Both the position numbers and the translations under genes were made by a program. Of a stretch of DNA of 64,000 nucleotides, positions 1 through 64,000 are shown piece by piece (position 1 is the stretch's first letter; each line of letters opens with the position of its first letter). Source of the DNA: an uncultured Acetatifactor sp. (GTDB lineage: Bacteria > Bacillota > Clostridia > Lachnospirales > Lachnospiraceae); the NCBI GenBank assembly GCA_904501885.1, contig CAJGCP010000003.1, forward strand, positions 5,182-69,181, read 5' to 3'. The notes below the pieces were generated by a model. That model did not search any database and was not told where the DNA came from. It was given only the letters and a program-made list of their open reading frames with translations.

Positions 1-49
1 TCTACAAAAGGGACAGACAATATATAATACACATAAGCAGGGTAGTAGT

Positions 50-334
50 ATGGGGGATGTTCATATGATTTTGATGGCATCCTATTTGCGAATGCCCATT
101 TTGTTAACTGAAGATTCGGATATTGAGATGTTGCGCGATATAGCGAAGCGACGAATGCGATTAGGACGATATTCGTTGCAAATACTTAATGGTGTTCAAC
201 TTATAGAGGAGATTGCCAAGAAACAGGATTCATCAATAACAGTCAAAGAGATAGAATCAATTTTAAAAGCCATGCGAGAACGAAGCGCTGTTTCAAGTAT
301 AAAAGCAGTATGGCGGAAGAACCATCCTCTGTAA
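50..334 (+). CDS. hypothetical small protein (94 aa)
   Basis: Intact ATG ORF. In-frame stops lie upstream, so it is not a window-edge fragment. No motif could be assigned and the RBS is weak. Confidence 0.3.
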   Translation: MGDVHMILMASYLRMPILLTEDSDIEMLRDIAKRRMRLGRYSLQILNGVQLIEEIAKKQDSSITVKEIESILKAMRERSAVSSIKAVWRKNHPL

Positions 335-346
335 AGGGTGATTTTT

Positions 347-590
347 TGGAACAAATAGAATGCTTATGTAAAAGACTCCAGTGAATAATTTTAGTTACAT
401 ATATTCATGAATCGTTACATTTAAAATCTTTAATGTATTATTCAACTACATCTGATATTCTTCTTCCTTTTGTCCAGATAACAATTTTTCATTAACGAAA
501 TTCCAGTATTGAATAAATGTGGCAACTCTCCTATGTAAGGTGTGAAATTAGGGAATAAATAGAATGTTTATGTAAAGCACTCCAGCGAAT
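347..590. repeat. two ~40-bp direct copies (347-386 and 551-590) of AAATAGAATG(C/T)TTATGTAAA..ACTCCAG(T/C)GAATA
   Basis: Hand alignment of the two intergenic segments. Only the second copy keeps a complementary 3' arm. Confidence 0.6.
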
Positions 591-616
591 ATAATAATTC
601 GCTGGGGTGCTTTTAA
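574..616 (+). terminator. Rho-independent terminator-like hairpin
   Basis: AAAGCACTCCAGCGAAT / TTCGCTGGGGTGCTTT stem with loop ATAATAA, followed by a T-run. Confidence 0.5.
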
Positions 617-715
617 AAAACTTCTTGTTACCTTCCCCATCACAGGATAATCTAATTATTGTAATTACATAGCCGGCTGTTAAAATCTATTACGGAAGGA
701 GCGCGAAAAGTCTGT

Positions 716-1171
716 ATGAACAAGGATGAATTTACCACACGGGTGTTAGAAATGGAAAAGAGCTTGTACTGTGTTTCCAAAACCATTCTATCAAACGACG
801 AGGATTGCAAGGATGCCATACAAGGTACAATTCTGAAGGCTTATAAGAATTTGTCCGATTTGCGGCAGGATTGCTATTTTAAGACATGGATGACACGCAT
901 TCTGCTGAACGAATGCTATGACATTGTCAAAAGAAATAAATATCAGGTCCCTTATGAGGACTATATGGCAGATTTGGAAGAAAAGGAAAATTATTCTGAG
1001 GTCTACATAGAAATTCAGAATTTAGAGGAGAAGTATCGGGTGCCGTTTGTTTTGCATTATGTAGAGGGCTTTTCTTTACGAGAGATTTCCCGAATACTAA
1101 AAACCACTGAAGCAGGAATTAAAATGCGGTTGTTGAGAGCCAGAAGGATGCTGAGGGAACAGCTATTTTAA
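716..1171 (+). CDS. ECF-type RNA polymerase sigma-70 family factor
   Basis: Region 2-like FKTWMTRILLNECYDIVKR and region 4 HTH LREISRILKTTEAGIKMRLLRARRML. The 151-aa size is typical of ECF sigmas. Confidence 0.85.
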   Translation: MNKDEFTTRVLEMEKSLYCVSKTILSNDEDCKDAIQGTILKAYKNLSDLRQDCYFKTWMTRILLNECYDIVKRNKYQVPYEDYMADLEEKENYSEVYIEIQNLEEKYRVPFVLHYVEGFSLREISRILKTTEAGIKMRLLRARRMLREQLF

Positions 1172-1191
1172 AGATGGGATAGGAGGAAAGG

Positions 1192-2709
1192 ATGAAAAAT
1201 TATAATTGGAAAATCGAGATGCCGGAAATTCCGACGAACATTCGTGCAGCGATAGTGGCAACGCTGGAAGAGATAAACGATCTTCCGGATAATAGTACAA
1301 GGATTAGAAGGATTAAAGGGAAATTTTTGTTGCCCTTAGTAGCGATTTTGTGTCTTGCGATAGGAGGAACAGTAGTTGCGGGGGTGAATTTATATCAGCA
1401 GCGCATGGAAGCAATGAACAGGGATATGCTGGAAGATTTTTATACTAAGGCGTATGCTGGAAGTGTATTTCATTATAGCAGAGAATTATCGGATGCAGAA
1501 AGGCGAAGCTACGAGGCTTTGGTAAAGGCATACGAAAATGAAGGAAGATTTCCGCAAGGGATTGTTCGTTACTTAGAGGACTATAAGGATTATAATGGTG
1601 AGGGTATCGGTTTGTACGCCGACAGAAGTACTCTGTTTTTGCCTGATTATGAAATGTCAGAGGAGGAGGTGCTTCAAATCATCGATTTCGAGCACAAGCT
1701 GTCTTATAGTGTGAATACGATTGGCGCGGAAATTGTGGAGGGGGAGTACCACTTTTCTAATGATTATGATCAGTTGGCACCTGAGACGGACGGAAATGAT
1801 ATTATCGCATACGAGGGAACCGTGGGTATTATTTGTGCAACAGAAGGAAAAGAATGCCTGTATATAGCTGGAGATAATATAATTGAGAGAATGACTTTTG
1901 GAGCAAACAAAGGGAAGCCCTTTTACAAGGCCAATTTTGGTGAAAACACGGAAGTATTTACCATGGAAGAAGATATGGAACAGGGATTATATGTGTTAAT
2001 CTTAACAAAGGGAAGAGACAATTATGCGGAAAGCAAAATTTTACATATCGACAAAAATGGAAAACTAATTTATGAAAAGGAAATAAAGGAATATATTGCG
2101 AGTGATATTGCGGTGGATAGTATCGGTCGTCTGTATGTGGAGACTGACACGGAAGTATATGTGTATGATAAAAATGGAGAGCAGGTATGTGCATGGCAAA
2201 TCAAATATAGCCTTCAAAACGGAAGTATGTGCCGTGGAAAGGATGGAAAAGTTTATACGCTCTGCGAAGATAAGCCATTTCAAGCATGCCTTTTGCGTCT
2301 TGACCCGGATGCGGAAGAACAGGTTACAATGGTTGCGTCAGATGGACTTCCCACGGGGACGCCTCATTGTGCAGTGCTGGCGAGGGGGATGGAAACTGAT
2401 TTTGTCATTTGGCGGTATGACGGAGTATATGCATATAATCTCGGAGATAACTTTGTATACAAAGTTATGGAACTCTATGAAGCGCCTCTACCCTGGGAAG
2501 AAGCGGAGTTTATGGTGTTAGAGGATGGAAGATTGGTTTTTATAAAATACTTTGACGCGCTGGTTGAAGAAGGGGAGGGGATGAAGATAATGCCTATTCC
2601 GCAATCCATCAGGATGTGTTATGTGAGTTGCCCTAAAGTAAGTTTGAAAGATAAAGTTGTCTTTGGGCGTTCTTCCGAGGCGGCTTCGAAAGAGGAATTA
2701 AAAGAATAA
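1192..2709 (+). CDS. putative anti-sigma factor, single-pass membrane protein with a large extracytoplasmic domain
   Basis: Lies 20 nt downstream of the ECF sigma gene. Short cytoplasmic N-terminus, one TM (LLPLVAILCLAIGGTVVAGV) and a ~430-aa outside domain. No ZAS motif. The call rests on position only. Confidence 0.45.
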   Translation: MKNYNWKIEMPEIPTNIRAAIVATLEEINDLPDNSTRIRRIKGKFLLPLVAILCLAIGGTVVAGVNLYQQRMEAMNRDMLEDFYTKAYAGSVFHYSRELSDAERRSYEALVKAYENEGRFPQGIVRYLEDYKDYNGEGIGLYADRSTLFLPDYEMSEEEVLQIIDFEHKLSYSVNTIGAEIVEGEYHFSNDYDQLAPETDGNDIIAYEGTVGIICATEGKECLYIAGDNIIERMTFGANKGKPFYKANFGENTEVFTMEEDMEQGLYVLILTKGRDNYAESKILHIDKNGKLIYEKEIKEYIASDIAVDSIGRLYVETDTEVYVYDKNGEQVCAWQIKYSLQNGSMCRGKDGKVYTLCEDKPFQACLLRLDPDAEEQVTMVASDGLPTGTPHCAVLARGMETDFVIWRYDGVYAYNLGDNFVYKVMELYEAPLPWEEAEFMVLEDGRLVFIKYFDALVEEGEGMKIMPIPQSIRMCYVSCPKVSLKDKVVFGRSSEAASKEELKE

Positions 2710-2741
2710 GAAAACAGAGGCGATAAAACTGTTGACAACAG

Positions 2742-2790
2742 AGACCACAGGTGGTAGTCTATAGGCGAGACTACTGCTTGTGGTCTTTTG
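2742..2790 (+). terminator. terminator-like hairpin after the sigma/anti-sigma pair
   Basis: AGACCACA..GTAGTC / GACTAC..TGTGGTCT stem with an internal mismatch, then a short T-run. Confidence 0.45.
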
Positions 2791-2860
2791 GTTAAATGAG
2801 AAATATGTGCTGATAGATAATTGAGTACACATATAACGCATGATAAAGGAGGATACATAG

Positions 2861-3220
2861 ATGGAAATTCAATTGGGAGTAATTGAGGCGCGTTACGCAG
2901 ATATGATTTGGGAGCATGAGCCGGTGACATCGTCGGAATTGGTGAAGATGACAGCGGTGGAGTTTCAGTGGAAACGCACCACGGCGCACAATGTGTTGCG
3001 GAGGTTGATAGATAAGGGACTGTTCCGGAACGATAACGGATTGGTGACTTCCGTGATGTCCAGGGAAGAGTTTTATGCGAGACAGAGCAAACAATACGTG
3101 GAAGACTCTTTTTCGGGCTCGTTGCCTGCGTTTATCGCAGCGTTTACACAAAATGCAAAATTGACACCGGAAGAGGCCCAGGCAATCCGTCAAATGATTG
3201 ACCAAGCGGAGGAAAAGTGA
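2861..3220 (+). CDS. BlaI/MecI/CopY family transcriptional repressor
   Basis: 119-aa winged-helix protein. It matches the family pattern (..E..IM..LW......S.ELV...) and overlaps the downstream M56 gene, as blaI-blaR1 pairs do. Confidence 0.85.
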   Translation: MEIQLGVIEARYADMIWEHEPVTSSELVKMTAVEFQWKRTTAHNVLRRLIDKGLFRNDNGLVTSVMSREEFYARQSKQYVEDSFSGSLPAFIAAFTQNAKLTPEEAQAIRQMIDQAEEK

Positions 3221-6039
3221 TGCAGGGAGTGATGATGGGAGATTTGTTTTTCAAATTGCTAAATATCAGTATTACTGCAGGGTGGCTTATTTTGGCGATT
3301 GTTTGCGTGCGCCTTCTTTTCAAAAAAATGCCCAAGTGGGTCAGTTGTATGTTGTGGGGAATAGTGGCAGTTCGGTTGATTTTCCCATTTTCTGTTGAAA
3401 GTGCTTTCAGCTTACAGCCCAGTGCCGAGCCCATCAAGTCCAGCACGATTGTTGAGGGGCAGGTATTAAACTATAGACCTTCGGTTAACAGCGGTCTGCC
3501 TGCGATAGATGACGCGGTGAACCCGGCATTGTTTGAGATGTTTGATTACCCGCCGATGCGCAGTGTCGCACCTTTGCAGATTGTTACCGCTGTTGCGGTA
3601 AATGTTTGGCTGTTGGGAATGATTTTGCTTGTTTTGTTTGCGGCCATCAGTGTGTTGCGCCTGCGCTTTCAGGTTCGAGAGTCGGTGCGTCATACGGCAA
3701 ACATTTTCCTATGTGACCGGGTGCAATCCCCTTTTATTTTAGGAAGCATCAGGCCGAGGGTGTACCTGCCGTCCAGCCTTTCTCAAGAGGAAATGGAGTA
3801 TGTCATTGCCCATGAGAAAGCACATTTACGCAGAAAGGATCACTGGTGGAAGCCGATAGGGTACCTGCTTTTGTGCGTATATTGGTTCCAGCCGCTTTGT
3901 TGGCTGGCATATATTTTGCTGTGCAAAGACATAGAATTAGCATGTGACGAAAAAGTGATTCGCCAAATGAGTATGGAAGACAAAAAAGAGTACTCACGGG
4001 TACTGTTGTCCTGCGCGACGCAAAGGCACCTGGTGGTAACTTGCCCTTTGGCGTTCGGTGAAGTGGGGGTAAAGGAAAGGGTGAAAACGGTTTTAAATTA
4101 TAAAAAGCCTGCGTTTTGGATTACGGTAGCGGCCATTGTGCTCTGTGTGGTGGTGGCGGTCTGTTTTTTGACCACTCCGGAAGAAAGTTCGGAGAAAGAC
4201 GCCTGGGTGGACGAATGGAATGCTGATGCTACCGATGCAGAAGGAGCGGAAGGAACCGGTGCGTGGGTGACCGAAGAAATCCACCTAGAAAAACGGGATG
4301 TGACCCACGATGGTGTGGAGGATTTTATTGTCACTTCCATGAAATACGACCCGTCCATCATTAATCCGAATCTGCCATTGAAAGAGAAAATTGCACAGCA
4401 AATCAGGTACGACGTGGTGAACGTAGCGATATATGACGGACAGGGAAGTTCCGATGAGTATAATGAGGAACAATTTCTTTGGTCACAGGATTATTCCTGG
4501 GTGCATGTGGGGAATGGTCAGGTAAGCGTCGTGCAGGCGGATGGCAAAGACTATCTGCTCACCAGTAATCTTTGGGCAGGACAGGGAACTGCAAGATGGA
4601 ATTATGAAGTTTTCTCGTTAAATTCTCTGGGTGAAAAAAATGTTGTGGAACAGCAGTCCATTGAATTTGATATAAATACAGAGGATGCTAGTGGAGAGCG
4701 CAGGACATTTAGAGAGTCCATAAACAAGTATATCAATGATGGCACCCTGATTGTAGCCTGTGATGTGGATCAGGATGTCGAGAATCAGTTTGTCAGTACC
4801 GATGAGGAAACATATGTACCGCTGGATTATTATGGTCAGGCACTTGTGAAGTTTGATGTATTGGAAGAAAACGAAACATCAGCAGAAGGATTTGTTACAA
4901 TAGATGTCTCTAAGATTGCGGAAATTGAGATAACAAACGGCAATACCGGTGTGCGGAAGAAACTTACACCGAAAGAGCAGTATTCGCAGGAGTATTATAA
5001 CTATAATGACTTGGTAAAACTGTATCGCCAGTTGGGACTTACCTCGCAATATGAGCCTAATTCCAGGGTTGGATATCAGTACTGTATGTGGTTGAAGGAT
5101 GCAGAAGGCAGTGTTTTGCAGACGGTTACTCCATACAAGGATGGGTTGACGGTGGATGGAATCTTCTACCAATACGATGATACGGATGAAAATGCAGCGG
5201 CATCTTTGCGGCTGATGGAATTTATGGAGTACATTTTTCAGCAGGATATATGTTCTTTACCGAAGGCACCTGACTATCTGTGGCCTACTGCCAGTCAAAC
5301 GGTATCTACCACTTTTGGGGAGCACGAAAATGGTGTTACGACGGAGCATATAAACATTGCCGGAGCGGAAGGAGATGATGTGATTGCCATAGCAGACGGC
5401 AAAATTCTGGAAACAGGCTACGAGTCAACGGTGGGTAGTTATATTATCTTGGATTTGGGAAATGGAGTGCATGCAAAATATGGGCATTTAGAGAAAGTAA
5501 TCGCGTACAAGGGGATGGAAGTGTCTCAAGGTCAAATGATTGGAATACTGGGTAAAACAGGCATGGCTACGGGACCTAATTTACTATTTGCTATTTATGT
5601 GAACGGGACTGCAGTGGATCCTTTGACTTATGAAGGCGGAATTGATGGAAATTGTGTTTTGGTGTTAACTGACCCGAATTGGGGCATCAAGCTAGCGGCA
5701 GAGAATGTTACATCAACCGGTGTAACAATCCACTGTGCCCAATCCGGCGGGGAGCCAACCGGCGAGTTGCGGACGGGAAGTTATTATGTGATTGAAAAAT
5801 ACGTAGAAGGAGTCTGGGAAAAAGTAGAATACTTGCCCCATGAACATGAGATTGCTTGGACCGCCGAGGCATGGACAATTCCCAAGGATGAAGTACGCCA
5901 ATGGGAAGTGAATTGGGAATGGTTATATGGGGAACTCCAGAAAGGTCGATACAGAATAGGTAAGGAAATTATGGATTTTAGAGGTACCGGCGATTATGAT
6001 CAAGCGCTGCATTATGCGGAGTTTGAGATAAAGAATTAA
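3217..6039 (+). CDS. BlaR1/MecR1-like M56 peptidase signal transducer with a large extracellular region containing a degenerate M23 (LytM-like) domain
   Basis: N-terminal TM helices. HExxH zinc motif HEKAH at nt 3811-3825 in the context VIAHEKAHLRRKDHWWK. M23-like block at ~5290-5630 (..YGHLEKV..GQMIGILGKTGMATGPNLLFAIYVNGTAVDP). Confidence 0.8.
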   Translation: MMQGVMMGDLFFKLLNISITAGWLILAIVCVRLLFKKMPKWVSCMLWGIVAVRLIFPFSVESAFSLQPSAEPIKSSTIVEGQVLNYRPSVNSGLPAIDDAVNPALFEMFDYPPMRSVAPLQIVTAVAVNVWLLGMILLVLFAAISVLRLRFQVRESVRHTANIFLCDRVQSPFILGSIRPRVYLPSSLSQEEMEYVIAHEKAHLRRKDHWWKPIGYLLLCVYWFQPLCWLAYILLCKDIELACDEKVIRQMSMEDKKEYSRVLLSCATQRHLVVTCPLAFGEVGVKERVKTVLNYKKPAFWITVAAIVLCVVVAVCFLTTPEESSEKDAWVDEWNADATDAEGAEGTGAWVTEEIHLEKRDVTHDGVEDFIVTSMKYDPSIINPNLPLKEKIAQQIRYDVVNVAIYDGQGSSDEYNEEQFLWSQDYSWVHVGNGQVSVVQADGKDYLLTSNLWAGQGTARWNYEVFSLNSLGEKNVVEQQSIEFDINTEDASGERRTFRESINKYINDGTLIVACDVDQDVENQFVSTDEETYVPLDYYGQALVKFDVLEENETSAEGFVTIDVSKIAEIEITNGNTGVRKKLTPKEQYSQEYYNYNDLVKLYRQLGLTSQYEPNSRVGYQYCMWLKDAEGSVLQTVTPYKDGLTVDGIFYQYDDTDENAAASLRLMEFMEYIFQQDICSLPKAPDYLWPTASQTVSTTFGEHENGVTTEHINIAGAEGDDVIAIADGKILETGYESTVGSYIILDLGNGVHAKYGHLEKVIAYKGMEVSQGQMIGILGKTGMATGPNLLFAIYVNGTAVDPLTYEGGIDGNCVLVLTDPNWGIKLAAENVTSTGVTIHCAQSGGEPTGELRTGSYYVIEKYVEGVWEKVEYLPHEHEIAWTAEAWTIPKDEVRQWEVNWEWLYGELQKGRYRIGKEIMDFRGTGDYDQALHYAEFEIKN

Positions 6040-6064
6040 ATAGTTCAATCCGGACAGAACGGTT

Positions 6065-6346
6065 GTGACACTGCCGTTTGTGAAAAAAGTCGCGAAAAAA
6101 AGTGACATTAAAAAAGTGACAGTAAAAAGTGACAGTAAAATAGTGACGGTAAAAACACAAGCACACTATGATTTGATTCTTTCATATATGAAGGATGATG
6201 TGTGGTATAAAGCAAGTGAATTGGTAGAAGTTTTGGGAGTTAGAGAAACGAGAACAAAAGCGTTGCTTAGAACACTTGTCGAAGAAGGCATGCTTATAGA
6301 CAATGGCATGATTAAAGGACGTAAATACAAAAGAAAACAGAGATAA
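6065..6346 (+). CDS. small winged-helix (wHTH) DNA-binding protein, start uncertain
   Basis: The C-terminal part ASELVEVLGVRETRTKALLRTLVEEGMLIDNG..GRKYKRK looks like a wHTH. The N-terminus is encoded by a DNA repeat. No clear RBS at GTG 6065. Confidence 0.4.
   Translation: MTLPFVKKVAKKSDIKKVTVKSDSKIVTVKTQAHYDLILSYMKDDVWYKASELVEVLGVRETRTKALLRTLVEEGMLIDNGMIKGRKYKRKQR
6085..6160. repeat. A-tract + GTGAC periodic repeat (~13-14 bp period, 4-5 copies)
   Basis: AAAAAAGTGACATT / AAAAAGTGACAGT / AAAAGTGACAGT / AAAATAGTGACGGT, with GTGAC at 6102, 6116, 6129 and 6143. Confidence 0.7.
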
Positions 6347-6375
6347 CAATTAATACGGAAGGCATAGAATCAAAG

Positions 6376-6421
6376 AACCACAAGAATAGTTCACAAGAGA
6401 CTATTTCTTGTGGTTTTTTTG
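6376..6421 (+). terminator. Rho-independent terminator
   Basis: AACCACAAGAATAGT / ACTATTTCTTGTGGTT stem followed by TTTTTT. Confidence 0.75.
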
Positions 6422-6467
6422 TGCCCAATGTGGTACACTATAACCAATTATTACCGATCCCTTAGGG

Positions 6468-8039
6468 ATGGAAAAAGAGAATAAATTATGGGAGGAGATG
6501 GCATTTGTGAAAAAGATATTTCCTGCTATTTTACTTATTATAAGTTTGATGTTAACAGGTTGTGGTTTGGGCCAGGGACGACAGAATGAGCCGGCCCCCA
6601 TATTGAACGAATATTTGACCCATTTGGATTTTTTGGCAACCCCGGTGCGTGAATACGGTGAAGGTACGGCGGTGGTGCAAATGGAAAAACATCTGATGGT
6701 GCGTATTATGTATCCGGAAGGTGAAATTCAGACGTTGAATGAAGAAATGGAATCTTGGATACAGGAAACAATTGCCTATTACGAGGAGGATTCCGGAACT
6801 GTTCCGGAGGGACAGGAAAATGCGGAATTGACGGCTGACTATAACAGTTATTTGGTGGATGATCAATGGGTAAGTGTAGAGATACGAGGTATCTATGAGA
6901 AACCTTTTAATGCCCATCCTGAGGATATTGTGATCACTTTCCATGCGAACTTGCTCACCGGTCAGTTGGTTAGCTTAGACGAGGTCCTACTGCCAGGCGG
7001 AAGAGAGCGCCTGCAAGAATTGGTGATTGAAGATGCGGGCATAGAGCCTGAAGTGGTGGACGAGTATCTGTTGGACAACTGGAAACTGACAGCTGATGGC
7101 ATTGAGATTATTCTGGAGCGCGGCGCTTATTTGCCTATGTCTGCAGGAACCGTTACATTGCCGTACACCTATGATGATTTGGAAGACATCCTTTCGTTAG
7201 AGGACGGGCAGAACGCTGGTCATGAAAATCCTTCAACGGACGAAGGGCAGGATTCCTTGTCGGGTGACCCCGATGGAAGTGACGTGGCAGATGACACGGC
7301 AGAGGGGACGAAAGATGGAAGCGTAGAGGACAACACCCATAGGCAACAGTCTAAATTGCCCGGGATGGAAAACAGTGAAAAAGATGGAGCATCTGCCCAG
7401 GACGGAAACGCCTCTAATGGACACGGTGAAGTGTCTAAATCGCGCATTGCTCTGACCTTTGACGATGGCCCCAGTAAATATACGGACCGATTGTTGGACG
7501 CCTTTGCAACCCACGGAGGCAAGGGAACATTTTTTGTGGTGGGTAACTTGGTGGACACCCGCGTGGACACTCTGAAACGAATGGTGAGTGAAGGTCATCA
7601 GGTGGCAGGACACAGTTGGGATCACAGACAGTTGACCAAGTTAAACAGACAGGATGTGACAAATCAAATTATGAATACTCGCGCCAAGATTTACGATGTG
7701 ACCGGCGTGGATGCAACCACCATAAGACCACCCTATGGCTCATATAATGATGAGGTCAAGGCGGTTTGTGTGGAAGTGGGTGTGGCCATGATTAACTGGT
7801 CCGTAGATACTTTGGATTGGAAGACGAAGAATGCAGACATGGTCTATGATGTGATTATGTCGGAGGCAAAGGATGGTGCCATTATCCTGTGCCACGACTT
7901 ATATGGTTCCACGGTGGAAGCAATGGAACGGGCCATTCCGGATTTGCTGGCAGCAGGCTATGAACTGGTGACTGTGGCCGAACTTTTAACCGGAGATGGA
8001 CAGGTCATTGAAGCAGGAAATGTGTATAACCGAAGATAA
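6468..8039 (+). CDS. PdaC-like lipoprotein: RsiV-like (DUF4163/DUF3298-type) domain + NodB polysaccharide/peptidoglycan deacetylase
   Basis: Lipobox LMLTGC. NodB motifs LTFDDGP, GHSWDH and PPYG. The true start is probably 6498-6507 (MAFVKK / GTG after GGGAGGAG). Confidence 0.8.
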   Translation: MEKENKLWEEMAFVKKIFPAILLIISLMLTGCGLGQGRQNEPAPILNEYLTHLDFLATPVREYGEGTAVVQMEKHLMVRIMYPEGEIQTLNEEMESWIQETIAYYEEDSGTVPEGQENAELTADYNSYLVDDQWVSVEIRGIYEKPFNAHPEDIVITFHANLLTGQLVSLDEVLLPGGRERLQELVIEDAGIEPEVVDEYLLDNWKLTADGIEIILERGAYLPMSAGTVTLPYTYDDLEDILSLEDGQNAGHENPSTDEGQDSLSGDPDGSDVADDTAEGTKDGSVEDNTHRQQSKLPGMENSEKDGASAQDGNASNGHGEVSKSRIALTFDDGPSKYTDRLLDAFATHGGKGTFFVVGNLVDTRVDTLKRMVSEGHQVAGHSWDHRQLTKLNRQDVTNQIMNTRAKIYDVTGVDATTIRPPYGSYNDEVKAVCVEVGVAMINWSVDTLDWKTKNADMVYDVIMSEAKDGAIILCHDLYGSTVEAMERAIPDLLAAGYELVTVAELLTGDGQVIEAGNVYNRR

Positions 8040-8113
8040 AAAACAATTGAGAAAGTACGTATTGCGAAATATAGCAATGTTATAAAAATTCCTTAATAAC
8101 CGGAGAATTTAAT

Positions 8114-9124
8114 ATGAGAATGAACAAGAAAAATGGTACGGTATCCAAACTGCTGGTTGGTTTGGCGGTGACCGTTGCCTTGGGATTTGGCGCCACCCGA
8201 ACGCCGGAGGATGGGCAAGAGACAGTTGTGCTGGAGAACTCGTTAGTAGCTGAAACGATAGAGAACAGTGCACAGGCTGAAACAGGAAATCAAGATGCAT
8301 CGGCAGTAGAGAGTCCATCCACATCAGACGCCCCCATATCCGAAATGGAAATCCATTTTATCGACGTGGAGCAGGGGGACGCCACTTTAATCAAAGTGGA
8401 CGACCACTATATGCTCATCGACGCAGGCGACAATAGCATGGGTACCAAGGTTCAATTATATTTGACCAAGCAGGGTGTGAAAAAATTGGACTATCTGATC
8501 TTGACCCACACCGACGCAGACCACATCGGCGGCGCGGATGTGGTGGTAACAAAATTTGATATTGACACCATCTTCATGGGGGATTATAAAAAGGATAATA
8601 AGACTTACAATGAACTGATAGAAGCGATGAAGTACAAATCCCTGACGCACTCTATCCCCGAGGTGGGAGCGCAGTATCAACTGGGGGATGCCACCTTTAC
8701 CATTTTGGGACCCAAGGAAGTTTATGACGACCCCAATAACACCAGCATTGCGTTGAAACTGACCCATGGTGAAAACACCTTCCTGTTCAGTGGCGATGCA
8801 GAAGCGGAGGCGGAGGCAGACATTCTGGACACGGGATTGGATTTGGATGTGGATGTGTATCATGCGGGACATCACGGAAGCAGTACATCTTCCACCACAG
8901 AATTTTTGGACGCCATGACACCGGAGTATGCGGTGATTAGCTGTAAGGAAGGAAATAGCTATGGTCACCCTCATGCGGAGACACTGATCAATTTCCGAGC
9001 CAAAGGAATACAGGTGTTCCGTACAGACGAACAGGGTAGTGTGGTGGCCTTCAGCGATGGAGAAAACATTACTTGGAACTGCGCACCCAGCGACAGCTGG
9101 CAGGCGGGTGAGCGAGGACAGTAA
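8114..9124 (+). CDS. secreted or membrane-anchored MBL-fold hydrolase (ComEC C-terminal domain-like)
   Basis: N-terminal hydrophobic segment. HFIDVEQGDATLI and LILTHTDADHIGG motifs typical of ComEC/Rec2-type metallo-beta-lactamase domains. Confidence 0.7.
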   Translation: MRMNKKNGTVSKLLVGLAVTVALGFGATRTPEDGQETVVLENSLVAETIENSAQAETGNQDASAVESPSTSDAPISEMEIHFIDVEQGDATLIKVDDHYMLIDAGDNSMGTKVQLYLTKQGVKKLDYLILTHTDADHIGGADVVVTKFDIDTIFMGDYKKDNKTYNELIEAMKYKSLTHSIPEVGAQYQLGDATFTILGPKEVYDDPNNTSIALKLTHGENTFLFSGDAEAEAEADILDTGLDLDVDVYHAGHHGSSTSSTTEFLDAMTPEYAVISCKEGNSYGHPHAETLINFRAKGIQVFRTDEQGSVVAFSDGENITWNCAPSDSWQAGERGQ

Positions 9125-9191
9125 TCATATTGAAACGGGCGAAAACGAGGACGGCAATGCAGCCGGTTCCGACGGAAGAGAGAGGTAAATA

Positions 9192-9944
9192 ATGAAATTA
9201 ATTTCATGGAATGTAAACGGATTAAGAGCATGTATGCAGAAAGGATTTCTGGATTTCTTCAACGAAGCAGATGCTGACATTTTCTGCCTGCAGGAAACCA
9301 AGATGCAGGAGGGACAGTTGGATTTGGAATTGCCCGGATATCATCAGTATTGGAATTATGCGGAGAAAAAGGGATACTCCGGCACGGCACTTTTCGCCAA
9401 GCAGGAGCCCATAAGTGTGACCTACGGTATTGGTGTGGAGGAACACGACCATGAAGGCAGAGTGATTACGGCGGAATTTGAAGACTACTATGTGGTCACC
9501 GTGTATGTGCCCAATTCCCAGAGAGAGTTGGCGCGTCTGGACTATCGGTGTCAGTGGGAGGCAGCATTCCTGAATTATATTTTGACCTTGGAAGAGAAAA
9601 AGCCCGTCATCTACTGCGGCGACTTGAATGTGGCACATCAGGAGATCGACCTGAAAAATCCCAGGACCAATCATCAAAATGCAGGATTTACAGATGAAGA
9701 AAGGGCATGCTTTACACAGGTGCTGGAGAGTGGTTATATCGATACCTTCCGTCATTTTTATCCGGATGTGGAGAATGTATATTCCTGGTGGTCCTATATG
9801 TTCCAGGCCAGAAGCAAGAATGTGGGCTGGCGTATTGACTACTTTGTGGCTTCCCGCAAGTTAGAACAGAGACTGAGAGATGCGAAGATCCATACAGACA
9901 TTCTTGGCTCCGATCATTGTCCTGTAGAATTGACGCTTGAATAG
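9192..9944 (+). CDS. xth: exodeoxyribonuclease III (AP endonuclease)
   Basis: [14 protein letters not shown]-terminus, CLQETK, GDLNVAH, SDHCPV. 250 aa. Confidence 0.9.
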
Positions 9945-9972
9945 ATAACGATACAATAAGAGGTAATTGTAT

Positions 9973-11067
9973 ATGAAAATCCTACTAGAAAATGTGACAA
10001 AAATATTTCCCGGCCGCGGCAAAGGTGCTAAGGAAGTACGCGCCGTGGATAATTTTAATTTTGAAATCCCTGATGGAAAACTGATTGGTTTGTTGGGACC
10101 TTCCGGTTGTGGTAAGAGTACCACGTTAAATTTATTGTCCGGACTCCTTCAGCCCACGGAGGGCAAAATTTTCTTCGGTGAGGACGAAGTGACAAACCTG
10201 CCTGCAGAACACAGAGGCGTGGGATTGGTATTCCAAAATTATGCGCTGTATCCTCATTTGACGGTATTACAGAATATTACCTTCCCCCTGGAAAACCTGA
10301 AAGGGGATGCCAAACTCACCAAAGAAGAACGTGTGAAAAGAGCTACAGAAGCGGCGAAACTGGTACAGATAGAAAATCTGATGGACAGAAAACCCGGAGA
10401 ACTTTCCGGCGGACAGCAGCAGCGTGTGGCCATCGCCAGAGCATTGGTCAAGATGACTAAGGTACTTTTGCTGGACGAGCCCTTATCTAACTTGGACGCC
10501 AGACTTCGTTTGCAGACCAGAGAGGAAATTCGCCGTATCCAGAAGGAAACGGGAATCACCACCATCTTTGTTACCCATGACCAGGAGGAGGCTATGAGCA
10601 TCTCCGATATGATCGTGGTGATGAAGGATGGTTTGGTACATCAGATTGGCAAGCCTCAGGAAGTGTATGACAATCCTACCAACCTTTTCGTGGCAAAGTT
10701 TTTAGGCACTCCCCCCATCAATGTGTTCGCCGGCAAAATCGAGGACGGTGCGCTCTATGTGGGCGAGGACAAATTGTTTGATGTCAGTGTAGATGTAAAA
10801 CCGGGAGATGTGTATGTAGGCATCCGCCCCGAAGGTTTTGTGCTTCAGGCGGACGGACCCTTGCACTGTAGTTTATCTCGCGTGGAAGTGATGGGAAGAG
10901 ATATGAGTGTGGTGGCAGGCCATCCTGCATTTTTGGATGCGTCCATCCGTGCCATCATTGCATCAGAAAACCTGGCAGAGATTTCCGGTGACGCTGTGAA
11001 TTTTGATGTGAAGCCCGGCAAGGTTTTAGTATTTGACAAGGAAACGGAAGAACGGATTCTCATCTAA
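9973..11067 (+). CDS. sugar ABC transporter ATP-binding protein (MalK/MsmX/UgpC type)
   Basis: Walker A GPSGCGKST, signature LSGGQQQR, Walker B LLLDEPLS and a C-terminal regulatory/TOBE-like region. ATG 9973 lies 10 nt after GAGG. Confidence 0.9.
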   Translation: MKILLENVTKIFPGRGKGAKEVRAVDNFNFEIPDGKLIGLLGPSGCGKSTTLNLLSGLLQPTEGKIFFGEDEVTNLPAEHRGVGLVFQNYALYPHLTVLQNITFPLENLKGDAKLTKEERVKRATEAAKLVQIENLMDRKPGELSGGQQQRVAIARALVKMTKVLLLDEPLSNLDARLRLQTREEIRRIQKETGITTIFVTHDQEEAMSISDMIVVMKDGLVHQIGKPQEVYDNPTNLFVAKFLGTPPINVFAGKIEDGALYVGEDKLFDVSVDVKPGDVYVGIRPEGFVLQADGPLHCSLSRVEVMGRDMSVVAGHPAFLDASIRAIIASENLAEISGDAVNFDVKPGKVLVFDKETEERILI

Positions 11068-11091
11068 GTAGCGGAAAGGTAGGACAATAGT

Positions 11092-11982
11092 TTGGAAAAG
11101 AATAACTTAAAAGCATGGTTATACCTTTTGCCTGCCATTTTGTTTTTGGGTATTTTTATGGTGTATCCCCTCATTGATGTTTTTGTTTACTCCTTTGAGG
11201 AGGGGTATAACTCCGCCTCCCAGACATTCTTTGGCATTGGTACATACAATTATTCTTATGTGCTGCGGGACCCTTATTTCCTGCAGGCATTGAAAAATAC
11301 ATTTATTTTGGTGATTATCACCGTGCCCCTTTCCACAGGCATAGCCCTGTTGATTTCATTGGGCTTAAGTTCGATTAAAAAAGTGCGGGAATGGTATCAG
11401 ACCATCTTTTTCCTGCCCTATGTGACCAACACTTTGGCGGTGGGATTGGTGTTCATGATTCTGTTTAAGAAAACACCCTATTCGGATGGTTTGATGAACC
11501 TATTGTTGAGTCTGTTTGGGGTGAGCCCCATTGATTTTATGGATGGTCCTTACTGGGCGAAAATGGTTGTGCTGTGTTTCTACACCGTGTGGGTGGTGAT
11601 GCCCTTTAAAATACTGATTCTCACAAGTGCCCTGGCGTCTGTGAATGAAGATTATTACAAGGCGGCAAAAGTGGATGGCACTTCGGCGTTCCGTACCTTC
11701 AGACGGATTACCCTGCCCATGATTTCCCCCATGCTGTTTTATTTGATCATTACAGGATTCATCGGTGCATTCAAGGCCTACAGCGATGCGGTGGCATTGT
11801 TCGGCACCAACTTAAATGCGGCGGAGATGAACACCATTGTGGGATATATCTACGATATGCTCTACGGCAACAGCGGCGGTTACCCGTCCTATGCTTCCGC
11901 AGCAGCCATCATTCTCTTTGTGATTGTGCTGACCATCACCTGCATCAACCTGTTGCTGAGCAAAAAATACGTGCATTATTAA
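11092..11982 (+). CDS. carbohydrate ABC transporter permease (CUT1, MalF-like)
   Basis: Six-TM pattern. EAA-type loop YYKAAKVDGTSAFRTFRRITLP. Confidence 0.85.
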   Translation: MEKNNLKAWLYLLPAILFLGIFMVYPLIDVFVYSFEEGYNSASQTFFGIGTYNYSYVLRDPYFLQALKNTFILVIITVPLSTGIALLISLGLSSIKKVREWYQTIFFLPYVTNTLAVGLVFMILFKKTPYSDGLMNLLLSLFGVSPIDFMDGPYWAKMVVLCFYTVWVVMPFKILILTSALASVNEDYYKAAKVDGTSAFRTFRRITLPMISPMLFYLIITGFIGAFKAYSDAVALFGTNLNAAEMNTIVGYIYDMLYGNSGGYPSYASAAAIILFVIVLTITCINLLLSKKYVHY

Positions 11983-12001
11983 ACCCGGAAAGGGAAAGGT
12001 T

Positions 12002-12883
12002 TTGAAGATGAAATCTTTGACTGATTATGAAAAAATAGGGAGAAGCAAAAAGCGCCGCCAAGCGGCGGGCAAAACAGTGACCTATGTGCTTTTGAGCATT
12101 TGGGCATTGATTGTGCTGTTCCCCTTTTATTGGATGATTCTATGCTCTGTGAAAAGCTATAGCGCATACAACTCCGAATACATCCCCAAGTTTTTTACTT
12201 TGAGTCCCACGTTCCAAAACTATGTGGACGCTTTTACAGCGGTACCCTTGGCCAAGTATTTTGCAAATACAATTATCTTCACCCTGGCAACTACTGCAAT
12301 TATGTTGGTGGTGATCGTGCTGGCGGCTTTCGCCTTTGCAAGACTGGAGTTCAAGGGAAAGAATCTGCTGTTCACCTTGTTTTTGGCGTTGATGATGATT
12401 CCCAACGAATTGGTGATTATCACCAACTTCGTGACCATCACCAATTGGGATATGCGCAACACCTTTATGGGATTGATTCTGCCCTCCGTGACATCGGTGT
12501 TCTATATTTATCTGTTGAAGGAAAACTTCGAGCAGGTGCCGGAGGAATTGTACAAGGCGGCCAAGGTGGATGGCACTTCGGATTTGAAGTACCTGTGCAA
12601 GGTACTTTTGCCCATCTGCAAGCCTACCGTGACCACCATTACTATTTTGAAAGTGATTGAGTGCTGGAATTCCTATGTATGGCCCAGATTAATTACGGAC
12701 GATGAAAATTATTTTCTGGTGTCCAATGGAATTCAGGAAATCAGAGAAAACGGCTTCGGCCGTGAAAACATTCCTGCTATGATGGCAGCAGTGGTGGTCA
12801 TCTCTGTGCCTTTGATTATTCTCTTTTTAATCTTCCATAAGAAGATTATGGAGGGCGTGTCGAGAGGAGGTACCAAGGGATGA
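12002..12883 (+). CDS. carbohydrate ABC transporter permease (CUT1, MalG-like)
   Basis: EAA loop LYKAAKVDGTSDLKYLCKVLLP. Multi-TM. Confidence 0.85.
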   Translation: MKMKSLTDYEKIGRSKKRRQAAGKTVTYVLLSIWALIVLFPFYWMILCSVKSYSAYNSEYIPKFFTLSPTFQNYVDAFTAVPLAKYFANTIIFTLATTAIMLVVIVLAAFAFARLEFKGKNLLFTLFLALMMIPNELVIITNFVTITNWDMRNTFMGLILPSVTSVFYIYLLKENFEQVPEELYKAAKVDGTSDLKYLCKVLLPICKPTVTTITILKVIECWNSYVWPRLITDDENYFLVSNGIQEIRENGFGRENIPAMMAAVVVISVPLIILFLIFHKKIMEGVSRGGTKG

Positions 12884-14478
12884 AAAAGTTTTGGAAACTT
12901 CTTTTGCCTACCCTATGCCTGACACTTGCCCTGACGGGCTGCCACGGACAGAAGGCGGGCAAAGCCTTTGAAATGCCGGAGAGTTTTGACACTTCGAAGG
13001 AGGTAGAGATTACCTTCTGGGCCAAGAACGATACCAACGTGACTCAGACCAGAATCTATGAAAAGGCAATTGCGGATTTTCAGGCGTTGTACCCCAATGT
13101 GAAAATCAACCTGCGCCTGTACACGGACTACGGACGTATCTACAATGATGTAATCACCAATATCACCACGGGAACTACACCCAATGTGTGTATCACCTAC
13201 CCGGACCACATTGCTACCTATATCACCGGGCAGAATACGGTGGTGCCGCTGGATGCCTTGTTTGCGGATGCAAAGTACGGCTTGGGCGGTACGGAACTAA
13301 AATTCGATGGGCCTACGCAAGAGGAGATTATCCCGAAGTTTTTAGCGGAATGCGTCATCGATGAAAAGCATTATGCGATGCCCTATATGCGTTCCACGGA
13401 AGCTTGCTATATCAATAAGGACTATGTGGAAAAACTAGGGTACGAGATCCCTGATGTGCTGACATGGGACTATATTTGGGAGGTAGCAGACGCTGCGGCG
13501 GCAACGGATGAAGAAGGAAACTACCTGCTGAACGGACAGAAGGTGCTGATTCCTTTTATTTACAAGTCCACCGACAATATGATGATTCAGATGTTGCGCC
13601 AAAGAGGGGCGGGATATTCTACCCCCGATGGCGGCATAGAGATTTTCAACGATACCACCAGGGAATTGCTTTACACCGTGGCGGACCATGTGAGCAAGGG
13701 TGCCTTTTCTACCTTTAAGATTTCCAGTTACCCCGCCAACTTCCTGAATGCAGGGCAGTGCGTATTTGCCATTGATTCCACTGCAGGTGCTACCTGGATG
13801 GGTTCCGATGCTCCTTTGTCGGATATCGCAGAGGATAAGATTGTGCAGTTTGAGACAGTAGTTCGTCCCATTCCTCAATTTACGCCGGAACAGCCGGTGA
13901 TGATTTCTCAGGGACCTTCGGTGTGTATCTTTGACAAGGCAGACCCCCAGGAGGTGTTGGCATCTTGGTTATTTGCACAGTTCTTATTGACGGATGATGT
14001 GCAGATTGCATATGCCCAGACGGAAGGGTATGTACCGGTCACCAGCAAGGCGCGGGAGACAGAAAGTTATCAGAATTATCTGGCGGCAGCAGGTACTGAT
14101 AAGGAGCTGCATTATGATGTAAAGATGGAAGCCACCAAATTACTTTTGGAAAACACGGAGAACACCTTCGTGACGCCGGTATTTAACGGCTCGGCTTCTC
14201 TGCGAGACGCGGCGGGACAGATGATTGAGAACACCACCAAGGCCATTCGTAGAAAGCAAACCGTGGACGAGGCGTTCATGGAGAAACTCTATACAGATGT
14301 GGAAACCCTGTACCGATTGGACCAGTTGGGAGAGAACGGTGTAACTGCCGGAAAACAGGAACTGGGTCCCCTGCCGGATGGGGCCGTAGCACTTTTGTGC
14401 ACATTGACGATAATCTGGTTGTTGATGATAATATATGTGATAAAAAAAGCATTGATTTCTAAGAAAAATGAGTTATAA
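12880..14478 (+). CDS. extracellular solute-binding lipoprotein with an additional C-terminal TM helix
   Basis: Lipobox LALTGC. SBP family 1-like body. C-terminal hydrophobic stretch AVALLCTLTIIWLLMIIYVI followed by KK. Start overlaps the upstream stop (ATGA). Confidence 0.75.
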   Translation: MKKFWKLLLPTLCLTLALTGCHGQKAGKAFEMPESFDTSKEVEITFWAKNDTNVTQTRIYEKAIADFQALYPNVKINLRLYTDYGRIYNDVITNITTGTTPNVCITYPDHIATYITGQNTVVPLDALFADAKYGLGGTELKFDGPTQEEIIPKFLAECVIDEKHYAMPYMRSTEACYINKDYVEKLGYEIPDVLTWDYIWEVADAAAATDEEGNYLLNGQKVLIPFIYKSTDNMMIQMLRQRGAGYSTPDGGIEIFNDTTRELLYTVADHVSKGAFSTFKISSYPANFLNAGQCVFAIDSTAGATWMGSDAPLSDIAEDKIVQFETVVRPIPQFTPEQPVMISQGPSVCIFDKADPQEVLASWLFAQFLLTDDVQIAYAQTEGYVPVTSKARETESYQNYLAAAGTDKELHYDVKMEATKLLLENTENTFVTPVFNGSASLRDAAGQMIENTTKAIRRKQTVDEAFMEKLYTDVETLYRLDQLGENGVTAGKQELGPLPDGAVALLCTLTIIWLLMIIYVIKKALISKKNEL

Positions 14479-14546
14479 TGGAACTGTTAATTTTCAAGAG
14501 GTGGCACCTACCCCATGGGCCACAAAATACAAGGAGGAAAATTAGG

Positions 14547-15359
14547 ATGAAGAAGTTAGTAGCATTGATGGCAGTTCTTGCACTTTCTGTTAGCATGATC
14601 GGTTGTGGTGCAGCAGAGGTTGAGAGCGAAGTGGCAGAGAGCAGCGTAGCTGTAAGCGAAGTTGTAGAGAGCGAAGCAGTAGACGCTCCTGCATTTGAGG
14701 AAGCAAAGTCTGAAGGCGTTATGACCTATGCAGAGTATGTAGCAGCACCTTTGGATAGCGAAGTAGTAATTGAGACTTATGTACAGGCTAAGCAGTCTTG
14801 GTGGGACAACAAGGGTACCTTCTATACCCAGGACGCAGAAGGTGCATACTTCCTGTATGAAATGGCTTGTACCGAAGAAGAGTACAATCAGTTGGTTCCC
14901 GGTACCAAGATTAAAGTAACCGGTTACAAGGCTGAGTGGTCCGGTGAAGTTGAAATCATCGACGCAACCTATGAAATCATGGACGACAATACTTATGTAG
15001 CAGAAGCTAAGGATATCACAGCTTCATTGCAGGCTGATGATCTGATCAAATATCAGAACATCTTTGCAGCATTCAAGGGCATGGTAATCGAGCCTTCCTT
15101 CAATGCTGACGGCGAAGAGGTTCCTTTCCTTTACAAATGGGATGGTTCCGGTCAGGACGGCGACGATTTGTACTTCAATGCTTCTATCAATGAGCAGCCT
15201 TTCAACTTCTGTGTTGAGTCTTATCTGACCGGCGCAGGTACCGATGTTTACGAAGCAGTAAAGGCTTTGGAAATCGGACAGACTGTTGATATGGAAGGTT
15301 TCTTGTACTGGTACGAAGGACCTAACGCTCACATCACTGCAGTTAGCGTTGTTGAATAA
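14547..15359 (+). CDS. lipoprotein of unknown function
   Basis: MKKLVALMAVLALSVSMIGCG lipobox preceded by AAGGAGG. Acidic low-complexity linker, then a ~200-aa domain. The ORF-track N-terminal extension was trimmed. Confidence 0.6.
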   Translation: MKKLVALMAVLALSVSMIGCGAAEVESEVAESSVAVSEVVESEAVDAPAFEEAKSEGVMTYAEYVAAPLDSEVVIETYVQAKQSWWDNKGTFYTQDAEGAYFLYEMACTEEEYNQLVPGTKIKVTGYKAEWSGEVEIIDATYEIMDDNTYVAEAKDITASLQADDLIKYQNIFAAFKGMVIEPSFNADGEEVPFLYKWDGSGQDGDDLYFNASINEQPFNFCVESYLTGAGTDVYEAVKALEIGQTVDMEGFLYWYEGPNAHITAVSVVE

Positions 15360-15382
15360 TTGAAAATAGTGAGTGAATGATG

Positions 15383-15420
15383 AAAGGCAAATGTGGGAAA
15401 CTGCATTTGCCTTTTTGTTT
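15383..15420 (+). terminator. Rho-independent terminator
   Basis: AAAGGCAAATG / CATTTGCCTTT 11-bp stem, then TTTTGTTT. Confidence 0.8.
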
Positions 15421-15424
15421 GTCT

Positions 15425-15490
15425 GCCAATCGTCGGAAAAATATTCGGCCAATCGTTGGGAAAATATTGCCAATAGCGGGAAACAGTGCT
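15425..15490. repeat. three tandem ~22-bp copies of GCCAATCGTCGGAAAAAT-like motif
   Basis: Copies start at 15425, 15448 and 15469. The same motif recurs at 20909 and 20932. Confidence 0.8.
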
Positions 15491-15495
15491 ATACT
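15467..15495 (+). promoter_or_regulatory. sigma-A-type promoter TTGCCA-17-TATACT
   Basis: -35 at 15467-15472 and -10 at 15490-15495 with an exact 17-nt spacer. Confidence 0.55.
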
Positions 15496-15500
15496 GATAT

Positions 15501-15710
15501 CGCCAAACTAACTTAAAAATGTGTGAAATTGGGTGTATTTTTCTATTTATGGGAGAACTACGCTTTTTTGTGTATGCAGTGGATGAATTTGATAAAAACG
15601 CAAATTCTATCACTGTGTATACGGGTACGCCCCATTTCACATGAGTTAGTTTGGCGACTATCGGAGTTTGCGTTTTTTATGCGATCACTTCGGTGGTCGC
15701 ATTTTTTATT
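15501..15710 (+). ncRNA. candidate ~210-nt structured RNA / cis-regulatory leader (class not recognised)
   Basis: The 5' segment CGCCAAACTAACT (15501-15513) is perfectly complementary to AGTTAGTTTGGCG (15644-15656). A second imperfect helix follows (ATGTGTGAAATTGGG / CCCATTTCACAT). The element ends in a UUCG-loop terminator. Confidence 0.4.
15679..15710 (+). terminator. Rho-independent terminator with UUCG tetraloop
   Basis: ATGCGATCAC-TTCG-GTGGTCGCAT (one G-U pair), then TTTTTTA. Confidence 0.75.
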
Positions 15711-15744
15711 TATAAAACGGTTGCAATATCAATGAACGATAGAG

Positions 15745-17511
15745 GTGAAACACTTGATTATAAAGCATAATTTGCTGAAAAAACAAAAAGCAAGAAAAAC
15801 GTCCTCGCTGGTGGATATAGATATATATCATTGGGCGGAGGAACTCTACGACGAACTGGAGAAACAGGGTGTGATTCAGCGCATGAAGGATACTAACCAA
15901 TTAGGGGTTATCCGGGTGGCGAAGCATCTGACAAAGAGCCGGTACGACTACATGCTTTTGCAGTTGTATTTTCACCAACTGATACGTAAAGATACCGCAC
16001 TACAGTCTTCTCTGGAATATACCTACGGGAGTTATGTCAGGGCATCTGAGTTTCATCGTGAACTGGATTATATAGACAAACAGAAAATAACGGTTGGTGA
16101 TTTACTTCAAATACTAACCATTTCATACAATATAGGACATTTTTATAACACCTTTGTATCCTCGAAGGCGGCAGTCACGTTCGCCGGAATAAATCCGGAT
16201 TTCAAGCGGACGATAGTAGAGTCCTTTGACAGAACGGACGGACAAAGTCTGGCGCAACATATACTGGAAGAAAAGAGTTATCTGCGCTACCATTTGCTGA
16301 ATTCGCTGTTTATTTTAGAACGCTGTGACCAAAGTAAGACTTCCGTTCGACTGGCACAGGATTTGATTTATACATATGTAAATGAGAAGAGCCTGGCCCC
16401 TGATAGCAAACTTCGTTATGTGTTGAGGCTATATAGAAATGTTCGCAACATTGCATTTCTATCCTATGACTTTCAAATCGCACCGACGCCGATTACCATC
16501 GACTTGTGCGATTCACAATCTATTTTGCTGTTGTTTCATGAATTGTTATCCATATACAACGATAACAGCTCCACGAGGCGGTTGCTGAATTCCATGAACA
16601 AGCTTCTTAATGATACGGTATATAACGAGGAATCTAACACCATTTGTTATCAAATGATCACGGATAGAATGGTGAGCGAACTAAGACAGGTTTCCACGTG
16701 GGATAAAGATATCTACTACTCGATGATGGGAAGCAAGGAAAGCATCTTTAACCGTGATTATGCTCAAAGCAGAAGATATGTATCGGAGGGATTTCTAAAG
16801 TTAACATTCCGGAAAGAACACAGGGAGATTTCTCGGGCACTGTTTTCCAGATTGAATCACATGCAGTATGTTCGCGTGGGATACTATGACCGCAATAGCG
16901 GGGAGCAGACGATTGTAGTATCGCTGAGCAATCAGTGCAAGAAAAAAACACAGGTTGCCTTTCGAGTGTTAGGAGTTGTTACGAACCTATTGCGTACGGT
17001 TCCGGACATTATGAATAATGACCCTCGGTATTTATTGACAACGAAGTTTTACCTGTTTTATCTATGCGGTCAACGACAGATACACATTAAGCCGACCGTT
17101 AGTTCGCAGAATTGCGTGCTATGCACTAAGGGTAAGTCTCAACGGATTCTGTCAATCAATAAAGTGCTCAGGGAAAACGAGGGCGACGAAGACCAGATTC
17201 ACGAGGTGGAGCACTTGCGTTGGGTACTGCAAAAAGATACGAAAAATGATGTATGCATCACCCTTCCGTCCAGTATTTTGGTTTGTGGGAATGGCAATGA
17301 AGACAAAACCTTTTGCGAGTTTGACGGCATGATTATCTATCCAAACAGGACGTCTAACCAGACTGTTTTCTTGGAAGCCAAAAACACCAAGGTAAAACCC
17401 ACATATGGAAAGAAATGTCTGATAGACAAACTGCGGAAATTGAACATCCAATTTGAGGAAGAAGATATAGAAATAAATAAAAAAGACGCAATGCTTTTCT
17501 GGTCTGTGTAG
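15745..17511 (+). CDS. orphan 588-aa cytoplasmic protein: degenerate HD-like N-terminal region + C-terminal PD-(D/E)xK nuclease-like motif
   Basis: No TM or signal peptide. FDGMIIYP..(16 aa)..VFLEAKN gives D527 (nt 17323-25), E544 (17374-76) and K546 (17380-82). The start may instead be TTG 15754, 6 nt after GAGGTG. Confidence 0.55.
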   Translation: MKHLIIKHNLLKKQKARKTSSLVDIDIYHWAEELYDELEKQGVIQRMKDTNQLGVIRVAKHLTKSRYDYMLLQLYFHQLIRKDTALQSSLEYTYGSYVRASEFHRELDYIDKQKITVGDLLQILTISYNIGHFYNTFVSSKAAVTFAGINPDFKRTIVESFDRTDGQSLAQHILEEKSYLRYHLLNSLFILERCDQSKTSVRLAQDLIYTYVNEKSLAPDSKLRYVLRLYRNVRNIAFLSYDFQIAPTPITIDLCDSQSILLLFHELLSIYNDNSSTRRLLNSMNKLLNDTVYNEESNTICYQMITDRMVSELRQVSTWDKDIYYSMMGSKESIFNRDYAQSRRYVSEGFLKLTFRKEHREISRALFSRLNHMQYVRVGYYDRNSGEQTIVVSLSNQCKKKTQVAFRVLGVVTNLLRTVPDIMNNDPRYLLTTKFYLFYLCGQRQIHIKPTVSSQNCVLCTKGKSQRILSINKVLRENEGDEDQIHEVEHLRWVLQKDTKNDVCITLPSSILVCGNGNEDKTFCEFDGMIIYPNRTSNQTVFLEAKNTKVKPTYGKKCLIDKLRKLNIQFEEEDIEINKKDAMLFWSV

Positions 17512-17546
17512 AGAAGAATGCGAGAAAATTTCTGAAGGAATGAATT

Positions 17547-25400: not shown

Positions 25401-27656
25401 CAGGCATATATTCCTGTGAACCCTTCTGCAATATGGGCGCTTCGTTTCTGCTCTATCGCTGAGACTGAGGCAGTTGCAGATGCTACAATGTACATTGATA
25501 ACATCCAGATTTATCAGGAGGACGCCCCTGCTCCTACAGCATCTCCTGAACCCACTCCTGCACCCACCGCAGAACCTACCGCAGAGCCTACACCCGGCCC
25601 TACAGCAGATCCTCTGCCTGCAGGTTACATCATGAACGAGAGCTTCAATGCTCGTCCCGTTGGCACTATGTCCCATCAGATATCCGGTGATTACTGGACC
25701 GGTAAATGGGGCTTGAGCTACAATCACAATCAAGGTGTTGTTGTGGCAAAGGAAGGCGCTGACAACTGGTTAGAGCTGACTCCCTCCGTAACCGGTGCTG
25801 AACGCTATTATGATTCACCTTGGAATATCAGCATTGCAGAAGAGAAGTGGTTGGCACTTGGAAGTGCAGTGACAGAAGACAAGTACCTGGTATTTGAAGT
25901 TGACTTGAAGGTTGCAGGTGACGATGCGCTGCAGGGCGATGTGCTTATACGTATCGCAGGCGATGGTAATTATGCACTGACTAACTTTAAGTTGAGCACA
26001 GAGCGCATGGGACGTCATGTTAGTTCTGCGACTGTGACAGGATTGAGAGAGGACCTTAAGAATGCCTATACTCAGGGTGAGGTAGGAAAACTGAAATGGG
26101 TTCTCGACAGAGAAAACAAGACTTACACATGGTTCTGGAATGGTGTGTTGGTAGAGGAGAATGTAAAAGCTCAGTTCGGCGGAGAGACAGAGACTCCTGC
26201 ATTGAAGTACATTTTGATTTCCTTGCCTAAGCAGGAATTGGCAGAAGGTGTTGAAAGTGTTGATACCAAGCTCTATATTGACAATGTGAAGTTGTATGTA
26301 TCTGATGATAACCAGATACCTACTCCCGCACCCACACCGGAACCCACTCCCGCACCTACTTATACTCCTTATGTAATTGATACAGGATATGAAGAGTATG
26401 CGCTGGGAACTATGGCATATAAATTGACCGGTGATTACTGGAAATCCAGCTGGGCACTCAGCTATCACCATAATAGAGCAACAGTCATTGCAAAGAACAC
26501 CGTATTTGACGGCGCTGATGCAGATGATTATTGTATCGAAATGGGAGTTTCCACTAACTTAGATGTTGATGCAAATAGTGGAGTATCAAGACAATATGAC
26601 CTGCCTCTGCACATCACTCTCAATGAGGACAGACAGTTCTCTATGGGTAGTGCGGTAGAAAAGGAAAGATATGCTGTTGTAGAACTTGATGTTGCAATCA
26701 ATGGTGAAGACACTAAGACCACCGGCTACCAGATCCGTATGACCGGTAATGGAAACTATGCAATCACCAACTTCCAGTTGAACGACGATAGTTTGGAGAG
26801 ATTTGCAAGTTCTGCAGTAAAGAGCAAAGTGGCAGATTACACCAAGGGTGAGTTTGCACATTTGAAGTGGATCCTTGACAGAGAGACTAAGACATATGCT
26901 TATTTCTGGAATGGCGAGATGATTGAAGCCGGAATTACAAGTCAGTTCTCCGGTGAAGATCAGACTCCTGCATTCAAGTACATTAGAATCGCAGCAAACA
27001 AGGAAACTTTGGAAGAGGGTGCTACCGGCATCGATACTCACTTGTATATCGACAACCTGAAGGTATATGGTACAGATGAGCAGATTATGCCTACGCCGAT
27101 GCCCACTCCTGAACCTACTCCCGAACCTACAGCAGAGCCCACAGAAGAGCCTACCGTAGAACCTACTGCGGAGCCTACAGCAGAGCCTACTGCAGCACCC
27201 AACCCGGGTATTGGTGAGGAGTTGACCATCAATATTAATACCGCCGATGCAGAGGCACCTGCTACTATCACAGCACCCGAAGGTGGCTGGGTAGAGGGTG
27301 ACAACACCTTCACTGTAGCATGTGAGAAGGCTTGTTTCGTAGCAGTAAGTTACGACGGCGGACAGACTTACACTCGTCTGACTGCAACAACTGCTTCTGA
27401 AGGATATAGCTTTACTGCAACGAATATGACTGCAGATACAATTCTGTCAATTGGATATGTAGGTGACGTCAATGGAGATGGAACAGTTTCCAACTCTGAT
27501 GCCACCAGACTGGCAGCAATTTTCTCAAACAAAACATCTGCGTCCAACGCATTGATGGCATTGACATGCGATGTAAATAATGATACAGAGCTTACAAACT
27601 CTGACATTACAACATTGCGCGCTGCATATGCAGGTAAGAGAAAACTGAATTGGTAA
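22500..27656 (+). CDS. secreted 1718-aa protein: six ~230-250-aa lectin/LamG-like modules separated by Pro/Thr linkers, then the shared pre-dockerin domain + dockerin
   Basis: Signal peptide. Each module carries a GDYW motif near its N-terminus and ends in LY(I/V/L)DN(V/I/L)K(L/I/M/V)Y. PT linkers (PTPEPTPEPTPAPT etc.). Dockerin loops DVNGDGTVSNSD / DVNNDTELTNSD. Confidence 0.8.
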   Translation: MRKIFMLLMSVLLVAGLCTVPAQVTEASVIDNYIVDENFDAREIGTRSHQLSGDYWVGKWGLSYNHVQGVVAEKVTGDNWLEITPSVTGATYYFDAPWNINIAEEKQLALGSAVTEDKYLVFEVDLKIAGDDALQGDVAIRMGGVNNYAITNFKLGNGRMGRHVDSSTATGLREDNKNAYTQGETGSLKWVLDRETKKYTWFWNGELIEQNIRAQFPEEAQTPALKYIYISLPKQTLAEGQDSVDTKLYIDNVKLYATDDNQMPTPEPTPEPTPAPTYNPMSADITFDNFELGHAYIRSLKGDYWTGGLDCGNWIAHGVVVSKKDTIDATAAADDYCYEFKPDPVQTLNFRFTLDASRAYSMGEAVDAERYVVAEMDVAIGGEAYKTNGYGIFFGPGSNVSTTQLRLFNDKLGRIHTGSSGKYNEVAEYTAGEFAHLTWVLDREAKTYSYLLDGVVVETGIADLYKSATQFSQIHIRVYADAAAEGEDYIDSRLYLDNIKIYGVDENPVPTVAPTAEPTPAPTAEPTPAPTEAPVFEGTYINTGFEEFATGNMLHTLVGDYWKGGIGLSYCHSNGIVVSKQEAFDADAAANDYCLQFTPTTNLDERNYDVPFNMNVSDATLIPTLGVEGVEDRYVIVEMNVAVKGEDTKTNGYNIWVNSHDNIGILKLRLYDDSIVRQHNTSGADAFTESSRRAVPKGEMQHIKVVVDRETRAVTYFLNGELVEENIKALYTTSCKQVCGVRFQIFKETIEEGDTLDSKLYVDDVKMYLSNDNQMPTPAPTYNPMTFDNYQAGQEVAGTAGNGAQWTAAAAYAPAGVVVSKQDAGFKAAADDYCLAINAKDIELSKEGQYTFILDDTTTYAFDSTAEVATKNIVVEMDIAISGDKTSGFGIQIGNTQGNFARTTVFMLKDDLIGSNWSNSWTSGMRQSTTIAKDQFVHLKYVVPNNLLNNNASWYLDGELVTSVATTQAYIPVNPSAIWALRFCSIAETEAVADATMYIDNIQIYQEDAPAPTASPEPTPAPTAEPTAEPTPGPTADPLPAGYIMNESFNARPVGTMSHQISGDYWTGKWGLSYNHNQGVVVAKEGADNWLELTPSVTGAERYYDSPWNISIAEEKWLALGSAVTEDKYLVFEVDLKVAGDDALQGDVLIRIAGDGNYALTNFKLSTERMGRHVSSATVTGLREDLKNAYTQGEVGKLKWVLDRENKTYTWFWNGVLVEENVKAQFGGETETPALKYILISLPKQELAEGVESVDTKLYIDNVKLYVSDDNQIPTPAPTPEPTPAPTYTPYVIDTGYEEYALGTMAYKLTGDYWKSSWALSYHHNRATVIAKNTVFDGADADDYCIEMGVSTNLDVDANSGVSRQYDLPLHITLNEDRQFSMGSAVEKERYAVVELDVAINGEDTKTTGYQIRMTGNGNYAITNFQLNDDSLERFASSAVKSKVADYTKGEFAHLKWILDRETKTYAYFWNGEMIEAGITSQFSGEDQTPAFKYIRIAANKETLEEGATGIDTHLYIDNLKVYGTDEQIMPTPMPTPEPTPEPTAEPTEEPTVEPTAEPTAEPTAAPNPGIGEELTININTADAEAPATITAPEGGWVEGDNTFTVACEKACFVAVSYDGGQTYTRLTATTASEGYSFTATNMTADTILSIGYVGDVNGDGTVSNSDATRLAAIFSNKTSASNALMALTCDVNNDTELTNSDITTLRAAYAGKRKLNW
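22620..23300 (+). repeat. module-1 coding repeat (pairs with 25650-26330)
   Basis: TCCCATCAG..GGTAAATGGGGCTTGAGCTACAATCAC at 22641 versus 25671. The end motif is at 23241 versus 26271. The offset is exactly 3030 bp, in frame. Confidence 0.8.
25650..26330 (+). repeat. module-5 coding repeat (pairs with 22620-23300)
   Basis: See the paired feature. Proteins are roughly 80-85 percent identical by eye. Confidence 0.8.
27261..27656 (+). repeat. 396-bp C-terminal cassette, copy 2
   Basis: Pairs with 20427-20822. Confidence 0.85.
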
Positions 27657-27669
27657 TATGAAGCGTTAG

Positions 27670-27708
27670 ACCGCTCGCCTTGGAAACAAGGCGGGCGGTT
27701 TTTATTTT
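27670..27708 (+). terminator. Rho-independent terminator
   Basis: ACCGCTCGCCTTG-GAAA-CAAGGCGGGCGGT, then TTTTTATTTT. Confidence 0.85.
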
Positions 27709-27731
27709 CCTTAAAACAATACAAAAAAGGA

Positions 27732-27760
27732 TTGCAAATCGTCTTCAAAATAAGTACAAT
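27732..27760 (+). promoter_or_regulatory. promoter TTGCAA-17-TACAAT upstream of adk
   Basis: -35 at 27732-27737 and -10 at 27755-27760. Confidence 0.55.
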
Positions 27761-27821
27761 GAACTTAAGTATGCTTTAAAATATATGGAGCGTTGTCCTC
27801 AGGGACAAAGAAGGAGTGACT

Positions 27822-28463
27822 ATGAAGGTTGTTATGTTGGGAGCACCCGGTGCCGGTAAGGGTACCCAGGCCAAAATGATTGCAGAGAAATACGGACTTC
27901 CCCACATTTCCACGGGAGATATTTTCCGTGCGAATATCAAGGGTGGTACAGCCCTTGGTGTGGAAGCAAAGAAATATATTGACGCAGGTCAGTTGGTTCC
28001 CGATGAACTGACTGTGAAGATTTTGCTGGACAGAGTATCCCAGCCCGATTGCGAAAAGGGATATGTGCTGGACGGCTATCCCAGAACCATTCCCCAGGCG
28101 GAGGTTTTGGAGAAGGCATTGCAGGAGAGAAACGAGCAGGTGGACTTCGCTATTGATGTGAATGTGGCAGATGAAAATATCGTCAACAGAATGTCCGGCA
28201 GAAGAGCTTGCCTGAAATGTGGAGGTACCTATCATCTGGTGCATATTCCGCCCAAGGTAGAGGGGATTTGTGATGCTTGTGGCAGCGAGTTGATATTGCG
28301 CGATGATGATAAGCCTGAGACTGTGTTGAAGCGTTTAAATGTATACCATGAGCAGACCCAGCCCCTGATTGATTTTTATCAGGCAAGAGGTGTGCTTCGC
28401 ACTGTGGATGGTGCAAAGGATAAAAACGAAGTCTTTGCGGATATCGTAGCAATTCTTGGATAA
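27822..28463 (+). CDS. adk: adenylate kinase
   Basis: MKVVMLGAPGAGKGTQA P-loop. Zinc lid CLKCG..CDACG. ATG 27822 lies 5 nt after AAGGAG. Confidence 0.95.
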   Translation: MKVVMLGAPGAGKGTQAKMIAEKYGLPHISTGDIFRANIKGGTALGVEAKKYIDAGQLVPDELTVKILLDRVSQPDCEKGYVLDGYPRTIPQAEVLEKALQERNEQVDFAIDVNVADENIVNRMSGRRACLKCGGTYHLVHIPPKVEGICDACGSELILRDDDKPETVLKRLNVYHEQTQPLIDFYQARGVLRTVDGAKDKNEVFADIVAILG

Positions 28464-28478
28464 GGATGGCATATAGTT

Positions 28479-29231
28479 ATGGCTATTATCATAAAGAATG
28501 AGCAGGAAATCGCATTGATGCGGGAGTCCTGCAGATTGCTTTCCCAAGTGCATAAAGAGATGGAACAATTTGTTCGCCCCGGGATTTCCACCAAGGAAAT
28601 CGATATTATGTGCGACACCCTGATTCGCAAAATGGGTTGCATTCCCAACTTCAAGAACTATCATGGATATCCTGCCAGTGTGTGCGTGTCCGTGAATGAT
28701 GAGGTGGTACACGGCATCCCTACCAAGCACCGTGTGTTGCAGGAGGGGGATATTGTCAGCCTGGATATGGGTCTGATTTATAAAGGGTATCATTCCGATG
28801 CTGCCAGGACCTTGCCGGTGGGAAAAATTACTTCTGAAGCAAAGCAGCTGATTGAGGTGACGAAGCAGAGCTTCTTCGAAGGTATAAAAATGGCAAAAGA
28901 AGGAAATCATCTACATGATATTTCCAATGCCATTGCGGCGTATGTAAAACCCTATGGGTATGGTATTGTCAGAGACCTGGTGGGTCACGGGATCGGCACC
29001 AGCCTGCACGAGGATCCTCAGATACCTAATTTTCAGCAGATTAAGCGAGGTCCCAAACTTCGTGCCGGTATGACTCTGGCCATCGAGCCCATGATTAATA
29101 TGGGACGGGCGGATGTAGAGTGGTTGGATGATGGTTGGACGGTGGTGACAGCGGATGGTTCCCTGTCAGCCCATTATGAGAACACCATCCTGATTACTGA
29201 CGGCGAGCCTGAGATTCTGACTCTTTCATAA
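28479..29231 (+). CDS. map: type I methionine aminopeptidase
   Basis: 250 aa. DIVSLDMG, GHGIG and AIEPM motifs. Conserved position after adk. Confidence 0.95.
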   Translation: MAIIIKNEQEIALMRESCRLLSQVHKEMEQFVRPGISTKEIDIMCDTLIRKMGCIPNFKNYHGYPASVCVSVNDEVVHGIPTKHRVLQEGDIVSLDMGLIYKGYHSDAARTLPVGKITSEAKQLIEVTKQSFFEGIKMAKEGNHLHDISNAIAAYVKPYGYGIVRDLVGHGIGTSLHEDPQIPNFQQIKRGPKLRAGMTLAIEPMINMGRADVEWLDDGWTVVTADGSLSAHYENTILITDGEPEILTLS

Positions 29232-29249
29232 GAAAAGGAGTGACAGGAT

Positions 29250-29516
29250 ATGGTAGGACAGTTCGTGAAGGCTAAAGCGGGTCATGATAAGGACACGCTG
29301 TATGTCGTGGTTCGGGAAGAGGGCCGGTTTGTGTATCTGTGCGACGGTAAGACAAAGACGCCGGAAAAAAGCAAGAAGAAAAGCAGGAAACACATTCAAC
29401 CTATTGATGTATTTGTGCCCGTTGAGTTGATAGAGAAAATCAAACAAGGCAGCAAGGTGTATCCGGAGGAAATCAAATACGAAATCAAAAAGTATTTGGC
29501 AACCGAAGGAAAATAA
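29250..29516 (+). CDS. KOW-domain small RNA-binding protein (YbzG-like)
   Basis: 88 aa. GQFVKAKAGHDKDTLYVVV is KOW-like. It occupies the map-infA slot, as B. subtilis ybzG does. Confidence 0.7.
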   Translation: MVGQFVKAKAGHDKDTLYVVVREEGRFVYLCDGKTKTPEKSKKKSRKHIQPIDVFVPVELIEKIKQGSKVYPEEIKYEIKKYLATEGK

Positions 29517-29581
29517 TAGGATAGAGATTTAATAAACAAGAACCCGATAAAATAATATCACAATGAATAATGGAGGATTTT

Positions 29582-29800
29582 ATGGGAAAGAGTGATGTAA
29601 TTGAAATTGAAGGAACAGTAATCGAGAAGTTGCCCAACACCATGTTTCAGGTAGAGTTGGAAAACGGACACAAAGTATTGGCACACATCAGCGGTAAGCT
29701 TCGCCAGAACTTCATTCGTATCTTGCCCGGTGATAAGGTGACTTTGGAACTTTCCCCCTATGACTTGAGCAAGGGACGCATCATCTGGAGAGACAAATAA
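29582..29800 (+). CDS. infA: translation initiation factor IF-1
   Basis: [50 protein letters not shown] follows GGAGGA. Confidence 0.95.
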
Positions 29801-31105
29801 ATGAAGGCACAAATCCTCAAATGGATTCGAAATGCATTTGTGTTGGTGCTTGGCAGCGCGCTGGTTGGCATTTTGCTGCTGACCCTTGTCTTTGCTCTGC
29901 CGGCGGAGCCTGTGAGAAACCATGTGCTATCCGATGTCCCGGTGATGATGAGTGAGGAATTACCGGAGGGAGACTTCCTTCAGTATGTTTTTAAACACAA
30001 GGAATCCTTCACGGATGCCATCATGGTACAGAATGCACTGGAAGATATCGAGGGAAAATCTGCTTACGAGCATGCCGTATGGGCATATCACAGAGATTTG
30101 GGCGACGAGGTGGTTTGGCAGGCGCTGGACACCCTGAAGGCATTGGGAGAGGGAGCGGATGCTTCCGAAATGTATCTGCGTACCTATGCCAGATATTGGC
30201 ACGGATACCTGATGTACCTCAAACCTTTGCTTACCATTTTCTCTTGGCAGACCACTGTTTACATAGGAATTGCGCTGCAGCTGCTCTTGTTAGTGGCAGT
30301 GATTTGGCTGGCAGTGAAAAAGAAGACGATAGCAGTCCCCATTGCATTGGCTGTGGGAATGTTGTTTATGAAACCAGTGCTGATGCATGTATCCCTGACC
30401 ATGTCGGTGTGCTGGGTGATTACATTGGTGGCGCTCCTGATACAGATGTGGAAACACAAGTGGCTTGCAGAGAAACAACTCTATGGCGAATTTTTCTTGT
30501 GTGTAGGTATTGCTACAGCATATTTTGATTTCCTGACCTATCCGCTGGTTACTTTAGGCGTACCTCTCTGTGTTTATTTCCTCATGTCAGAAGAAAATAA
30601 CTTGGGAAAAAGGATTAGCCATCTGGCAATCAACACCATTGGTTGGGGGATTGGATACATAGGCATGTGGGCCATGAAGTGGATTATTTCCGATGTGACA
30701 TTGCAGACCGGCACCATAAGAGATGCGGTATGGAATGTCATCGGACGGACGGAAGCCATTGGCGGAAGACCCCGCTTCAACGGTGCATTTTATGTTATGG
30801 GCATCAATTTGCAGGAGTACTTTCTTCCTATATATAGTATAGTAGCAATTGCGTTGGCAGTAGTGGTAGTGGCGTTGGTTGTGCTCACGGCACGGAAGGG
30901 TGGCGTGAAGCCGACAATTTCTATTTTGATTCCCTACCTGCTGATTGCCCTCAGTCCCTTTGTTTGGATTACGGTGGTGCAACATCACTGTGCGCTGCAC
31001 GCCAGATTCACATTCCGTATCATTGCCTTGACCGCCATGGCATTTGCATGCATCGGTGTGGAGTGTGTCAGAGTGTTAAGGAACACAGACAGCCCAAGTG
31101 AGTAA
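29801..31105 (+). CDS. polytopic membrane protein of unknown function (434 aa, ~10 TM)
   Basis: The ATG directly abuts the infA stop (TAAATG). Many hydrophobic helices. A large first outside loop rich in D/E. No assignable family. Confidence 0.6.
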   Translation: MKAQILKWIRNAFVLVLGSALVGILLLTLVFALPAEPVRNHVLSDVPVMMSEELPEGDFLQYVFKHKESFTDAIMVQNALEDIEGKSAYEHAVWAYHRDLGDEVVWQALDTLKALGEGADASEMYLRTYARYWHGYLMYLKPLLTIFSWQTTVYIGIALQLLLLVAVIWLAVKKKTIAVPIALAVGMLFMKPVLMHVSLTMSVCWVITLVALLIQMWKHKWLAEKQLYGEFFLCVGIATAYFDFLTYPLVTLGVPLCVYFLMSEENNLGKRISHLAINTIGWGIGYIGMWAMKWIISDVTLQTGTIRDAVWNVIGRTEAIGGRPRFNGAFYVMGINLQEYFLPIYSIVAIALAVVVVALVVLTARKGGVKPTISILIPYLLIALSPFVWITVVQHHCALHARFTFRIIALTAMAFACIGVECVRVLRNTDSPSE

Positions 31106-31148
31106 AAAATCAAAAAAAGGGTACTAAAAAAATAATGAAAAATAGGGG

Positions 31149-31177
31149 TTGCCAATAGGAAAGCCCTATGATATAAT
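31149..31177 (+). promoter_or_regulatory. promoter TTGCCA-17-TATAAT upstream of rpmJ
   Basis: -35 at 31149-31154 and -10 at 31172-31177. Confidence 0.6.
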
Positions 31178-31211
31178 TTAAAACGGTCTTTTTTGAAAGG
31201 AGGGTTTTAAC

Positions 31212-31325
31212 GTGAAGGTTAGATCATCAGTAAAACCAATTTGCGAGAAATGCAAAATCATCAAGAGAAAAGGACGCATCAGAGTAATCTGCGAGAATCC
31301 GAAGCACAAACAGAGACAGGGATAA
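31212..31325 (+). CDS. rpmJ: 50S ribosomal protein L36 (not in the supplied ORF track)
   Basis: GTG start after AAGGAGGG. Translation [37 protein letters not shown], 37 aa. Confidence 0.95.
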
Positions 31326-31633
31326 TCACCGCTTGACACAGTGGAAACTGTGGAAAGGTAGTGAGTTCTTGTCCGGTTTTTATGTGCGGCTGACAGTGCG
31401 AAAGCACTGATTATCATAAAACACAGGATAGAGCTTACCGGAGATTACTTCTTGATACTGCGTGTATTCAGACGACGTAGATGGATCGGATGAATGTGTC
31501 CGATTGGGTGAAAACCCCAATCAATTAGTAACAAATGGCGCAAACAATAACAGACCAAGAAGCGCCAAACACCGCTTAGGCGGAAACAATTCATAGCACC
31601 ATAGTCAGGTGCAGAAAAATGGAGGAAACGTAA
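31326..31633 (+). promoter_or_regulatory. unusually long (308 nt), hairpin-rich rpmJ-rpsM spacer; possible ribosomal-protein leader
   Basis: Local hairpins CACAGTG-GAAA-CTGTG, CAGTGC-GAAA-GCACTG, ATCGGA..TCCGAT, TTGGG..CCCAA, GGCGC..GCGCC and CCGC-TTAG-GCGG. No ORF. Confidence 0.35.
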
Positions 31634-32005
31634 ATGGCTCGTATCGCAGGTGTTGACTTACCTAGAGAGAAACGAATTGAAATCGGTTTGACCTATGTCT
31701 ATGGAATCGGCAGAGCGACTGCAAACAAGATTTTGGCAGAAGCAGGTGTAAATCCCGATACCAGAGTAAGAGACATTACCGACGATGAAACAAAGAAGAT
31801 TGCAGACGCTATTGAAAAGTTGGGCGTTATGGTGGAAGGTGACTTGAGACGTGAAGTTGCTTTGAACATCAAGACCCTTCAGGAAATCGGTTGCTATCGT
31901 GGTATCCGTCATCGTAAAGGTCTTCCCGTTCGTGGTCAGAATACCAAGAACAATGCTAGAACCCGTAAGGGTCCTAAGAGAACCGTTGCTAATAAGAAGA
32001 AGTAA
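31634..32005 (+). CDS. rpsM: 30S ribosomal protein S13
   Basis: [15 protein letters not shown]-terminus, 123 aa. Confidence 0.97.
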
Positions 32006-32057
32006 GCAAGCGGCTAAGTAACTGTAAACAAAAATGAGAAAGTAGGTTAGTTTAAAA

Positions 32058-32453
32058 ATGGCTAAACAAGTTGCAAAAAAAGTAACAAAAAAGCGCGTTA
32101 AGAAAAACGTTGAACGCGGACAGGCACATATCCAGTCTTCCTTTAACAATACAATTGTTACATTGACTGACGCTGAGGGTAACGCTCTTAGCTGGGCAAG
32201 TGCCGGCGGTCTGGGATTTAGAGGTTCAAGGAAATCTACTCCATATGCTGCACAGATGGCAGCTGAAACAGCTACAAAGGCTGCTTTGGTACATGGATTG
32301 AAGACCGTAGACGTATTTGTAAAGGGTCCTGGTTCAGGACGTGAAGCTGCAATCAGAGCATTGGCAGCATGTGGTTTGGAGGTATTAAGTATCCGTGACG
32401 TAACTCCCGTTCCTCACAATGGATGCCGTCCCCCCAAGAGACGTAGAGTTTAG
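32058..32453 (+). CDS. rpsK: 30S ribosomal protein S11
   Basis: Conserved [25 protein letters not shown] pattern, 131 aa. Confidence 0.97.
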
Positions 32454-32518
32454 TAACAAACTAGGTTGGAAGAAGGTAGCATAGGCTACTGTAAACATCA
32501 TTTAAAGGAGAAAATAAA

Positions 32519-33112
32519 ATGGCAGTAAATCGCGTACCAGTATTAAAGAGATGTAGATCTTTGGGCTTGGAGCCTTCCTATTTGGGATATGACAAGAAGT
32601 CCAACAGACAGAACGCAAGAGCAGGCAAGAAAGTAAGTGAGTACGGCTTGCAGCTTCGCGAAAAGCAGAAAGCAAAATTCATCTATGGCGTTCTGGAGAA
32701 GCCTTTCAGAAACTATTATGAGAAGGCTGATAGAATGAAAGGAATGACCGGTGAAAACCTGATGGTTATGCTGGAGAGCAGACTTGACAGCGTTATCTTC
32801 AGAATGGGATTCGCAAGAACCAGAAGAGAAGCAAGACAGGTTGTAGGTCACAAGCATGTGTTGGTGAACGGCAAGTGCGTAAACATTCCTTCTTACCTTA
32901 TCAAGGCTGGAGATGTAATCGAAATCAGCGAGAAGGCAAAATCTTTGCAGAGATATAAGGACATCGTAGAGGTTACCGGCGGTAGATTGGTACCTGAGTG
33001 GATGGATGTTGATACTGATAACCTGAAGGGTAGCATCAAGAATCTTCCTACTCGTGAGATGATTGACGTTCCTGTAGATGAGATGCTTATCGTCGAGTTG
33101 TACTCCAAATAA
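32519..33112 (+). CDS. rpsD: 30S ribosomal protein S4
   Basis: 197 aa with an S4 RNA-binding domain (RLDSVIFRMGFARTRREARQ.V.H.H..VNG). Confidence 0.95.
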   Translation: MAVNRVPVLKRCRSLGLEPSYLGYDKKSNRQNARAGKKVSEYGLQLREKQKAKFIYGVLEKPFRNYYEKADRMKGMTGENLMVMLESRLDSVIFRMGFARTRREARQVVGHKHVLVNGKCVNIPSYLIKAGDVIEISEKAKSLQRYKDIVEVTGGRLVPEWMDVDTDNLKGSIKNLPTREMIDVPVDEMLIVELYSK

Positions 33113-33144
33113 GCCGTAGTGCATTCTAAAAGGAGGGTGTTCAA

Positions 33145-34101
33145 GTGTTTGATTTCGAAAGACCTAATATCAAGGTTGTTGAAATTTCAGAAGACAAGAA
33201 GTTTGGCCGTTTCGTAGCAGAGCCTTTGGAAAGAGGCTATGGTATTACCCTTGGTAATTCCTTGAGAAGAATTATGCTTTCTTCCCTGCCCGGAGCAGCA
33301 GTAAGCCAGGTGAAGATTGAAGGCGTTCAGCACGAATTCAGTTCTATCCCCGGTGTAAAAGAAGACGTTACTGAAATTATTATGAACATAAAGAGTCTTG
33401 CTATGAAAAACTCCAGCGAGACCAACGAACCTAAGACCGCTTACATTGAGTTTGAGGGCGAAGGCGTAGTGCGTGCATCCGACATTCAGGCAGATTCCGA
33501 TATCGAGATTCTGAATCCTGATTTGGTAATTGCTACCCTGAGTGGCAAGAACACCAAGCTCTTTATGGAGCTGACCATTACCAAGGGTCGTGGATATGCA
33601 AGCGCAGACAAGAATAAGCATGACGATCTGCCCATCGGCGTGATCGCTGTTGACTCCATCTACACACCCGTAGAGAGAGTAAATGTAATGGTAGATGATA
33701 CTCGTGTTGGTCAGGTTACCGACTTCGATAAGTTGACCTTGGATGTATTTACCAATGGCACCTTGATGCCCGAAGAAGCTGTCAGCCTGGCTGCAAAGGT
33801 TCTGAGCGAGCATCTGAGCCTGTTCATCGACCTGTCCGAAAATGCTAAGACCGCAGAGGTTATGGTAGAGAAGGAAGACGATGAGAGAGAGAAAGTTCTT
33901 GAGATGAGCATTGACGAATTAGAGTTGTCTGTTCGTTCTTACAACTGCTTGAAGAGAGCCGGTATCAACACAGTAGAAGAACTGTGCAACAAGACTCCTG
34001 AAGACATGATGAAGGTTCGTAACTTGGGCCGCAAGTCTTTGGAAGAAGTTTTGGCTAAATTGAAAGAGTTGGGTCTTCAGTTGAATCCCAACGAGGAATA
34101 A
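33145..34101 (+). CDS. rpoA: DNA-directed RNA polymerase subunit alpha
   Basis: GTG start after [23 protein letters not shown], and C-terminal domain [16 protein letters not shown]. Confidence 0.97.
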
Positions 34102-34237
34102 TTTGTGAGTCTACCATGGCCGGTAATACCGATGAGTTCGGTTGTGGTTTATCTCTATATGGAAACGAATAATGCATTCGGTAAGTAAGTCCAAAGAGCG
34201 TGGCCGGATGTACCATGTTTGGAGAAAGGAAAGAATT

Positions 34238-34774
34238 ATGGCAAAGTACAGAAAACTTGGAAGAACATCTTCCCAGAGAAAAGCATTACTGAAGAATCAG
34301 GTTACAGCATTGATCTACAATGGAAAAATCGTTACCACCGAAGCTAAGGCGAAGGAAGTAAAGAAGATCGCTGAAGGTTTGATTGCATTGGCTGTAAAGG
34401 AAAAGGAAAACTTCGAGACTGTTACCGTTAGCGCAAAGGTTCCTGTAAAGGACAAAGATGGCAAGCGTGTAAAAGAGGTTGTTGATGGCAAGAAGGTAAC
34501 TAAGTTCGAGACCATCGAGAAGGAAATCAAGAAGGATATGCCCAGCAGACTGCACGCAAGACGTCAGATGATGAAGGTTCTGTGTCCTGTAGTTGAGGTT
34601 CCTGAGAAGGCAGCCGGCAAGAAGAGAAACACCAAAGAAGTAGATTTGGTTGCTAAGCTTTTCGATGAGATCGCACCTAAGTATGTAGACCGTAAGGGTG
34701 GTTACACCAGAATCGTAAAGATTGGTCTTCGTAAGGGTGACGCAGCAATGGAAGTAATTCTTGAGCTGGTATAA
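34238..34774 (+). CDS. rplQ: 50S ribosomal protein L17 with a ~55-60-aa Lys-rich internal expansion
   Basis: [21 protein letters not shown]-terminus and [11 protein letters not shown]-terminus. 178 aa versus ~115-130 typical. The ORF-track N-terminal extension was trimmed. Confidence 0.9.
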
Positions 34775-34794
34775 TCTAAATACTGTATCCAAGA

Positions 34795-34826
34795 AGCACC
34801 GGTGTGAAAACATCGGTGCTTTTTTG
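34795..34826 (+). terminator. Rho-independent terminator after rplQ
   Basis: AGCACCG..CGGTGCT stem, then TTTTTT. Confidence 0.75.
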
Positions 34827-34939
34827 TACAATATTTGACGGATATGTGAAAATCTATGGTTTCTATATATATTGTTTTCTGAATGAGATTTTGATAGAAT
34901 TAATATGGACTTTGACAAATTGAAAAAAGGATTAAAACT

Positions 34940-37327
34940 ATGTACATATATAGCAACGTAGTCGCAGGACTATTATTTGTTAAGACCGAGAAAAGAACCG
35001 AAAAGTTCTTCATTAAAGACAAGAGTGGAAGAGAGGTAATATGCCCCGTTTTAAAGATAACGGAGGAGGCGGACGGCTTCTCTGCAATGCTGGATGCATC
35101 GCTTCTTAGCCCTTGGTCTATAAATGATCCTGTGCTCTACACGATTTCTGATGAAGAAGAGACTGTAAGGTTCGGACATATGACGCTTTCTACAGTGCAG
35201 AACAAAATGGTCCTTCTCAACGGGTCTCCTGTATACCTCAGAGGATACATCAGAGGTATTGTAGCCCATGAGCATCCCAATATGACCGGAGGCAGTGATT
35301 ATGATGCTGCAGTAAAGAATATTAAACAGGCCAAAAAATACGGCTTTAATCTTGTAAGATTTCATTCTACCATTCCCTCAGAGGATTTTGTTCGTGCCGC
35401 TGATGAACTGGGAATGCTTGTGCATACAGAAATAGGCTTCGCTTATGATTATGATGAGCAGGGAAAAAAGAAAAATCTTGCCATGAACAACGAGAAATGG
35501 GGAGAGACCATATTGAAATTTAGAAATTCTCCTTCCCTTGCCATCTTCTGTATTGGAAACGAAATGCACAACTCTGGACACTACCCCGAAGTTCACAGAC
35601 TCTATGAGCAGGGCAAGGCACTGGCTCCCAACAAACTTATCATGGACAATTCGGGATGGGGCGAATATGACCGCACGAGTGCCGATATATTCTGTCAGCA
35701 CATAGCGTATTTCTTCCCTTACAAGCATCACGGCGATATGTTTATGACAGATGCCCCGTGGCATATCAATGGTTCCTCCTATGATGAACCGATGAAAACT
35801 GCAAGGGAAACAGGTAACGCTTCTACGCAAATTCATCGTTACGCAGAACCGTTGCGTCCTACCTTATCTCATGAAGCTATGCATTATATAGATATTCCCG
35901 ACTACGTGGCTTTGAATGAAAAGTTTGATGCGTTCGCCGCTAAAGTCGGAGAAAAGTACCTTGCGGATCATGGCATTAGCAAGCCGCAGTATTTGACAAC
36001 CTTGCCTGAGCTTATAAAGCGCAAGGGGCTTGAGGAATATATGCCGGATTACATCAAGGCATCACGCAAGTGGAAACTTATGGCGACCAAAATGTTCCTC
36101 GAAAAGCTTCGCCTTTCAAAACTGAACGGATTTGAGATGCTGCAGTTTTCAGATTGTTTAAAATACGAAAACAAAAACGGTATTGTTGACTTTTTTGATG
36201 ATGATAAGGGCATAGACCCTGCATGGATGCGCCGTATGAATGATGATTTAGTGCTTCTTGCGGACAGAGAAAACGAATGGTACTTTGAAAATGAAAGCTT
36301 CGATGTGGATATATGCATCTCTGACTTTCTGCCTTCTCCTGAGATATCAGGAACCCTTGCTGTATATTTCGACGACGAAGAATTATTCTGCGGCAAAAAG
36401 TATATGCTTGCAGGCGGACTGCAGACTTTGGCAAAGCTGAAAATTACTCCCAAGGCAACGGGAAAGGCACGTTGTGCAGTCCTAAAAGCCGTATTTTCTT
36501 CTGAGGACATTACTGTTGAAAATGAATGGGAAATATGGCTTTACCCGGCAATCAAGCAAACAATTTCTCCCGAAACGGAGATTTCAAACGAAAGCCTCAA
36601 ATCATATCTTTCCTCCGGACCAGAGAAAAGCGATCTATACGTTACGGATACCTTCGGTGAAAACGTATTCGATAAGCTGTCTGAAGGGAAAACCGTTGTT
36701 CTCTTCTACGAATATATGGCGGAGCGCAACAAATGGCAAATGCAGAGTACACTGGAACGTTTCAAACCTTGTATCTGGGACAGAGGAAGCAATTTGGGCG
36801 GAGTGATAGCTCACGAAGGTCTCAGAAAAGCTTTGGGAAGCGAAAAGTATTTTGACCTTAATATGCAGCCTCTTCTTGAAGGAGGATACAAGGTGAATCT
36901 GGACCACTTCCCCTGCAAGGTGAAGGAACATGTGATTGGTGTAGATAAGCCTGTTAGAGACAGAATGAAGGGACTCATCGAAGGAATTAAAACCTTCCAG
37001 GAAGACGACACTCTTCGCCGTTTTTCCCATTTATTCTCCTTTAAGGTAGGAAACGGAAATCTTATTGTCTGTACTTTTGCTTTGGATAAGTTGTCTGATC
37101 CCGTTGTATCCAATTTCTTATCATATTTGATTGATAATGCAACGAATTTTGAATCGGAACTTTTCATAGAAGAAAACGAATTTAGAAAGTGGCTTGATGA
37201 GACGAATGCCACCGGCTTCCGTCCTGAGGACGTAATGAACTATTTCTGGCAAATAGACAACAAGCCCGTTGAAGATACTCTTTTCTGGGAAGAAGCTCAT
37301 GTGGATCTTTCAAAAAGAAGACGTTGA
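34940..37327 (+). CDS. cytoplasmic glycoside hydrolase, GH2-like (clan GH-A TIM barrel)
   Basis: LNGSPVYLRGYIRG..HE...G......A.VKNIKQAKKYGFNLVRFHS matches the start of the GH2 catalytic barrel. CIGNEMH holds a candidate acid/base Glu. No signal peptide. Confidence 0.55.
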   Translation: MYIYSNVVAGLLFVKTEKRTEKFFIKDKSGREVICPVLKITEEADGFSAMLDASLLSPWSINDPVLYTISDEEETVRFGHMTLSTVQNKMVLLNGSPVYLRGYIRGIVAHEHPNMTGGSDYDAAVKNIKQAKKYGFNLVRFHSTIPSEDFVRAADELGMLVHTEIGFAYDYDEQGKKKNLAMNNEKWGETILKFRNSPSLAIFCIGNEMHNSGHYPEVHRLYEQGKALAPNKLIMDNSGWGEYDRTSADIFCQHIAYFFPYKHHGDMFMTDAPWHINGSSYDEPMKTARETGNASTQIHRYAEPLRPTLSHEAMHYIDIPDYVALNEKFDAFAAKVGEKYLADHGISKPQYLTTLPELIKRKGLEEYMPDYIKASRKWKLMATKMFLEKLRLSKLNGFEMLQFSDCLKYENKNGIVDFFDDDKGIDPAWMRRMNDDLVLLADRENEWYFENESFDVDICISDFLPSPEISGTLAVYFDDEELFCGKKYMLAGGLQTLAKLKITPKATGKARCAVLKAVFSSEDITVENEWEIWLYPAIKQTISPETEISNESLKSYLSSGPEKSDLYVTDTFGENVFDKLSEGKTVVLFYEYMAERNKWQMQSTLERFKPCIWDRGSNLGGVIAHEGLRKALGSEKYFDLNMQPLLEGGYKVNLDHFPCKVKEHVIGVDKPVRDRMKGLIEGIKTFQEDDTLRRFSHLFSFKVGNGNLIVCTFALDKLSDPVVSNFLSYLIDNATNFESELFIEENEFRKWLDETNATGFRPEDVMNYFWQIDNKPVEDTLFWEEAHVDLSKRRR

Positions 37328-37413
37328 GCGATATAAATGATTCTGTGTTCATAACTGGGGGATTTTTGAATCTGATATGATGCCTTCAAAGTAGACAAGG
37401 TAAATAACCAAGA

Positions 37414-38460
37414 CTACTTTGGAGGTGTTTTTTGTTTAATAGGATTTTTCGATACAGTTGTGAGAATTGGTGTTTTCACGTTTTCCACAGCATTAATGGC
37501 AACTAAGAATGCCTCTTTCGCATCTTGTAGGGTAAAGCTGTTTTCCGGATGACCTTCGATTCGATTGATCAGTTCCTGCAGTTGTGCATTCATATCTTTG
37601 TACTTGGCAGGAAGATTGATGATTTCGTGTTTCTCTGACTCGCTGTAGAATATCTCAATAAGGTCTCCTTCCTCTTTGTCGGCTTGTCGGTCTGCCCTTA
37701 GGGTGAGGTGGATATATCCTTTCTCCCCGATGAATTCCTTGCAGTTGTATGCTCTTAAATTTCGACTCCAGCCGGCTTCGTAGAATCCATGGCAACCGCC
37801 GGAAAGGGATAGCTGAACCGTACAATAATTATCGCAGGGAGAATCCGGATCCAAGGATATGCTGTTTCCTTGGATCTCAGTTATTTTTTGCCCAGAAATC
37901 CACTGCATCACATCCAGATAATGGACACCGCAGTCCAGAATGGGAGGGCAGTCCTCCAAAAGCCTGCGGTATCGATGCCAGTCCAGTGCATGGTGATTCT
38001 GCACAAAATGAATGAGACGCAGATCGCCTATGGTTCCTGCATCTATCAGTTCTTTTACCTTTTGATACGAACGGTTGTGCCGCAGGATATGACCCACCAA
38101 CACCTGAACAGTGCTTTTCTCGGCAATTCGGAAGAATTCCTCTCCTTCTGCTCTGGTAGAAGCTACTGGTTTTTCACAAAGTACATGCTTGCCGGCATTT
38201 ACACAGTCCTTCATAATATGAAGATGAGAATCCACATAGGTTGCAATGATTACAATATCCACATCATTCCGATTCAGATAGTGCGTGTAATCTGTACCGT
38301 ATTCGGAGGCACCATATTTTTTTGCCATTAGTTGGGCTTTGTTCGAATCCCAGTCCACAACAGCCACGATTCGTATATTATCACGGTAATAGATATCGGC
38401 CAGATGTTCTTCTCCAATGTATCCGCACCCGACCACTACAATTCCGTATTCCTTATTCAT
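37414..38460 (-). CDS. Gfo/Idh/MocA family NAD(P)-dependent oxidoreductase
   Basis: MNKEYGIVVVGCGYIGEEH Rossmann N-terminus and EKP motif (LCEKPVA). Start trimmed to ATG 38460 after GGAGGGA. Confidence 0.85.
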   Translation of the reverse strand: MNKEYGIVVVGCGYIGEEHLADIYYRDNIRIVAVVDWDSNKAQLMAKKYGASEYGTDYTHYLNRNDVDIVIIATYVDSHLHIMKDCVNAGKHVLCEKPVASTRAEGEEFFRIAEKSTVQVLVGHILRHNRSYQKVKELIDAGTIGDLRLIHFVQNHHALDWHRYRRLLEDCPPILDCGVHYLDVMQWISGQKITEIQGNSISLDPDSPCDNYCTVQLSLSGGCHGFYEAGWSRNLRAYNCKEFIGEKGYIHLTLRADRQADKEEGDLIEIFYSESEKHEIINLPAKYKDMNAQLQELINRIEGHPENSFTLQDAKEAFLVAINAVENVKTPILTTVSKNPIKQKTPPK

Positions 38461-38704
38461 ACAAATTCCCTCCGAATTTTCGGACCCCATGCTACCATGA
38501 CAATCCGCTGCATCTTTCGTTGAAATATAAGTTCTTATACATGATATTATAGTTTTGGCGATGTAAAAGCAAGTAAGTATCTTGCCGTAAAAATGACACT
38601 ATTTTGCTTTAAATGGATATTTACGATGAGATAGAAGAATGCTTGCCATCTGTAAGAATTAAGGTACAGCAAATTGCTTTTTTAATTTCCTGTGTTAAGG
38701 TCTT

Positions 38705-39484
38705 TTATATTTCAGAGCGTTTTCGATATTTACCGGGGCTGATACCGAAGGATTTTTTAAACAGCGCCTGAAAACTGGACAAAGAGCGAAAACCCACTGC
38801 GTTGGTAATTTCACAGACGGAAAGCGTAGTGGTGTCCAGAAGGTTGCGTGCATGAAGCATACGCAGCGTTTGTAAATATTCGCAAGGTGTTTGCCCTACA
38901 TACTCTTTAAAAAGGCGGTGTACATGCAGTGGGGCATAGCCTGTAATTTCGCCCAGGTTGTTTAATGTGATTACCTGGTCGTAATGCTCCTTTATATAAT
39001 CTAGGCACATCTGTATTGCTTGCGGTATCGGTCTTTTTTGATTAATAAAAGTATATAAATGGTGCAATAACTGCAAAACATGCGCATTCATCAGTATCTT
39101 GTCGCCGGTAGACATGGAGGAATTCAGCTGGATAATGGACTCAAACATATGGATGGTTTCTTCGTCGCAATGAAAAAAAGAAGGAATGCGGTCAATAAAA
39201 TTGTGGTTGTATGCCGTATTATCCTGTCCAAAGCGGAGGACCATGGAGAGAGCATGGAAAGGAATATCGGTACGCAAAATATCTCCGGGGCGTGTGAAAC
39301 GAACATCGCCGCGTTGAATGCGATGTTCGGTGCCATTCAGGTAAAGGGTACCGTTGTCTTCGATGTAAATGCTGATTTCAAAAAACTCTGCTTCTCGTTC
39401 GGGATAGTTTTTGATTGAATAATCTATAGAGTGATAACTTCTGGCATGCAGTAGCTCCGGATACATAAATTCCTCTTTTACCAT
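38705..39484 (-). CDS. AraC family transcriptional regulator (cupin N-terminal domain)
   Basis: C-terminal double HTH (..LNNLGEITGYAPLHVHRLFKEYVGQTPCEYL...RMLHARNLL). Start trimmed to ATG 39484 after GGAGGA. The upstream ORF-track extension covers promoter DNA. Confidence 0.85.
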   Translation of the reverse strand: MVKEEFMYPELLHARSYHSIDYSIKNYPEREAEFFEISIYIEDNGTLYLNGTEHRIQRGDVRFTRPGDILRTDIPFHALSMVLRFGQDNTAYNHNFIDRIPSFFHCDEETIHMFESIIQLNSSMSTGDKILMNAHVLQLLHHLYTFINQKRPIPQAIQMCLDYIKEHYDQVITLNNLGEITGYAPLHVHRLFKEYVGQTPCEYLQTLRMLHARNLLDTTTLSVCEITNAVGFRSLSSFQALFKKSFGISPGKYRKRSEI

Positions 39485-39503
39485 ACAGAACATCCTCCGT
39501 GTA

Positions 39504-39572
39504 ATGTAAAGAATGAGCATTTTTTTGTAAGTATAAAAAATTGTGTGTAAATGAAAAATATCATATAATATG
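39504..39572 (+). promoter_or_regulatory. 69-bp promoter/operator module, copy A (TTGTGT-17-TATAAT), upstream of uxaC
   Basis: 61 of 69 positions identical to 47982-48050 by hand alignment. -35 at 39541-46 and -10 at 39564-69. Confidence 0.6.
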
Positions 39573-39703
39573 ATTAAAGTCAAGAAAACAAAGGATATTG
39601 CGGTAAAAATGGTTATGGAATAACGCAAAATGAGGATAGATGAGATGTTTGAAAAATTGGACAAAAAGGTGTGCTGTTATCTAAATGAAACGGGGAATGA
39701 AAT

Positions 39704-41044
39704 ATGAATGAGAACTTTTTACTTAATACAGAGATTTCCAAGAAATTGTTTGCGTCTGTATCGAATTTACCAATTATTGATTTTCATAATCACCTGAATG
39801 TGTCAGATTTGCAGGGTGACAGAAGGTTCTCTGATATCACGGAATTGTGGATTGCACCTGACCCATATAAGCACCGTGCCATGCGTATTCTGGGAGTAGA
39901 CGAGTTCTATATTACAGGGGCAGCAGACAACTACAAGAAATTTTTAAAATGGATGGAAAGTCTTCCGATGTTGGTGGGGCATCCACTTTATATTTGGTCT
40001 CAATTAGAGCTTAAAAGAGTATTCGACATTGATGTGCCATTAAATCCAGACAGTGCAGAATTTATTTGGAACCGCACCAAGGAATTGTTGGAGAAGTCTG
40101 ACTGTTCCAACAACAGAATTTTAGATAAATTCGGTATTGCCTATTCTGCGCCATGTTGTGCGATAGCAGATGATGTTTCTTTTTTTGTGGGGAAAGATAA
40201 TTTAGCACCTTCTTTAAGAGGTGACGATATGGTTGCGCCGACAGCAACACATGTAGCAAATTTAGAAAAAGCAACAGGCATGGAAATTAAAACTTTGTCG
40301 CAGTATTTAGAAGCAATTAAGGAACGTTTAGATGCCTTTGATAAAGCGGGATGCCGTTTTGCAGACCACGCGCTAGATGATGGTTTTAGCTATGTGACAG
40401 ATGATGGCAATAATGAAATGCGTTTTTTGGATGCAATTGCAGGCAGAGAATACAACGAGGTACAGCTTCGCTCTTGTATCCTTTTATTCCTCGCAAGTGA
40501 GTACAATAAGAGAAAATGGGCGATGCAGTTACATATAGGTGCACATAGAAAAACGAGCGACAGACTTTTGCAAATTGCGGGTCCGGCAGGCGGCTATGCT
40601 GCAATTGGTTCACCTTGCGATATCAATTCTTTGATTGCACTATTGCACGATGCAGAAAATTCCGAGGGTGGACTGCCAAGAACAATTTTATTTACGTTAA
40701 ACCCGGCGGACAGTGCGGCAATGGCAATCATTACCGGTTCATTTTCAGAAGATGGTGTAGCAGCCAAGGTGCAGTTGGGGCCGGCTTGGTGGTGGTGTGA
40801 TCATGCAGTAGGCATCCGCAATGTGTTAGATATGATTTCATCATACGGTGTGTTATCTACCTTTATAGGCATGACAACGGACTCGCGCAGTATTTTGTCA
40901 TTTGTTCGTCACGAATATTTTAGACGCATTCTATGCGGCTGGATGGGCGATAAGGTGGCGAGCGGTGAACTTCCGGACGATTTTGCGTTGTTGGAAAAAA
41001 TCGCTCAAAAATTATGTTACGAAAATAGTTTTGAATTAGTATAA
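39704..41044 (+). CDS. uxaC: glucuronate isomerase
   Basis: IIDFHNHL motif near the N-terminus. Size and overall pattern fit UxaC. Confidence 0.8.
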   Translation: MNENFLLNTEISKKLFASVSNLPIIDFHNHLNVSDLQGDRRFSDITELWIAPDPYKHRAMRILGVDEFYITGAADNYKKFLKWMESLPMLVGHPLYIWSQLELKRVFDIDVPLNPDSAEFIWNRTKELLEKSDCSNNRILDKFGIAYSAPCCAIADDVSFFVGKDNLAPSLRGDDMVAPTATHVANLEKATGMEIKTLSQYLEAIKERLDAFDKAGCRFADHALDDGFSYVTDDGNNEMRFLDAIAGREYNEVQLRSCILLFLASEYNKRKWAMQLHIGAHRKTSDRLLQIAGPAGGYAAIGSPCDINSLIALLHDAENSEGGLPRTILFTLNPADSAAMAIITGSFSEDGVAAKVQLGPAWWWCDHAVGIRNVLDMISSYGVLSTFIGMTTDSRSILSFVRHEYFRRILCGWMGDKVASGELPDDFALLEKIAQKLCYENSFELV

Positions 41045-41068
41045 AAAATTAACGAAAAGGAGATTAAA

Positions 41069-41911
41069 ATGGATTTCAAAGGGAAAGTGGCAGTTGTAAC
41101 AGGAGCAGGTGGTGTTATTTGTTCTCAGGTATCTTTGGGTTTAGCAAAGTGTGGTTGTGACCTGGCGTTAGTTGGTCTTTCTTTAGAAGAATTAAAGAAG
41201 ACAGAAGAAGCTACAAAGGCATGTGGCGTAAAAGTAAAATCTTACGCTTGTGATGTGACAAATCAGGAACTTATCAATGGGTTGGCTGATGAAGTTATCT
41301 CTGAGTTCGGTAAAGTTGATTTCTTGGTTAATGGTGCAGGTGGTAATAGCGCAAAAGCGACTACAAGCATTGCAAAATTTGACCCAAGAGAATTAGAAGA
41401 AGACCGTCCGGAAGAAGTGAGAGGTCTATACAATATAGATATGCAGGCGTTTGAAGGCACTGTTAGATTAAACACAATGGGTACTGTATATCCAATCTTA
41501 GCTTTTGCAAAATATATGGCAAAAGAAGGAAGAGGTAGCATCGTAAACTTTGCATCTATGAATACTTATTGCCCACTTACAAGAAATTTCGCATACGCTA
41601 TGGCAAAATCAGCAGTAGAGAATTTCACGAAGTCTCTCGCAGCATACTTTGGCGAAGCAGGTGTTCGTATTAACGCAGTGGCACCCGGTTTTATCGTAAA
41701 TGAGCGCTCTAAGGTATATTTGGGTACCGTAGAAACTGGCCTTACAGCGAGAGGTCAGAAGGTTATCGACCACACGCCAATGGGCAGATTTGGTGAAGCG
41801 GATGAAATGTTTGGATGTATCAAATTTTTACTGGATGAGGATGCAAGCAGCTTCGTAACCGGTGTTACCATCCCGTTGGATGGCGGCTTCCTTACATTAA
41901 GTGGTGTATAA
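41069..41911 (+). CDS. SDR family oxidoreductase (position suggests a fructuronate/mannonate reductase role)
   Basis: VTGAGGVIC glycine motif and YAMAK catalytic Tyr/Lys. Located between uxaC and uxuA. Confidence 0.75.
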   Translation: MDFKGKVAVVTGAGGVICSQVSLGLAKCGCDLALVGLSLEELKKTEEATKACGVKVKSYACDVTNQELINGLADEVISEFGKVDFLVNGAGGNSAKATTSIAKFDPRELEEDRPEEVRGLYNIDMQAFEGTVRLNTMGTVYPILAFAKYMAKEGRGSIVNFASMNTYCPLTRNFAYAMAKSAVENFTKSLAAYFGEAGVRINAVAPGFIVNERSKVYLGTVETGLTARGQKVIDHTPMGRFGEADEMFGCIKFLLDEDASSFVTGVTIPLDGGFLTLSGV

Positions 41912-41954
41912 GATTGTTTGATTGGTCGATTTGAGAGCGCAAAAGGAGAAAACG

Positions 41955-42905
41955 ATGATTTTAAATGATTACTTCAGAAGCCCCAGAGATCTAACTTGGG
42001 ACTTTGCAAAGCAGTGCGGTGTAAAAACCGGCACCATTAGACTTCCGGAAACAGTGGATTTTGACTTGACGAACTATTCTCATTGGGAGACAGTGCACAA
42101 AAATTTCATGGATTTTGGTATTAAGCCCGTAGTCGTCGAGCCAATGCCCAATGAAGTGCATGATCATATTAAAGCAGGTGATGAATTCAGAGACGAATCC
42201 ATTGAAAAAGTAATAAAAATGCTACCGATTATGGACAAGCTGGACATTCGTTGTATTTGTTTTAACTGGATGGCCCACATCGGATGGTTTCGTACGGACA
42301 GTTCTATTAAGGAACGTGGGGAGGCGCTTGTAACAGGGTTTGATATAAACGAGTTCAAGCCAACAGGCGCAAAGATTACAGCAGAAGAACTTTGGGCTAA
42401 TTACGAATATTTCTTAAAAGCTGTTATCCCTTATGCAGAAAAATATGGCATTAAATTAGCGCTTCATCCGGACGACCCGCCGGTGCCACGTTTGGGAGAT
42501 GTAGAGCGTATTATGATTAACTACGCCAATATCAAGAAGGCTGTTTATGATATATATCCATCTGATATGCTGGGTGTCACCATGTGTCAGGCAACGTATC
42601 ACATTATGGGCGAGGATTTGTACAAGGTCATTCCTGAATTGGCAGAGAAAATTTTCTTTGTGCATTTCAGAAATACAACCGGGCACAAGCTAAATTACAG
42701 AGAAACATTTCATGATAACGGTGAAATCGATATGGCTAAAATACTGAGGCTTTATAAGGAATGTGGTGTGGATGTCCCGATTCGTGTGGACCATGTGCCG
42801 TTAATGGCAGGGGAAAAGCAGGAGGTTGCGGGATATACCGCAATTGGCAGATTGTTTGCAATTGGGTATTTAAGAGGGTTATTACAGGCAATTGAGGAGA
42901 ACTGA
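41955..42905 (+). CDS. uxuA: mannonate dehydratase (short UxuA form)
   Basis: CFNWMAHIGWFRTD, LHPDDPP and GYTAIGRL parallel E. coli UxuA CYNFMPVLDWTRTD, VHPDDPP and GYSAIGRL. Start trimmed to ATG 41955. Confidence 0.75.
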   Translation: MILNDYFRSPRDLTWDFAKQCGVKTGTIRLPETVDFDLTNYSHWETVHKNFMDFGIKPVVVEPMPNEVHDHIKAGDEFRDESIEKVIKMLPIMDKLDIRCICFNWMAHIGWFRTDSSIKERGEALVTGFDINEFKPTGAKITAEELWANYEYFLKAVIPYAEKYGIKLALHPDDPPVPRLGDVERIMINYANIKKAVYDIYPSDMLGVTMCQATYHIMGEDLYKVIPELAEKIFFVHFRNTTGHKLNYRETFHDNGEIDMAKILRLYKECGVDVPIRVDHVPLMAGEKQEVAGYTAIGRLFAIGYLRGLLQAIEEN

Positions 42906-42907
42906 TT

Positions 42908-43816
42908 ATGAGATTTAATAATAGAGAAGACATTATCGCGTTAACCCCACACTGGAAGGGAGAACGCTTGCCGGATGGTAGGCCAAAGGTTGGAGAGCAG
43001 TATTTAAAGGCGTTGAAGAATCTTACATTAGAGGAAGTATGGAAGCCGATTTTTGTAAAGGGATATGAAAGTCAGTTTGAGGGCAGATTGCAGACGCTTC
43101 ATAATGACGGCAGAAAGTTAATTGGCCGTGCGGTAACAGCATCCTACTGCCCGTTTCGACCGGACTACGACGCAGTGGTTAAAGATGTAGGTAGGGATGA
43201 AGGTAGAACCGGTACATACAACCAGTGGGTCATCGATAATTTGATGGAATACGATGTTCCGGTTATTGATATGTATGATAAAATTTATAAAGGAACTTTT
43301 TTGGGCGGCAACCTGACAACAGCCTTGAAGAATAAGACGAAAAATGAAAACGGCGGTGCCGTTATTTGGGGCGGTATTCGTGACACGGAGCAAATGCTGA
43401 AGGTTGAAGATACGCAAGTGTATTATCGCGGCATTGATCCCACACCGATTCGCGAATTTATTATGACAGGATACAATACCGTGACAAGGATCGGGAATGC
43501 GGTTTGCCTGCCGGGTGATGTGGTGTTTGGGGCAGGTGGCGGTGTGTTGTTTATTCCATCCCATCTGGTCGAGGAAGTGGTAGGAAATGCTGCAAAAACT
43601 CAGGTAAAGGACCTGTTTGGCTTTGAGATGATTACGTTAAATAAATTTACGACTTCTCAGATTGATCGTAATACCTGGACGGAGGAAATGCTTGATCTTT
43701 TGCTTGATTTTATTGAGAAGGATGATCGTGCTGCGGAATATCGCGGTTTAGATTGGACAGAAGAATACAGACTGGCACGTGAGGGCGATCCGAACGATAC
43801 ACAGTCTGCGCTATAA
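42908..43816 (+). CDS. RraA-family protein (HMG/CHA-aldolase-like), long form
   Basis: GRAVTASYCP...GGNLTTAL...GAVIWGGIRD pattern of the RraA/demethylmenaquinone-methyltransferase-like fold. 302 aa. Confidence 0.6.
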   Translation: MRFNNREDIIALTPHWKGERLPDGRPKVGEQYLKALKNLTLEEVWKPIFVKGYESQFEGRLQTLHNDGRKLIGRAVTASYCPFRPDYDAVVKDVGRDEGRTGTYNQWVIDNLMEYDVPVIDMYDKIYKGTFLGGNLTTALKNKTKNENGGAVIWGGIRDTEQMLKVEDTQVYYRGIDPTPIREFIMTGYNTVTRIGNAVCLPGDVVFGAGGGVLFIPSHLVEEVVGNAAKTQVKDLFGFEMITLNKFTTSQIDRNTWTEEMLDLLLDFIEKDDRAAEYRGLDWTEEYRLAREGDPNDTQSAL

Positions 43817-43850
43817 AAGGTTATAATTACGGAGAATGGGGGGTCAGAGT

Positions 43851-45392
43851 ATGATTAAAGTAAATAGAAATGAAATCACGTTCACAACACCAAACTTCTG
43901 GAACCATATTCATTTTCATCCAACGGATGCGATCGAAGATGAATGGGGCAAGGAGATATTAGATGCGGTTGCCAAAGATAAAGCAGCAAAATATATTCGC
44001 ATGTATACCATGCTGGAGGATATTGTTTCTTTGGATGAGGACGGTATGCTTCTCTATGATTTCAAGGAACTGGACTATCGCCTTGATTATCTGACCGGTA
44101 AAGGATTCGGCATTGTGCTTTGTGTGAATTTCCTGCCTCAAGCGATTGCAGAGGATCCTACATGTAATTCTGTTTACGAAAGATATAAAGGTAAAATATT
44201 AAATAATTCCAAGCCACGTGACTATAAGGAATGGCAGGAGGTTTGCGCGACAGTACTTCGTCATTTGGTAGATAAGTATGGGATTGATGTGGTAAGCACC
44301 TGGTACATTCAATGCTGGAACGAGCCGAATCATAGGGGCTTTTGGATGAATAATGAGCCGGATTGGCACATTAGAAGCGACGAATATTTAAAGCTTTATG
44401 ACTTTTTTGCAGAAGGTGTAAAGGGCGTGTCTGAAAAAATCAGAATTGGTGGCCCGGTGCTGGGCTATAATTTAGACAAGTGCAAGTATCCACGTTATGA
44501 AGGCTATGACGGTTGCGCGGATGTTTCCTTCCTACATAAATTCTTTAAGCATATTAAGGAGGAAAGAAATCACGCAAATGGTGGTATCGGTACGAAGATT
44601 GATTTCTTTTCCATCCACGTATATGGTGCCGACCATAAATTCAACCCGCTTGATCCGATGGATTCATACAATATCGCAGATGATCATATCCAAGTTATGA
44701 AGCAGTATGGTTATGAAGATTTGGAAGTGATTGGCGATGAGTTTGAAGCAACCACAGAGGGTTACTTGGGTATAGAACGGGAAGAGGGATTTGATTATCG
44801 GAATAGTACGAGGCTTTCCACCTATTATTTTGCATTGATTGATATTCTTATTAAGAAGAGGGCGCCGCTTTCCAAATTGCTCATTTGTCTTTCCGGTGCC
44901 CACCATCTTGTAAAAGAATTTGGCGGTCAGCGTACTTTTGCAACAAAGAGTGGTTTCAAACTTCCGATTTATAATGGATATGTGTTGTCTGCATTTTTAG
45001 GAGAGCAAATTCTTTCCCACGAAAACGACACCCAAGTAGGTATAATTCCCACGTTGGATGCAGAGGGAAATATTGTAATCGCTTTGTATAATTACACACC
45101 AAACAAACTGAAATCAAAAGGCACACAGCACGTTCAATTAGAAGTCGCACTGCCGGAAGGCAGTTACGAAGTTTCACACTACCGTTTAGATGAAAATAAC
45201 TGTAATTCCTATACAGCATGGAAAAAACTTGGCTCAAAGGAAGTGCTCACACAGAATGAGAGAGAAGTGATTAAACAAGCGGAAAAGGTGAAACTCTACT
45301 ATCCTAAAGAATCTTTTAAGGGCAACACATACACCGACAGCATCGTGTTGCCGGACGATGCGGTTTCTGTAATTAAATTGACACATTTATAA
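43851..45392 (+). CDS. glycoside hydrolase, GH39-like (clan GH-A)
   Basis: WYIQCWNEPN acid/base region, TIM-barrel length plus a C-terminal beta domain. No signal peptide. Confidence 0.5.
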   Translation: MIKVNRNEITFTTPNFWNHIHFHPTDAIEDEWGKEILDAVAKDKAAKYIRMYTMLEDIVSLDEDGMLLYDFKELDYRLDYLTGKGFGIVLCVNFLPQAIAEDPTCNSVYERYKGKILNNSKPRDYKEWQEVCATVLRHLVDKYGIDVVSTWYIQCWNEPNHRGFWMNNEPDWHIRSDEYLKLYDFFAEGVKGVSEKIRIGGPVLGYNLDKCKYPRYEGYDGCADVSFLHKFFKHIKEERNHANGGIGTKIDFFSIHVYGADHKFNPLDPMDSYNIADDHIQVMKQYGYEDLEVIGDEFEATTEGYLGIEREEGFDYRNSTRLSTYYFALIDILIKKRAPLSKLLICLSGAHHLVKEFGGQRTFATKSGFKLPIYNGYVLSAFLGEQILSHENDTQVGIIPTLDAEGNIVIALYNYTPNKLKSKGTQHVQLEVALPEGSYEVSHYRLDENNCNSYTAWKKLGSKEVLTQNEREVIKQAEKVKLYYPKESFKGNTYTDSIVLPDDAVSVIKLTHL

Positions 45393-45464
45393 AAGGCTTG
45401 GCCGATTTGAACCGACCCCCAAAAGTTAGACTAAAAATCTAACGATTGGGAGGTCGGTATTTTT

Positions 45465-46046
45465 ATGGCAAAACACAGTTTTGAATTCAAGAAAAAAGTA
45501 GTTTCGGAGTATCTAAACGGATGTGGTGGAACTCTTTATTTATCAAAAAAATACAATCTTGGTTCTACCACGCAACTTCGGAAATGGATAAAAGCATATG
45601 AAACATTAGGCGATGAGGGATTACTCCGTTCTCGCCAGCAAACAAAATATACTTTTGAATATAAGCTTCATGTGGTAGAGTTATATTTATCAAGTGAGGT
45701 TTCATATCAGGAATTAGCATTTCAGGAAGGTATCAACAATCCAGCTTTGATTGTTAGATGGGTAAATGATTTTAGAATTGCCGGTCCTGATGCTTTGAGA
45801 CCGAAAAAGAAAGGTCGAAAGAAAACAGTGGATTCAAAAAATAAGGCTAAAACGGTAGTTCAATCAACAGAAGTAATTCAAGTAGACACCAGTGTTGAAC
45901 ACGTTAAACAATTAGAAGATGAATTATTAAAGCTTAGAATAGAGAATGCCTATTTAAAAGAACTGAGGAGACTGCGTTTAGAGGAGGAAACTCTTCTGAA
46001 AAAACTGCGAGGATCATCCACAGCCTCCGAGGAGAATTCAAACTAA
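45465..46046 (+). CDS. IS3 transposase OrfA (HTH + leucine-zipper-like)
   Basis: 193 aa. N-terminal HTH and C-terminal coiled coil (LEDELLKLRIENAYLKELRRL). Confidence 0.9.
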   Translation: MAKHSFEFKKKVVSEYLNGCGGTLYLSKKYNLGSTTQLRKWIKAYETLGDEGLLRSRQQTKYTFEYKLHVVELYLSSEVSYQELAFQEGINNPALIVRWVNDFRIAGPDALRPKKKGRKKTVDSKNKAKTVVQSTEVIQVDTSVEHVKQLEDELLKLRIENAYLKELRRLRLEEETLLKKLRGSSTASEENSN

Positions 46047-46087
46047 AAGATATTCTCGCAGTAGTTGGCTTTCCTAAAGCAACATAT

Positions 46088-46888
46088 ATGTATTGGCAAA
46101 AACGCTTTGATAGAGTAGACCCAAACAAAGAATTGGAGGAACGAATCCTTGCTATACATGATGAACACAAGGATTTTGGATATCGTCGTGTTTTAGCTCT
46201 TCTTCAAAAAGATAGGGTCTTTATCAACAAGAAGAAAGTTCAACGCATTATGCAGAAACTCGGATTACAGGTTACATCATACACTCGTAAGAGTCGACGT
46301 TACAATTCTTATAAGGGCAAGATTGGGCGAATTGCACCTAACAGAATTCATCGTAGATTTTATACTTCTGTTCCACATCAAAAAATAACTACTGATACAA
46401 CAGAGTTCAAGTATTACGACATTGATGAAAAAGGCAGAATGATTATTCGGAAACTATATTTAGATCCATTCTTAGATATGTTTAATGGTGAAATAATCAG
46501 TTATGGAATTAGCAAAACTCCATCGGCAGTAAGTATATTATCTGCGCAAAAGAAAGCTATTGAAGTAACCACAGATTGTCCTTATAGGAGAACCTTTCAT
46601 TCTGACAGGGGTTGGGCGTATCAGATGCCTGCGTACGCTCGTGAACTAAAAGAAAATAAAATTTTTCAAAGTATGTCGCGCAAGGGAAATTGTTATGATA
46701 ATTCTATTATGGAAAATTTCTTTGGCCTATTAAAACAAGAAATCTATTATGGAAATACATACTACAGTTTTGATGAGTTAAAAGAAGCAATTGAGAAATA
46801 TATTGTGTATTACAATGAAAAACGAATCAAAGAGAAACTTGGCTGGATGAGTCCTGTTGAATATAGGCTATCCGCCTTGGCTGCATAA
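46088..46888 (+). CDS. IS3 transposase OrfB (DDE integrase core), probably made as an OrfAB fusion by -1 frameshift
   Basis: rve-type core (TDTTEFKY .. HSDRGWAY .. CYDNSIMENFF). The -1 frame is open from 45938. An A6 run at 45999-46004 lies in the overlap. Confidence 0.9.
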   Translation: MYWQKRFDRVDPNKELEERILAIHDEHKDFGYRRVLALLQKDRVFINKKKVQRIMQKLGLQVTSYTRKSRRYNSYKGKIGRIAPNRIHRRFYTSVPHQKITTDTTEFKYYDIDEKGRMIIRKLYLDPFLDMFNGEIISYGISKTPSAVSILSAQKKAIEVTTDCPYRRTFHSDRGWAYQMPAYARELKENKIFQSMSRKGNCYDNSIMENFFGLLKQEIYYGNTYYSFDELKEAIEKYIVYYNEKRIKEKLGWMSPVEYRLSALAA

Positions 46889-46973
46889 AAATAGCGTAGC
46901 AGCCATTAAACTGCTACGCTTAAAAAGTCTAACTTTTGGGGGTCGGTTCAATTTTGGCCAAGCCTTTCCATAT

Positions 46974-47840
46974 TTATTTTTGATATGTCTTGCGGTATGC
47001 CTGTGGACTGAGACCAACCTGTTTTTTAAAAATACGGGAAAAGTAATTTGCCTCGATATAACCTACATTTAAAGCAATATTGCTGATAGGTGTGTTTGTA
47101 GAACGTAAAAGAGTTTTTGCGCGGTCAATGCGAATCTTATGGATATACTCTGTTAAAGTAATTCCGTGTTTTTGACTGAAGCAGCGGGATGCATACGAGT
47201 GATTCACAAAAAATTTGTCCGCTATGCTTTGGGGCGTAATGTTATAACTGTAGTTTGCGTTAATGTAGTCCTGCATTAAATATGCAAGCCCCTTATCAGA
47301 GCCGGACACTGCGATTTCCGGTGTGAGAAGCTGCTTGTTGAGCACCTTCGCATCAAAATACATTGAAAGTATTTTTCCGATATTCAACAGATCGTCTTGG
47401 GATATCATCGGTAACTGCTCATAGAGGCGAAGCATCTCTTCTTCGTTTCCGCCTAGGCGTTGCGTACTTTTTTCTACGATATTTTTATAGTTTTCTCCTT
47501 GGACACGGCATTGCCCCACGAACAGTACGCCAAGTAGTTCGTTTTCTAAAAGCAACGGAATCACAAGCTCCTTCATTCCCATATGACATTCAAAGAGAAA
47601 TGGTTCTTTATATTGCTTTGCAAGGGAGACGGCTTCATTCCTGTCGCTTTGGTTACAACTTTCCCGCCCGCCGGGAAGCGCACGTGTTCTTTCACAAAAC
47701 GAGCAATAGTGGCCACAGTTATTTTTTACGCCGTACTGGTTATAGTGGAAGAAATCGCTAAGGTCGTAGTAGCAGATTCCAACCTTGCTGAGATCGCGAA
47801 TTGCATTAATTAAAACGGATATTTCGGATATGTTATCCAT
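46974..47840 (-). CDS. AraC family regulator with PocR-type N-terminal sensor domain
   Basis: Cys-rich block GHYCSFCERTRALPGGRESCNQSD typical of PocR domains. C-terminal AraC HTH pair. Confidence 0.75.
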   Translation of the reverse strand: MDNISEISVLINAIRDLSKVGICYYDLSDFFHYNQYGVKNNCGHYCSFCERTRALPGGRESCNQSDRNEAVSLAKQYKEPFLFECHMGMKELVIPLLLENELLGVLFVGQCRVQGENYKNIVEKSTQRLGGNEEEMLRLYEQLPMISQDDLLNIGKILSMYFDAKVLNKQLLTPEIAVSGSDKGLAYLMQDYINANYSYNITPQSIADKFFVNHSYASRCFSQKHGITLTEYIHKIRIDRAKTLLRSTNTPISNIALNVGYIEANYFSRIFKKQVGLSPQAYRKTYQK

Positions 47841-47981
47841 AAGGCATCACCCCTGATTGATTATAACGCAGGCAGGAATCGCAGTCAATGACGGGGTAAA
47901 AAATATGCTAATTCCTGTAAATTTCATACATTTCTTGGATGGAAAATAATTGGTATAATATTTCAAATAAAGAGAATGCGC

Positions 47982-48050
47982 ATGTAAAGAATGGGCACTT
48001 TTTTGTGAGTATATAGAATTGAATATAAATGAAAAATATCATATAATATG
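47982..48050 (+). promoter_or_regulatory. 69-bp promoter/operator module, copy B (TTGAAT-17-TATAAT)
   Basis: Pairs with 39504-39572. -35 at 48019-24 and -10 at 48042-47. Confidence 0.6.
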
Positions 48051-48125
48051 CTTGAGTTGCAGAGATTATGGTGAAAACGGCAACCAGTGGTATGTCGATT
48101 AAGATTGATGAAGGAGAATACTATT

Positions 48126-49172
48126 ATGAAAAGAATCAGATTAGGTATTATTGGATGCGGAGGCATGTCCAGAACACATGCACAGGGAATTGCAAAATGT
48201 ACAGATGCGGTAGAGATTACAGCAGTTTGTGATGTTATCAAAGAGAGAGCGCAGGACACTGCCGATGGATTAGACAGTAATCCTTACGTAACAACCGACT
48301 TTAAAACCATGGTAGATTATGTAGATGCGGTGCTTGTAATTTTACCGCATGATTTGCATTTTGAATGTGGTATGTTCTTCGCAGACCGCGGAAAGCACAT
48401 TTTGATGGAGAAGCCTTTGTGTAACACTGAAGAAGAATGTCTGGCTTTGATTGAAAAATGTGAAGAGCAAAATGTGGTATTGATGTGCGCATATCCGGTT
48501 CGTTTCTATCCCGGGCTTTTGAAGCTGAAAGAAATGGTTGACAGTGGCGAGTATGGTAAAGTAATGCAGATGTCTATTTGGACCGAGCAGTTGGTAAAGG
48601 TGGATTATAACAGATGGATTGGAACTGCCAGAATTGGAGGTGGTCAGCTGTTCAGCCATGGCTGCCATTACATTGACGTATTGCTTTGGTTCCTGGGTAA
48701 TCCTGTTATGGGTTCACACATTGGAACGAAGGTGGGCACTCCTTGGATGATGAGAGAGGGAACCAGTGCTGTCACCATGCTTTTCGAAAACGGAGCCATT
48801 GGCTACCATGGTGGCACTTGGGGGGCACGCGGCAGCAAAATGCAATATGACTATCAGGTAATGACCGAAAAGGCTTTATTAAACTACGATAGATCAAATA
48901 AAGAGATTCGTGTATACAGTAGGGCAGCAGAGCATGTTTCCGGCAAGGAAAAATCCCAGCAGAATGTGGAAGTGGTATGGCGTGAGGACGAAACATCCAA
49001 AAATACGCAGTTTGAACTATTACATTTTGTAGACTGTATTCTGACAGGGAAAAAACCTATTACCGATGGACGATCCGCACTGCAGAGTTTGCGTGTGATT
49101 TGGAAACTATATGATGCAGAGAATCATAAAACCATGGCAGATCTGAGAGGTTTGGGTTTGCCCACCGAGTAA
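48126..49172 (+). CDS. Gfo/Idh/MocA family oxidoreductase
   Basis: MKRIRLGIIGCGGMSRTH Rossmann N-terminus and EKP motif (MEKPLC). Start trimmed to ATG 48126 after GAAGGAG. Confidence 0.85.
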   Translation: MKRIRLGIIGCGGMSRTHAQGIAKCTDAVEITAVCDVIKERAQDTADGLDSNPYVTTDFKTMVDYVDAVLVILPHDLHFECGMFFADRGKHILMEKPLCNTEEECLALIEKCEEQNVVLMCAYPVRFYPGLLKLKEMVDSGEYGKVMQMSIWTEQLVKVDYNRWIGTARIGGGQLFSHGCHYIDVLLWFLGNPVMGSHIGTKVGTPWMMREGTSAVTMLFENGAIGYHGGTWGARGSKMQYDYQVMTEKALLNYDRSNKEIRVYSRAAEHVSGKEKSQQNVEVVWREDETSKNTQFELLHFVDCILTGKKPITDGRSALQSLRVIWKLYDAENHKTMADLRGLGLPTE

Positions 49173-49192
49173 ATGTGTTGCCTACTCTCCCA

Positions 49193-49228
49193 AAATGTTC
49201 CAGCCGCAGAAGCGGTTGGAACATTTTT
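49193..49228 (+). terminator. Rho-independent terminator
   Basis: AATGTTCCAGCCGC-AGAA-GCGGTTGGAACATT, then TTTTT. Confidence 0.85.
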
Positions 49229-49456
49229 TAGTGTGTGCATAGTGGCAAAAACATGAGATAGTAAACTGGGACATATGTTATCTCATCCATGGAGACATAC
49301 ATAAGAAGAAAGGACATCCCCAAATAAGGTAAAAATTATGCTAACACAGGTCAACAAAGTACATAGGCAATTGGTGACACATCAATTATAATAAACACAT
49401 GTTTTGCGGGAATGCAAAACAACGGTTTGGCGCCAAAATGTAAGGAGGAATGCAAT

Positions 49457-49642
49457 ATGGCTAAATACGAAGTTGCACAAGGGTGTACCTGGTGCGGAAC
49501 ATGTCTCTATGAGTGTCCGGTAGGAGCAATCACTCTGGAACCGGGTGGTGCAAGAATCAATCCCGATATTTGTATTGGCTGCGGACGTTGCATGAGAAAC
49601 TGTGCATCCGAAGCAATTGTTGAAAGGAGAGAAGACAAATAA
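49457..49642 (+). CDS. 2x[4Fe-4S] ferredoxin (61 aa)
   Basis: CTWCGTCLYECP and CIGCGRCMRNC cluster motifs. ATG follows AAGGAGG. Stop overlaps the next start (TAATG). Confidence 0.85.
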   Translation: MAKYEVAQGCTWCGTCLYECPVGAITLEPGGARINPDICIGCGRCMRNCASEAIVERREDK

Positions 49643-51201
49643 TGATATCTGTAAACAATATTCCAGCTGATATTCAGGTTGTTGATGAATATGACGTAGT
49701 AGTGGTAGGCGGTGGTGTGGCCGGTGTCGGCGCGGCGATGGCCTGCGGTAAGAGAGGGTACAAAACAATTATTATTGAAGCAACTTCCGCACTTGGCGGA
49801 CTTGCGACGATGGGGCTTGTTAACATTCCCTTGGATTTCGTATCCGGTCTTGGTACAGAGATGCTGCAAGAACTGGATTCTATGAATGGACATTGGCATA
49901 GAAATACTGATCCCGAGAAGCATAAACTGGTTCTGGACAGAATGATTAAGAAATACAACTGTGATGTATTATTGGTAACTCAGGTGGTTGATTCCATCAT
50001 GGATGGCGACACCATCAAGGGTGTGGTGATTCAGACCAAGCAGGGGAGAAAAGCCATCCTCGCTAAGGGTGTAATCGATGCTTCCGGTGATTCTGATGCG
50101 GCCTACTATGCAGGCGCAGAGGTAATGGTAGGTCGTGAAGAAGATCATATGAGCCAGGCGTGTTCTCTGGAGTTTACACTGGCAGGTGTAGATTGGGATA
50201 AATATGTGGAATCTGATTTGAAGAAGAATGATCCCAGATGGGTAGCTAAGATTGAAACGGATCTTGCCAGTGGTGTACTTGCTTATGAATCTGATAACCA
50301 TCTGAACTGGATCACTCATGTGCCCGGCAGACCTGAGCACTGTGGTATGGATGAAGTAAGTATTTGTTTCGTCCATTCCAGAAACTGCTATCCTACAGAG
50401 AATAAGGATCTTACCCGCATGTATCTGGAAGGAAGAGAGCAGGCGCATATGCTGGCTGATTATATCAAAGCTACAGTACCCGGATTTGAGAACTCTTATC
50501 TGGCAACCACAGGTTCTCTTCTTGGTGTAAGAGAAAGCCGTCGTATCGTTGGTGAGTATATCTTAACTGCAAGAGATTTGGCTTCTCTGGCTAAGCATGA
50601 TGATGTTGTAACCATTTCCAGTCATGGCTATGATATACACAACTTTACTGATACCGGTAATGTAAAGTGGGCCCCTATGGAGATCAATGGTGAACTGAAA
50701 TATGTAATCTGTAATGCTGGCGGCTTTGGCACCACAACCATGCCTCCCAATAATGCGGAGGTAGTTAACTACAAGGGGCAGAATGTATATGAAGCAGAGT
50801 TCGAGCCCGGTGGATTCTATGATATCCCTTACAGATGTCTGGTTCCCATAAGAGTTGAGAATCTGTTAGTAGCAGGTAGAAACCTGTCTTCTGATGTTTA
50901 TGCACAGTCCGGTGCCAGATTGATTATGGCCTGCTTTACCATGGGTGAGGCTGCAGGTACTGCTATGGCTATCAGCCTTGCTCAGGGCATCACCCCCAGA
51001 CTGGTTGACAGAGTTGATTTGCAGAAAGAGCTGATCGCCAATAAGGTAAATATCGGTCAGAGAGCAAGACAGATTCCCGGCATTGACCTGAAGGATATTA
51101 CTTTTGAGGATAAATATAATGCGAATGGTGAAACTGCTGCACAGCGCACCAAGGCTGTTGTGGAGCAGGGAACCTTGAAGTTCGTATTAGGTAACAAGTA
51201 A
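49642..51201 (+). CDS. FAD-dependent oxidoreductase (FAD_oxidored / PF12831-like)
   Basis: YDVVVVGGGVAGVGAAMACGKRGYKTIIIE dinucleotide-binding motif. 519 aa. Confidence 0.75.
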   Translation: MISVNNIPADIQVVDEYDVVVVGGGVAGVGAAMACGKRGYKTIIIEATSALGGLATMGLVNIPLDFVSGLGTEMLQELDSMNGHWHRNTDPEKHKLVLDRMIKKYNCDVLLVTQVVDSIMDGDTIKGVVIQTKQGRKAILAKGVIDASGDSDAAYYAGAEVMVGREEDHMSQACSLEFTLAGVDWDKYVESDLKKNDPRWVAKIETDLASGVLAYESDNHLNWITHVPGRPEHCGMDEVSICFVHSRNCYPTENKDLTRMYLEGREQAHMLADYIKATVPGFENSYLATTGSLLGVRESRRIVGEYILTARDLASLAKHDDVVTISSHGYDIHNFTDTGNVKWAPMEINGELKYVICNAGGFGTTTMPPNNAEVVNYKGQNVYEAEFEPGGFYDIPYRCLVPIRVENLLVAGRNLSSDVYAQSGARLIMACFTMGEAAGTAMAISLAQGITPRLVDRVDLQKELIANKVNIGQRARQIPGIDLKDITFEDKYNANGETAAQRTKAVVEQGTLKFVLGNK

Positions 51202-51266
51202 ATTGTATCATTACATAGAATGATAATAAAATTAGTTATAGCCAAGAGGTGACAGGCTAAATCACA

Positions 51267-52028
51267 CTAAAGCTGATAGGTCTTTTTCTTATTAGCGTAT
51301 TCGGTAGGGGTCTGCCCAGTCTTTTTCTTGAATATTCTGCAGAAGTGATACACGTTGGTAAAACCACAATCCTTTGCAATTGCCGTAATGGTAAAAGGTG
51401 TATTAATAAGCATCTGCTTGGCTTTTCGTATTCTCAGATCCAGAATAAACTGCTTTGGTGTAGTGCTGTAGAGGGTATGGAAAAGTTCACGCAAGTAGGT
51501 TTCGCTGATGTTAATTTGATTTGCTAAAGTTAAATTGGAAAGCTCTGGGTCGGATATGTTTAGCTCGATATAGCGAATAACACTCTTCAGACGATTTGAG
51601 CGGAACATACTTTGAGACGAAATTTCGTGCAGTAATTCATAAAAAGCACTGTGAATGATGAGACGACTACTTTTGTATAGGAAATGGGTGCTGATGGTTT
51701 CGTAAAGCGAAATACAGGCTTGAAAATTCTGTATGGGTAGAACCAGAATTTCATCGAGGCATAGATTTTCGCACTCAAAATTGATCAGAGGGAAACGCCC
51801 ATTCTTGTTGACGCTAAAGGAGTATGATCCGCCTTTCGGCAGTATGACTACATTATTATGGTTTTCAATATACTTTTTCCCGCCCATGTTGTATGTGATC
51901 TGACCTTCATAACAGAATGATAAGCCGAATTCCTGTCGGTTTGTTATCTCGACAGTCTTGCCCTCCTGGGAATGGACAATGCGTGGCGGGAATACCTGGT
52001 TTATGGTGAGATTTTCTAAAAAATTCAT
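51267..52028 (-). CDS. AraC family transcriptional regulator
   Basis: Cupin-like N-terminus. C-terminal HTH pair (ANQINISETYLRELF .. IAKDCGFTNVYHFCRIFKKKTGQTPTEY). Confidence 0.85.
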   Translation of the reverse strand: MNFLENLTINQVFPPRIVHSQEGKTVEITNRQEFGLSFCYEGQITYNMGGKKYIENHNNVVILPKGGSYSFSVNKNGRFPLINFECENLCLDEILVLPIQNFQACISLYETISTHFLYKSSRLIIHSAFYELLHEISSQSMFRSNRLKSVIRYIELNISDPELSNLTLANQINISETYLRELFHTLYSTTPKQFILDLRIRKAKQMLINTPFTITAIAKDCGFTNVYHFCRIFKKKTGQTPTEYANKKKTYQL

Positions 52029-52190
52029 ATTTGCACCTCTGATGATTTAGTCAATTTTATCATATCACATTTCGCATATAAAGGGAAATGTTTAAAATTT
52101 TAGCATCAAAAAGGTTAAAGAGACGTCGTTTGTGCCATTGCGGAACATAGATAGTAGTGTCTATAATTGTCAAAAAGGAGGTTGAGATAT

Positions 52191-52952
52191 ATGAATTATT
52201 TGGGTAAAGTGGCCATTGTCACGGGCGCCGCTTCCGGCATGGGCTTACTTTTTTCGCAGAATTTCACTTCATTGGGCGGTAATGTTTTGATGTGTGATGT
52301 GAATGAAACTGCTCTAGCAACAATAGTAGAAGAGCTAAATGCCAAAAACCTTGGAAAGGCTGTGGGCGTCGTATGTGATATACGGGACTATGCACAGGTA
52401 TCTGCCGCCTGCGATAGAGCTGTCGCAGAATGGGGGAGCATTGATATCGTGGTAAACTTCGCAGGAGGTACCGCATTCAGAGTGCTGAAAGTAGACGCAA
52501 AGAAATATCCGGAGTTCCCGGATGTCCCCATCGATGTTTATGACTGGGGAATTGATGTCAATCTGAAGGGCCCGTTCTATTTTGCACATGCAGCATTGAA
52601 ACAGATGCGAGAGCAGAAAAGCGGACTAATCGTTAATATAGGGTCCATTACAGGTGCAGAAGGCAGCAGATACGGGATGGATTATTCAACGTCCAAAGCC
52701 GGTCTAATGTATGGCCTGACAAAGTCGATTGCGCAGTATGGGGCTAAGTATGGTATTCGATGCGTTTGCGTGTCTCCGGGACCGGTACTAACAAGGCCGG
52801 ATATGGCTAAGATGAAAACCCTGGTGGGCAGAGCTGCAGAGCCGCAGGAGATTGTGGATTTAATTCTTTTTATTGCCTCTGAAAAGGGACAATTCATTAA
52901 TGGTGAAAATATTATGATAGATGGTGGAAGAAACGCCATGAATAGAGGGTAG
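52191..52952 (+). CDS. SDR family oxidoreductase
   Basis: VTGAASGMG and YSTSK catalytic motifs. ATG 52191 follows AAAGGAGG. Confidence 0.8.
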   Translation: MNYLGKVAIVTGAASGMGLLFSQNFTSLGGNVLMCDVNETALATIVEELNAKNLGKAVGVVCDIRDYAQVSAACDRAVAEWGSIDIVVNFAGGTAFRVLKVDAKKYPEFPDVPIDVYDWGIDVNLKGPFYFAHAALKQMREQKSGLIVNIGSITGAEGSRYGMDYSTSKAGLMYGLTKSIAQYGAKYGIRCVCVSPGPVLTRPDMAKMKTLVGRAAEPQEIVDLILFIASEKGQFINGENIMIDGGRNAMNRG

Positions 52953-52957
52953 GTTTA

Positions 52958-53713
52958 ATGGAAAAGACATTTTTAGGGCGCGAGAGAGCGCTACTTACAG
53001 TTATTTTACAATGCGAGGCGCCGGAGGTTGCAATAGGGCGGATCCGAAATGCTTTGTACCAGGGAGCGGATGCTTTTGGACTACAGGTAGAGTCACTAAA
53101 ACCTGAGTACCATAACCCGGAAACGATTCGGCGGATTATTGGTGAAATGAAGGATAAGCCCTGCTATGTCACATACTACCGCAGGCATAATAATGCTGGG
53201 CGTACGGATGATGAATTGGCAGATGGGCTCATCATGCTGGCAGAAAATGGAGCCACCCTTTGCGACGTTATGGGTGATATGTTTTGCAGACACGAACAAG
53301 AGCTGACAGAAGACGAAACCGCCATACAAAAGCAGATGCAGTTGATTGATAAGTTGCATGGCATGGGCAAGGAAGTGCTGATGTCATCGCATGTTTTTCA
53401 TTTTGAGCCAGCAGAACGCGTTCTGGAAATAGCATTGGAACAGAAGAGAAGAGGCGCTGATATTATTAAAATCGTTACAGGTGCCGGCACAATGGAGCAG
53501 CAGATTGAGAACCTCAGGATTACAGATTTATTAAAACGTGAATTGGGCGCACCATTTTTATTTCTGTCCGGCGGCGAGTGCAGTCTGCATCGAAGACTGG
53601 GGATGCATTTGGGATGCTGCATGAGTCTTTGTGTCTACGAGCATGATGTCAATTCCACATCGAGTCAACCTTTACTTCGTACGATGAAGACGGTTCGTGA
53701 TGATTTGTTCTGA
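52958..53713 (+). CDS. type I 3-dehydroquinate dehydratase-like (AroD fold) protein
   Basis: VLMSSHVFHFEP..GADIIKIV..RRLG parallels E. coli AroD VVMSNHDFHKTP..ADIPKIA..SRLAG, including the His and Schiff-base Lys positions. Confidence 0.55.
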   Translation: MEKTFLGRERALLTVILQCEAPEVAIGRIRNALYQGADAFGLQVESLKPEYHNPETIRRIIGEMKDKPCYVTYYRRHNNAGRTDDELADGLIMLAENGATLCDVMGDMFCRHEQELTEDETAIQKQMQLIDKLHGMGKEVLMSSHVFHFEPAERVLEIALEQKRRGADIIKIVTGAGTMEQQIENLRITDLLKRELGAPFLFLSGGECSLHRRLGMHLGCCMSLCVYEHDVNSTSSQPLLRTMKTVRDDLF

Positions 53714-53735
53714 GAGATTAACTATAGGAGAAAAA

Positions 53736-54488
53736 ATGATACATTCGTTTCTATTGATAGGACAATCGAATATGGCAGGACGAGGTTATCTGCACGAGGC
53801 AGTGGAGGTTGACAACAGCCATATAAAAGTATTGAGAAACGGTCGTTGGGTGAAAATGTTTCGTCCCATCAATCCGGACCGTAGTTTTTCGGGCGTAAGC
53901 TTGGGAGAACGCTTTGCTGAGCGGTATGCCCAAAAGTACGATGTGGATGTGGGATTAATATGCTGTGCTGATGGGGGGACAAAAATAGGGCAATGGCAGC
54001 CCGGAGAAATTTTGTTGGATCATGCCATTTATCAGGCGCAGTTAGCATCAAGAACATCCACGATAGCAGGTGTTCTGTGGCATCAGGGTGAATCTGATTG
54101 TAGCGACCCATTGCTGCGCGCAAACTATGAACAAGGTTTCTTGCGCATCATGGATGAACTGAAAAATAAGTTGGACTTACATGATGTCCCGTTCCTGATA
54201 GGAGGACTGGGCGATTATTTGGTCGATTATGCCGGCGCCGACTGCAGAGGTTATCGTGAAATAAATGAGACATTAGAAAGAATAGCGCAAAATAATCCAC
54301 TGACCGGGTTTGTAACGGCAGAGGGGCTTACGCCAAATCCTGACAATCTTCATTTTTCGGCACAGTCTTTGTACGAGTTTGGAAACAGATATTTTGAGGT
54401 TTTTGAGCAAGTCAGGAATTCAAAGAAGGTTTTTCATGAGAAGGACACGAAAAACGCTGCAATTCAAAGCGGAATGGAACTATTGTGA
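53736..54488 (+). CDS. SASA-family (sialate O-acetylesterase-like) carbohydrate esterase
   Basis: FLLIGQSNMAGRG N-terminal catalytic-Ser motif and WHQGESD. Start trimmed to ATG 53736. Confidence 0.7.
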   Translation: MIHSFLLIGQSNMAGRGYLHEAVEVDNSHIKVLRNGRWVKMFRPINPDRSFSGVSLGERFAERYAQKYDVDVGLICCADGGTKIGQWQPGEILLDHAIYQAQLASRTSTIAGVLWHQGESDCSDPLLRANYEQGFLRIMDELKNKLDLHDVPFLIGGLGDYLVDYAGADCRGYREINETLERIAQNNPLTGFVTAEGLTPNPDNLHFSAQSLYEFGNRYFEVFEQVRNSKKVFHEKDTKNAAIQSGMELL

Positions 54489-54527
54489 TTCATAAGATAG
54501 AGATTATTTATAAAGGAGAGAAAAGAT

Positions 54528-55250
54528 ATGAATTTTAGCGGAAAGACAGCCTTTATCACAGGAGCTGCAAGAGGAATTGGAAAAGCCATTGCCGTGAAAA
54601 TGGCACAAAAAGGTGCAAATGTAGTAATCAGTGACATTCTTGAGGAACAGTTAGAGCAGACAGCAGTTGAAATTGCAAAATATGGCAATAAAGTAAAAAG
54701 CATAGTTTTGGATATTTCTGACGAAGACGCTGTAAGGGCAGCAATGGCGGATTCTATTCAGGAATTTGGTCAGATACATATCCTTGTCAATAATGCCGGC
54801 ATATATCGCGGTGGAAATTTTGTAGAGTCAAAATCAGAGGAGTGGAAACAGACCTTTGACATAAACGTTTTGGGAAGTATGTATACCACGCACGCTGTTT
54901 TGCCCAATATGATAGAAAATAGTTACGGAAGAATCGTAAATATAGGTTCTGTGGCAGGGGTTTATGGAATCAGCTTTTTCGTGGATTATTCTGCGTCAAA
55001 AGGTGCAATCATCAGCTTCACAAAGGCTTTGTCGAAGGTAGTTGCAGATAAAGGGATTACCGTAAACTGTGTGTCTCCCGGTAGTATCGAGGTAAAAGGC
55101 AGAGAAAATACGATGACCGAGCTCTCGTATATTGGTAGAGCGGGTACACCGGAGGAACTTGCAAATGCTGTGCTGTTTGCTGCCAGCGAGGAGGCAAGTT
55201 ATATGACGGGTCAGAATATCATTGTTGATGGTAGTCGTAAAAAAATATAA
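54528..55250 (+). CDS. SDR family oxidoreductase (FabG-like)
   Basis: ITGAARGIGKA, NNAG and YSASK motifs. Confidence 0.8.
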   Translation: MNFSGKTAFITGAARGIGKAIAVKMAQKGANVVISDILEEQLEQTAVEIAKYGNKVKSIVLDISDEDAVRAAMADSIQEFGQIHILVNNAGIYRGGNFVESKSEEWKQTFDINVLGSMYTTHAVLPNMIENSYGRIVNIGSVAGVYGISFFVDYSASKGAIISFTKALSKVVADKGITVNCVSPGSIEVKGRENTMTELSYIGRAGTPEELANAVLFAASEEASYMTGQNIIVDGSRKKI

Positions 55251-55292
55251 CAGCTGGAAATTATGAAGAAACTGTAAAGAGTAGTTTGATAA

Positions 55293-55345
55293 CACATCCG
55301 CAGATGCCTTTTAGTCAAAGGCATCCGCAGATGTGTTTTTTGATT
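55293..55345 (+). terminator. long-stem Rho-independent terminator
   Basis: ACACATCCGCAGATGCCTTT / AAAGGCATCCGCAGATGTGT (2 mismatches), then TTTTTT. Confidence 0.7.
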
Positions 55346-55476
55346 CATGGCAATATTGTATACCAACAGGATAAAGCAGTATTTTCTTTACAAACAAATA
55401 CAAGGAGAGTTATAATCATTCTGTATGTAAAAATATAAAGAACCTACAACTGTTGGGTTCTTGGGAGATGATTTTC

Positions 55477-56829
55477 ATGAAGATGAACATCAATAAAGAA
55501 GATTTTAAAACAACGATGAAAATGGCTTGGCCCGCTATGCTGGAATCCTTTTTCACGGCGTTTGTAGGTTTGGTAGATTCCTTTATGGTAAGTAGTCTGG
55601 GCTCCAACGCGGTGGCGGCGGTTGGCTTGACGACACAGCCGAAGTTCATTGGTTTATCTATGTTTTTTGCGTCGAATGTTGCTATTTCCGCATTGGTGGC
55701 TCGCAGAAAGGGACAGGACAAACGGGATGAGGCCAACGGAATCTTTACCACATTTTTTCTTTTCATTTTACTTATGGCGGGAATTATCAGTGCTCTGCTG
55801 GTAGTGTTTGCAGACCCGATTATTCATTTGTGCGGCTCCGAACCCCAGACCCATGACATGGCAGTTACATACTTTAAGATTATCATGGGGTGCATGATTT
55901 TTAATGTGATTGGTATGGGTGTGAATGCAGCCCAAAGAGGTTCCGGAAATACGAAGATTACTATGCGTACCAATTTGGTATCGAATATTGTTAATGTGAT
56001 TTTTAATTTTCTGTTGATTACAGGTAAATGTGGATTTCCGGCATTGGGCATTCAGGGTGCAGCCATTGCCACGGTTCTTGGTACTGTGGTGGCATGCTTT
56101 ATGAGTTTGTATTCCGTATGGAAACAGAGCACCTTTATCAGTATTCCGCTGATTATTAAGACCAAAATCAAACCCAGTTTTGATGCTTTAAAACAGATTG
56201 TCAAGGTGGGATACAGTGTATTTATAGAACAGCTGCTTCTTCGTGTGGGCTTCATGGCAACCGCTTTGATGGCAGCCAACCAGGGCACGCAGGCCATGGC
56301 GGCGCATCAGGTAGGCATGAATATCATGGGCTTGTCCTTTTCCTTTGGAGACGGCCTGCAAGCCACAGCGGTGGCATTGATTGGATACAGCCTGGGAGCC
56401 AAGCAACCGGAGAAAGCCAAGGATTATGGTCGTACCTGCCGGATGATTGGCGGGGCCATTGCCATCTTTATGTCCTTTGTATACCTCTTTGGAGCGAGAC
56501 CTCTGATGACAGCATTTTTCCCTGGAGAGCAGGAGATTATCGACATCGGCGTGAGTATCATGCGTGTGATTCTGTTTGTTGTTATCCTGCAGATTCCCCA
56601 GGTGGTGTATATGGGAAGTTTGCGTGGCGCAGGCGATACTTTGTATGTAGCTGTTGTGTCTGCAGTGAGTGTTACCATCGTGCGTACTTCTGCATCCCTG
56701 TTCTTTGGATATGTGTTGAATTGGGGAATTACAGGTATCTGGTTGGGCGTAATTGCGGACCAGGTGGTACGTTATGTTTTGGCAAGAGCAAGATTCCAAA
56801 AAGGGAACTGGGTCAATATTAAGATATAA
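55477..56829 (+). CDS. MATE family efflux transporter
   Basis: 12-TM pattern and MAWPAMLESFF N-terminal motif typical of MATE/NorM-like pumps. Confidence 0.8.
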   Translation: MKMNINKEDFKTTMKMAWPAMLESFFTAFVGLVDSFMVSSLGSNAVAAVGLTTQPKFIGLSMFFASNVAISALVARRKGQDKRDEANGIFTTFFLFILLMAGIISALLVVFADPIIHLCGSEPQTHDMAVTYFKIIMGCMIFNVIGMGVNAAQRGSGNTKITMRTNLVSNIVNVIFNFLLITGKCGFPALGIQGAAIATVLGTVVACFMSLYSVWKQSTFISIPLIIKTKIKPSFDALKQIVKVGYSVFIEQLLLRVGFMATALMAANQGTQAMAAHQVGMNIMGLSFSFGDGLQATAVALIGYSLGAKQPEKAKDYGRTCRMIGGAIAIFMSFVYLFGARPLMTAFFPGEQEIIDIGVSIMRVILFVVILQIPQVVYMGSLRGAGDTLYVAVVSAVSVTIVRTSASLFFGYVLNWGITGIWLGVIADQVVRYVLARARFQKGNWVNIKI

Positions 56830-56909
56830 AATATTTACATCTCGTTTGGATAGATTCTAAATTGTGTATGAAAAGAACCTGGGACGAGAGTCGGGAAGTG
56901 TAGTAAGGA

Positions 56910-57761
56910 ATGAACATAATCGAAACAAAAGATTTGACATATGAATATGTGCGCCGTGATGACCAGGGTAACATCGAGGGCATTGTGAAAGCGGTGGATG
57001 ATGTGAGCCTTCGGGTGGAGCAAGGGCAATTTGTGGCTATTTTGGGCCATAACGGGTCCGGAAAGTCCACCCTGGCAAAACACCTGAATGCCATCCTAAA
57101 ACCCGGTGAGGGAACCGTGTGGGTAGACGGTATGGACACGACAGATGATTCTCACTTGTGGGATGTGCGCCAGCGTGCCGGTATGGTATTTCAGAACCCT
57201 GACAATCAGATCATCGGCCAGGTGGTTGAAGAAGACGTGGGCTTTGGCCCTGAAAATATGGGAGTACCCACCAAGGAAATCTGGGAACGCGTAGAAGAAA
57301 GTCTGCGTGCCGTGGGTATGTACTTATACCGAAAGGATTCACCCAATCAACTTTCCGGCGGACAGAAGCAGAGAGTTTCCATTGCCGGAGTATTGGCCAT
57401 GCATCCCAAATGTATCGTGCTGGATGAGCCCACTGCCATGCTGGATCCCAGCGGCAGAAAAGAGGTGATTTCTGCCATCCGTGGATTAAATGATGTGGAG
57501 GGCGTAACAGTCATCCTTATCACACATTATATGGAAGAAATCATCTATGCAGACAAAGTTTTCGTCATGGATGACGGAAAAATCGCTATGGAGGGCACTC
57601 CCAAGGAGATTTTCAGCCAGGTGGAAAAATTGCAGGCACTGCGGCTGGATGTGCCCCAGGTGACCCTTTTGGCAGAAGCATTGAAGAAAAAGGGAATTGC
57701 GTTGCCGGATGGGATTATCACGCGGGAGGAGTTGACGACCGCGCTGGGATTCGAAAAATAG
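56910..57761 (+). CDS. ecfA1: energy-coupling factor transporter ATPase
   Basis: [26 protein letters not shown]. First of the tandem ATPases preceding ecfT. Confidence 0.9.
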
Positions 57762-57857
57762 CAGTCCGCCCAACACCGAGTTTACAAAAGGCAATTAGCC
57801 GATTCTATGATGCGCAAGTGAGTTGCGTAAAAGAGAGATAAGAGGATGAAATAAACG

Positions 57858-58715
57858 ATGTCCATTGTATTTGAGAACATCAATTACATATATAATGCCG
57901 GGATGCCCATGGAAAGAAAGGCGTTGAAAAATATTTGCCTGGAAATACCCATGGGGCAGTTTGTGGGCCTTATCGGGCACACGGGTTCCGGCAAGTCCAC
58001 TTTGATACAGCATATGAATGGTCTGCTGAAGGCAACCTCCGGGGCTTTGTATTTTCAAGGAAAAAATATCTATGAAAAAGGATATGATTTCAAGAGCCTC
58101 AGAAGTAAGGTGGGCTTGGTGTTTCAATATCCGGAGCACCAGCTATTTGAAGTGGATGTTTTTTCGGATGTGTGCTTCGGGCCCAAGAATTTGGGTTTAG
58201 GCCAGGAAGAGGTAGAGCATCGTGCAAAAGAAGCATTACGCCTAGTGGGCATAGAGGACCATATGTTTTTCCAATCCCCCTTTGAATTGTCCGGTGGACA
58301 GAAGCGTAGGGTAGCCATCGCCGGTGTGTTGGCGATGGAACCGGATGTGCTGATTCTGGACGAGCCCACTGCAGGGTTGGATCCAAAGGGAAGGGGCGAA
58401 ATTTTGGACTTGATTAAGCAGTTACAAATCAAGACCGGCAAGACCATTATCCTGGTTTCTCACAGTATGGAAGATGTAGCAGAGTATGTGGACCGCATCA
58501 TTGTAATGAACCAGGGCGGGGTAATGTTAGATGGTACACCCCGAGAGGTTTTTACCCACACGGAAGAACTGGAAGAGGTGGGACTGGCGGCCCCCGAGGT
58601 GACCTATATTTTGCGGGATTTGAAGAAGAGAGGATTGGATGTGGACACAGGGGCCATCACCATTCCTGAGGCCGCAGAGGCGATAGCGGAGGCACTATGT
58701 TGCGAGATATTATAA
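57858..58715 (+). CDS. ecfA2: energy-coupling factor transporter ATPase
   Basis: GHTGSGKST, LSGGQKRR, LDEPTAGLD. Confidence 0.9.
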   Translation: MSIVFENINYIYNAGMPMERKALKNICLEIPMGQFVGLIGHTGSGKSTLIQHMNGLLKATSGALYFQGKNIYEKGYDFKSLRSKVGLVFQYPEHQLFEVDVFSDVCFGPKNLGLGQEEVEHRAKEALRLVGIEDHMFFQSPFELSGGQKRRVAIAGVLAMEPDVLILDEPTAGLDPKGRGEILDLIKQLQIKTGKTIILVSHSMEDVAEYVDRIIVMNQGGVMLDGTPREVFTHTEELEEVGLAAPEVTYILRDLKKRGLDVDTGAITIPEAAEAIAEALCCEIL

Positions 58716-59503
58716 TTGGACAATATTATCAGACAGAGTCTGTGATACATAAGCTGGACCCCAGAGTAAAACTTGGCGGTACCTTGCTTTATATCATCTC
58801 TCTGTTCTGTTTTAACAATTTCATAGGATATGCGTTGGCGGTTTTGTTTTTGGGAATCGTCATTCGCTTAAGTCATGTGCCTTTTAAGTTGATGGTGAGA
58901 GGCATGAAGGCGATTGTTTTTTTGTTGTTGATTACAGCGGCGTTCAATCTGTTTTTGACTCCGGGCGAGCCGATAGTCAGTGTGTGGAAGTTGAGCATTA
59001 CCAAGGAAGGTGTGGCGCTAGCCGTGACTATGGCGGTGCGCCTGAGTTTGCTCATAATTGGTTCTTCGATTATGACATTGACTACTACCCCCAACAATCT
59101 GACAGACGGCATGGAGAAAATGATGAGCCCTTTGAAGGTATTTCGGATTCCCGTTCACGAGGTGGCTATGATGATGTCCATCGCTCTCCGTTTTATTCCC
59201 ATTTTGCTGGAAGAAACGGACAAGATTATGAAGGCGCAGATTGCCAGGGGTGCGGACTTTGAGAGCGGCAATATCTTTGCCAGAGCAAAGGCGCTTGTGC
59301 CCTTGCTGATTCCTTTATTTGTATCAGCTTTTCGCAGAGCCAATGATTTGGCTATGGCTATGGAAGCCAGATGTTACCGGGGAGGCGATGGCAGGACGAA
59401 AATGAAACCATTGGTTTATGCCCGTCGGGATGTGCTTGCGTATGTGTGTATTGTTGGATACTTGGTGGTGAGTATTGTGGCAGGCCGTATTGCGCTGGGG
59501 TAG
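58697..59503 (+). CDS. ecfT: energy-coupling factor transporter transmembrane subunit
   Basis: CbiQ-like TM pattern and the ARG..F motif (AQIARGADF). Overlaps ecfA2. Confidence 0.9.
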   Translation: MLRDIIIGQYYQTESVIHKLDPRVKLGGTLLYIISLFCFNNFIGYALAVLFLGIVIRLSHVPFKLMVRGMKAIVFLLLITAAFNLFLTPGEPIVSVWKLSITKEGVALAVTMAVRLSLLIIGSSIMTLTTTPNNLTDGMEKMMSPLKVFRIPVHEVAMMMSIALRFIPILLEETDKIMKAQIARGADFESGNIFARAKALVPLLIPLFVSAFRRANDLAMAMEARCYRGGDGRTKMKPLVYARRDVLAYVCIVGYLVVSIVAGRIALG

Positions 59504-59536
59504 TTTGGTTCTAAATAATAGAAAGGAGGTCGCAGC

Positions 59537-60325
59537 ATGGATAGCAAAGTTGCTATAAATGAAAATAAGAAAAGAGTGCGCCTGACTGTGGCCTACGATG
59601 GCACCAATTATCACGGTTGGCAGGTGCAGCAAAACGGCATTACCATTGAGAGCGAATTGAATAGATGCTTAACAGAACTGTTGGGTGAGCCTGTGCAGGT
59701 GATTGGCGCCAGCAGGACGGACGCAGGTGTACATGCCTTGGGCAATGTGGCGGTGTTTGATACCGTCAGCCCCATTCCGGCAGAAAAGATATCCTATGCG
59801 TTAAATCAAAGGTTGCCGGAGGATATTCGAATCCAGAAGTCTGAAGAAGTGGAAGCAGACTGGCATCCCAGACATTGTGCCAGTGTGAAGACCTATGAGT
59901 ACCGCATTTACAGGGGAGAATTCCCCATGCCTGTGAAGAGATTATATAGTTATTTTACGTATCACAAATTAGATGTGAAAGCGATGCAAGAGGCCGCTGC
60001 ATTTCTGGCGGGAGAGCACGACTTCAAAAGTTTCTGTCAGGTGGGGGCCCAAGTGGAAAGCACTGTCCGCACTATTTATACCTGCCAAGTGGAAGAGCAG
60101 GGTGCAGACTTGGTGATTCGGGTTAGCGGCAACGGTTTCCTCTACAACATGGTGAGAATCATTGCAGGCACCTTAATGGAAGTGGGACTGGGCAGAATGC
60201 AACCCGGTGATATGAGAGGAATTATAGATGCATGCGACCGCAGCGCGGCGGGACCTACGGCACCGGCGAATGGACTTATGCTGATGAAGTATGAATTTGC
60301 AGATGAAACAAGTGGTATGATATAG
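59537..60325 (+). CDS. truA: tRNA pseudouridine(38-40) synthase
   Basis: VAYDGTNYHGWQ.Q and GASRTDAGVHA catalytic-Asp motif. Confidence 0.93.
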   Translation: MDSKVAINENKKRVRLTVAYDGTNYHGWQVQQNGITIESELNRCLTELLGEPVQVIGASRTDAGVHALGNVAVFDTVSPIPAEKISYALNQRLPEDIRIQKSEEVEADWHPRHCASVKTYEYRIYRGEFPMPVKRLYSYFTYHKLDVKAMQEAAAFLAGEHDFKSFCQVGAQVESTVRTIYTCQVEEQGADLVIRVSGNGFLYNMVRIIAGTLMEVGLGRMQPGDMRGIIDACDRSAAGPTAPANGLMLMKYEFADETSGMI

Positions 60326-60383
60326 ATTATATTGCGAACGCTTGAAAAATCAGGGAAATCCTAAGTTTTTTATAAAAAATAAG

Positions 60384-60413
60384 TTGACAAATGCAGAAAC
60401 CATATAGTAGAAT
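60384..60413 (+). promoter_or_regulatory. promoter TTGACA-18-TAGAAT upstream of rplM
   Basis: -35 at 60384-89 and -10 at 60408-13. Confidence 0.55.
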
Positions 60414-60588
60414 ATGTAACTGTGTGACAGTATGTTTATAAATGCTTTAGCCAAAGCCCCGGCCAAGCATTTAAAATATAGTGAACGCTTTCAGGAAAGA
60501 TGGGACGTAGCCCGGACATCTACGTGTTATCATGGAATGAGAGCAACATCGAGCCATCCGGCTCAAAAAAGTACATGGAGGAAAGATC
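60414..60588 (+). promoter_or_regulatory. ~175-nt rplM 5' leader, possible L13 ribosomal-protein leader
   Basis: Long untranslated leader with paired segments (AAATGCTT..AAGCATTT, CCGGAC..). An L13 leader is known upstream of rplM in Firmicutes. Not verified against a model. Confidence 0.35.
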
Positions 60589-61017
60589 ATGAAGACATTT
60601 ATGGCTAGTCCTGCTACCATCGAAAGAAAATGGTATGTAGTTGATGCTACTGATAAGACATTAGGTCGTCTTGCAAGTGAAGTTGCAAAGGTTTTGAGAG
60701 GTAAGAACAAAGCAATCTTTACCCCTCACATTGATACAGGTGACTATGTAATCGTTATCAACGCTGAGAAGATTAAAGTAACCGGTAAGAAAATGGATCA
60801 GAAGGTTTACTATCATCACTCCGATTATGTTGGCGGTATGAAGGAAACTACTCTGAAAGAGAAGTTGGCTAAGAAGCCTGAGGAAGTTATCGAGCTCGCA
60901 GTTAAGGGCATGCTTCCCAAGGGACCTTTAGGAAGACAGATGTACAAAAAGCTTTTCGTGTACGCAGGTGCAGAGCATGCTCACGCAGCTCAGAAGCCTG
61001 AGGTACTGACATTCTAA
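60589..61017 (+). CDS. rplM: 50S ribosomal protein L13
   Basis: KWYVVDA..K.LGRLAS.VA..LRGK pattern, 142 aa. Confidence 0.97.
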
Positions 61018-61038
61018 AGGATAGGAGGATAATGAATC

Positions 61039-61434
61039 ATGGCTAAGACTGAAAGATACTACGGTACAGGTAGAAGAAAAAAATCTATCGCAAGAGTATA
61101 TTTGGTACCTGGTAAGGGTAATATCGTTATTAATAAGAGAAGTATGGATGAGTACTTTGGTTTGGAGACTTTGAAGGTTATCGTTCGTCAGCCCCTCGTA
61201 GCTGTTGAGCAGACCGATAAGTTCGACATCCTTGTAAACGTACACGGTGGTGGATACACCGGCCAGGCTGGTGCTATCAGACACGGCATCGCAAGAGCAT
61301 TGCTTCAGGTAGATGACGAGTTCAGACCTATCTTGAAGAAGGCTGGCTACCTCACCAGAGACCCTCGTATGAAGGAAAGAAAGAAATATGGTTTGAAGGC
61401 AGCACGTCGTGCTCCTCAGTTCAGCAAGAGATAA
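61039..61434 (+). CDS. rpsI: 30S ribosomal protein S9
   Basis: [14 protein letters not shown] and C-terminal [17 protein letters not shown]. Confidence 0.97.
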
Positions 61435-61482
61435 TTATGTTATTTCAGAACTGTTATTTCGAAATTGTTATTTCAAAACAAG

Positions 61483-61515
61483 TTGTATATATCCCGGAAA
61501 TGCAGGACATTTCCG
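61483..61515 (+). terminator. Rho-independent terminator after rpsI
   Basis: ATCCCGGAAATG-CAGGA-CATTTCCGGGAT, then TTTT. Confidence 0.85.
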
Positions 61516-61574
61516 GGATTTTCTATCATCATTCTTAATGGCAAGTCAGCCTAATTTTCAAAATCATTAAATAT

Positions 61575-61835
61575 GACCGTAAGGATTTATTCGATTTACG
61601 GTCAGATTGAGTAAACAAGCTTGTAAGCCCATAAAAGATTCGAGAGATTACGGTCAGATTGAGTAAACAAACTTATAAGTCCGTAAAAGATTCGAGAGAT
61701 TACGGTCAGATTATGTAAACAATCTTGTAAGTCCGTAAAAGATTCGAGAGATTACGGTCAGATTGAGTAAACAAGCTCGTAAGTCCGTAAAAGAATTGGG
61801 AAATTACGGTCGGATTAGCAAAGACGAGTTTAATA
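61575..61835. repeat. 52-bp tandem repeat array, 4 full + 2 partial units
   Basis: Unit ATTACGGTCAGATTGAGTAAACAAGCTTGTAAGTCCGTAAAAGATTCGAGAG. Units start at 61595, 61647, 61699, 61751 and 61803 (exact 52-bp period). Confidence 0.9.
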
Positions 61836-62006
61836 GGCTGTAAAGGAGAACTTTATTTTACGGCTTTACAACAAATTTTCTGAGATTCAAACGTAAACAT
61901 TAGTCTTGTCCTACGTTTGCATATCACAACTTATCTTATTTGAACGTAATAAACTAATATTGTTACGTTTCACATCTAAAAATATCCAATAAGAGGTAAT
62001 ATAATC

Positions 62007-64000: not shown

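Follow-up and report, generated by a model that had tools for sequence, protein, structure and literature searches.

The closest described relatives of the arrangement considered here are found among leader RNAs, in the first instance riboswitch platforms and the antisense attenuation of plasmid rep genes (pT181, pIP501), where a promoter-proximal structured leader and an intrinsic terminator stand ahead of the gene. In attenuation of the pT181/pIP501 type, a loop-initiated RNA-RNA pairing chooses the hairpin and the gene lacks a promoter of its own; in terminator/anti-terminator leaders, a mutually exclusive upstream pairing is able to pre-empt the terminator. In lambdoid phages, the PR'-6S RNA-tR' unit combines a constitutive promoter with a terminated RNA of ~200 nt located before the late/packaging genes and subject to Q antitermination, while the put RNAs of HK022 are double hairpins of ~70 nt; the λ 6S RNA is not known to adopt a conserved fold like that of the family described below. 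At the DNA level, Correia, ERIC and RUP/BOX elements as well as MITEs are ~150 bp in length, possess terminal inverted repeats and sit beside varied genes, some of them carrying promoters or being substrates of RNase III. In Clostridioides difficile, cwpV (and flgB) are governed by an invertible segment of 150-200 bp with inverted repeats, lying between a constitutive promoter and the surface-protein gene (PMC2784873, PMC5386303, PMC7446863), and the control of cwpV acts post-initiation, a terminator being formed in one orientation (PMC2784873).

Within the window, i.e., the whole stretch of 64,000 nucleotides of DNA analysed, the element located upstream of position 15754 is a member of an apparently uncatalogued family of ~210-base folded leader RNAs distributed among gut and rumen Clostridia (Lachnospiraceae and Oscillospiraceae) and their phages and prophages. 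It has in common with the leader systems above the promoter-proximal structured RNA, the intrinsic terminator and a gene apparently without its own promoter, to which may be added a putative upstream pairing exclusive with the terminator and a loop-initiated RNA-RNA contact that would choose between hairpins. Unlike in pT181 and pIP501, the "antisense" partner is the apical loop of the same transcript, ~60 nt upstream of its target; unlike in terminator/anti-terminator leaders, the putative sensor is a rod of ~155 nt with hypervariable stems, and the platform, including the sequence of the terminator, is conserved across unrelated downstream genes (hereafter the cargo). With slightly better than even confidence, we consider the element as one copy of a conserved and self-contained leader cassette, namely a cis-acting conditional terminator set by the pairing of its apical loop with its tail. 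Its features and those of its cargo are as follows:

15467-15495, + strand: sigma-70-type promoter (sigma-A in the initial annotation), with -35 TTGCCA at 15467-15472, a 17-nt spacer and a TG-extended -10 TGcTATACT at 15487-15495
15501-15513, + strand: 5' arm of helix P1 (CGCCAAACUAACU), at the extreme 5' end of the predicted transcript (pairing scan and fold)
15514-15519, + strand: asymmetric internal loop rich in A and confined to the 5' strand, reading UAAAAA here and UAAUAG in the family consensus (fold)
15520-15537, + strand: 5' strand of P2/P2b (UGUGUGAAAU-U-GGGUGUA) (fold and pairing scan)
15539-15556, + strand: P3, a small hairpin of the three-way junction, after which 15557-15567 forms a U-rich joining strand (fold)
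15568-15624, + strand: P4, long stem carrying the apical P5, where 15568-15582 pairs with 15610-15624 with six G.U pairs (fold)
15585-15607, + strand: P5, apical stem-loop GAAUUUG-AUAAAAACG-CAAAUUC, nearly invariant across the family (fold)
15594-15608, + strand: loop side of the long-range pairing (AAAAACGCAAAUUCU) (pairing scan)
15626-15642, + strand: 3' strand of P2b/P2 (fold and pairing scan)
15644-15656, + strand: 3' arm of P1 (AGUUAGUUUGGCG) (pairing scan and family alignment)
15657-15662, + strand: conserved linker, whose family consensus GACUAUC takes in G15656, the final base of the P1 3' arm
15663-15677, + strand: tail side of the long-range pairing (GGAGUUUGCGUUUUU) (pairing scan and family alignment)
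15679-15708, + strand: intrinsic terminator, with a 10-bp stem, a cUUCGg loop and a U-run
15741-15747, + strand: RBS AGAGGTG for the TTG start at 15754, to which the N-termini of homologues align
15754-17511, + strand: first cargo gene, whose product is a conserved hypothetical protein of 585 aa that carries a D...ExK motif in its C-terminal part
17547-20822, + strand: second cargo gene, encoding a BspA-type LRR protein with dockerin

The physical elements recognised in the initial annotation were all recovered. The TTGCCA-17-TATACT promoter lies at 15467-15495 (TATACT at 15490-15495, TG of the extended -10 at 15487-15488) and is the only promoter-like site of the + strand between 14800 and 18000, a range in which shuffled sequences average 8.5 sites (both strands); transcription would be expected to start at G15502. 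The complementarity reported between the first 13 nt, at 15501-15513 (CGCCAAACTAACT), and 15644-15656 is perfect, and this closing match grows to 14 bp when T15500/A15657 is included. The second, imperfect helix pairs 15522-15537 with 15626-15641 (16 nt at 88%), and the UUCG terminator corresponds to ATGCGATCAC-TTCG-GTGGTCGCAT at 15679-15702, followed by the U-run TTTTTTATTTA. The 212-nt RNA reaches a minimum free energy (MFE) of -87.1 kcal/mol vs. -45.0 ± 3.9 kcal/mol for shuffled sequences (z = -10.9), none of the 200 shuffles being as stable. The rod folds at -63.7 kcal/mol on the + strand vs. -40.6 kcal/mol on the - strand, with 13 G.U pairs vs. 1. Two open reading frames overlapping the RNA were discarded as coding sequences, namely a 31-codon frame within the rod (ATG 15551), the start of which is lost in the orthologous locus L035 (ATG to ACG), and a 70-codon frame (15523-15735) broken by a 4-nt indel.

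Neither the initial annotation nor the covariance models of Rfam 15 provided a match to a riboswitch class: at gathering thresholds, none of the models matched anywhere in the window, and at E<=10 the hits in the region 15300-15900 were confined to plant miRNA precursors, matched as generic long hairpins (29.7 bits vs. a cut-off of 113), and noise. BLAST of the RNA against plasmids gave no match, and against phages the tail alone was matched, in MT835503. In the literature searched by sequence strings, which took in part of the supplements of large structured-RNA catalogues, no description of the family was found.

The family was delineated by pattern scans, which brought together ~28 distinct loci sharing this anatomy. 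Using the two P1 arms as the sole pattern, 20 metagenome loci were recovered, all of which also carry the apical motif, the tail and the terminator, none of these being part of the search pattern; a search with the tail only brought additional loci, with different but compensated P1 sequences. Membership was assessed by nhmmer profile search, where the window element matched the family profile at E = 4e-50, the window sequence itself being included in that profile, and its orthologues L035, L079 and L080 matched equally well. The window element exhibits the six features of the family, namely (i) the promoter at P1, (ii) the rod with a three-way junction, (iii) the apical motif (GAAUUUGAUAAAAAYGCAAAUUCC in the family), (iv) the tail (family sequence GGAGUUUGCGUUUUU), (v) the cUUCGg terminator, and (vi) the co-oriented downstream gene. 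In every member, a near-consensus sigma-70-type promoter, constitutive in appearance, is found at the same distance from P1 and is predicted to fire at the first base of this helix. The rod, of 150-170 nt, has hypervariable but always complementary stems around the three-way junction and is ordered (over ~155 nt) as P1-P2-P2b, the junction with P3, then P4 capped by P5; P3 is predicted at the same position in most members and is absent from some single-sequence folds. After the rod come a 6-7-nt linker with the tail (GACUAUC-GGAGUUUGCGUUUUU), the terminator and the RBS of the cargo.

A rod-type fold is obtained in every member (-53 to -77 kcal/mol). Folding of both strands at 24 loci favoured the transcribed one over its complement in 23 of them, the gap being 2-28 kcal/mol and usually at least 10 kcal/mol, with 3-13 G.U pairs vs. 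0-4. From this strand bias, the element is an RNA of the transcribed strand. The RNA is also better conserved than either of its flanks, as in L038 and L057, where it is 100% identical between flanks only 72% and 65% identical. In L055 and L056 the flanks are the same and the rods differ, from which the rod appears to have been exchanged between loci. A single copy is present within the window and on each contig fetched.

Covariation extends over most of this anatomy. In the family alignment, 97.8% of P1 is paired and 6 of the 13 pairs of this helix have undergone double changes, a mismatch being tolerated in L079/L080, and P2/P2b exhibits compensatory changes (alignment columns 22-27 with 170-175). 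The arms of P4, only 32% identical between members, pair at -19.5 kcal/mol with their own partners vs. -7.4 kcal/mol with cross-partners, the own partner being the best in 23/23 cases, and the window differs from L035 by a compensatory U-A to A-U change. The 15-bp loop-tail pairing is 97.2% canonical in the family (335 of 336 cells for pairs 1-14), with one pair showing a double compensatory change and eight varying one-sidedly, always preserving the pair; in L048, an A-U pair of this helix is replaced by G-C through a double change. The terminator is 94% paired and its pair 6 occurs as five pair types; its conserved cUUCGg loop could be a plain stable tetraloop. Taking P1, the loop-tail pairing and the terminator together, 96.6% of the cells are paired vs. 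93.2% in shuffles, a level attained by none of 500, and 10 pairs have double changes vs. 3.8 expected, slid controls being 33-45% paired. The possible anti-terminator pairing (CUAUCGGAG with CUUCGGUAG) hardly varies and, because its few changes split about evenly (8 changed cells keep the pair, 6 break it), it is without covariation support.

Respective to the genes downstream, the layout is uniform. In all of the ~28 loci the next gene is co-oriented, which alone has a chance probability < 1e-7, and starts 5-150 nt past the terminator, with its RBS often 15-30 nt from the U-run. Most spacers are too short for a promoter and the two scanned, i.e., those of the window and L079, contain no promoter-like site, in agreement with the initial annotation for the interval between terminator and start codon. 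On this basis, downstream expression should depend on read-through. As such, the part of the earlier interpretation that proposed a riboswitch- or attenuator-like layout is borne out by a same-strand gene after the terminator at ~28 loci, whereas its alternative of an RNA partnered with an orphan protein is not.

The cargo comprises lipoproteins, BspA-LRR proteins, small membrane proteins, DNA methylases and nucleases, and further includes an EcoRI-like methylase with a GmrSD/HNH protein, NPPY-motif proteins and the 585-aa protein, some of these genes adjoining phage terminase genes. Because the genes following the RNA are unrelated to one another, they do not outline one metabolite-specific regulon, and from cargo so functionally heterogeneous a common signal cannot be deduced. 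At L067 and L069, the element is followed by a lipoprotein gene, terS and terL, as in the lambdoid PR'-6S RNA-tR' unit; as with Q or the put RNAs of HK022, read-through would then need a factor or an RNA-based modification of the polymerase. Unlike lambdoid late units, most family copies lie outside phage late operons, those of the window, L040 and L048 being chromosomal one- or two-gene cassettes, and no Q-like gene was found upstream of the elements of phage loci. A 141-aa frame upstream in the phage loci was dismissed as a regulator, being low-complexity sequence with no PHROG or NCBIfam matches. The 384-aa versions of the lipoprotein proposed by gene callers correspond to read-through of the leader.

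In the mechanism we favour, the P5 loop together with its 3' arm (AAAAAYGCAAAUUCC) would pair with the tail over 15 bp and so keep the tail from forming a competing hairpin with the loop and 3' arm of the terminator. With the tail thus held away, the terminator would form by default and an RNA of ~205 nt would be released. A trans-acting factor occupying or remodelling the apical loop or the junction would free the tail, the competing hairpin would form and RNA polymerase would read into the cargo genes, which in the window would be the 585-aa gene, as a later insertion, and the LRR/dockerin gene. The favoured trigger would be a protein or RNA factor, possibly derived from phage or stress, a small molecule being less likely; no candidate trans factor was found.

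Several observations bear on this mechanism. The tail (15663-15677) overlaps the 5' arm of the possible anti-terminator (CUAUCGGAG, 15658-15666), with which the terminator bases 15688-15696 (CUUCGGUGG) are able to pair instead. For the isolated tail of the window, the MFE structure is this alternative hairpin (-22.1 kcal/mol vs. -14.9 kcal/mol for the terminator); among the isolated tails of 25 members, 14 likewise favour the alternative hairpin and 11 the terminator, the two structures usually differing by 0-3 kcal/mol, and the loop-tail duplex, which overlaps an alternative hairpin lacking convincing covariation, is worth -11 to -19 kcal/mol. Since the tail begins only 6-7 nt past the base of a rod of ~45 bp, an intramolecular pairing needs the P4/P5 arm to be folded back at the junction; the pairing could be intermolecular instead. 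Conservation of the terminator along with the family counts against a conditional terminator, as stable small RNAs show this feature more typically than the expression platforms of riboswitches do.

Such a stand-alone small RNA is the first alternative, which we hold as unlikely. It would be an abundant transcript of ~205 nt, trans-acting or protein-binding, in which the terminator is a plain 3' end and the loop-tail pairing either belongs to the stable fold or mediates dimerisation, the genes behind it exploiting leakage of the terminator or the RNA gene being a hot spot for recombination or insertion. The near-consensus promoter, the strong and sequence-conserved terminator and the conservation of the RNA beyond that of its flanks (L038/L057) would fit this description, as would a 5' end enclosed within a helix, as befits a stable RNA, and cargo genes without mutual relationship. 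It accounts poorly for a co-oriented gene adjoining in all ~28 loci, for spacers most of which could not accommodate a promoter, and for a terminator and an alternative hairpin that are nearly iso-energetic. Regarding known RNAs of this kind, 6S RNA is likewise rod-like, ~150-200 nt long, with paired 5' and 3' ends, an asymmetric interior and a strong promoter. Unlike 6S RNA, the family has a conserved 3' tail pairing with the apical loop, is always directly before a co-oriented gene and occurs as a single copy, in the window and on each contig fetched, at a non-syntenic site; 6S RNA was rejected as an identity, with no 6S match at E<=10 and a three-way junction in place of a two-sided central bubble.

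That the rod is the aptamer of a small-molecule riboswitch, where the three-way junction and internal loops bind a global signal, e.g., a second messenger, and the ligand shifts the balance between loop-tail pairing and terminator, appears improbable. A covarying multi-helix fold does lie in cis within the 5' leader, upstream of genes and with a terminator, and has conserved unpaired elements, namely the UAAUAG bulge, the U-rich junction strand and a CCAU internal loop; moreover, the many surface and secreted proteins among the cargo are reminiscent of c-di-GMP regulons. Against it, besides the Rfam result, conservation resides in the helices, the apical loop and the expression platform rather than in a junction pocket, and this platform is invariant, unlike in most riboswitch classes. 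The cargo also comprises methylases, nucleases and phage morons, without a metabolic theme, and the regulated genes are not functionally coherent in a way that points to a ligand.

Still less probable is a DNA inversion switch for phase variation, in which the P1 arms act as inverted repeats and crossover sites. With a sequence close to its own reverse complement, the rod would keep its helices when flipped but present the apical loop reversed, so that the loop-tail pairing would be lost and termination relieved. The P1 arms indeed form perfect inverted repeats of 12-14 bp with a conserved GCCAAA...UUUGGC core around a short segment between promoter and gene, the surface proteins, lipoproteins, methylases and nucleases are cargo typical of phase-variable loci, and cwpV offers a precedent for an invertible leader acting via a terminator (PMC2784873). 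At L059, the whole rod, including P1 pair 6, is reversed relative to its promoter and tail, and the G.U bias is on the wrong strand (transcribed -42.3 vs. opposite -55.4 kcal/mol), which indicates a recent flip. The family is further similar to cwpV/flgB in its Clostridial host, the short repeat-flanked segment and the classes of cargo; unlike cwpV/flgB, the segment is itself a near-perfect hairpin, selected at the RNA level on one strand, its terminator is placed beyond the repeats, a linked RecV-like recombinase was not detected and no locus was seen in both orientations, L059 alone being inverted.

This inverted locus is the only one among ~28 distinct loci. All 10 independent assemblies and 5 IMG/VR contigs that sample the lipoprotein locus have it in forward orientation, and the IMG/VR census counts 8 forward contigs (3 loci) vs. 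1 inverted; the survey of orientations leans against frequent inversion. For the inverted L059, no counterpart at the same locus was found, the relatives of its recombinase that were fetched being devoid of the RNA. A motif scan detected no recombinase adjoining the elements, only a rough negative because it missed the two large serine recombinases upstream of the element at L059, themselves present in relatives without the RNA; a master recombinase encoded at a distance is also conceivable. The strong strand bias reflects selection on one orientation only, and the P1 mismatch in L079/L080 is tolerated. A phase-variation switch read out purely by RNA loop-tail complementarity, and serving dozens of cassettes with surface-protein or anti-phage genes in the Clostridia of gut and rumen and in their prophages, is quite doubtful, and the conditional terminator is retained as the preferred reading.

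A miniature inverted-repeat mobile element or selfish palindromic DNA repeat, devoid of RNA-level function, has very little to commend it: like Correia, ERIC, RUP/BOX and MITEs, the element is ~155 bp long with perfect terminal inverted repeats and varied neighbours in many unrelated genomic contexts, but not in many near-identical copies (one in the 64-kb window and one per contig), and, unlike those repeats, it has an interior hypervariable yet compensated, a strong strand-specific G.U bias, an orientation fixed relative to genes and a conserved unit larger than the repeats, which takes in a tail that is not palindromic, a terminator and a promoter at the correct spacing.

It is just as implausible that the RNA is a partner (antitoxin, guide or cofactor) of the first cargo protein, as the initial annotation had alternatively suggested for a 588-aa product. 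The start is most likely TTG 15754, as in the 96% relative P0001, which would give 585 aa. This protein is not an orphan, 389 homologues of uniform length being detected, and its description as nuclease-like goes back to the D...ExK motif alone: no match was obtained against Pfam, PADLOC, NCBIfam or the PDB sequence profile, and a whole-chain Foldseek search of its AlphaFold model (pLDDT 86) against the PDB returned nothing below E = 0.1. The RNA does adjoin the gene in the window and L035, with a promoter-RNA-terminator-gene layout that recalls type III toxin-antitoxin loci. However, homologues in 30+ other genomes lie behind HsdR, DUF2971 or other genes without the RNA, and the syntenic sister strains L079/L080 have the same RNA at the same site directly before the LRR/dockerin gene, the 585-aa gene being absent, so that synteny contradicts the partnership; copies of the RNA precede unrelated surface-protein or anti-phage genes, and the RNA is thus not the partner of the 585-aa gene. 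A ToxIN-like type III system was itself rejected, the RNA having, in the repeat scan, only scattered two- or three-copy direct repeats, without a tandem array, and no conserved protein partner, as was a retron msr-msd, since the terminal pairing is a1/a2-like but no reverse transcriptase is found beside the window, L040, L058 or L067 elements and the cargo at other loci is unrelated. Relative to the sister strains, the 585-aa gene appears to be a late insertion into an existing leader-LRR operon, the LRR/dockerin gene likely being the ancestral cargo of the window leader.

For the window, the 585-aa gene would accordingly pass from partner of the RNA to latecomer in a leader-LRR operon. If the proposed mechanism is true, the family would represent a new class of structured regulatory RNA, fairly widespread among Lachnospiraceae, Oscillospiraceae and the temperate phages of these families, i.e., in groups among the most abundant and least genetically tractable of gut and rumen bacteria, with an unusual architecture in which a long rod brings its apical loop back to the stretch that immediately precedes the terminator. 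The cassette could serve as a portable promoter-leader-terminator part for engineering these organisms. LRR/dockerin adhesin-like proteins, lipoproteins, methylases, nuclease-type defence genes and phage morons would be placed under one shared post-initiation checkpoint, and such a checkpoint over unrelated accessory genes would imply a common signal or factor.

The element at window positions 15467-15712 carries the parts attributed to it in the initial annotation, to which a TG extended -10 can be added, namely:

Promoter, plus strand: TTGCCA, 17 nt, TATACT, with TG extended -10, from a scan of 14800-18000 for promoter-like sites
15501-15513 with 15644-15656, plus strand: P1, the closing helix, 13 bp and perfect, 14 bp with the flanking pair
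15522-15537 with 15626-15641, plus strand: second helix
15679-15708, plus strand: terminator, with a 10-bp stem, a UUCG loop and a U-run

As had been proposed, no other promoter-like site is seen for the downstream gene, the one of the leader being the only such site on the plus strand of 14800-18000. A terminator at 15382-15415 closes the ABC-transporter operon upstream, so that the leader is a separate transcription unit. The 212-nt RNA has a minimum free energy of -87.1 kcal/mol vs -45.0 +/- 3.9 in dinucleotide shuffles (z = -10.9). Because of 13 G.U pairs in the rod, i.e., the long helical part of the RNA, the minus strand folds much worse (-40.6 vs -63.7 kcal/mol for the plus strand), a difference that speaks for a plus-strand transcript and not for a DNA palindrome. 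Ahead of it, at 15424-15483, lie three direct repeats of ~22 nt (TGCCAATCGTCGGAAAAATATT, GGCCAATCGTTGGGAAAATATT and TGCCAATAGCGGGAAA; spacing 23 and 21 nt), the last overlapping the -35 box; GCCAA is common to the repeats and the RNA 5' end. Confined to this locus, and present in two copies in a 96% relative (L035) and in two syntenic sister assemblies (L079 and L080), these repeats could serve as an array of sites for a DNA-binding regulator.

Judged by shared sequence, the window element is one member of an RNA family. A metagenome scan with the P1 arms only (GCCAAACTAACT, 115-145 nt, AGTTAGTTTGGC) retrieved 20 loci, all of which also carry features outside the search pattern, namely (i) a sigma-70 promoter, close to consensus, with its end 6-7 nt upstream of P1, (ii) the apical motif GAAUUUGAUAAAAAYGCAAAUUCC, (iii) a linker and tail, GACUAUCGGAGUUUGCGUUUUU, and (iv) the terminator GUGCGnnnrCUUCGGUrnnCGCAC followed by U5-7 (20/20 for each). 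Tail-only scans and a BLAST match in a faecal phage record added loci with different but compensated P1 helices (GCCAAAUCAAUCU/AGAUUGGUUUGGC and GUCACACGAAC/GUUCGUGUGAC), bringing the family to ~28 distinct loci from rumen, camel and human gut samples. Every member shares a common fold, composed of a P1 of 12-13 bp, an A-rich bulge on the 5' side, P2/P2b, a three-way junction (in most cases holding the small P3 hairpin and a joining strand rich in U), then P4, which is long, and an invariant P5 stem-loop. The P4 sequences are essentially unrelated between members (32% identity), and each arm pairs best with its own partner (23/23; -19.5 vs -7.4 kcal/mol with cross-partners). The helices also covary, P1 within the family and P4 between the window and its 96% relative, whose differences are mainly there and compensatory; in the sister assemblies (element at 8677-8885), P1 has an A-A mismatch without compensation (AGTTAGTATGGCG). 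In a register-exact mini-alignment of P1, the loop-tail pairing described below and the terminator, 96.6% of cells are paired vs 93.2% in column shuffles (0/500 reach 96.6%), both sides change in 10 pairs vs 3.8 expected, and slid-register controls are only 33-45% paired.

The P5 loop and 3' arm (15594-15608) are complementary over 15 bp to the tail preceding the terminator (15663-15677). Of the 336 cells that pairs 1-14 occupy in 24 sequences, 335 are canonical; one-sided changes all preserve pairing, and one locus (L048) exhibits an A-U to G-C double change. This complementarity would correspond either to a long-range pseudoknot, for which the P4/P5 arm would have to double back at the junction, or to an intermolecular contact. 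Alternatively, the tail can form a hairpin with the terminator loop and 3' arm (15658-15666 with 15688-15696), usually within a few kcal/mol of the terminator; for the isolated tail, this hairpin is the minimum-energy fold in 14/25 members and the terminator in 11/25. Since its sequence hardly varies, covariation in the family alignment gives no support to this anti-terminator.

One phage locus, L059 (IMGVR_UViG_3300010346_002427, raw 3654-3857), raises the alternative that the rod is a DNA inversion switch, the loop-tail pairing being lost on flipping. There, uniquely in the family, the whole rod is reversed relative to promoter and tail, and its G.U bias lies on the non-transcribed strand, which indicates from sequence that the segment between the P1 arms flipped recently. 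Thus oriented, loop and tail are no longer complementary and cannot pair, and the alternative hairpin is favoured (-18.3 vs -14.8 kcal/mol), a state that may be likened to the Clostridioides difficile cwpV switch (PMC2784873). Genes for two large serine recombinases (434 and 529 aa; orientation-corrected 825-3718) lie side by side and end ~100 nt before the element. However, the same recombinase pair accompanies different cargo and no RNA in L081 and L082, one locus is always forward in 15 assemblies, and the IMG/VR census counts 8 forward contigs vs 1 inverted, all of which weighs against frequent inversion; such a switch has a low probability.

The gene that follows is co-oriented at all ~28 loci; it begins 5-150 nt past the terminator, its ribosome-binding site often no more than 15-30 nt from the U-run. 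This cargo comprises DUF4352/DUF5067 and other lipoproteins, BspA-type LRR proteins, small membrane proteins, zinc-ribbon proteins, NPPY-motif proteins of 763-785 aa, an EcoRI-like methylase with a GmrSD_N/HNH protein (faecal phage scaffold L058, MT835503.1) and, in the window, a 585-aa protein followed by an LRR/dockerin protein. On L058, a tRNA-like gene (60-135, minus strand), by eye probably tRNA-Gly, precedes the leader by ~200 nt on the opposite strand. On several prophage contigs, the RNA and a lipoprotein gene stand immediately upstream of terS and terL; elsewhere, a one- or two-gene cassette sits between housekeeping genes. At a human-gut prophage locus (L063-L078), the lipoprotein gene is called at 384 or 347 aa; the longer call starts inside the leader and runs through tail and terminator, an annotation artefact that arises because an open frame spans the conserved RNA. 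Together, the RNA module and its flanks form a mosaic: L038 and L057 have 100% identical RNAs with flanks at 72% and 65%, and the orthologous loci L055 (5216-5435) and L056 (530-745) have upstream sequences 95% identical, tail and terminator 100% and rods only 61%; family copies appear to exchange the rod as a module. The latter two loci precede the same secreted protein (940-971 aa). Directly upstream of the cassette in L048 (4637-4990), L049 (154-426) and L050 (4975-5421; all orientation-corrected) lies a 23S_rRNA_IVP four-helix-bundle gene (PF05635), and another is found ~3 kb downstream in L059; this is the fold family of the DGR Avd protein.

That the RNA partners the downstream protein, as initially suggested, is contradicted by more than 30 homologue loci without it and by the sister strains, which have the RNA without the 585-aa gene. 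Of the two start codons considered (15745/15754, 588 aa), TTG at 15754 is most likely, giving 585 aa (15754-17511). Far from an orphan, the protein has 389 homologues at E<=1e-3 in a uniform, well-conserved family; 20 aligned homologues are 45-62% identical to it, with many residues invariant, among them those of a C-terminal D527...E544-x-K546 motif. Other invariants are H77, G131-H132, H183 and CxxC (457-460). The family (window and L001-L037) ranges over Firmicutes and Desulfobulbaceae, Succinivibrio, Veillonella and Bacteroides MAGs. At the 30+ homologue loci, in Firmicutes and other phyla, its gene directly follows other genes, usually DUF2971 genes or type I restriction HsdR-like C-termini (HsdR from reading translated ends), with no profile match to the leader and too little room for it; only the 96% relative has the RNA. 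No match was found in Pfam, PADLOC or NCBIfam for this putatively nuclease-like protein, and the gene is likely an uncharacterised defence-island gene. The source of the window is a Lachnospiraceae-like MAG. In its sister assemblies, the ABC operon again precedes the RNA (nhmmer E = 1e-50), and the BspA-LRR/dockerin gene follows at ~145 nt, with no promoter-like site in the spacer scanned (L079). By synteny, the 585-aa gene was therefore inserted into a pre-existing leader-LRR unit. L079 has ~1 kb without a called gene at the start of the LRR region (9030-10009), which may be a frameshift or assembly problem. In the window, overlapping minus-strand ORFs for HTH_3 (274 aa) and DUF3990 (288 aa) proteins (20949-22452) are convergent to the leader-driven operon and close it.

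In agreement with the failure to recognise a riboswitch class initially, no family in Rfam 15 matches the leader, nor did its motif match as a sequence string in the literature searched or in the part covered of a large catalogue of structured RNAs from the human microbiome; it may be one of the unnamed candidates, thousands in number, that such catalogues contain (PMC8040213, PMC10690425). In kind, the element is a terminator-controlling leader RNA, whose architecture, with the apical loop of the rod pairing with the pre-terminator tail, is unlike every family tested, as is the constancy of its platform across unrelated cargo. Most economically, the leader, with its established anatomy, covariation, strand bias and cis arrangement, is read as a cis-acting conditional terminator, for which we infer the conditional behaviour, the anti-terminator and a trigger. 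By default, the loop-tail pairing would stop the tail from pre-empting the terminator, which would then form and release a stable ~205-nt RNA. A macromolecular trigger is favoured, since conservation resides in helices, loop and platform and not in a pocket, no metabolic theme unites the cargo and many copies are phage-borne; by acting at the apical loop or the junction, such a factor would free the tail and allow read-through into the cargo.

Follow-up and report, generated by a model that had tools for sequence, protein, structure and literature searches.

The gene at 15754..17511 (+) of the window, the term used here for the whole 64,000-nucleotide stretch of DNA analysed, encodes a member of a previously undescribed, widespread bacterial protein family (HD-nuclease). 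In these proteins a SAMHD1-type HD domain, which by its sequence has lost its metal site, is followed by a middle alpha/beta domain and by a C-terminal domain that probably has the PD-(D/E)xK fold. The preliminary description had called the protein an orphan. This was wrong, as 389 homologs were found at E≤1e-3, and these fall into 319 clusters at 50% identity. Almost all of them measure 570–620 aa, about 585 aa being typical, and a single architecture is found across them. They are scattered patchily through Clostridia, Bacilli, Negativicutes, Desulfobulbaceae and Succinivibrio, and are very sparse, with 33 loci in 185,579 species (one genome each) and 45–50% identity across phyla.

Scanning the window protein and 64 family members with Pfam, NCBIfam and PADLOC models yielded no consistent family. 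In PADLOC-DB v2.0.0 the window protein had no match, and the 64 members gave only scattered single-member chance matches. A single-sequence search of the PDB with the window protein, a Foldseek search of viral structures (BFVD), and tblastn searches of sequenced plasmids and sequenced phages were all empty. The protein is claimed by no characterised housekeeping family. The initial view that it could be assigned to no named system holds for PADLOC, Pfam, NCBIfam, the PDB and the literature.

The mechanical open reading frame extends from a GTG codon at 15745 to 17511 (+) and encodes 588 aa; the frame first reported is thus real. The probable start is however the TTG at 15754, which lies 6 nt after a ribosome-binding site read from the sequence (AGAGGTG, 15741..15747, +). 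The resulting length of 585 aa agrees with a 96%-identical homolog (P0001) and with the N-termini of other homologs. Residue numbers throughout are those of the 588-aa frame starting at GTG 15745. The encoded protein is cytoplasmic, with a mass of ~68 kDa and a pI of 8.9. It has a basic N-terminus and neither a transmembrane helix nor a signal peptide (maximum Kyte-Doolittle value for a 19-mer, 1.16), as had been claimed. The gene contains 41.7% GC, compared to an ORF mean of 44.4 ± 3.4%, and falls at the 22nd percentile among stretches of the same size; its GC3 is slightly above the mean. The reported A+T-richness relative to neighbouring genes is thus marginal and not significant. Recent horizontal acquisition, as argued from composition, was rejected because the gene deviates in GC content from the ORF mean by less than 1 SD.

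The pseudo-HD domain (residues ~25–340; 15817..16764, +) is all-helical. When a structure model (pLDDT 88) was compared with known structures using Foldseek, it matched SAMHD1 9ec2_B (E = 5e-3) and 6u6y_A (E = 1.4e-2), both with probability 1.00 and a target TM-score of 0.47; the remaining matches were noise. The 6u6y structure is an oligonucleotide-bound SAMHD1 complex. A profile made from a distant branch of the family matched 9mr6_A (E = 3e-6), 2q14_A (0.005) and 25 SAMHD1 sequences (~0.05), and nothing else. The whole-family profile matched EF1143 (E = 0.28), and both profiles matched SAMHD1-type HD proteins only. In a pairwise tblastn comparison with a family member, HD fragments gave E = 3e-7. 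Even at E≤10 the window protein had no match to Pfam HD (PF01966), which was also absent among the families listed for the 64 scanned members. A search for full-length bacterial HD dNTPases seeded with a 2q14 fragment returned only fragments of ≤133 aa. Judged by model structure, profiles and tblastn together, the N-terminal ~340 aa is homologous to SAMHD1-type HD dNTPases and does not resemble them by chance. In the profile matches this similarity covers the signature R-L-x-x-I-x-Q-L-G...G-A-x-H-x-R-(F/Y)-(E/S)-H at the N-terminus of the SAMHD1/dGTPase clade. The parallel with SAMHD1 and dGTPases that was originally drawn from motif spacing is thus one of true homology.

The motifs on which that parallel was based are located at residues 44–54 (IQRMKDTNQLG), 63–73 (TKSRYDYMLLQ) and 124–137 (LTISYNIGHFYNTF). 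The first block, R46-x5-Q52-L53-G54...R66-Y-D-Y69 (15874..15963, +), aligns to residues 142–169 of SAMHD1 7ujn_A, matching R143...Q149-L150-G151...R164-F-E-H167, and has Tyr at the His167 site. Among the 199 full-length family members used for all conservation counts, Q52 is found in 178, L53 in 194, G54 in 198, R66 in 192 and Y69 in 197. In the second block, Y128-N129-I-G131-H132 (16126..16140, +) replaces H-D-I-G-H ('LLtNiGH' compared to 'LLHDIGH' in 2q14_A). Position 128, the His206 site, is occupied by Y, S, T, N or C but in no member by His, and position 129, the Asp207 site, is Asn in 191/199 members and never Asp. Substitution of the ligands, already noted for the window protein, thus extends to the His-Asp dyad of all 199 members. 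The distal His (H132, the SAMHD1 H210 site) is kept in 194/199, and T136 is invariant (199/199). The SAMHD1 nucleotide-pocket residues Q149, L150, R164 and H210 therefore have conserved counterparts in Q52, L53, R66 and H132 (89–99%).

Two further residues, R234 and D242 (16444..16470, +), are each present in 199/199 members. They may be the counterpart of D-(K/R)-x-D-Y-x-x-R-D, a motif found in HD dNTPases, in which case R234 would lie at the fourth metal ligand site. This mapping comes from a second-domain alignment to 2q14_A that is co-linear but non-significant; the securely mapped pocket positions are Q149, L150, R164, H167, H206, D207 and H210. The metal-ligand set of active HD enzymes, H...HD...D, does not occur in the family, and on this sequence evidence the HD domain is a pseudoenzyme. 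Since the metal ligands are replaced in every member, dNTP hydrolysis and depletion of the dNTP pool are not expected.

The middle alpha/beta domain (residues ~345–478; 16777..17178, +; model pLDDT 95) carries the sequence GYYDR and C457-x2-C460, and gave no significant match in Foldseek. It is followed by the putative nuclease domain (residues ~480–588; 17182..17508, +), for which predicted secondary structure and weak Pfam matches speak. The predicted order of elements is helix(482–497)-strand-strand-strand(528–531)-strand(540–544)-helix(552–565)-strand-strand, compatible with an alpha-beta-beta-beta-alpha-beta core in which D527 opens one strand and the ExK motif closes the next. The first helix of this core contains an acidic residue, E487 (17203..17205, +), found in 199/199 members. 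E525-F-D527-G528 (17317..17328, +) places D527 (199/199) at the N-terminal end of strand 528–531, flanked by E525 and G528 (each 197/199). The (D/E)xK motif E544-A-K546-N547 (17374..17385, +) ends the next strand, with E544 in 199/199 and K546 in 198/199 members. The spacing D527-x16-E544-x-K546 had thus been given correctly (EFDG at 525–528, EAKN at 544–547), and E487...D527...E544-x-K546 is retained even in the ~20%-identical distant branch.

When isolated C-terminal fragments were compared with Pfam, 6 of the 25 listed weak matches, including the three most recurrent, were to families that we take to belong to the PD-(D/E)xK clan: HamA (four times), Card1_endonuc and NERD (twice each), RE_XamI, PDDEXK_9 and YhcG_C. 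All of these were sub-threshold; HamA, the most recurrent, matched 4 of 50 fragments with a best E of 0.0018 from a single query, which is below significance. Foldseek of residues 341–588 (pLDDT 95) against the PDB found no nuclease at E<0.1, and a search of PDB sequences with the C-terminal profile was empty. Using hhalign, the same profile was compared with a Uma2 protein and with the N-terminal nuclease domain of HsdR, both taken from the loci analysed. Neither alignment was significant, although the ExK motif aligns with an IELKN motif in HsdR. Of the original claim of a restriction-endonuclease fold, the invariant motif and a fitting predicted topology therefore stand, but the structure search found no nuclease. 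Because Foldseek of the C-terminal half found nothing, we regard the PD-(D/E)xK fold suggested by motif and topology as probable, and not as proven.

Purifying selection on the window copy is strong, with a dN/dS of 0.06 for its lineage (window gene compared to that of locus L009). It lies among ordinary metabolic and surface-protein genes rather than defence genes. Upstream is an ABC sugar-type transporter, and a gene for a BspA-LRR/dockerin surface protein begins 36 nt downstream, with no terminator between. An 18-nt direct-repeat motif, GCCAATCGTCGGAAAAAT, is present in two pairs, at 15425/15448 (15425..15465, +) and 20909/20932 (20909..20949, +), with 0.1 matches expected by chance. The two pairs bracket a hairpin, the HD-nuclease gene and the LRR/dockerin gene, so that the block does indeed have the repeated flanks noticed at the outset. 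Exact-sequence look-up of the upstream lipoprotein, used to test for presence or absence of this block in related contigs, returned no record.

The structured RNA reported ahead of the gene is also real. A 156-nt hairpin (15501–15656) is very stable (z = -10.2), and is followed by a terminator-like stem and T-run (15679–15712), the whole (15501..15712, +) lying between a promoter-like site and the gene. The promoter-like site, TTGCCA-17 nt-TATACT with a TG extension (15467..15495, +), is a consensus match only, and could drive the hairpin and the gene. Rfam gave no family for the upstream RNA at gathering score, and at a permissive threshold only chance matches to microRNA-like long hairpins. 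The hairpin is particular to the window locus. A family-specific leader or riboswitch was rejected because the hairpin is missing upstream of other family members.

In 11 of the 27 loci with upstream sequence, a restriction or helicase gene of the same orientation immediately precedes the gene. A Type IIG-like helicase-methylase restriction-modification (RM) system is directly upstream in L002, L006, L014, L018, L023, L026 and L029, on the opposite strand in L035 and L037, and present as remnants in L028, L030 and L031. A Type I RM system is directly upstream in L004, L012, L015 and L128. In the distant-branch locus L131, the gene is the fourth and last of a TerB-ATPase-DEAD helicase operon carried as Tn7 cargo. 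The remaining loci include integrase/primase elements, an ICE and a prophage end. Among 124 neighbouring ORFs in 25 loci, raw counts gave ResIII ten times, Eco57I/REase_MTase_IIG six times and Type I REase three times, as well as integrases and primases. By these raw counts, RM/helicase or mobile-element neighbours coincide with a patchy phyletic spread, as in defence islands, and the homologs show the suggested association with mobile or defence contexts strongly, in the form of RM loci, integrative elements and prophage ends. The gene had also been proposed to act singly. Many copies are indeed solitary, including that in the window, where no homolog of the RM/helicase partners was found within the 64 kb, but in ~40% of loci the gene directly follows an SF2 translocase-bearing restriction/helicase gene, and in the distant branch it ends an operon. 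Only 2 of ~40 'small+big' Type IIG-like RM loci with downstream room carry the HD-nuclease gene. The Type IIG-like RM system thus does not need it, and an obligatory third subunit was rejected.

The reading that we favour, and to which we give roughly even chances, is that these proteins are defence nucleases of an undescribed family, regulated by the pseudo-HD domain as a sensor. The N-terminal two-thirds would be a pseudoenzyme descended from a SAMHD1/dGTPase-type HD dNTP triphosphohydrolase, and its retained pocket may still bind a nucleotide, or the end of a nucleic acid, and leave it unhydrolysed, as a sensory or regulatory module. The C-terminal ~110 aa, with the E...D...ExK tetrad, would be the effector, cutting DNA or possibly RNA when triggered, and the middle domain would couple sensor to effector, presumably with an anti-phage phenotype as the outcome. 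The protein would be able to act alone, as in the window, and in its preferred place, directly downstream of helicase-bearing restriction systems, it may provide a second line of defence. A more specific version, which we put forward tentatively and consider distinctly less probable, is that the dead SAMHD1/dGTPase descendant is a nucleotide sensor that licenses the fused PD-(D/E)xK nuclease, making the family a new class of immune effector. What it senses might be a perturbed dNTP pool, modified dNTPs specific to phages, or some other nucleotide signal. Such a sensor-nuclease could back up neighbouring restriction systems once these are evaded.

The same architecture, an N-terminal reader with a C-terminal PD-(D/E)xK motif, would also suit a Type IV-like restriction endonuclease. 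Its action would then depend on the modification or structure of the DNA. The pseudo-HD pocket would read a flipped modified or damaged base, or bind a DNA end, on the phage DNA itself, and the nuclease would then cut; neither a soluble ligand nor abortive infection would come into play. Type IV enzymes are typically encoded together with RM loci, as the family is with Type I and Type IIG-like ones, the protein is basic, and one of the two matched SAMHD1 structures is the oligonucleotide-bound 6u6y. However, no known modified-base reader (SRA, EVE, YTH, DUF262-type or others) was detected, and the conserved residues, the phosphate-binding Arg among them, correspond to the dNTP pocket of a triphosphohydrolase, which would accommodate a free nucleotide more readily than a base within duplex DNA. 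We consider this alternative unlikely.

A role as an accessory nuclease of an SF2 translocase, similar to HamA-HamB or to an RM guardian of the PrrC/RloC type, seems to us of similarly low probability. The nuclease would be delivered, held back or activated by the adjacent helicase, HsdR or IIG fusion, and solitary copies would be remnants or depend on a helicase from another locus. Such a role is consistent with the position of the gene directly after a helicase-bearing gene on the same strand in 11/27 loci, with the fourth-gene position in the TerB-ATPase-helicase operon of the distant branch, and with HamA as the most recurrent weak match. In addition, the trio of small, big and HD-nuclease genes co-diverges to 48–56% identity, and the linkage persists through inversions. 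Nevertheless, the RM system is generally found without the gene (2/~40 loci), the partners come from three types of system that are unrelated, many solitary copies are intact, and the window copy is strongly conserved by selection with no partner homolog in the window. Least probable of all is a mobile-element or chromosomal DNA-processing nuclease with a part in recombination, repair or element maintenance, its RM linkage due to shared carriage on integrative elements; several loci are such elements with recombinases, primases or conjugation genes, the window copy has ordinary neighbours and no defence model matches, but the distribution is very sparse and patchy (33 loci in 185,579 species), the gene is specifically beside RM/helicase genes and not recombinases, and no conserved partner typical of repair pathways is present.

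To our knowledge, every SAMHD1-type enzyme with a known part in bacterial immunity is an active dGTPase, by which phages are starved of dNTPs. The N-terminal domain of the HD-nuclease family is homologous in fold and sequence to SAMHD1 and bacterial dGTPases (human SAMHD1, EF1143 2o6i, 2q14, 9mr6). The two groups have in common the R-x5-QLG...R-(F/Y)-(E/D) block and the x-x-I-G-H block, and both are of immunity-linked lineage. Unlike SAMHD1 and the dGTPases, the family lacks the ligands His167 and His206-Asp207, and has in addition the middle and C-terminal nuclease-motif domains. Anti-phage dGTPases were described by Tal et al. 2022, as cited in PMC13276650, a 2026 review according to which bacteria may have further SAMHD1-like proteins, of variant function, that are still to be identified. 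The present family, with ~320 clusters at 50% identity, is a concrete candidate for such a variant function. If the sensor-nuclease reading is correct, dNTP depletion and nucleic-acid cleavage, two ancient antiviral strategies, would be linked in one polypeptide; if nucleotide sensing is also correct, an immune enzyme would be seen to have evolved into an immune receptor. If the sensing idea is wrong, the family would still merit a Pfam/DefenseFinder entry as a conserved, mobile, RM-linked putative nuclease.

In Hachiman, HamA (DUF1837) and HamB (PMC11914072) are a PD-(D/E)xK-type effector and the SF2 helicase beside it, an arrangement like that proposed for the present family. HamA has no HD-like domain, and the partners of the present family are RM translocases of several types and are dispensable. 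The loci are not Hachiman systems, since matches to HamA are sub-threshold, and partners, unlike the obligatory adjacent HamB, are varied and are absent from many loci, including the window. PrrC and RloC are anticodon nucleases whose genes lie within Type I RM loci. PrrC is regulated by the nucleotides GTP and dTTP; its N-terminal domain resembles an ABC-ATPase, and its nuclease domain is of another kind. The likeness to the present family would be that a nuclease encoded next to a Type I RM system serves for suicide or as back-up; the domains are unrelated and no sequence similarity was found.

PD-(D/E)xK nucleases occur in 13 of 154 DefenseFinder systems, and 8 of those 13 are single-gene (PMC13099982). 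In Upx (PMC13099982) and Card1/Can2, as is proposed for the present family, one polypeptide combines a C-terminal PD-(D/E)xK core with N-terminal or middle regulatory domains. Upx is 1272 aa long with a different N-terminal domain, shows no detectable kinship to the family in sequence or fold, and was not recovered in the PDB searches. Card1_endonuc is among the weak Pfam matches of the C-terminal fragments. Card1/Can2 are ligand-gated CARF-nuclease effectors; the putative sensor of the present family is a pseudo-HD domain and not CARF, and if it does sense nucleotides it would be a new type of sensor among single-protein sensor-effector defences.

The open reading frame at 15745..17511 (+) is present and, read mechanically from a GTG, encodes 588 aa, the numbering used here. 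A TTG start at 15754 (+), 6 nt 3′ of AGAGGTG, is preferred because its 585-aa product has the same length as P0001, a 96% identical homologous protein, and agrees with the N-termini of the homologs. The protein (pI 8.9) has no transmembrane segment or signal peptide (maximum KD19 score 1.16), and every motif quoted in the preliminary description was found at its assigned residues. The gene had been called A+T-richer than its neighbours; this holds slightly for the upstream neighbours, but its 41.7% GC (ORF mean 44.4 ± 3.4%) lies at the 22nd percentile of stretches of equal length. As this is within the ORF spread and GC3 is not low, composition is uninformative on foreign origin. Comparison with L009, a near-identical locus, gave dS = 0.24 and dN/dS = 0.06, so the solitary window copy is a functional gene.

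The protein is not the orphan it was first taken for. A word-indexed search retrieved 389 homologs at E ≤ 1e-3, all annotated as 'hypothetical' and many of them full-length with 45-62% identity, and an exhaustive search of 1.84 billion cluster representatives yielded 319 clusters (85 with E < 1e-30) of near-uniform length (570-620 aa) and a single architecture. Length and motifs are retained even in a divergent branch of ~20% identity (P0213-P0269). No Pfam, NCBIfam or PADLOC model matched the window protein, none matched consistently among 64 members, and no published description of the family was found in the literature. When 185,579 species were searched, one genome each, 33 loci with family members (~45-50% identity) were found, in Clostridia, Rummeliibacillus, Veillonella, Erysipelotrichales, Desulfobulbaceae and Succinivibrio. 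Such a rare and patchy distribution, scattered over distant taxa at this level of identity, indicates horizontal movement. Four copies lie on IMG/VR contigs; sequenced plasmids and phages contained none.

AlphaFold2 modelling from 25 homologs gave a confident structure (pLDDT 88, pTM 0.85). The only credible PDB matches of the model in Foldseek were two SAMHD1 structures (probability 1.00, E = 5e-3 and 1.4e-2). The single PDB match of the whole-family profile was the dNTPase EF1143 (E = 0.28), at the RL..I.QLG...R(F/Y) segment, and a profile of the divergent branch matched SAMHD1-type HD proteins exclusively (9mr6_A, E = 3e-6; 2q14_A, 0.005; 25 SAMHD1 sequences, ~0.05). Plain tblastn with PDB fragments also found a family member (E = 3e-7). 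The HD-like scaffold with substituted metal ligands proposed from the sequence thus reflects real SAMHD1-type homology.

SAMHD1 binds its catalytic metal through H167, H206, D207 and D311, and its dNTP pocket is lined by Q149, L150, R164 and H210. Profile alignment to full-length SAMHD1 (7ujn_A, residues 142-169) placed family residues Q52, L53, G54, R66 and Y69 at Q149, L150, G151, R164 and H167 respectively, and the family's x-N-I-G-H aligned under H-D-I-G-H of 2q14_A. Of 199 full-length members, 197 have Tyr in place of His167; none has His at the His206 position and none has Asp at the Asp207 position, where 191 have Asn. The same members conserve Q52, L53, G54, R66 and H132 at 89-99% and show no variation at T136, R234 or D242. 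A second alignment segment, co-linear but non-significant, set R234...D242 against the D-(K/R)-x-D-Y-x-x-R-D motif; as a lead only, Arg234 may occupy the fourth ligand position and D242 that of SAMHD1 D319. The divergent branch has GAHHTRYEY at the place of KKSRYDY in the window branch, so ligand loss is ancestral to the whole family, with decay continuing in the window branch. The N-terminal domain is a SAMHD1-type HD domain without a metal site.

The putative nuclease residues are also highly conserved. E487, D527 and E544 occur in 199 of 199 members and K546 in 198, bearing out the expected conservation of the D/E/K triad among homologs, and this extends to the ~20%-identical branch. The predicted secondary structure comprises a helix (482-497, containing E487), two strands, a strand opening at D527 (528-531), a strand closing in E544-x-K546 (540-544), a helix (552-565) and two further strands; this predicted order is that expected of a PD-(D/E)xK core. 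C-terminal fragments isolated from 50 members gave only sub-threshold Pfam matches, most recurrently HamA (four), Card1_endonuc (two) and NERD (two), with RE_XamI, PDDEXK_9 and YhcG_C as singletons, all of which we take to be PD-(D/E)xK families. In a non-significant profile comparison, lEAKN aligned with IELKN of an HsdR nuclease domain. A separate model of residues 341-588 reached pLDDT 95, but Foldseek found no nuclease match for it, and the C-terminal domain profile matched no PDB sequence. The fold, and with it membership of the PD-(D/E)xK superfamily by motif and predicted topology, is rated as probable. No assignable fold was found for the middle domain (~345-478). Cysteines C194, C301, C457 and C460 (nt 16324-16326, 16645-16647, 17113-17115 and 17122-17124) are present in ~70-80% of members but not in the divergent branch; the four may together bind a structural Zn that joins the HD-like and middle domains.

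Loss of the metal ligands while the pocket residues were kept, invariant, points to an enzyme turned binding module. We give about an even chance to a defence nuclease in which the pseudo-HD domain would sense or regulate, binding without a hydrolysis-competent metal site, and the C-terminal PD-(D/E)xK-type domain would be the effector. The likeliest ligands would be (d)NTPs, modified dNTPs or a nucleic-acid end. This corresponds to the sensor-effector reading of the preliminary description. A Type IV-like enzyme, reading modified DNA directly, is a rather unlikely alternative. It and the two further alternatives below are partly compatible with the sensor-nuclease model and not fully exclusive of it.

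Neighbours were surveyed as 124 ORFs within three genes of a family gene at 25 loci. The commonest domains were ResIII (10) and Eco57I (6), and PADLOC identified six Type IIG REase-MTases and three Type I REases. A recurrent RM-like module, encoded immediately 5′ of the family gene and in the same direction in L002, L006, L014, L018, L023, L026 and L029 (for example L023 3450-9147), comprises an HTH controller, a 344-aa protein and a 1332-1579-aa ResIII-Eco57I-TRD fusion, which in L006 has a T5orf172/GIY-YIG-like N-terminus. The 344-aa protein contains no Pfam domain and matches the REBASE-derived PADLOC MTase_II model PDLC03390 (E = 3e-121). L035 and L037 carry the module in opposite orientation, and L028, L030 and L031 retain remnants. 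The 344-aa protein, the fusion and the HD-nuclease have diverged together (those of L006 are 49%, 48% and 56% identical to the rest), so the linkage is old. It is also one-sided: when the 344-aa gene served as the seed, ~40 loci had 2 kb or more of sequence beyond the fusion gene, and of these the HD-nuclease was present in L048 and L083 only. The RM system can therefore do without it, and the downstream slot appears to hold variable cargo, the HD-nuclease in ~5% of loci. The module itself is widespread, occurring also in ~80 metagenome loci (L047-L126).

Type I RM genes lie immediately upstream in L004, L012, L015 and L128, the last also holding a DUF2326 and a PLD-helicase gene. L128 1-13260 is a dense defence island around the family member P0010, with AAA_23/DUF2326, HTH, Type I HsdM-S-R, HD-nuclease, DUF5655 and RE_NgoFVII/PLD-helicase-DUF3427. 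In Tn7-like (TniQ/TnsD) cargo at L131 1200-9809, P0242 of the divergent branch is the last gene of an operon after TerB_N/TerB/TerB_C (1042 aa), a BrxC/BrxD-like ATPase and a DEAD/ResIII helicase; these four genes look like an uncharacterised multi-gene defence system with a family member as nuclease. Overall, an SF2-translocase-bearing restriction or helicase gene lies immediately upstream in 11 of the 27 loci with upstream sequence. That the nuclease works with this translocase, in the manner of Hachiman or of PrrC guarding an RM system, is as unlikely as the Type IV-like alternative; the window copy is solitary, behind an ABC transporter operon, and nothing homologous to the RM partners is encoded in the whole 64-kb window. 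The neighbours of family genes further include integrases, resolvases and D5 primases. Some copies are carried by an ICE or by integrase/primase elements, or sit at a prophage end next to serine recombinases. A mobile-element nuclease without immune role seems quite improbable.

At the window locus, a gene for a 1091-aa BspA-type LRR, Big_3 and dockerin surface protein (17547-20822) starts 36 nt past the HD-nuclease stop, with no terminator predicted between them. The two may be co-transcribed, which would be unusual company for a defence gene; the arrangement in L009 is identical. Upstream, an element at 15467-15712 contains a promoter-like site (TTGCCA-17-TATACT), a 156-nt near-perfect hairpin (15501-15656; z = -10.2; MFE -87 kcal/mol for 15497-15715) and, before the gene, a terminator-like stem with a T-run. 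It matches no Rfam family, is single-copy in the window and is shared only with L009, other family genes not being preceded by it; it is therefore a local feature. Candidate identities are an sRNA, an attenuator and a relic inverted repeat. At 15425-15465 and again at 20909-20949, the 18-nt motif GCCAATCGTCGGAAAAAT is present as a tandem pair, its copies 23 nt apart and in the same orientation (0.1 matches expected by chance). These pairs bracket a 5.5-kb block of hairpin, HD-nuclease and LRR/dockerin genes, and may be att-like or insertion scars, or operator sites. L009 has one copy at its left site, and no empty site lacking the block was found for comparison. Immediately right of the block lies a recurrent Firmicute gene pair, overlapping ORFs for a protein with a C-terminal HTH_3 (20949-21773, -) and a DUF3990 protein (21586-22452, -).

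The family is of fair size, lacks annotation and has a clear link to defence, and its dead-SAMHD1 twist is attractive; candidate defence nucleases are numerous, and its function is putative. We regard it as a candidate single-polypeptide sensor-nuclease defence protein with a novel pseudo-HD sensor. It is homologous to SAMHD1/dGTPase HD proteins but lacks their defining catalytic feature, the metal ligands, so HD phosphohydrolase would be the wrong label for it. The SAMHD1-like bacterial defence listed in a 2026 review comprises active dGTPases only (PMC13276650). Upx (1272 aa; PMC13099982) is functionally analogous as a single-protein PD-(D/E)xK defence, with no detectable kinship to the family in sequence or fold. 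To Card1 and Can2 the likeness would be that of ligand-gated nuclease effectors, whereas the putative sensor here is a pseudo-HD domain, a type previously undescribed.
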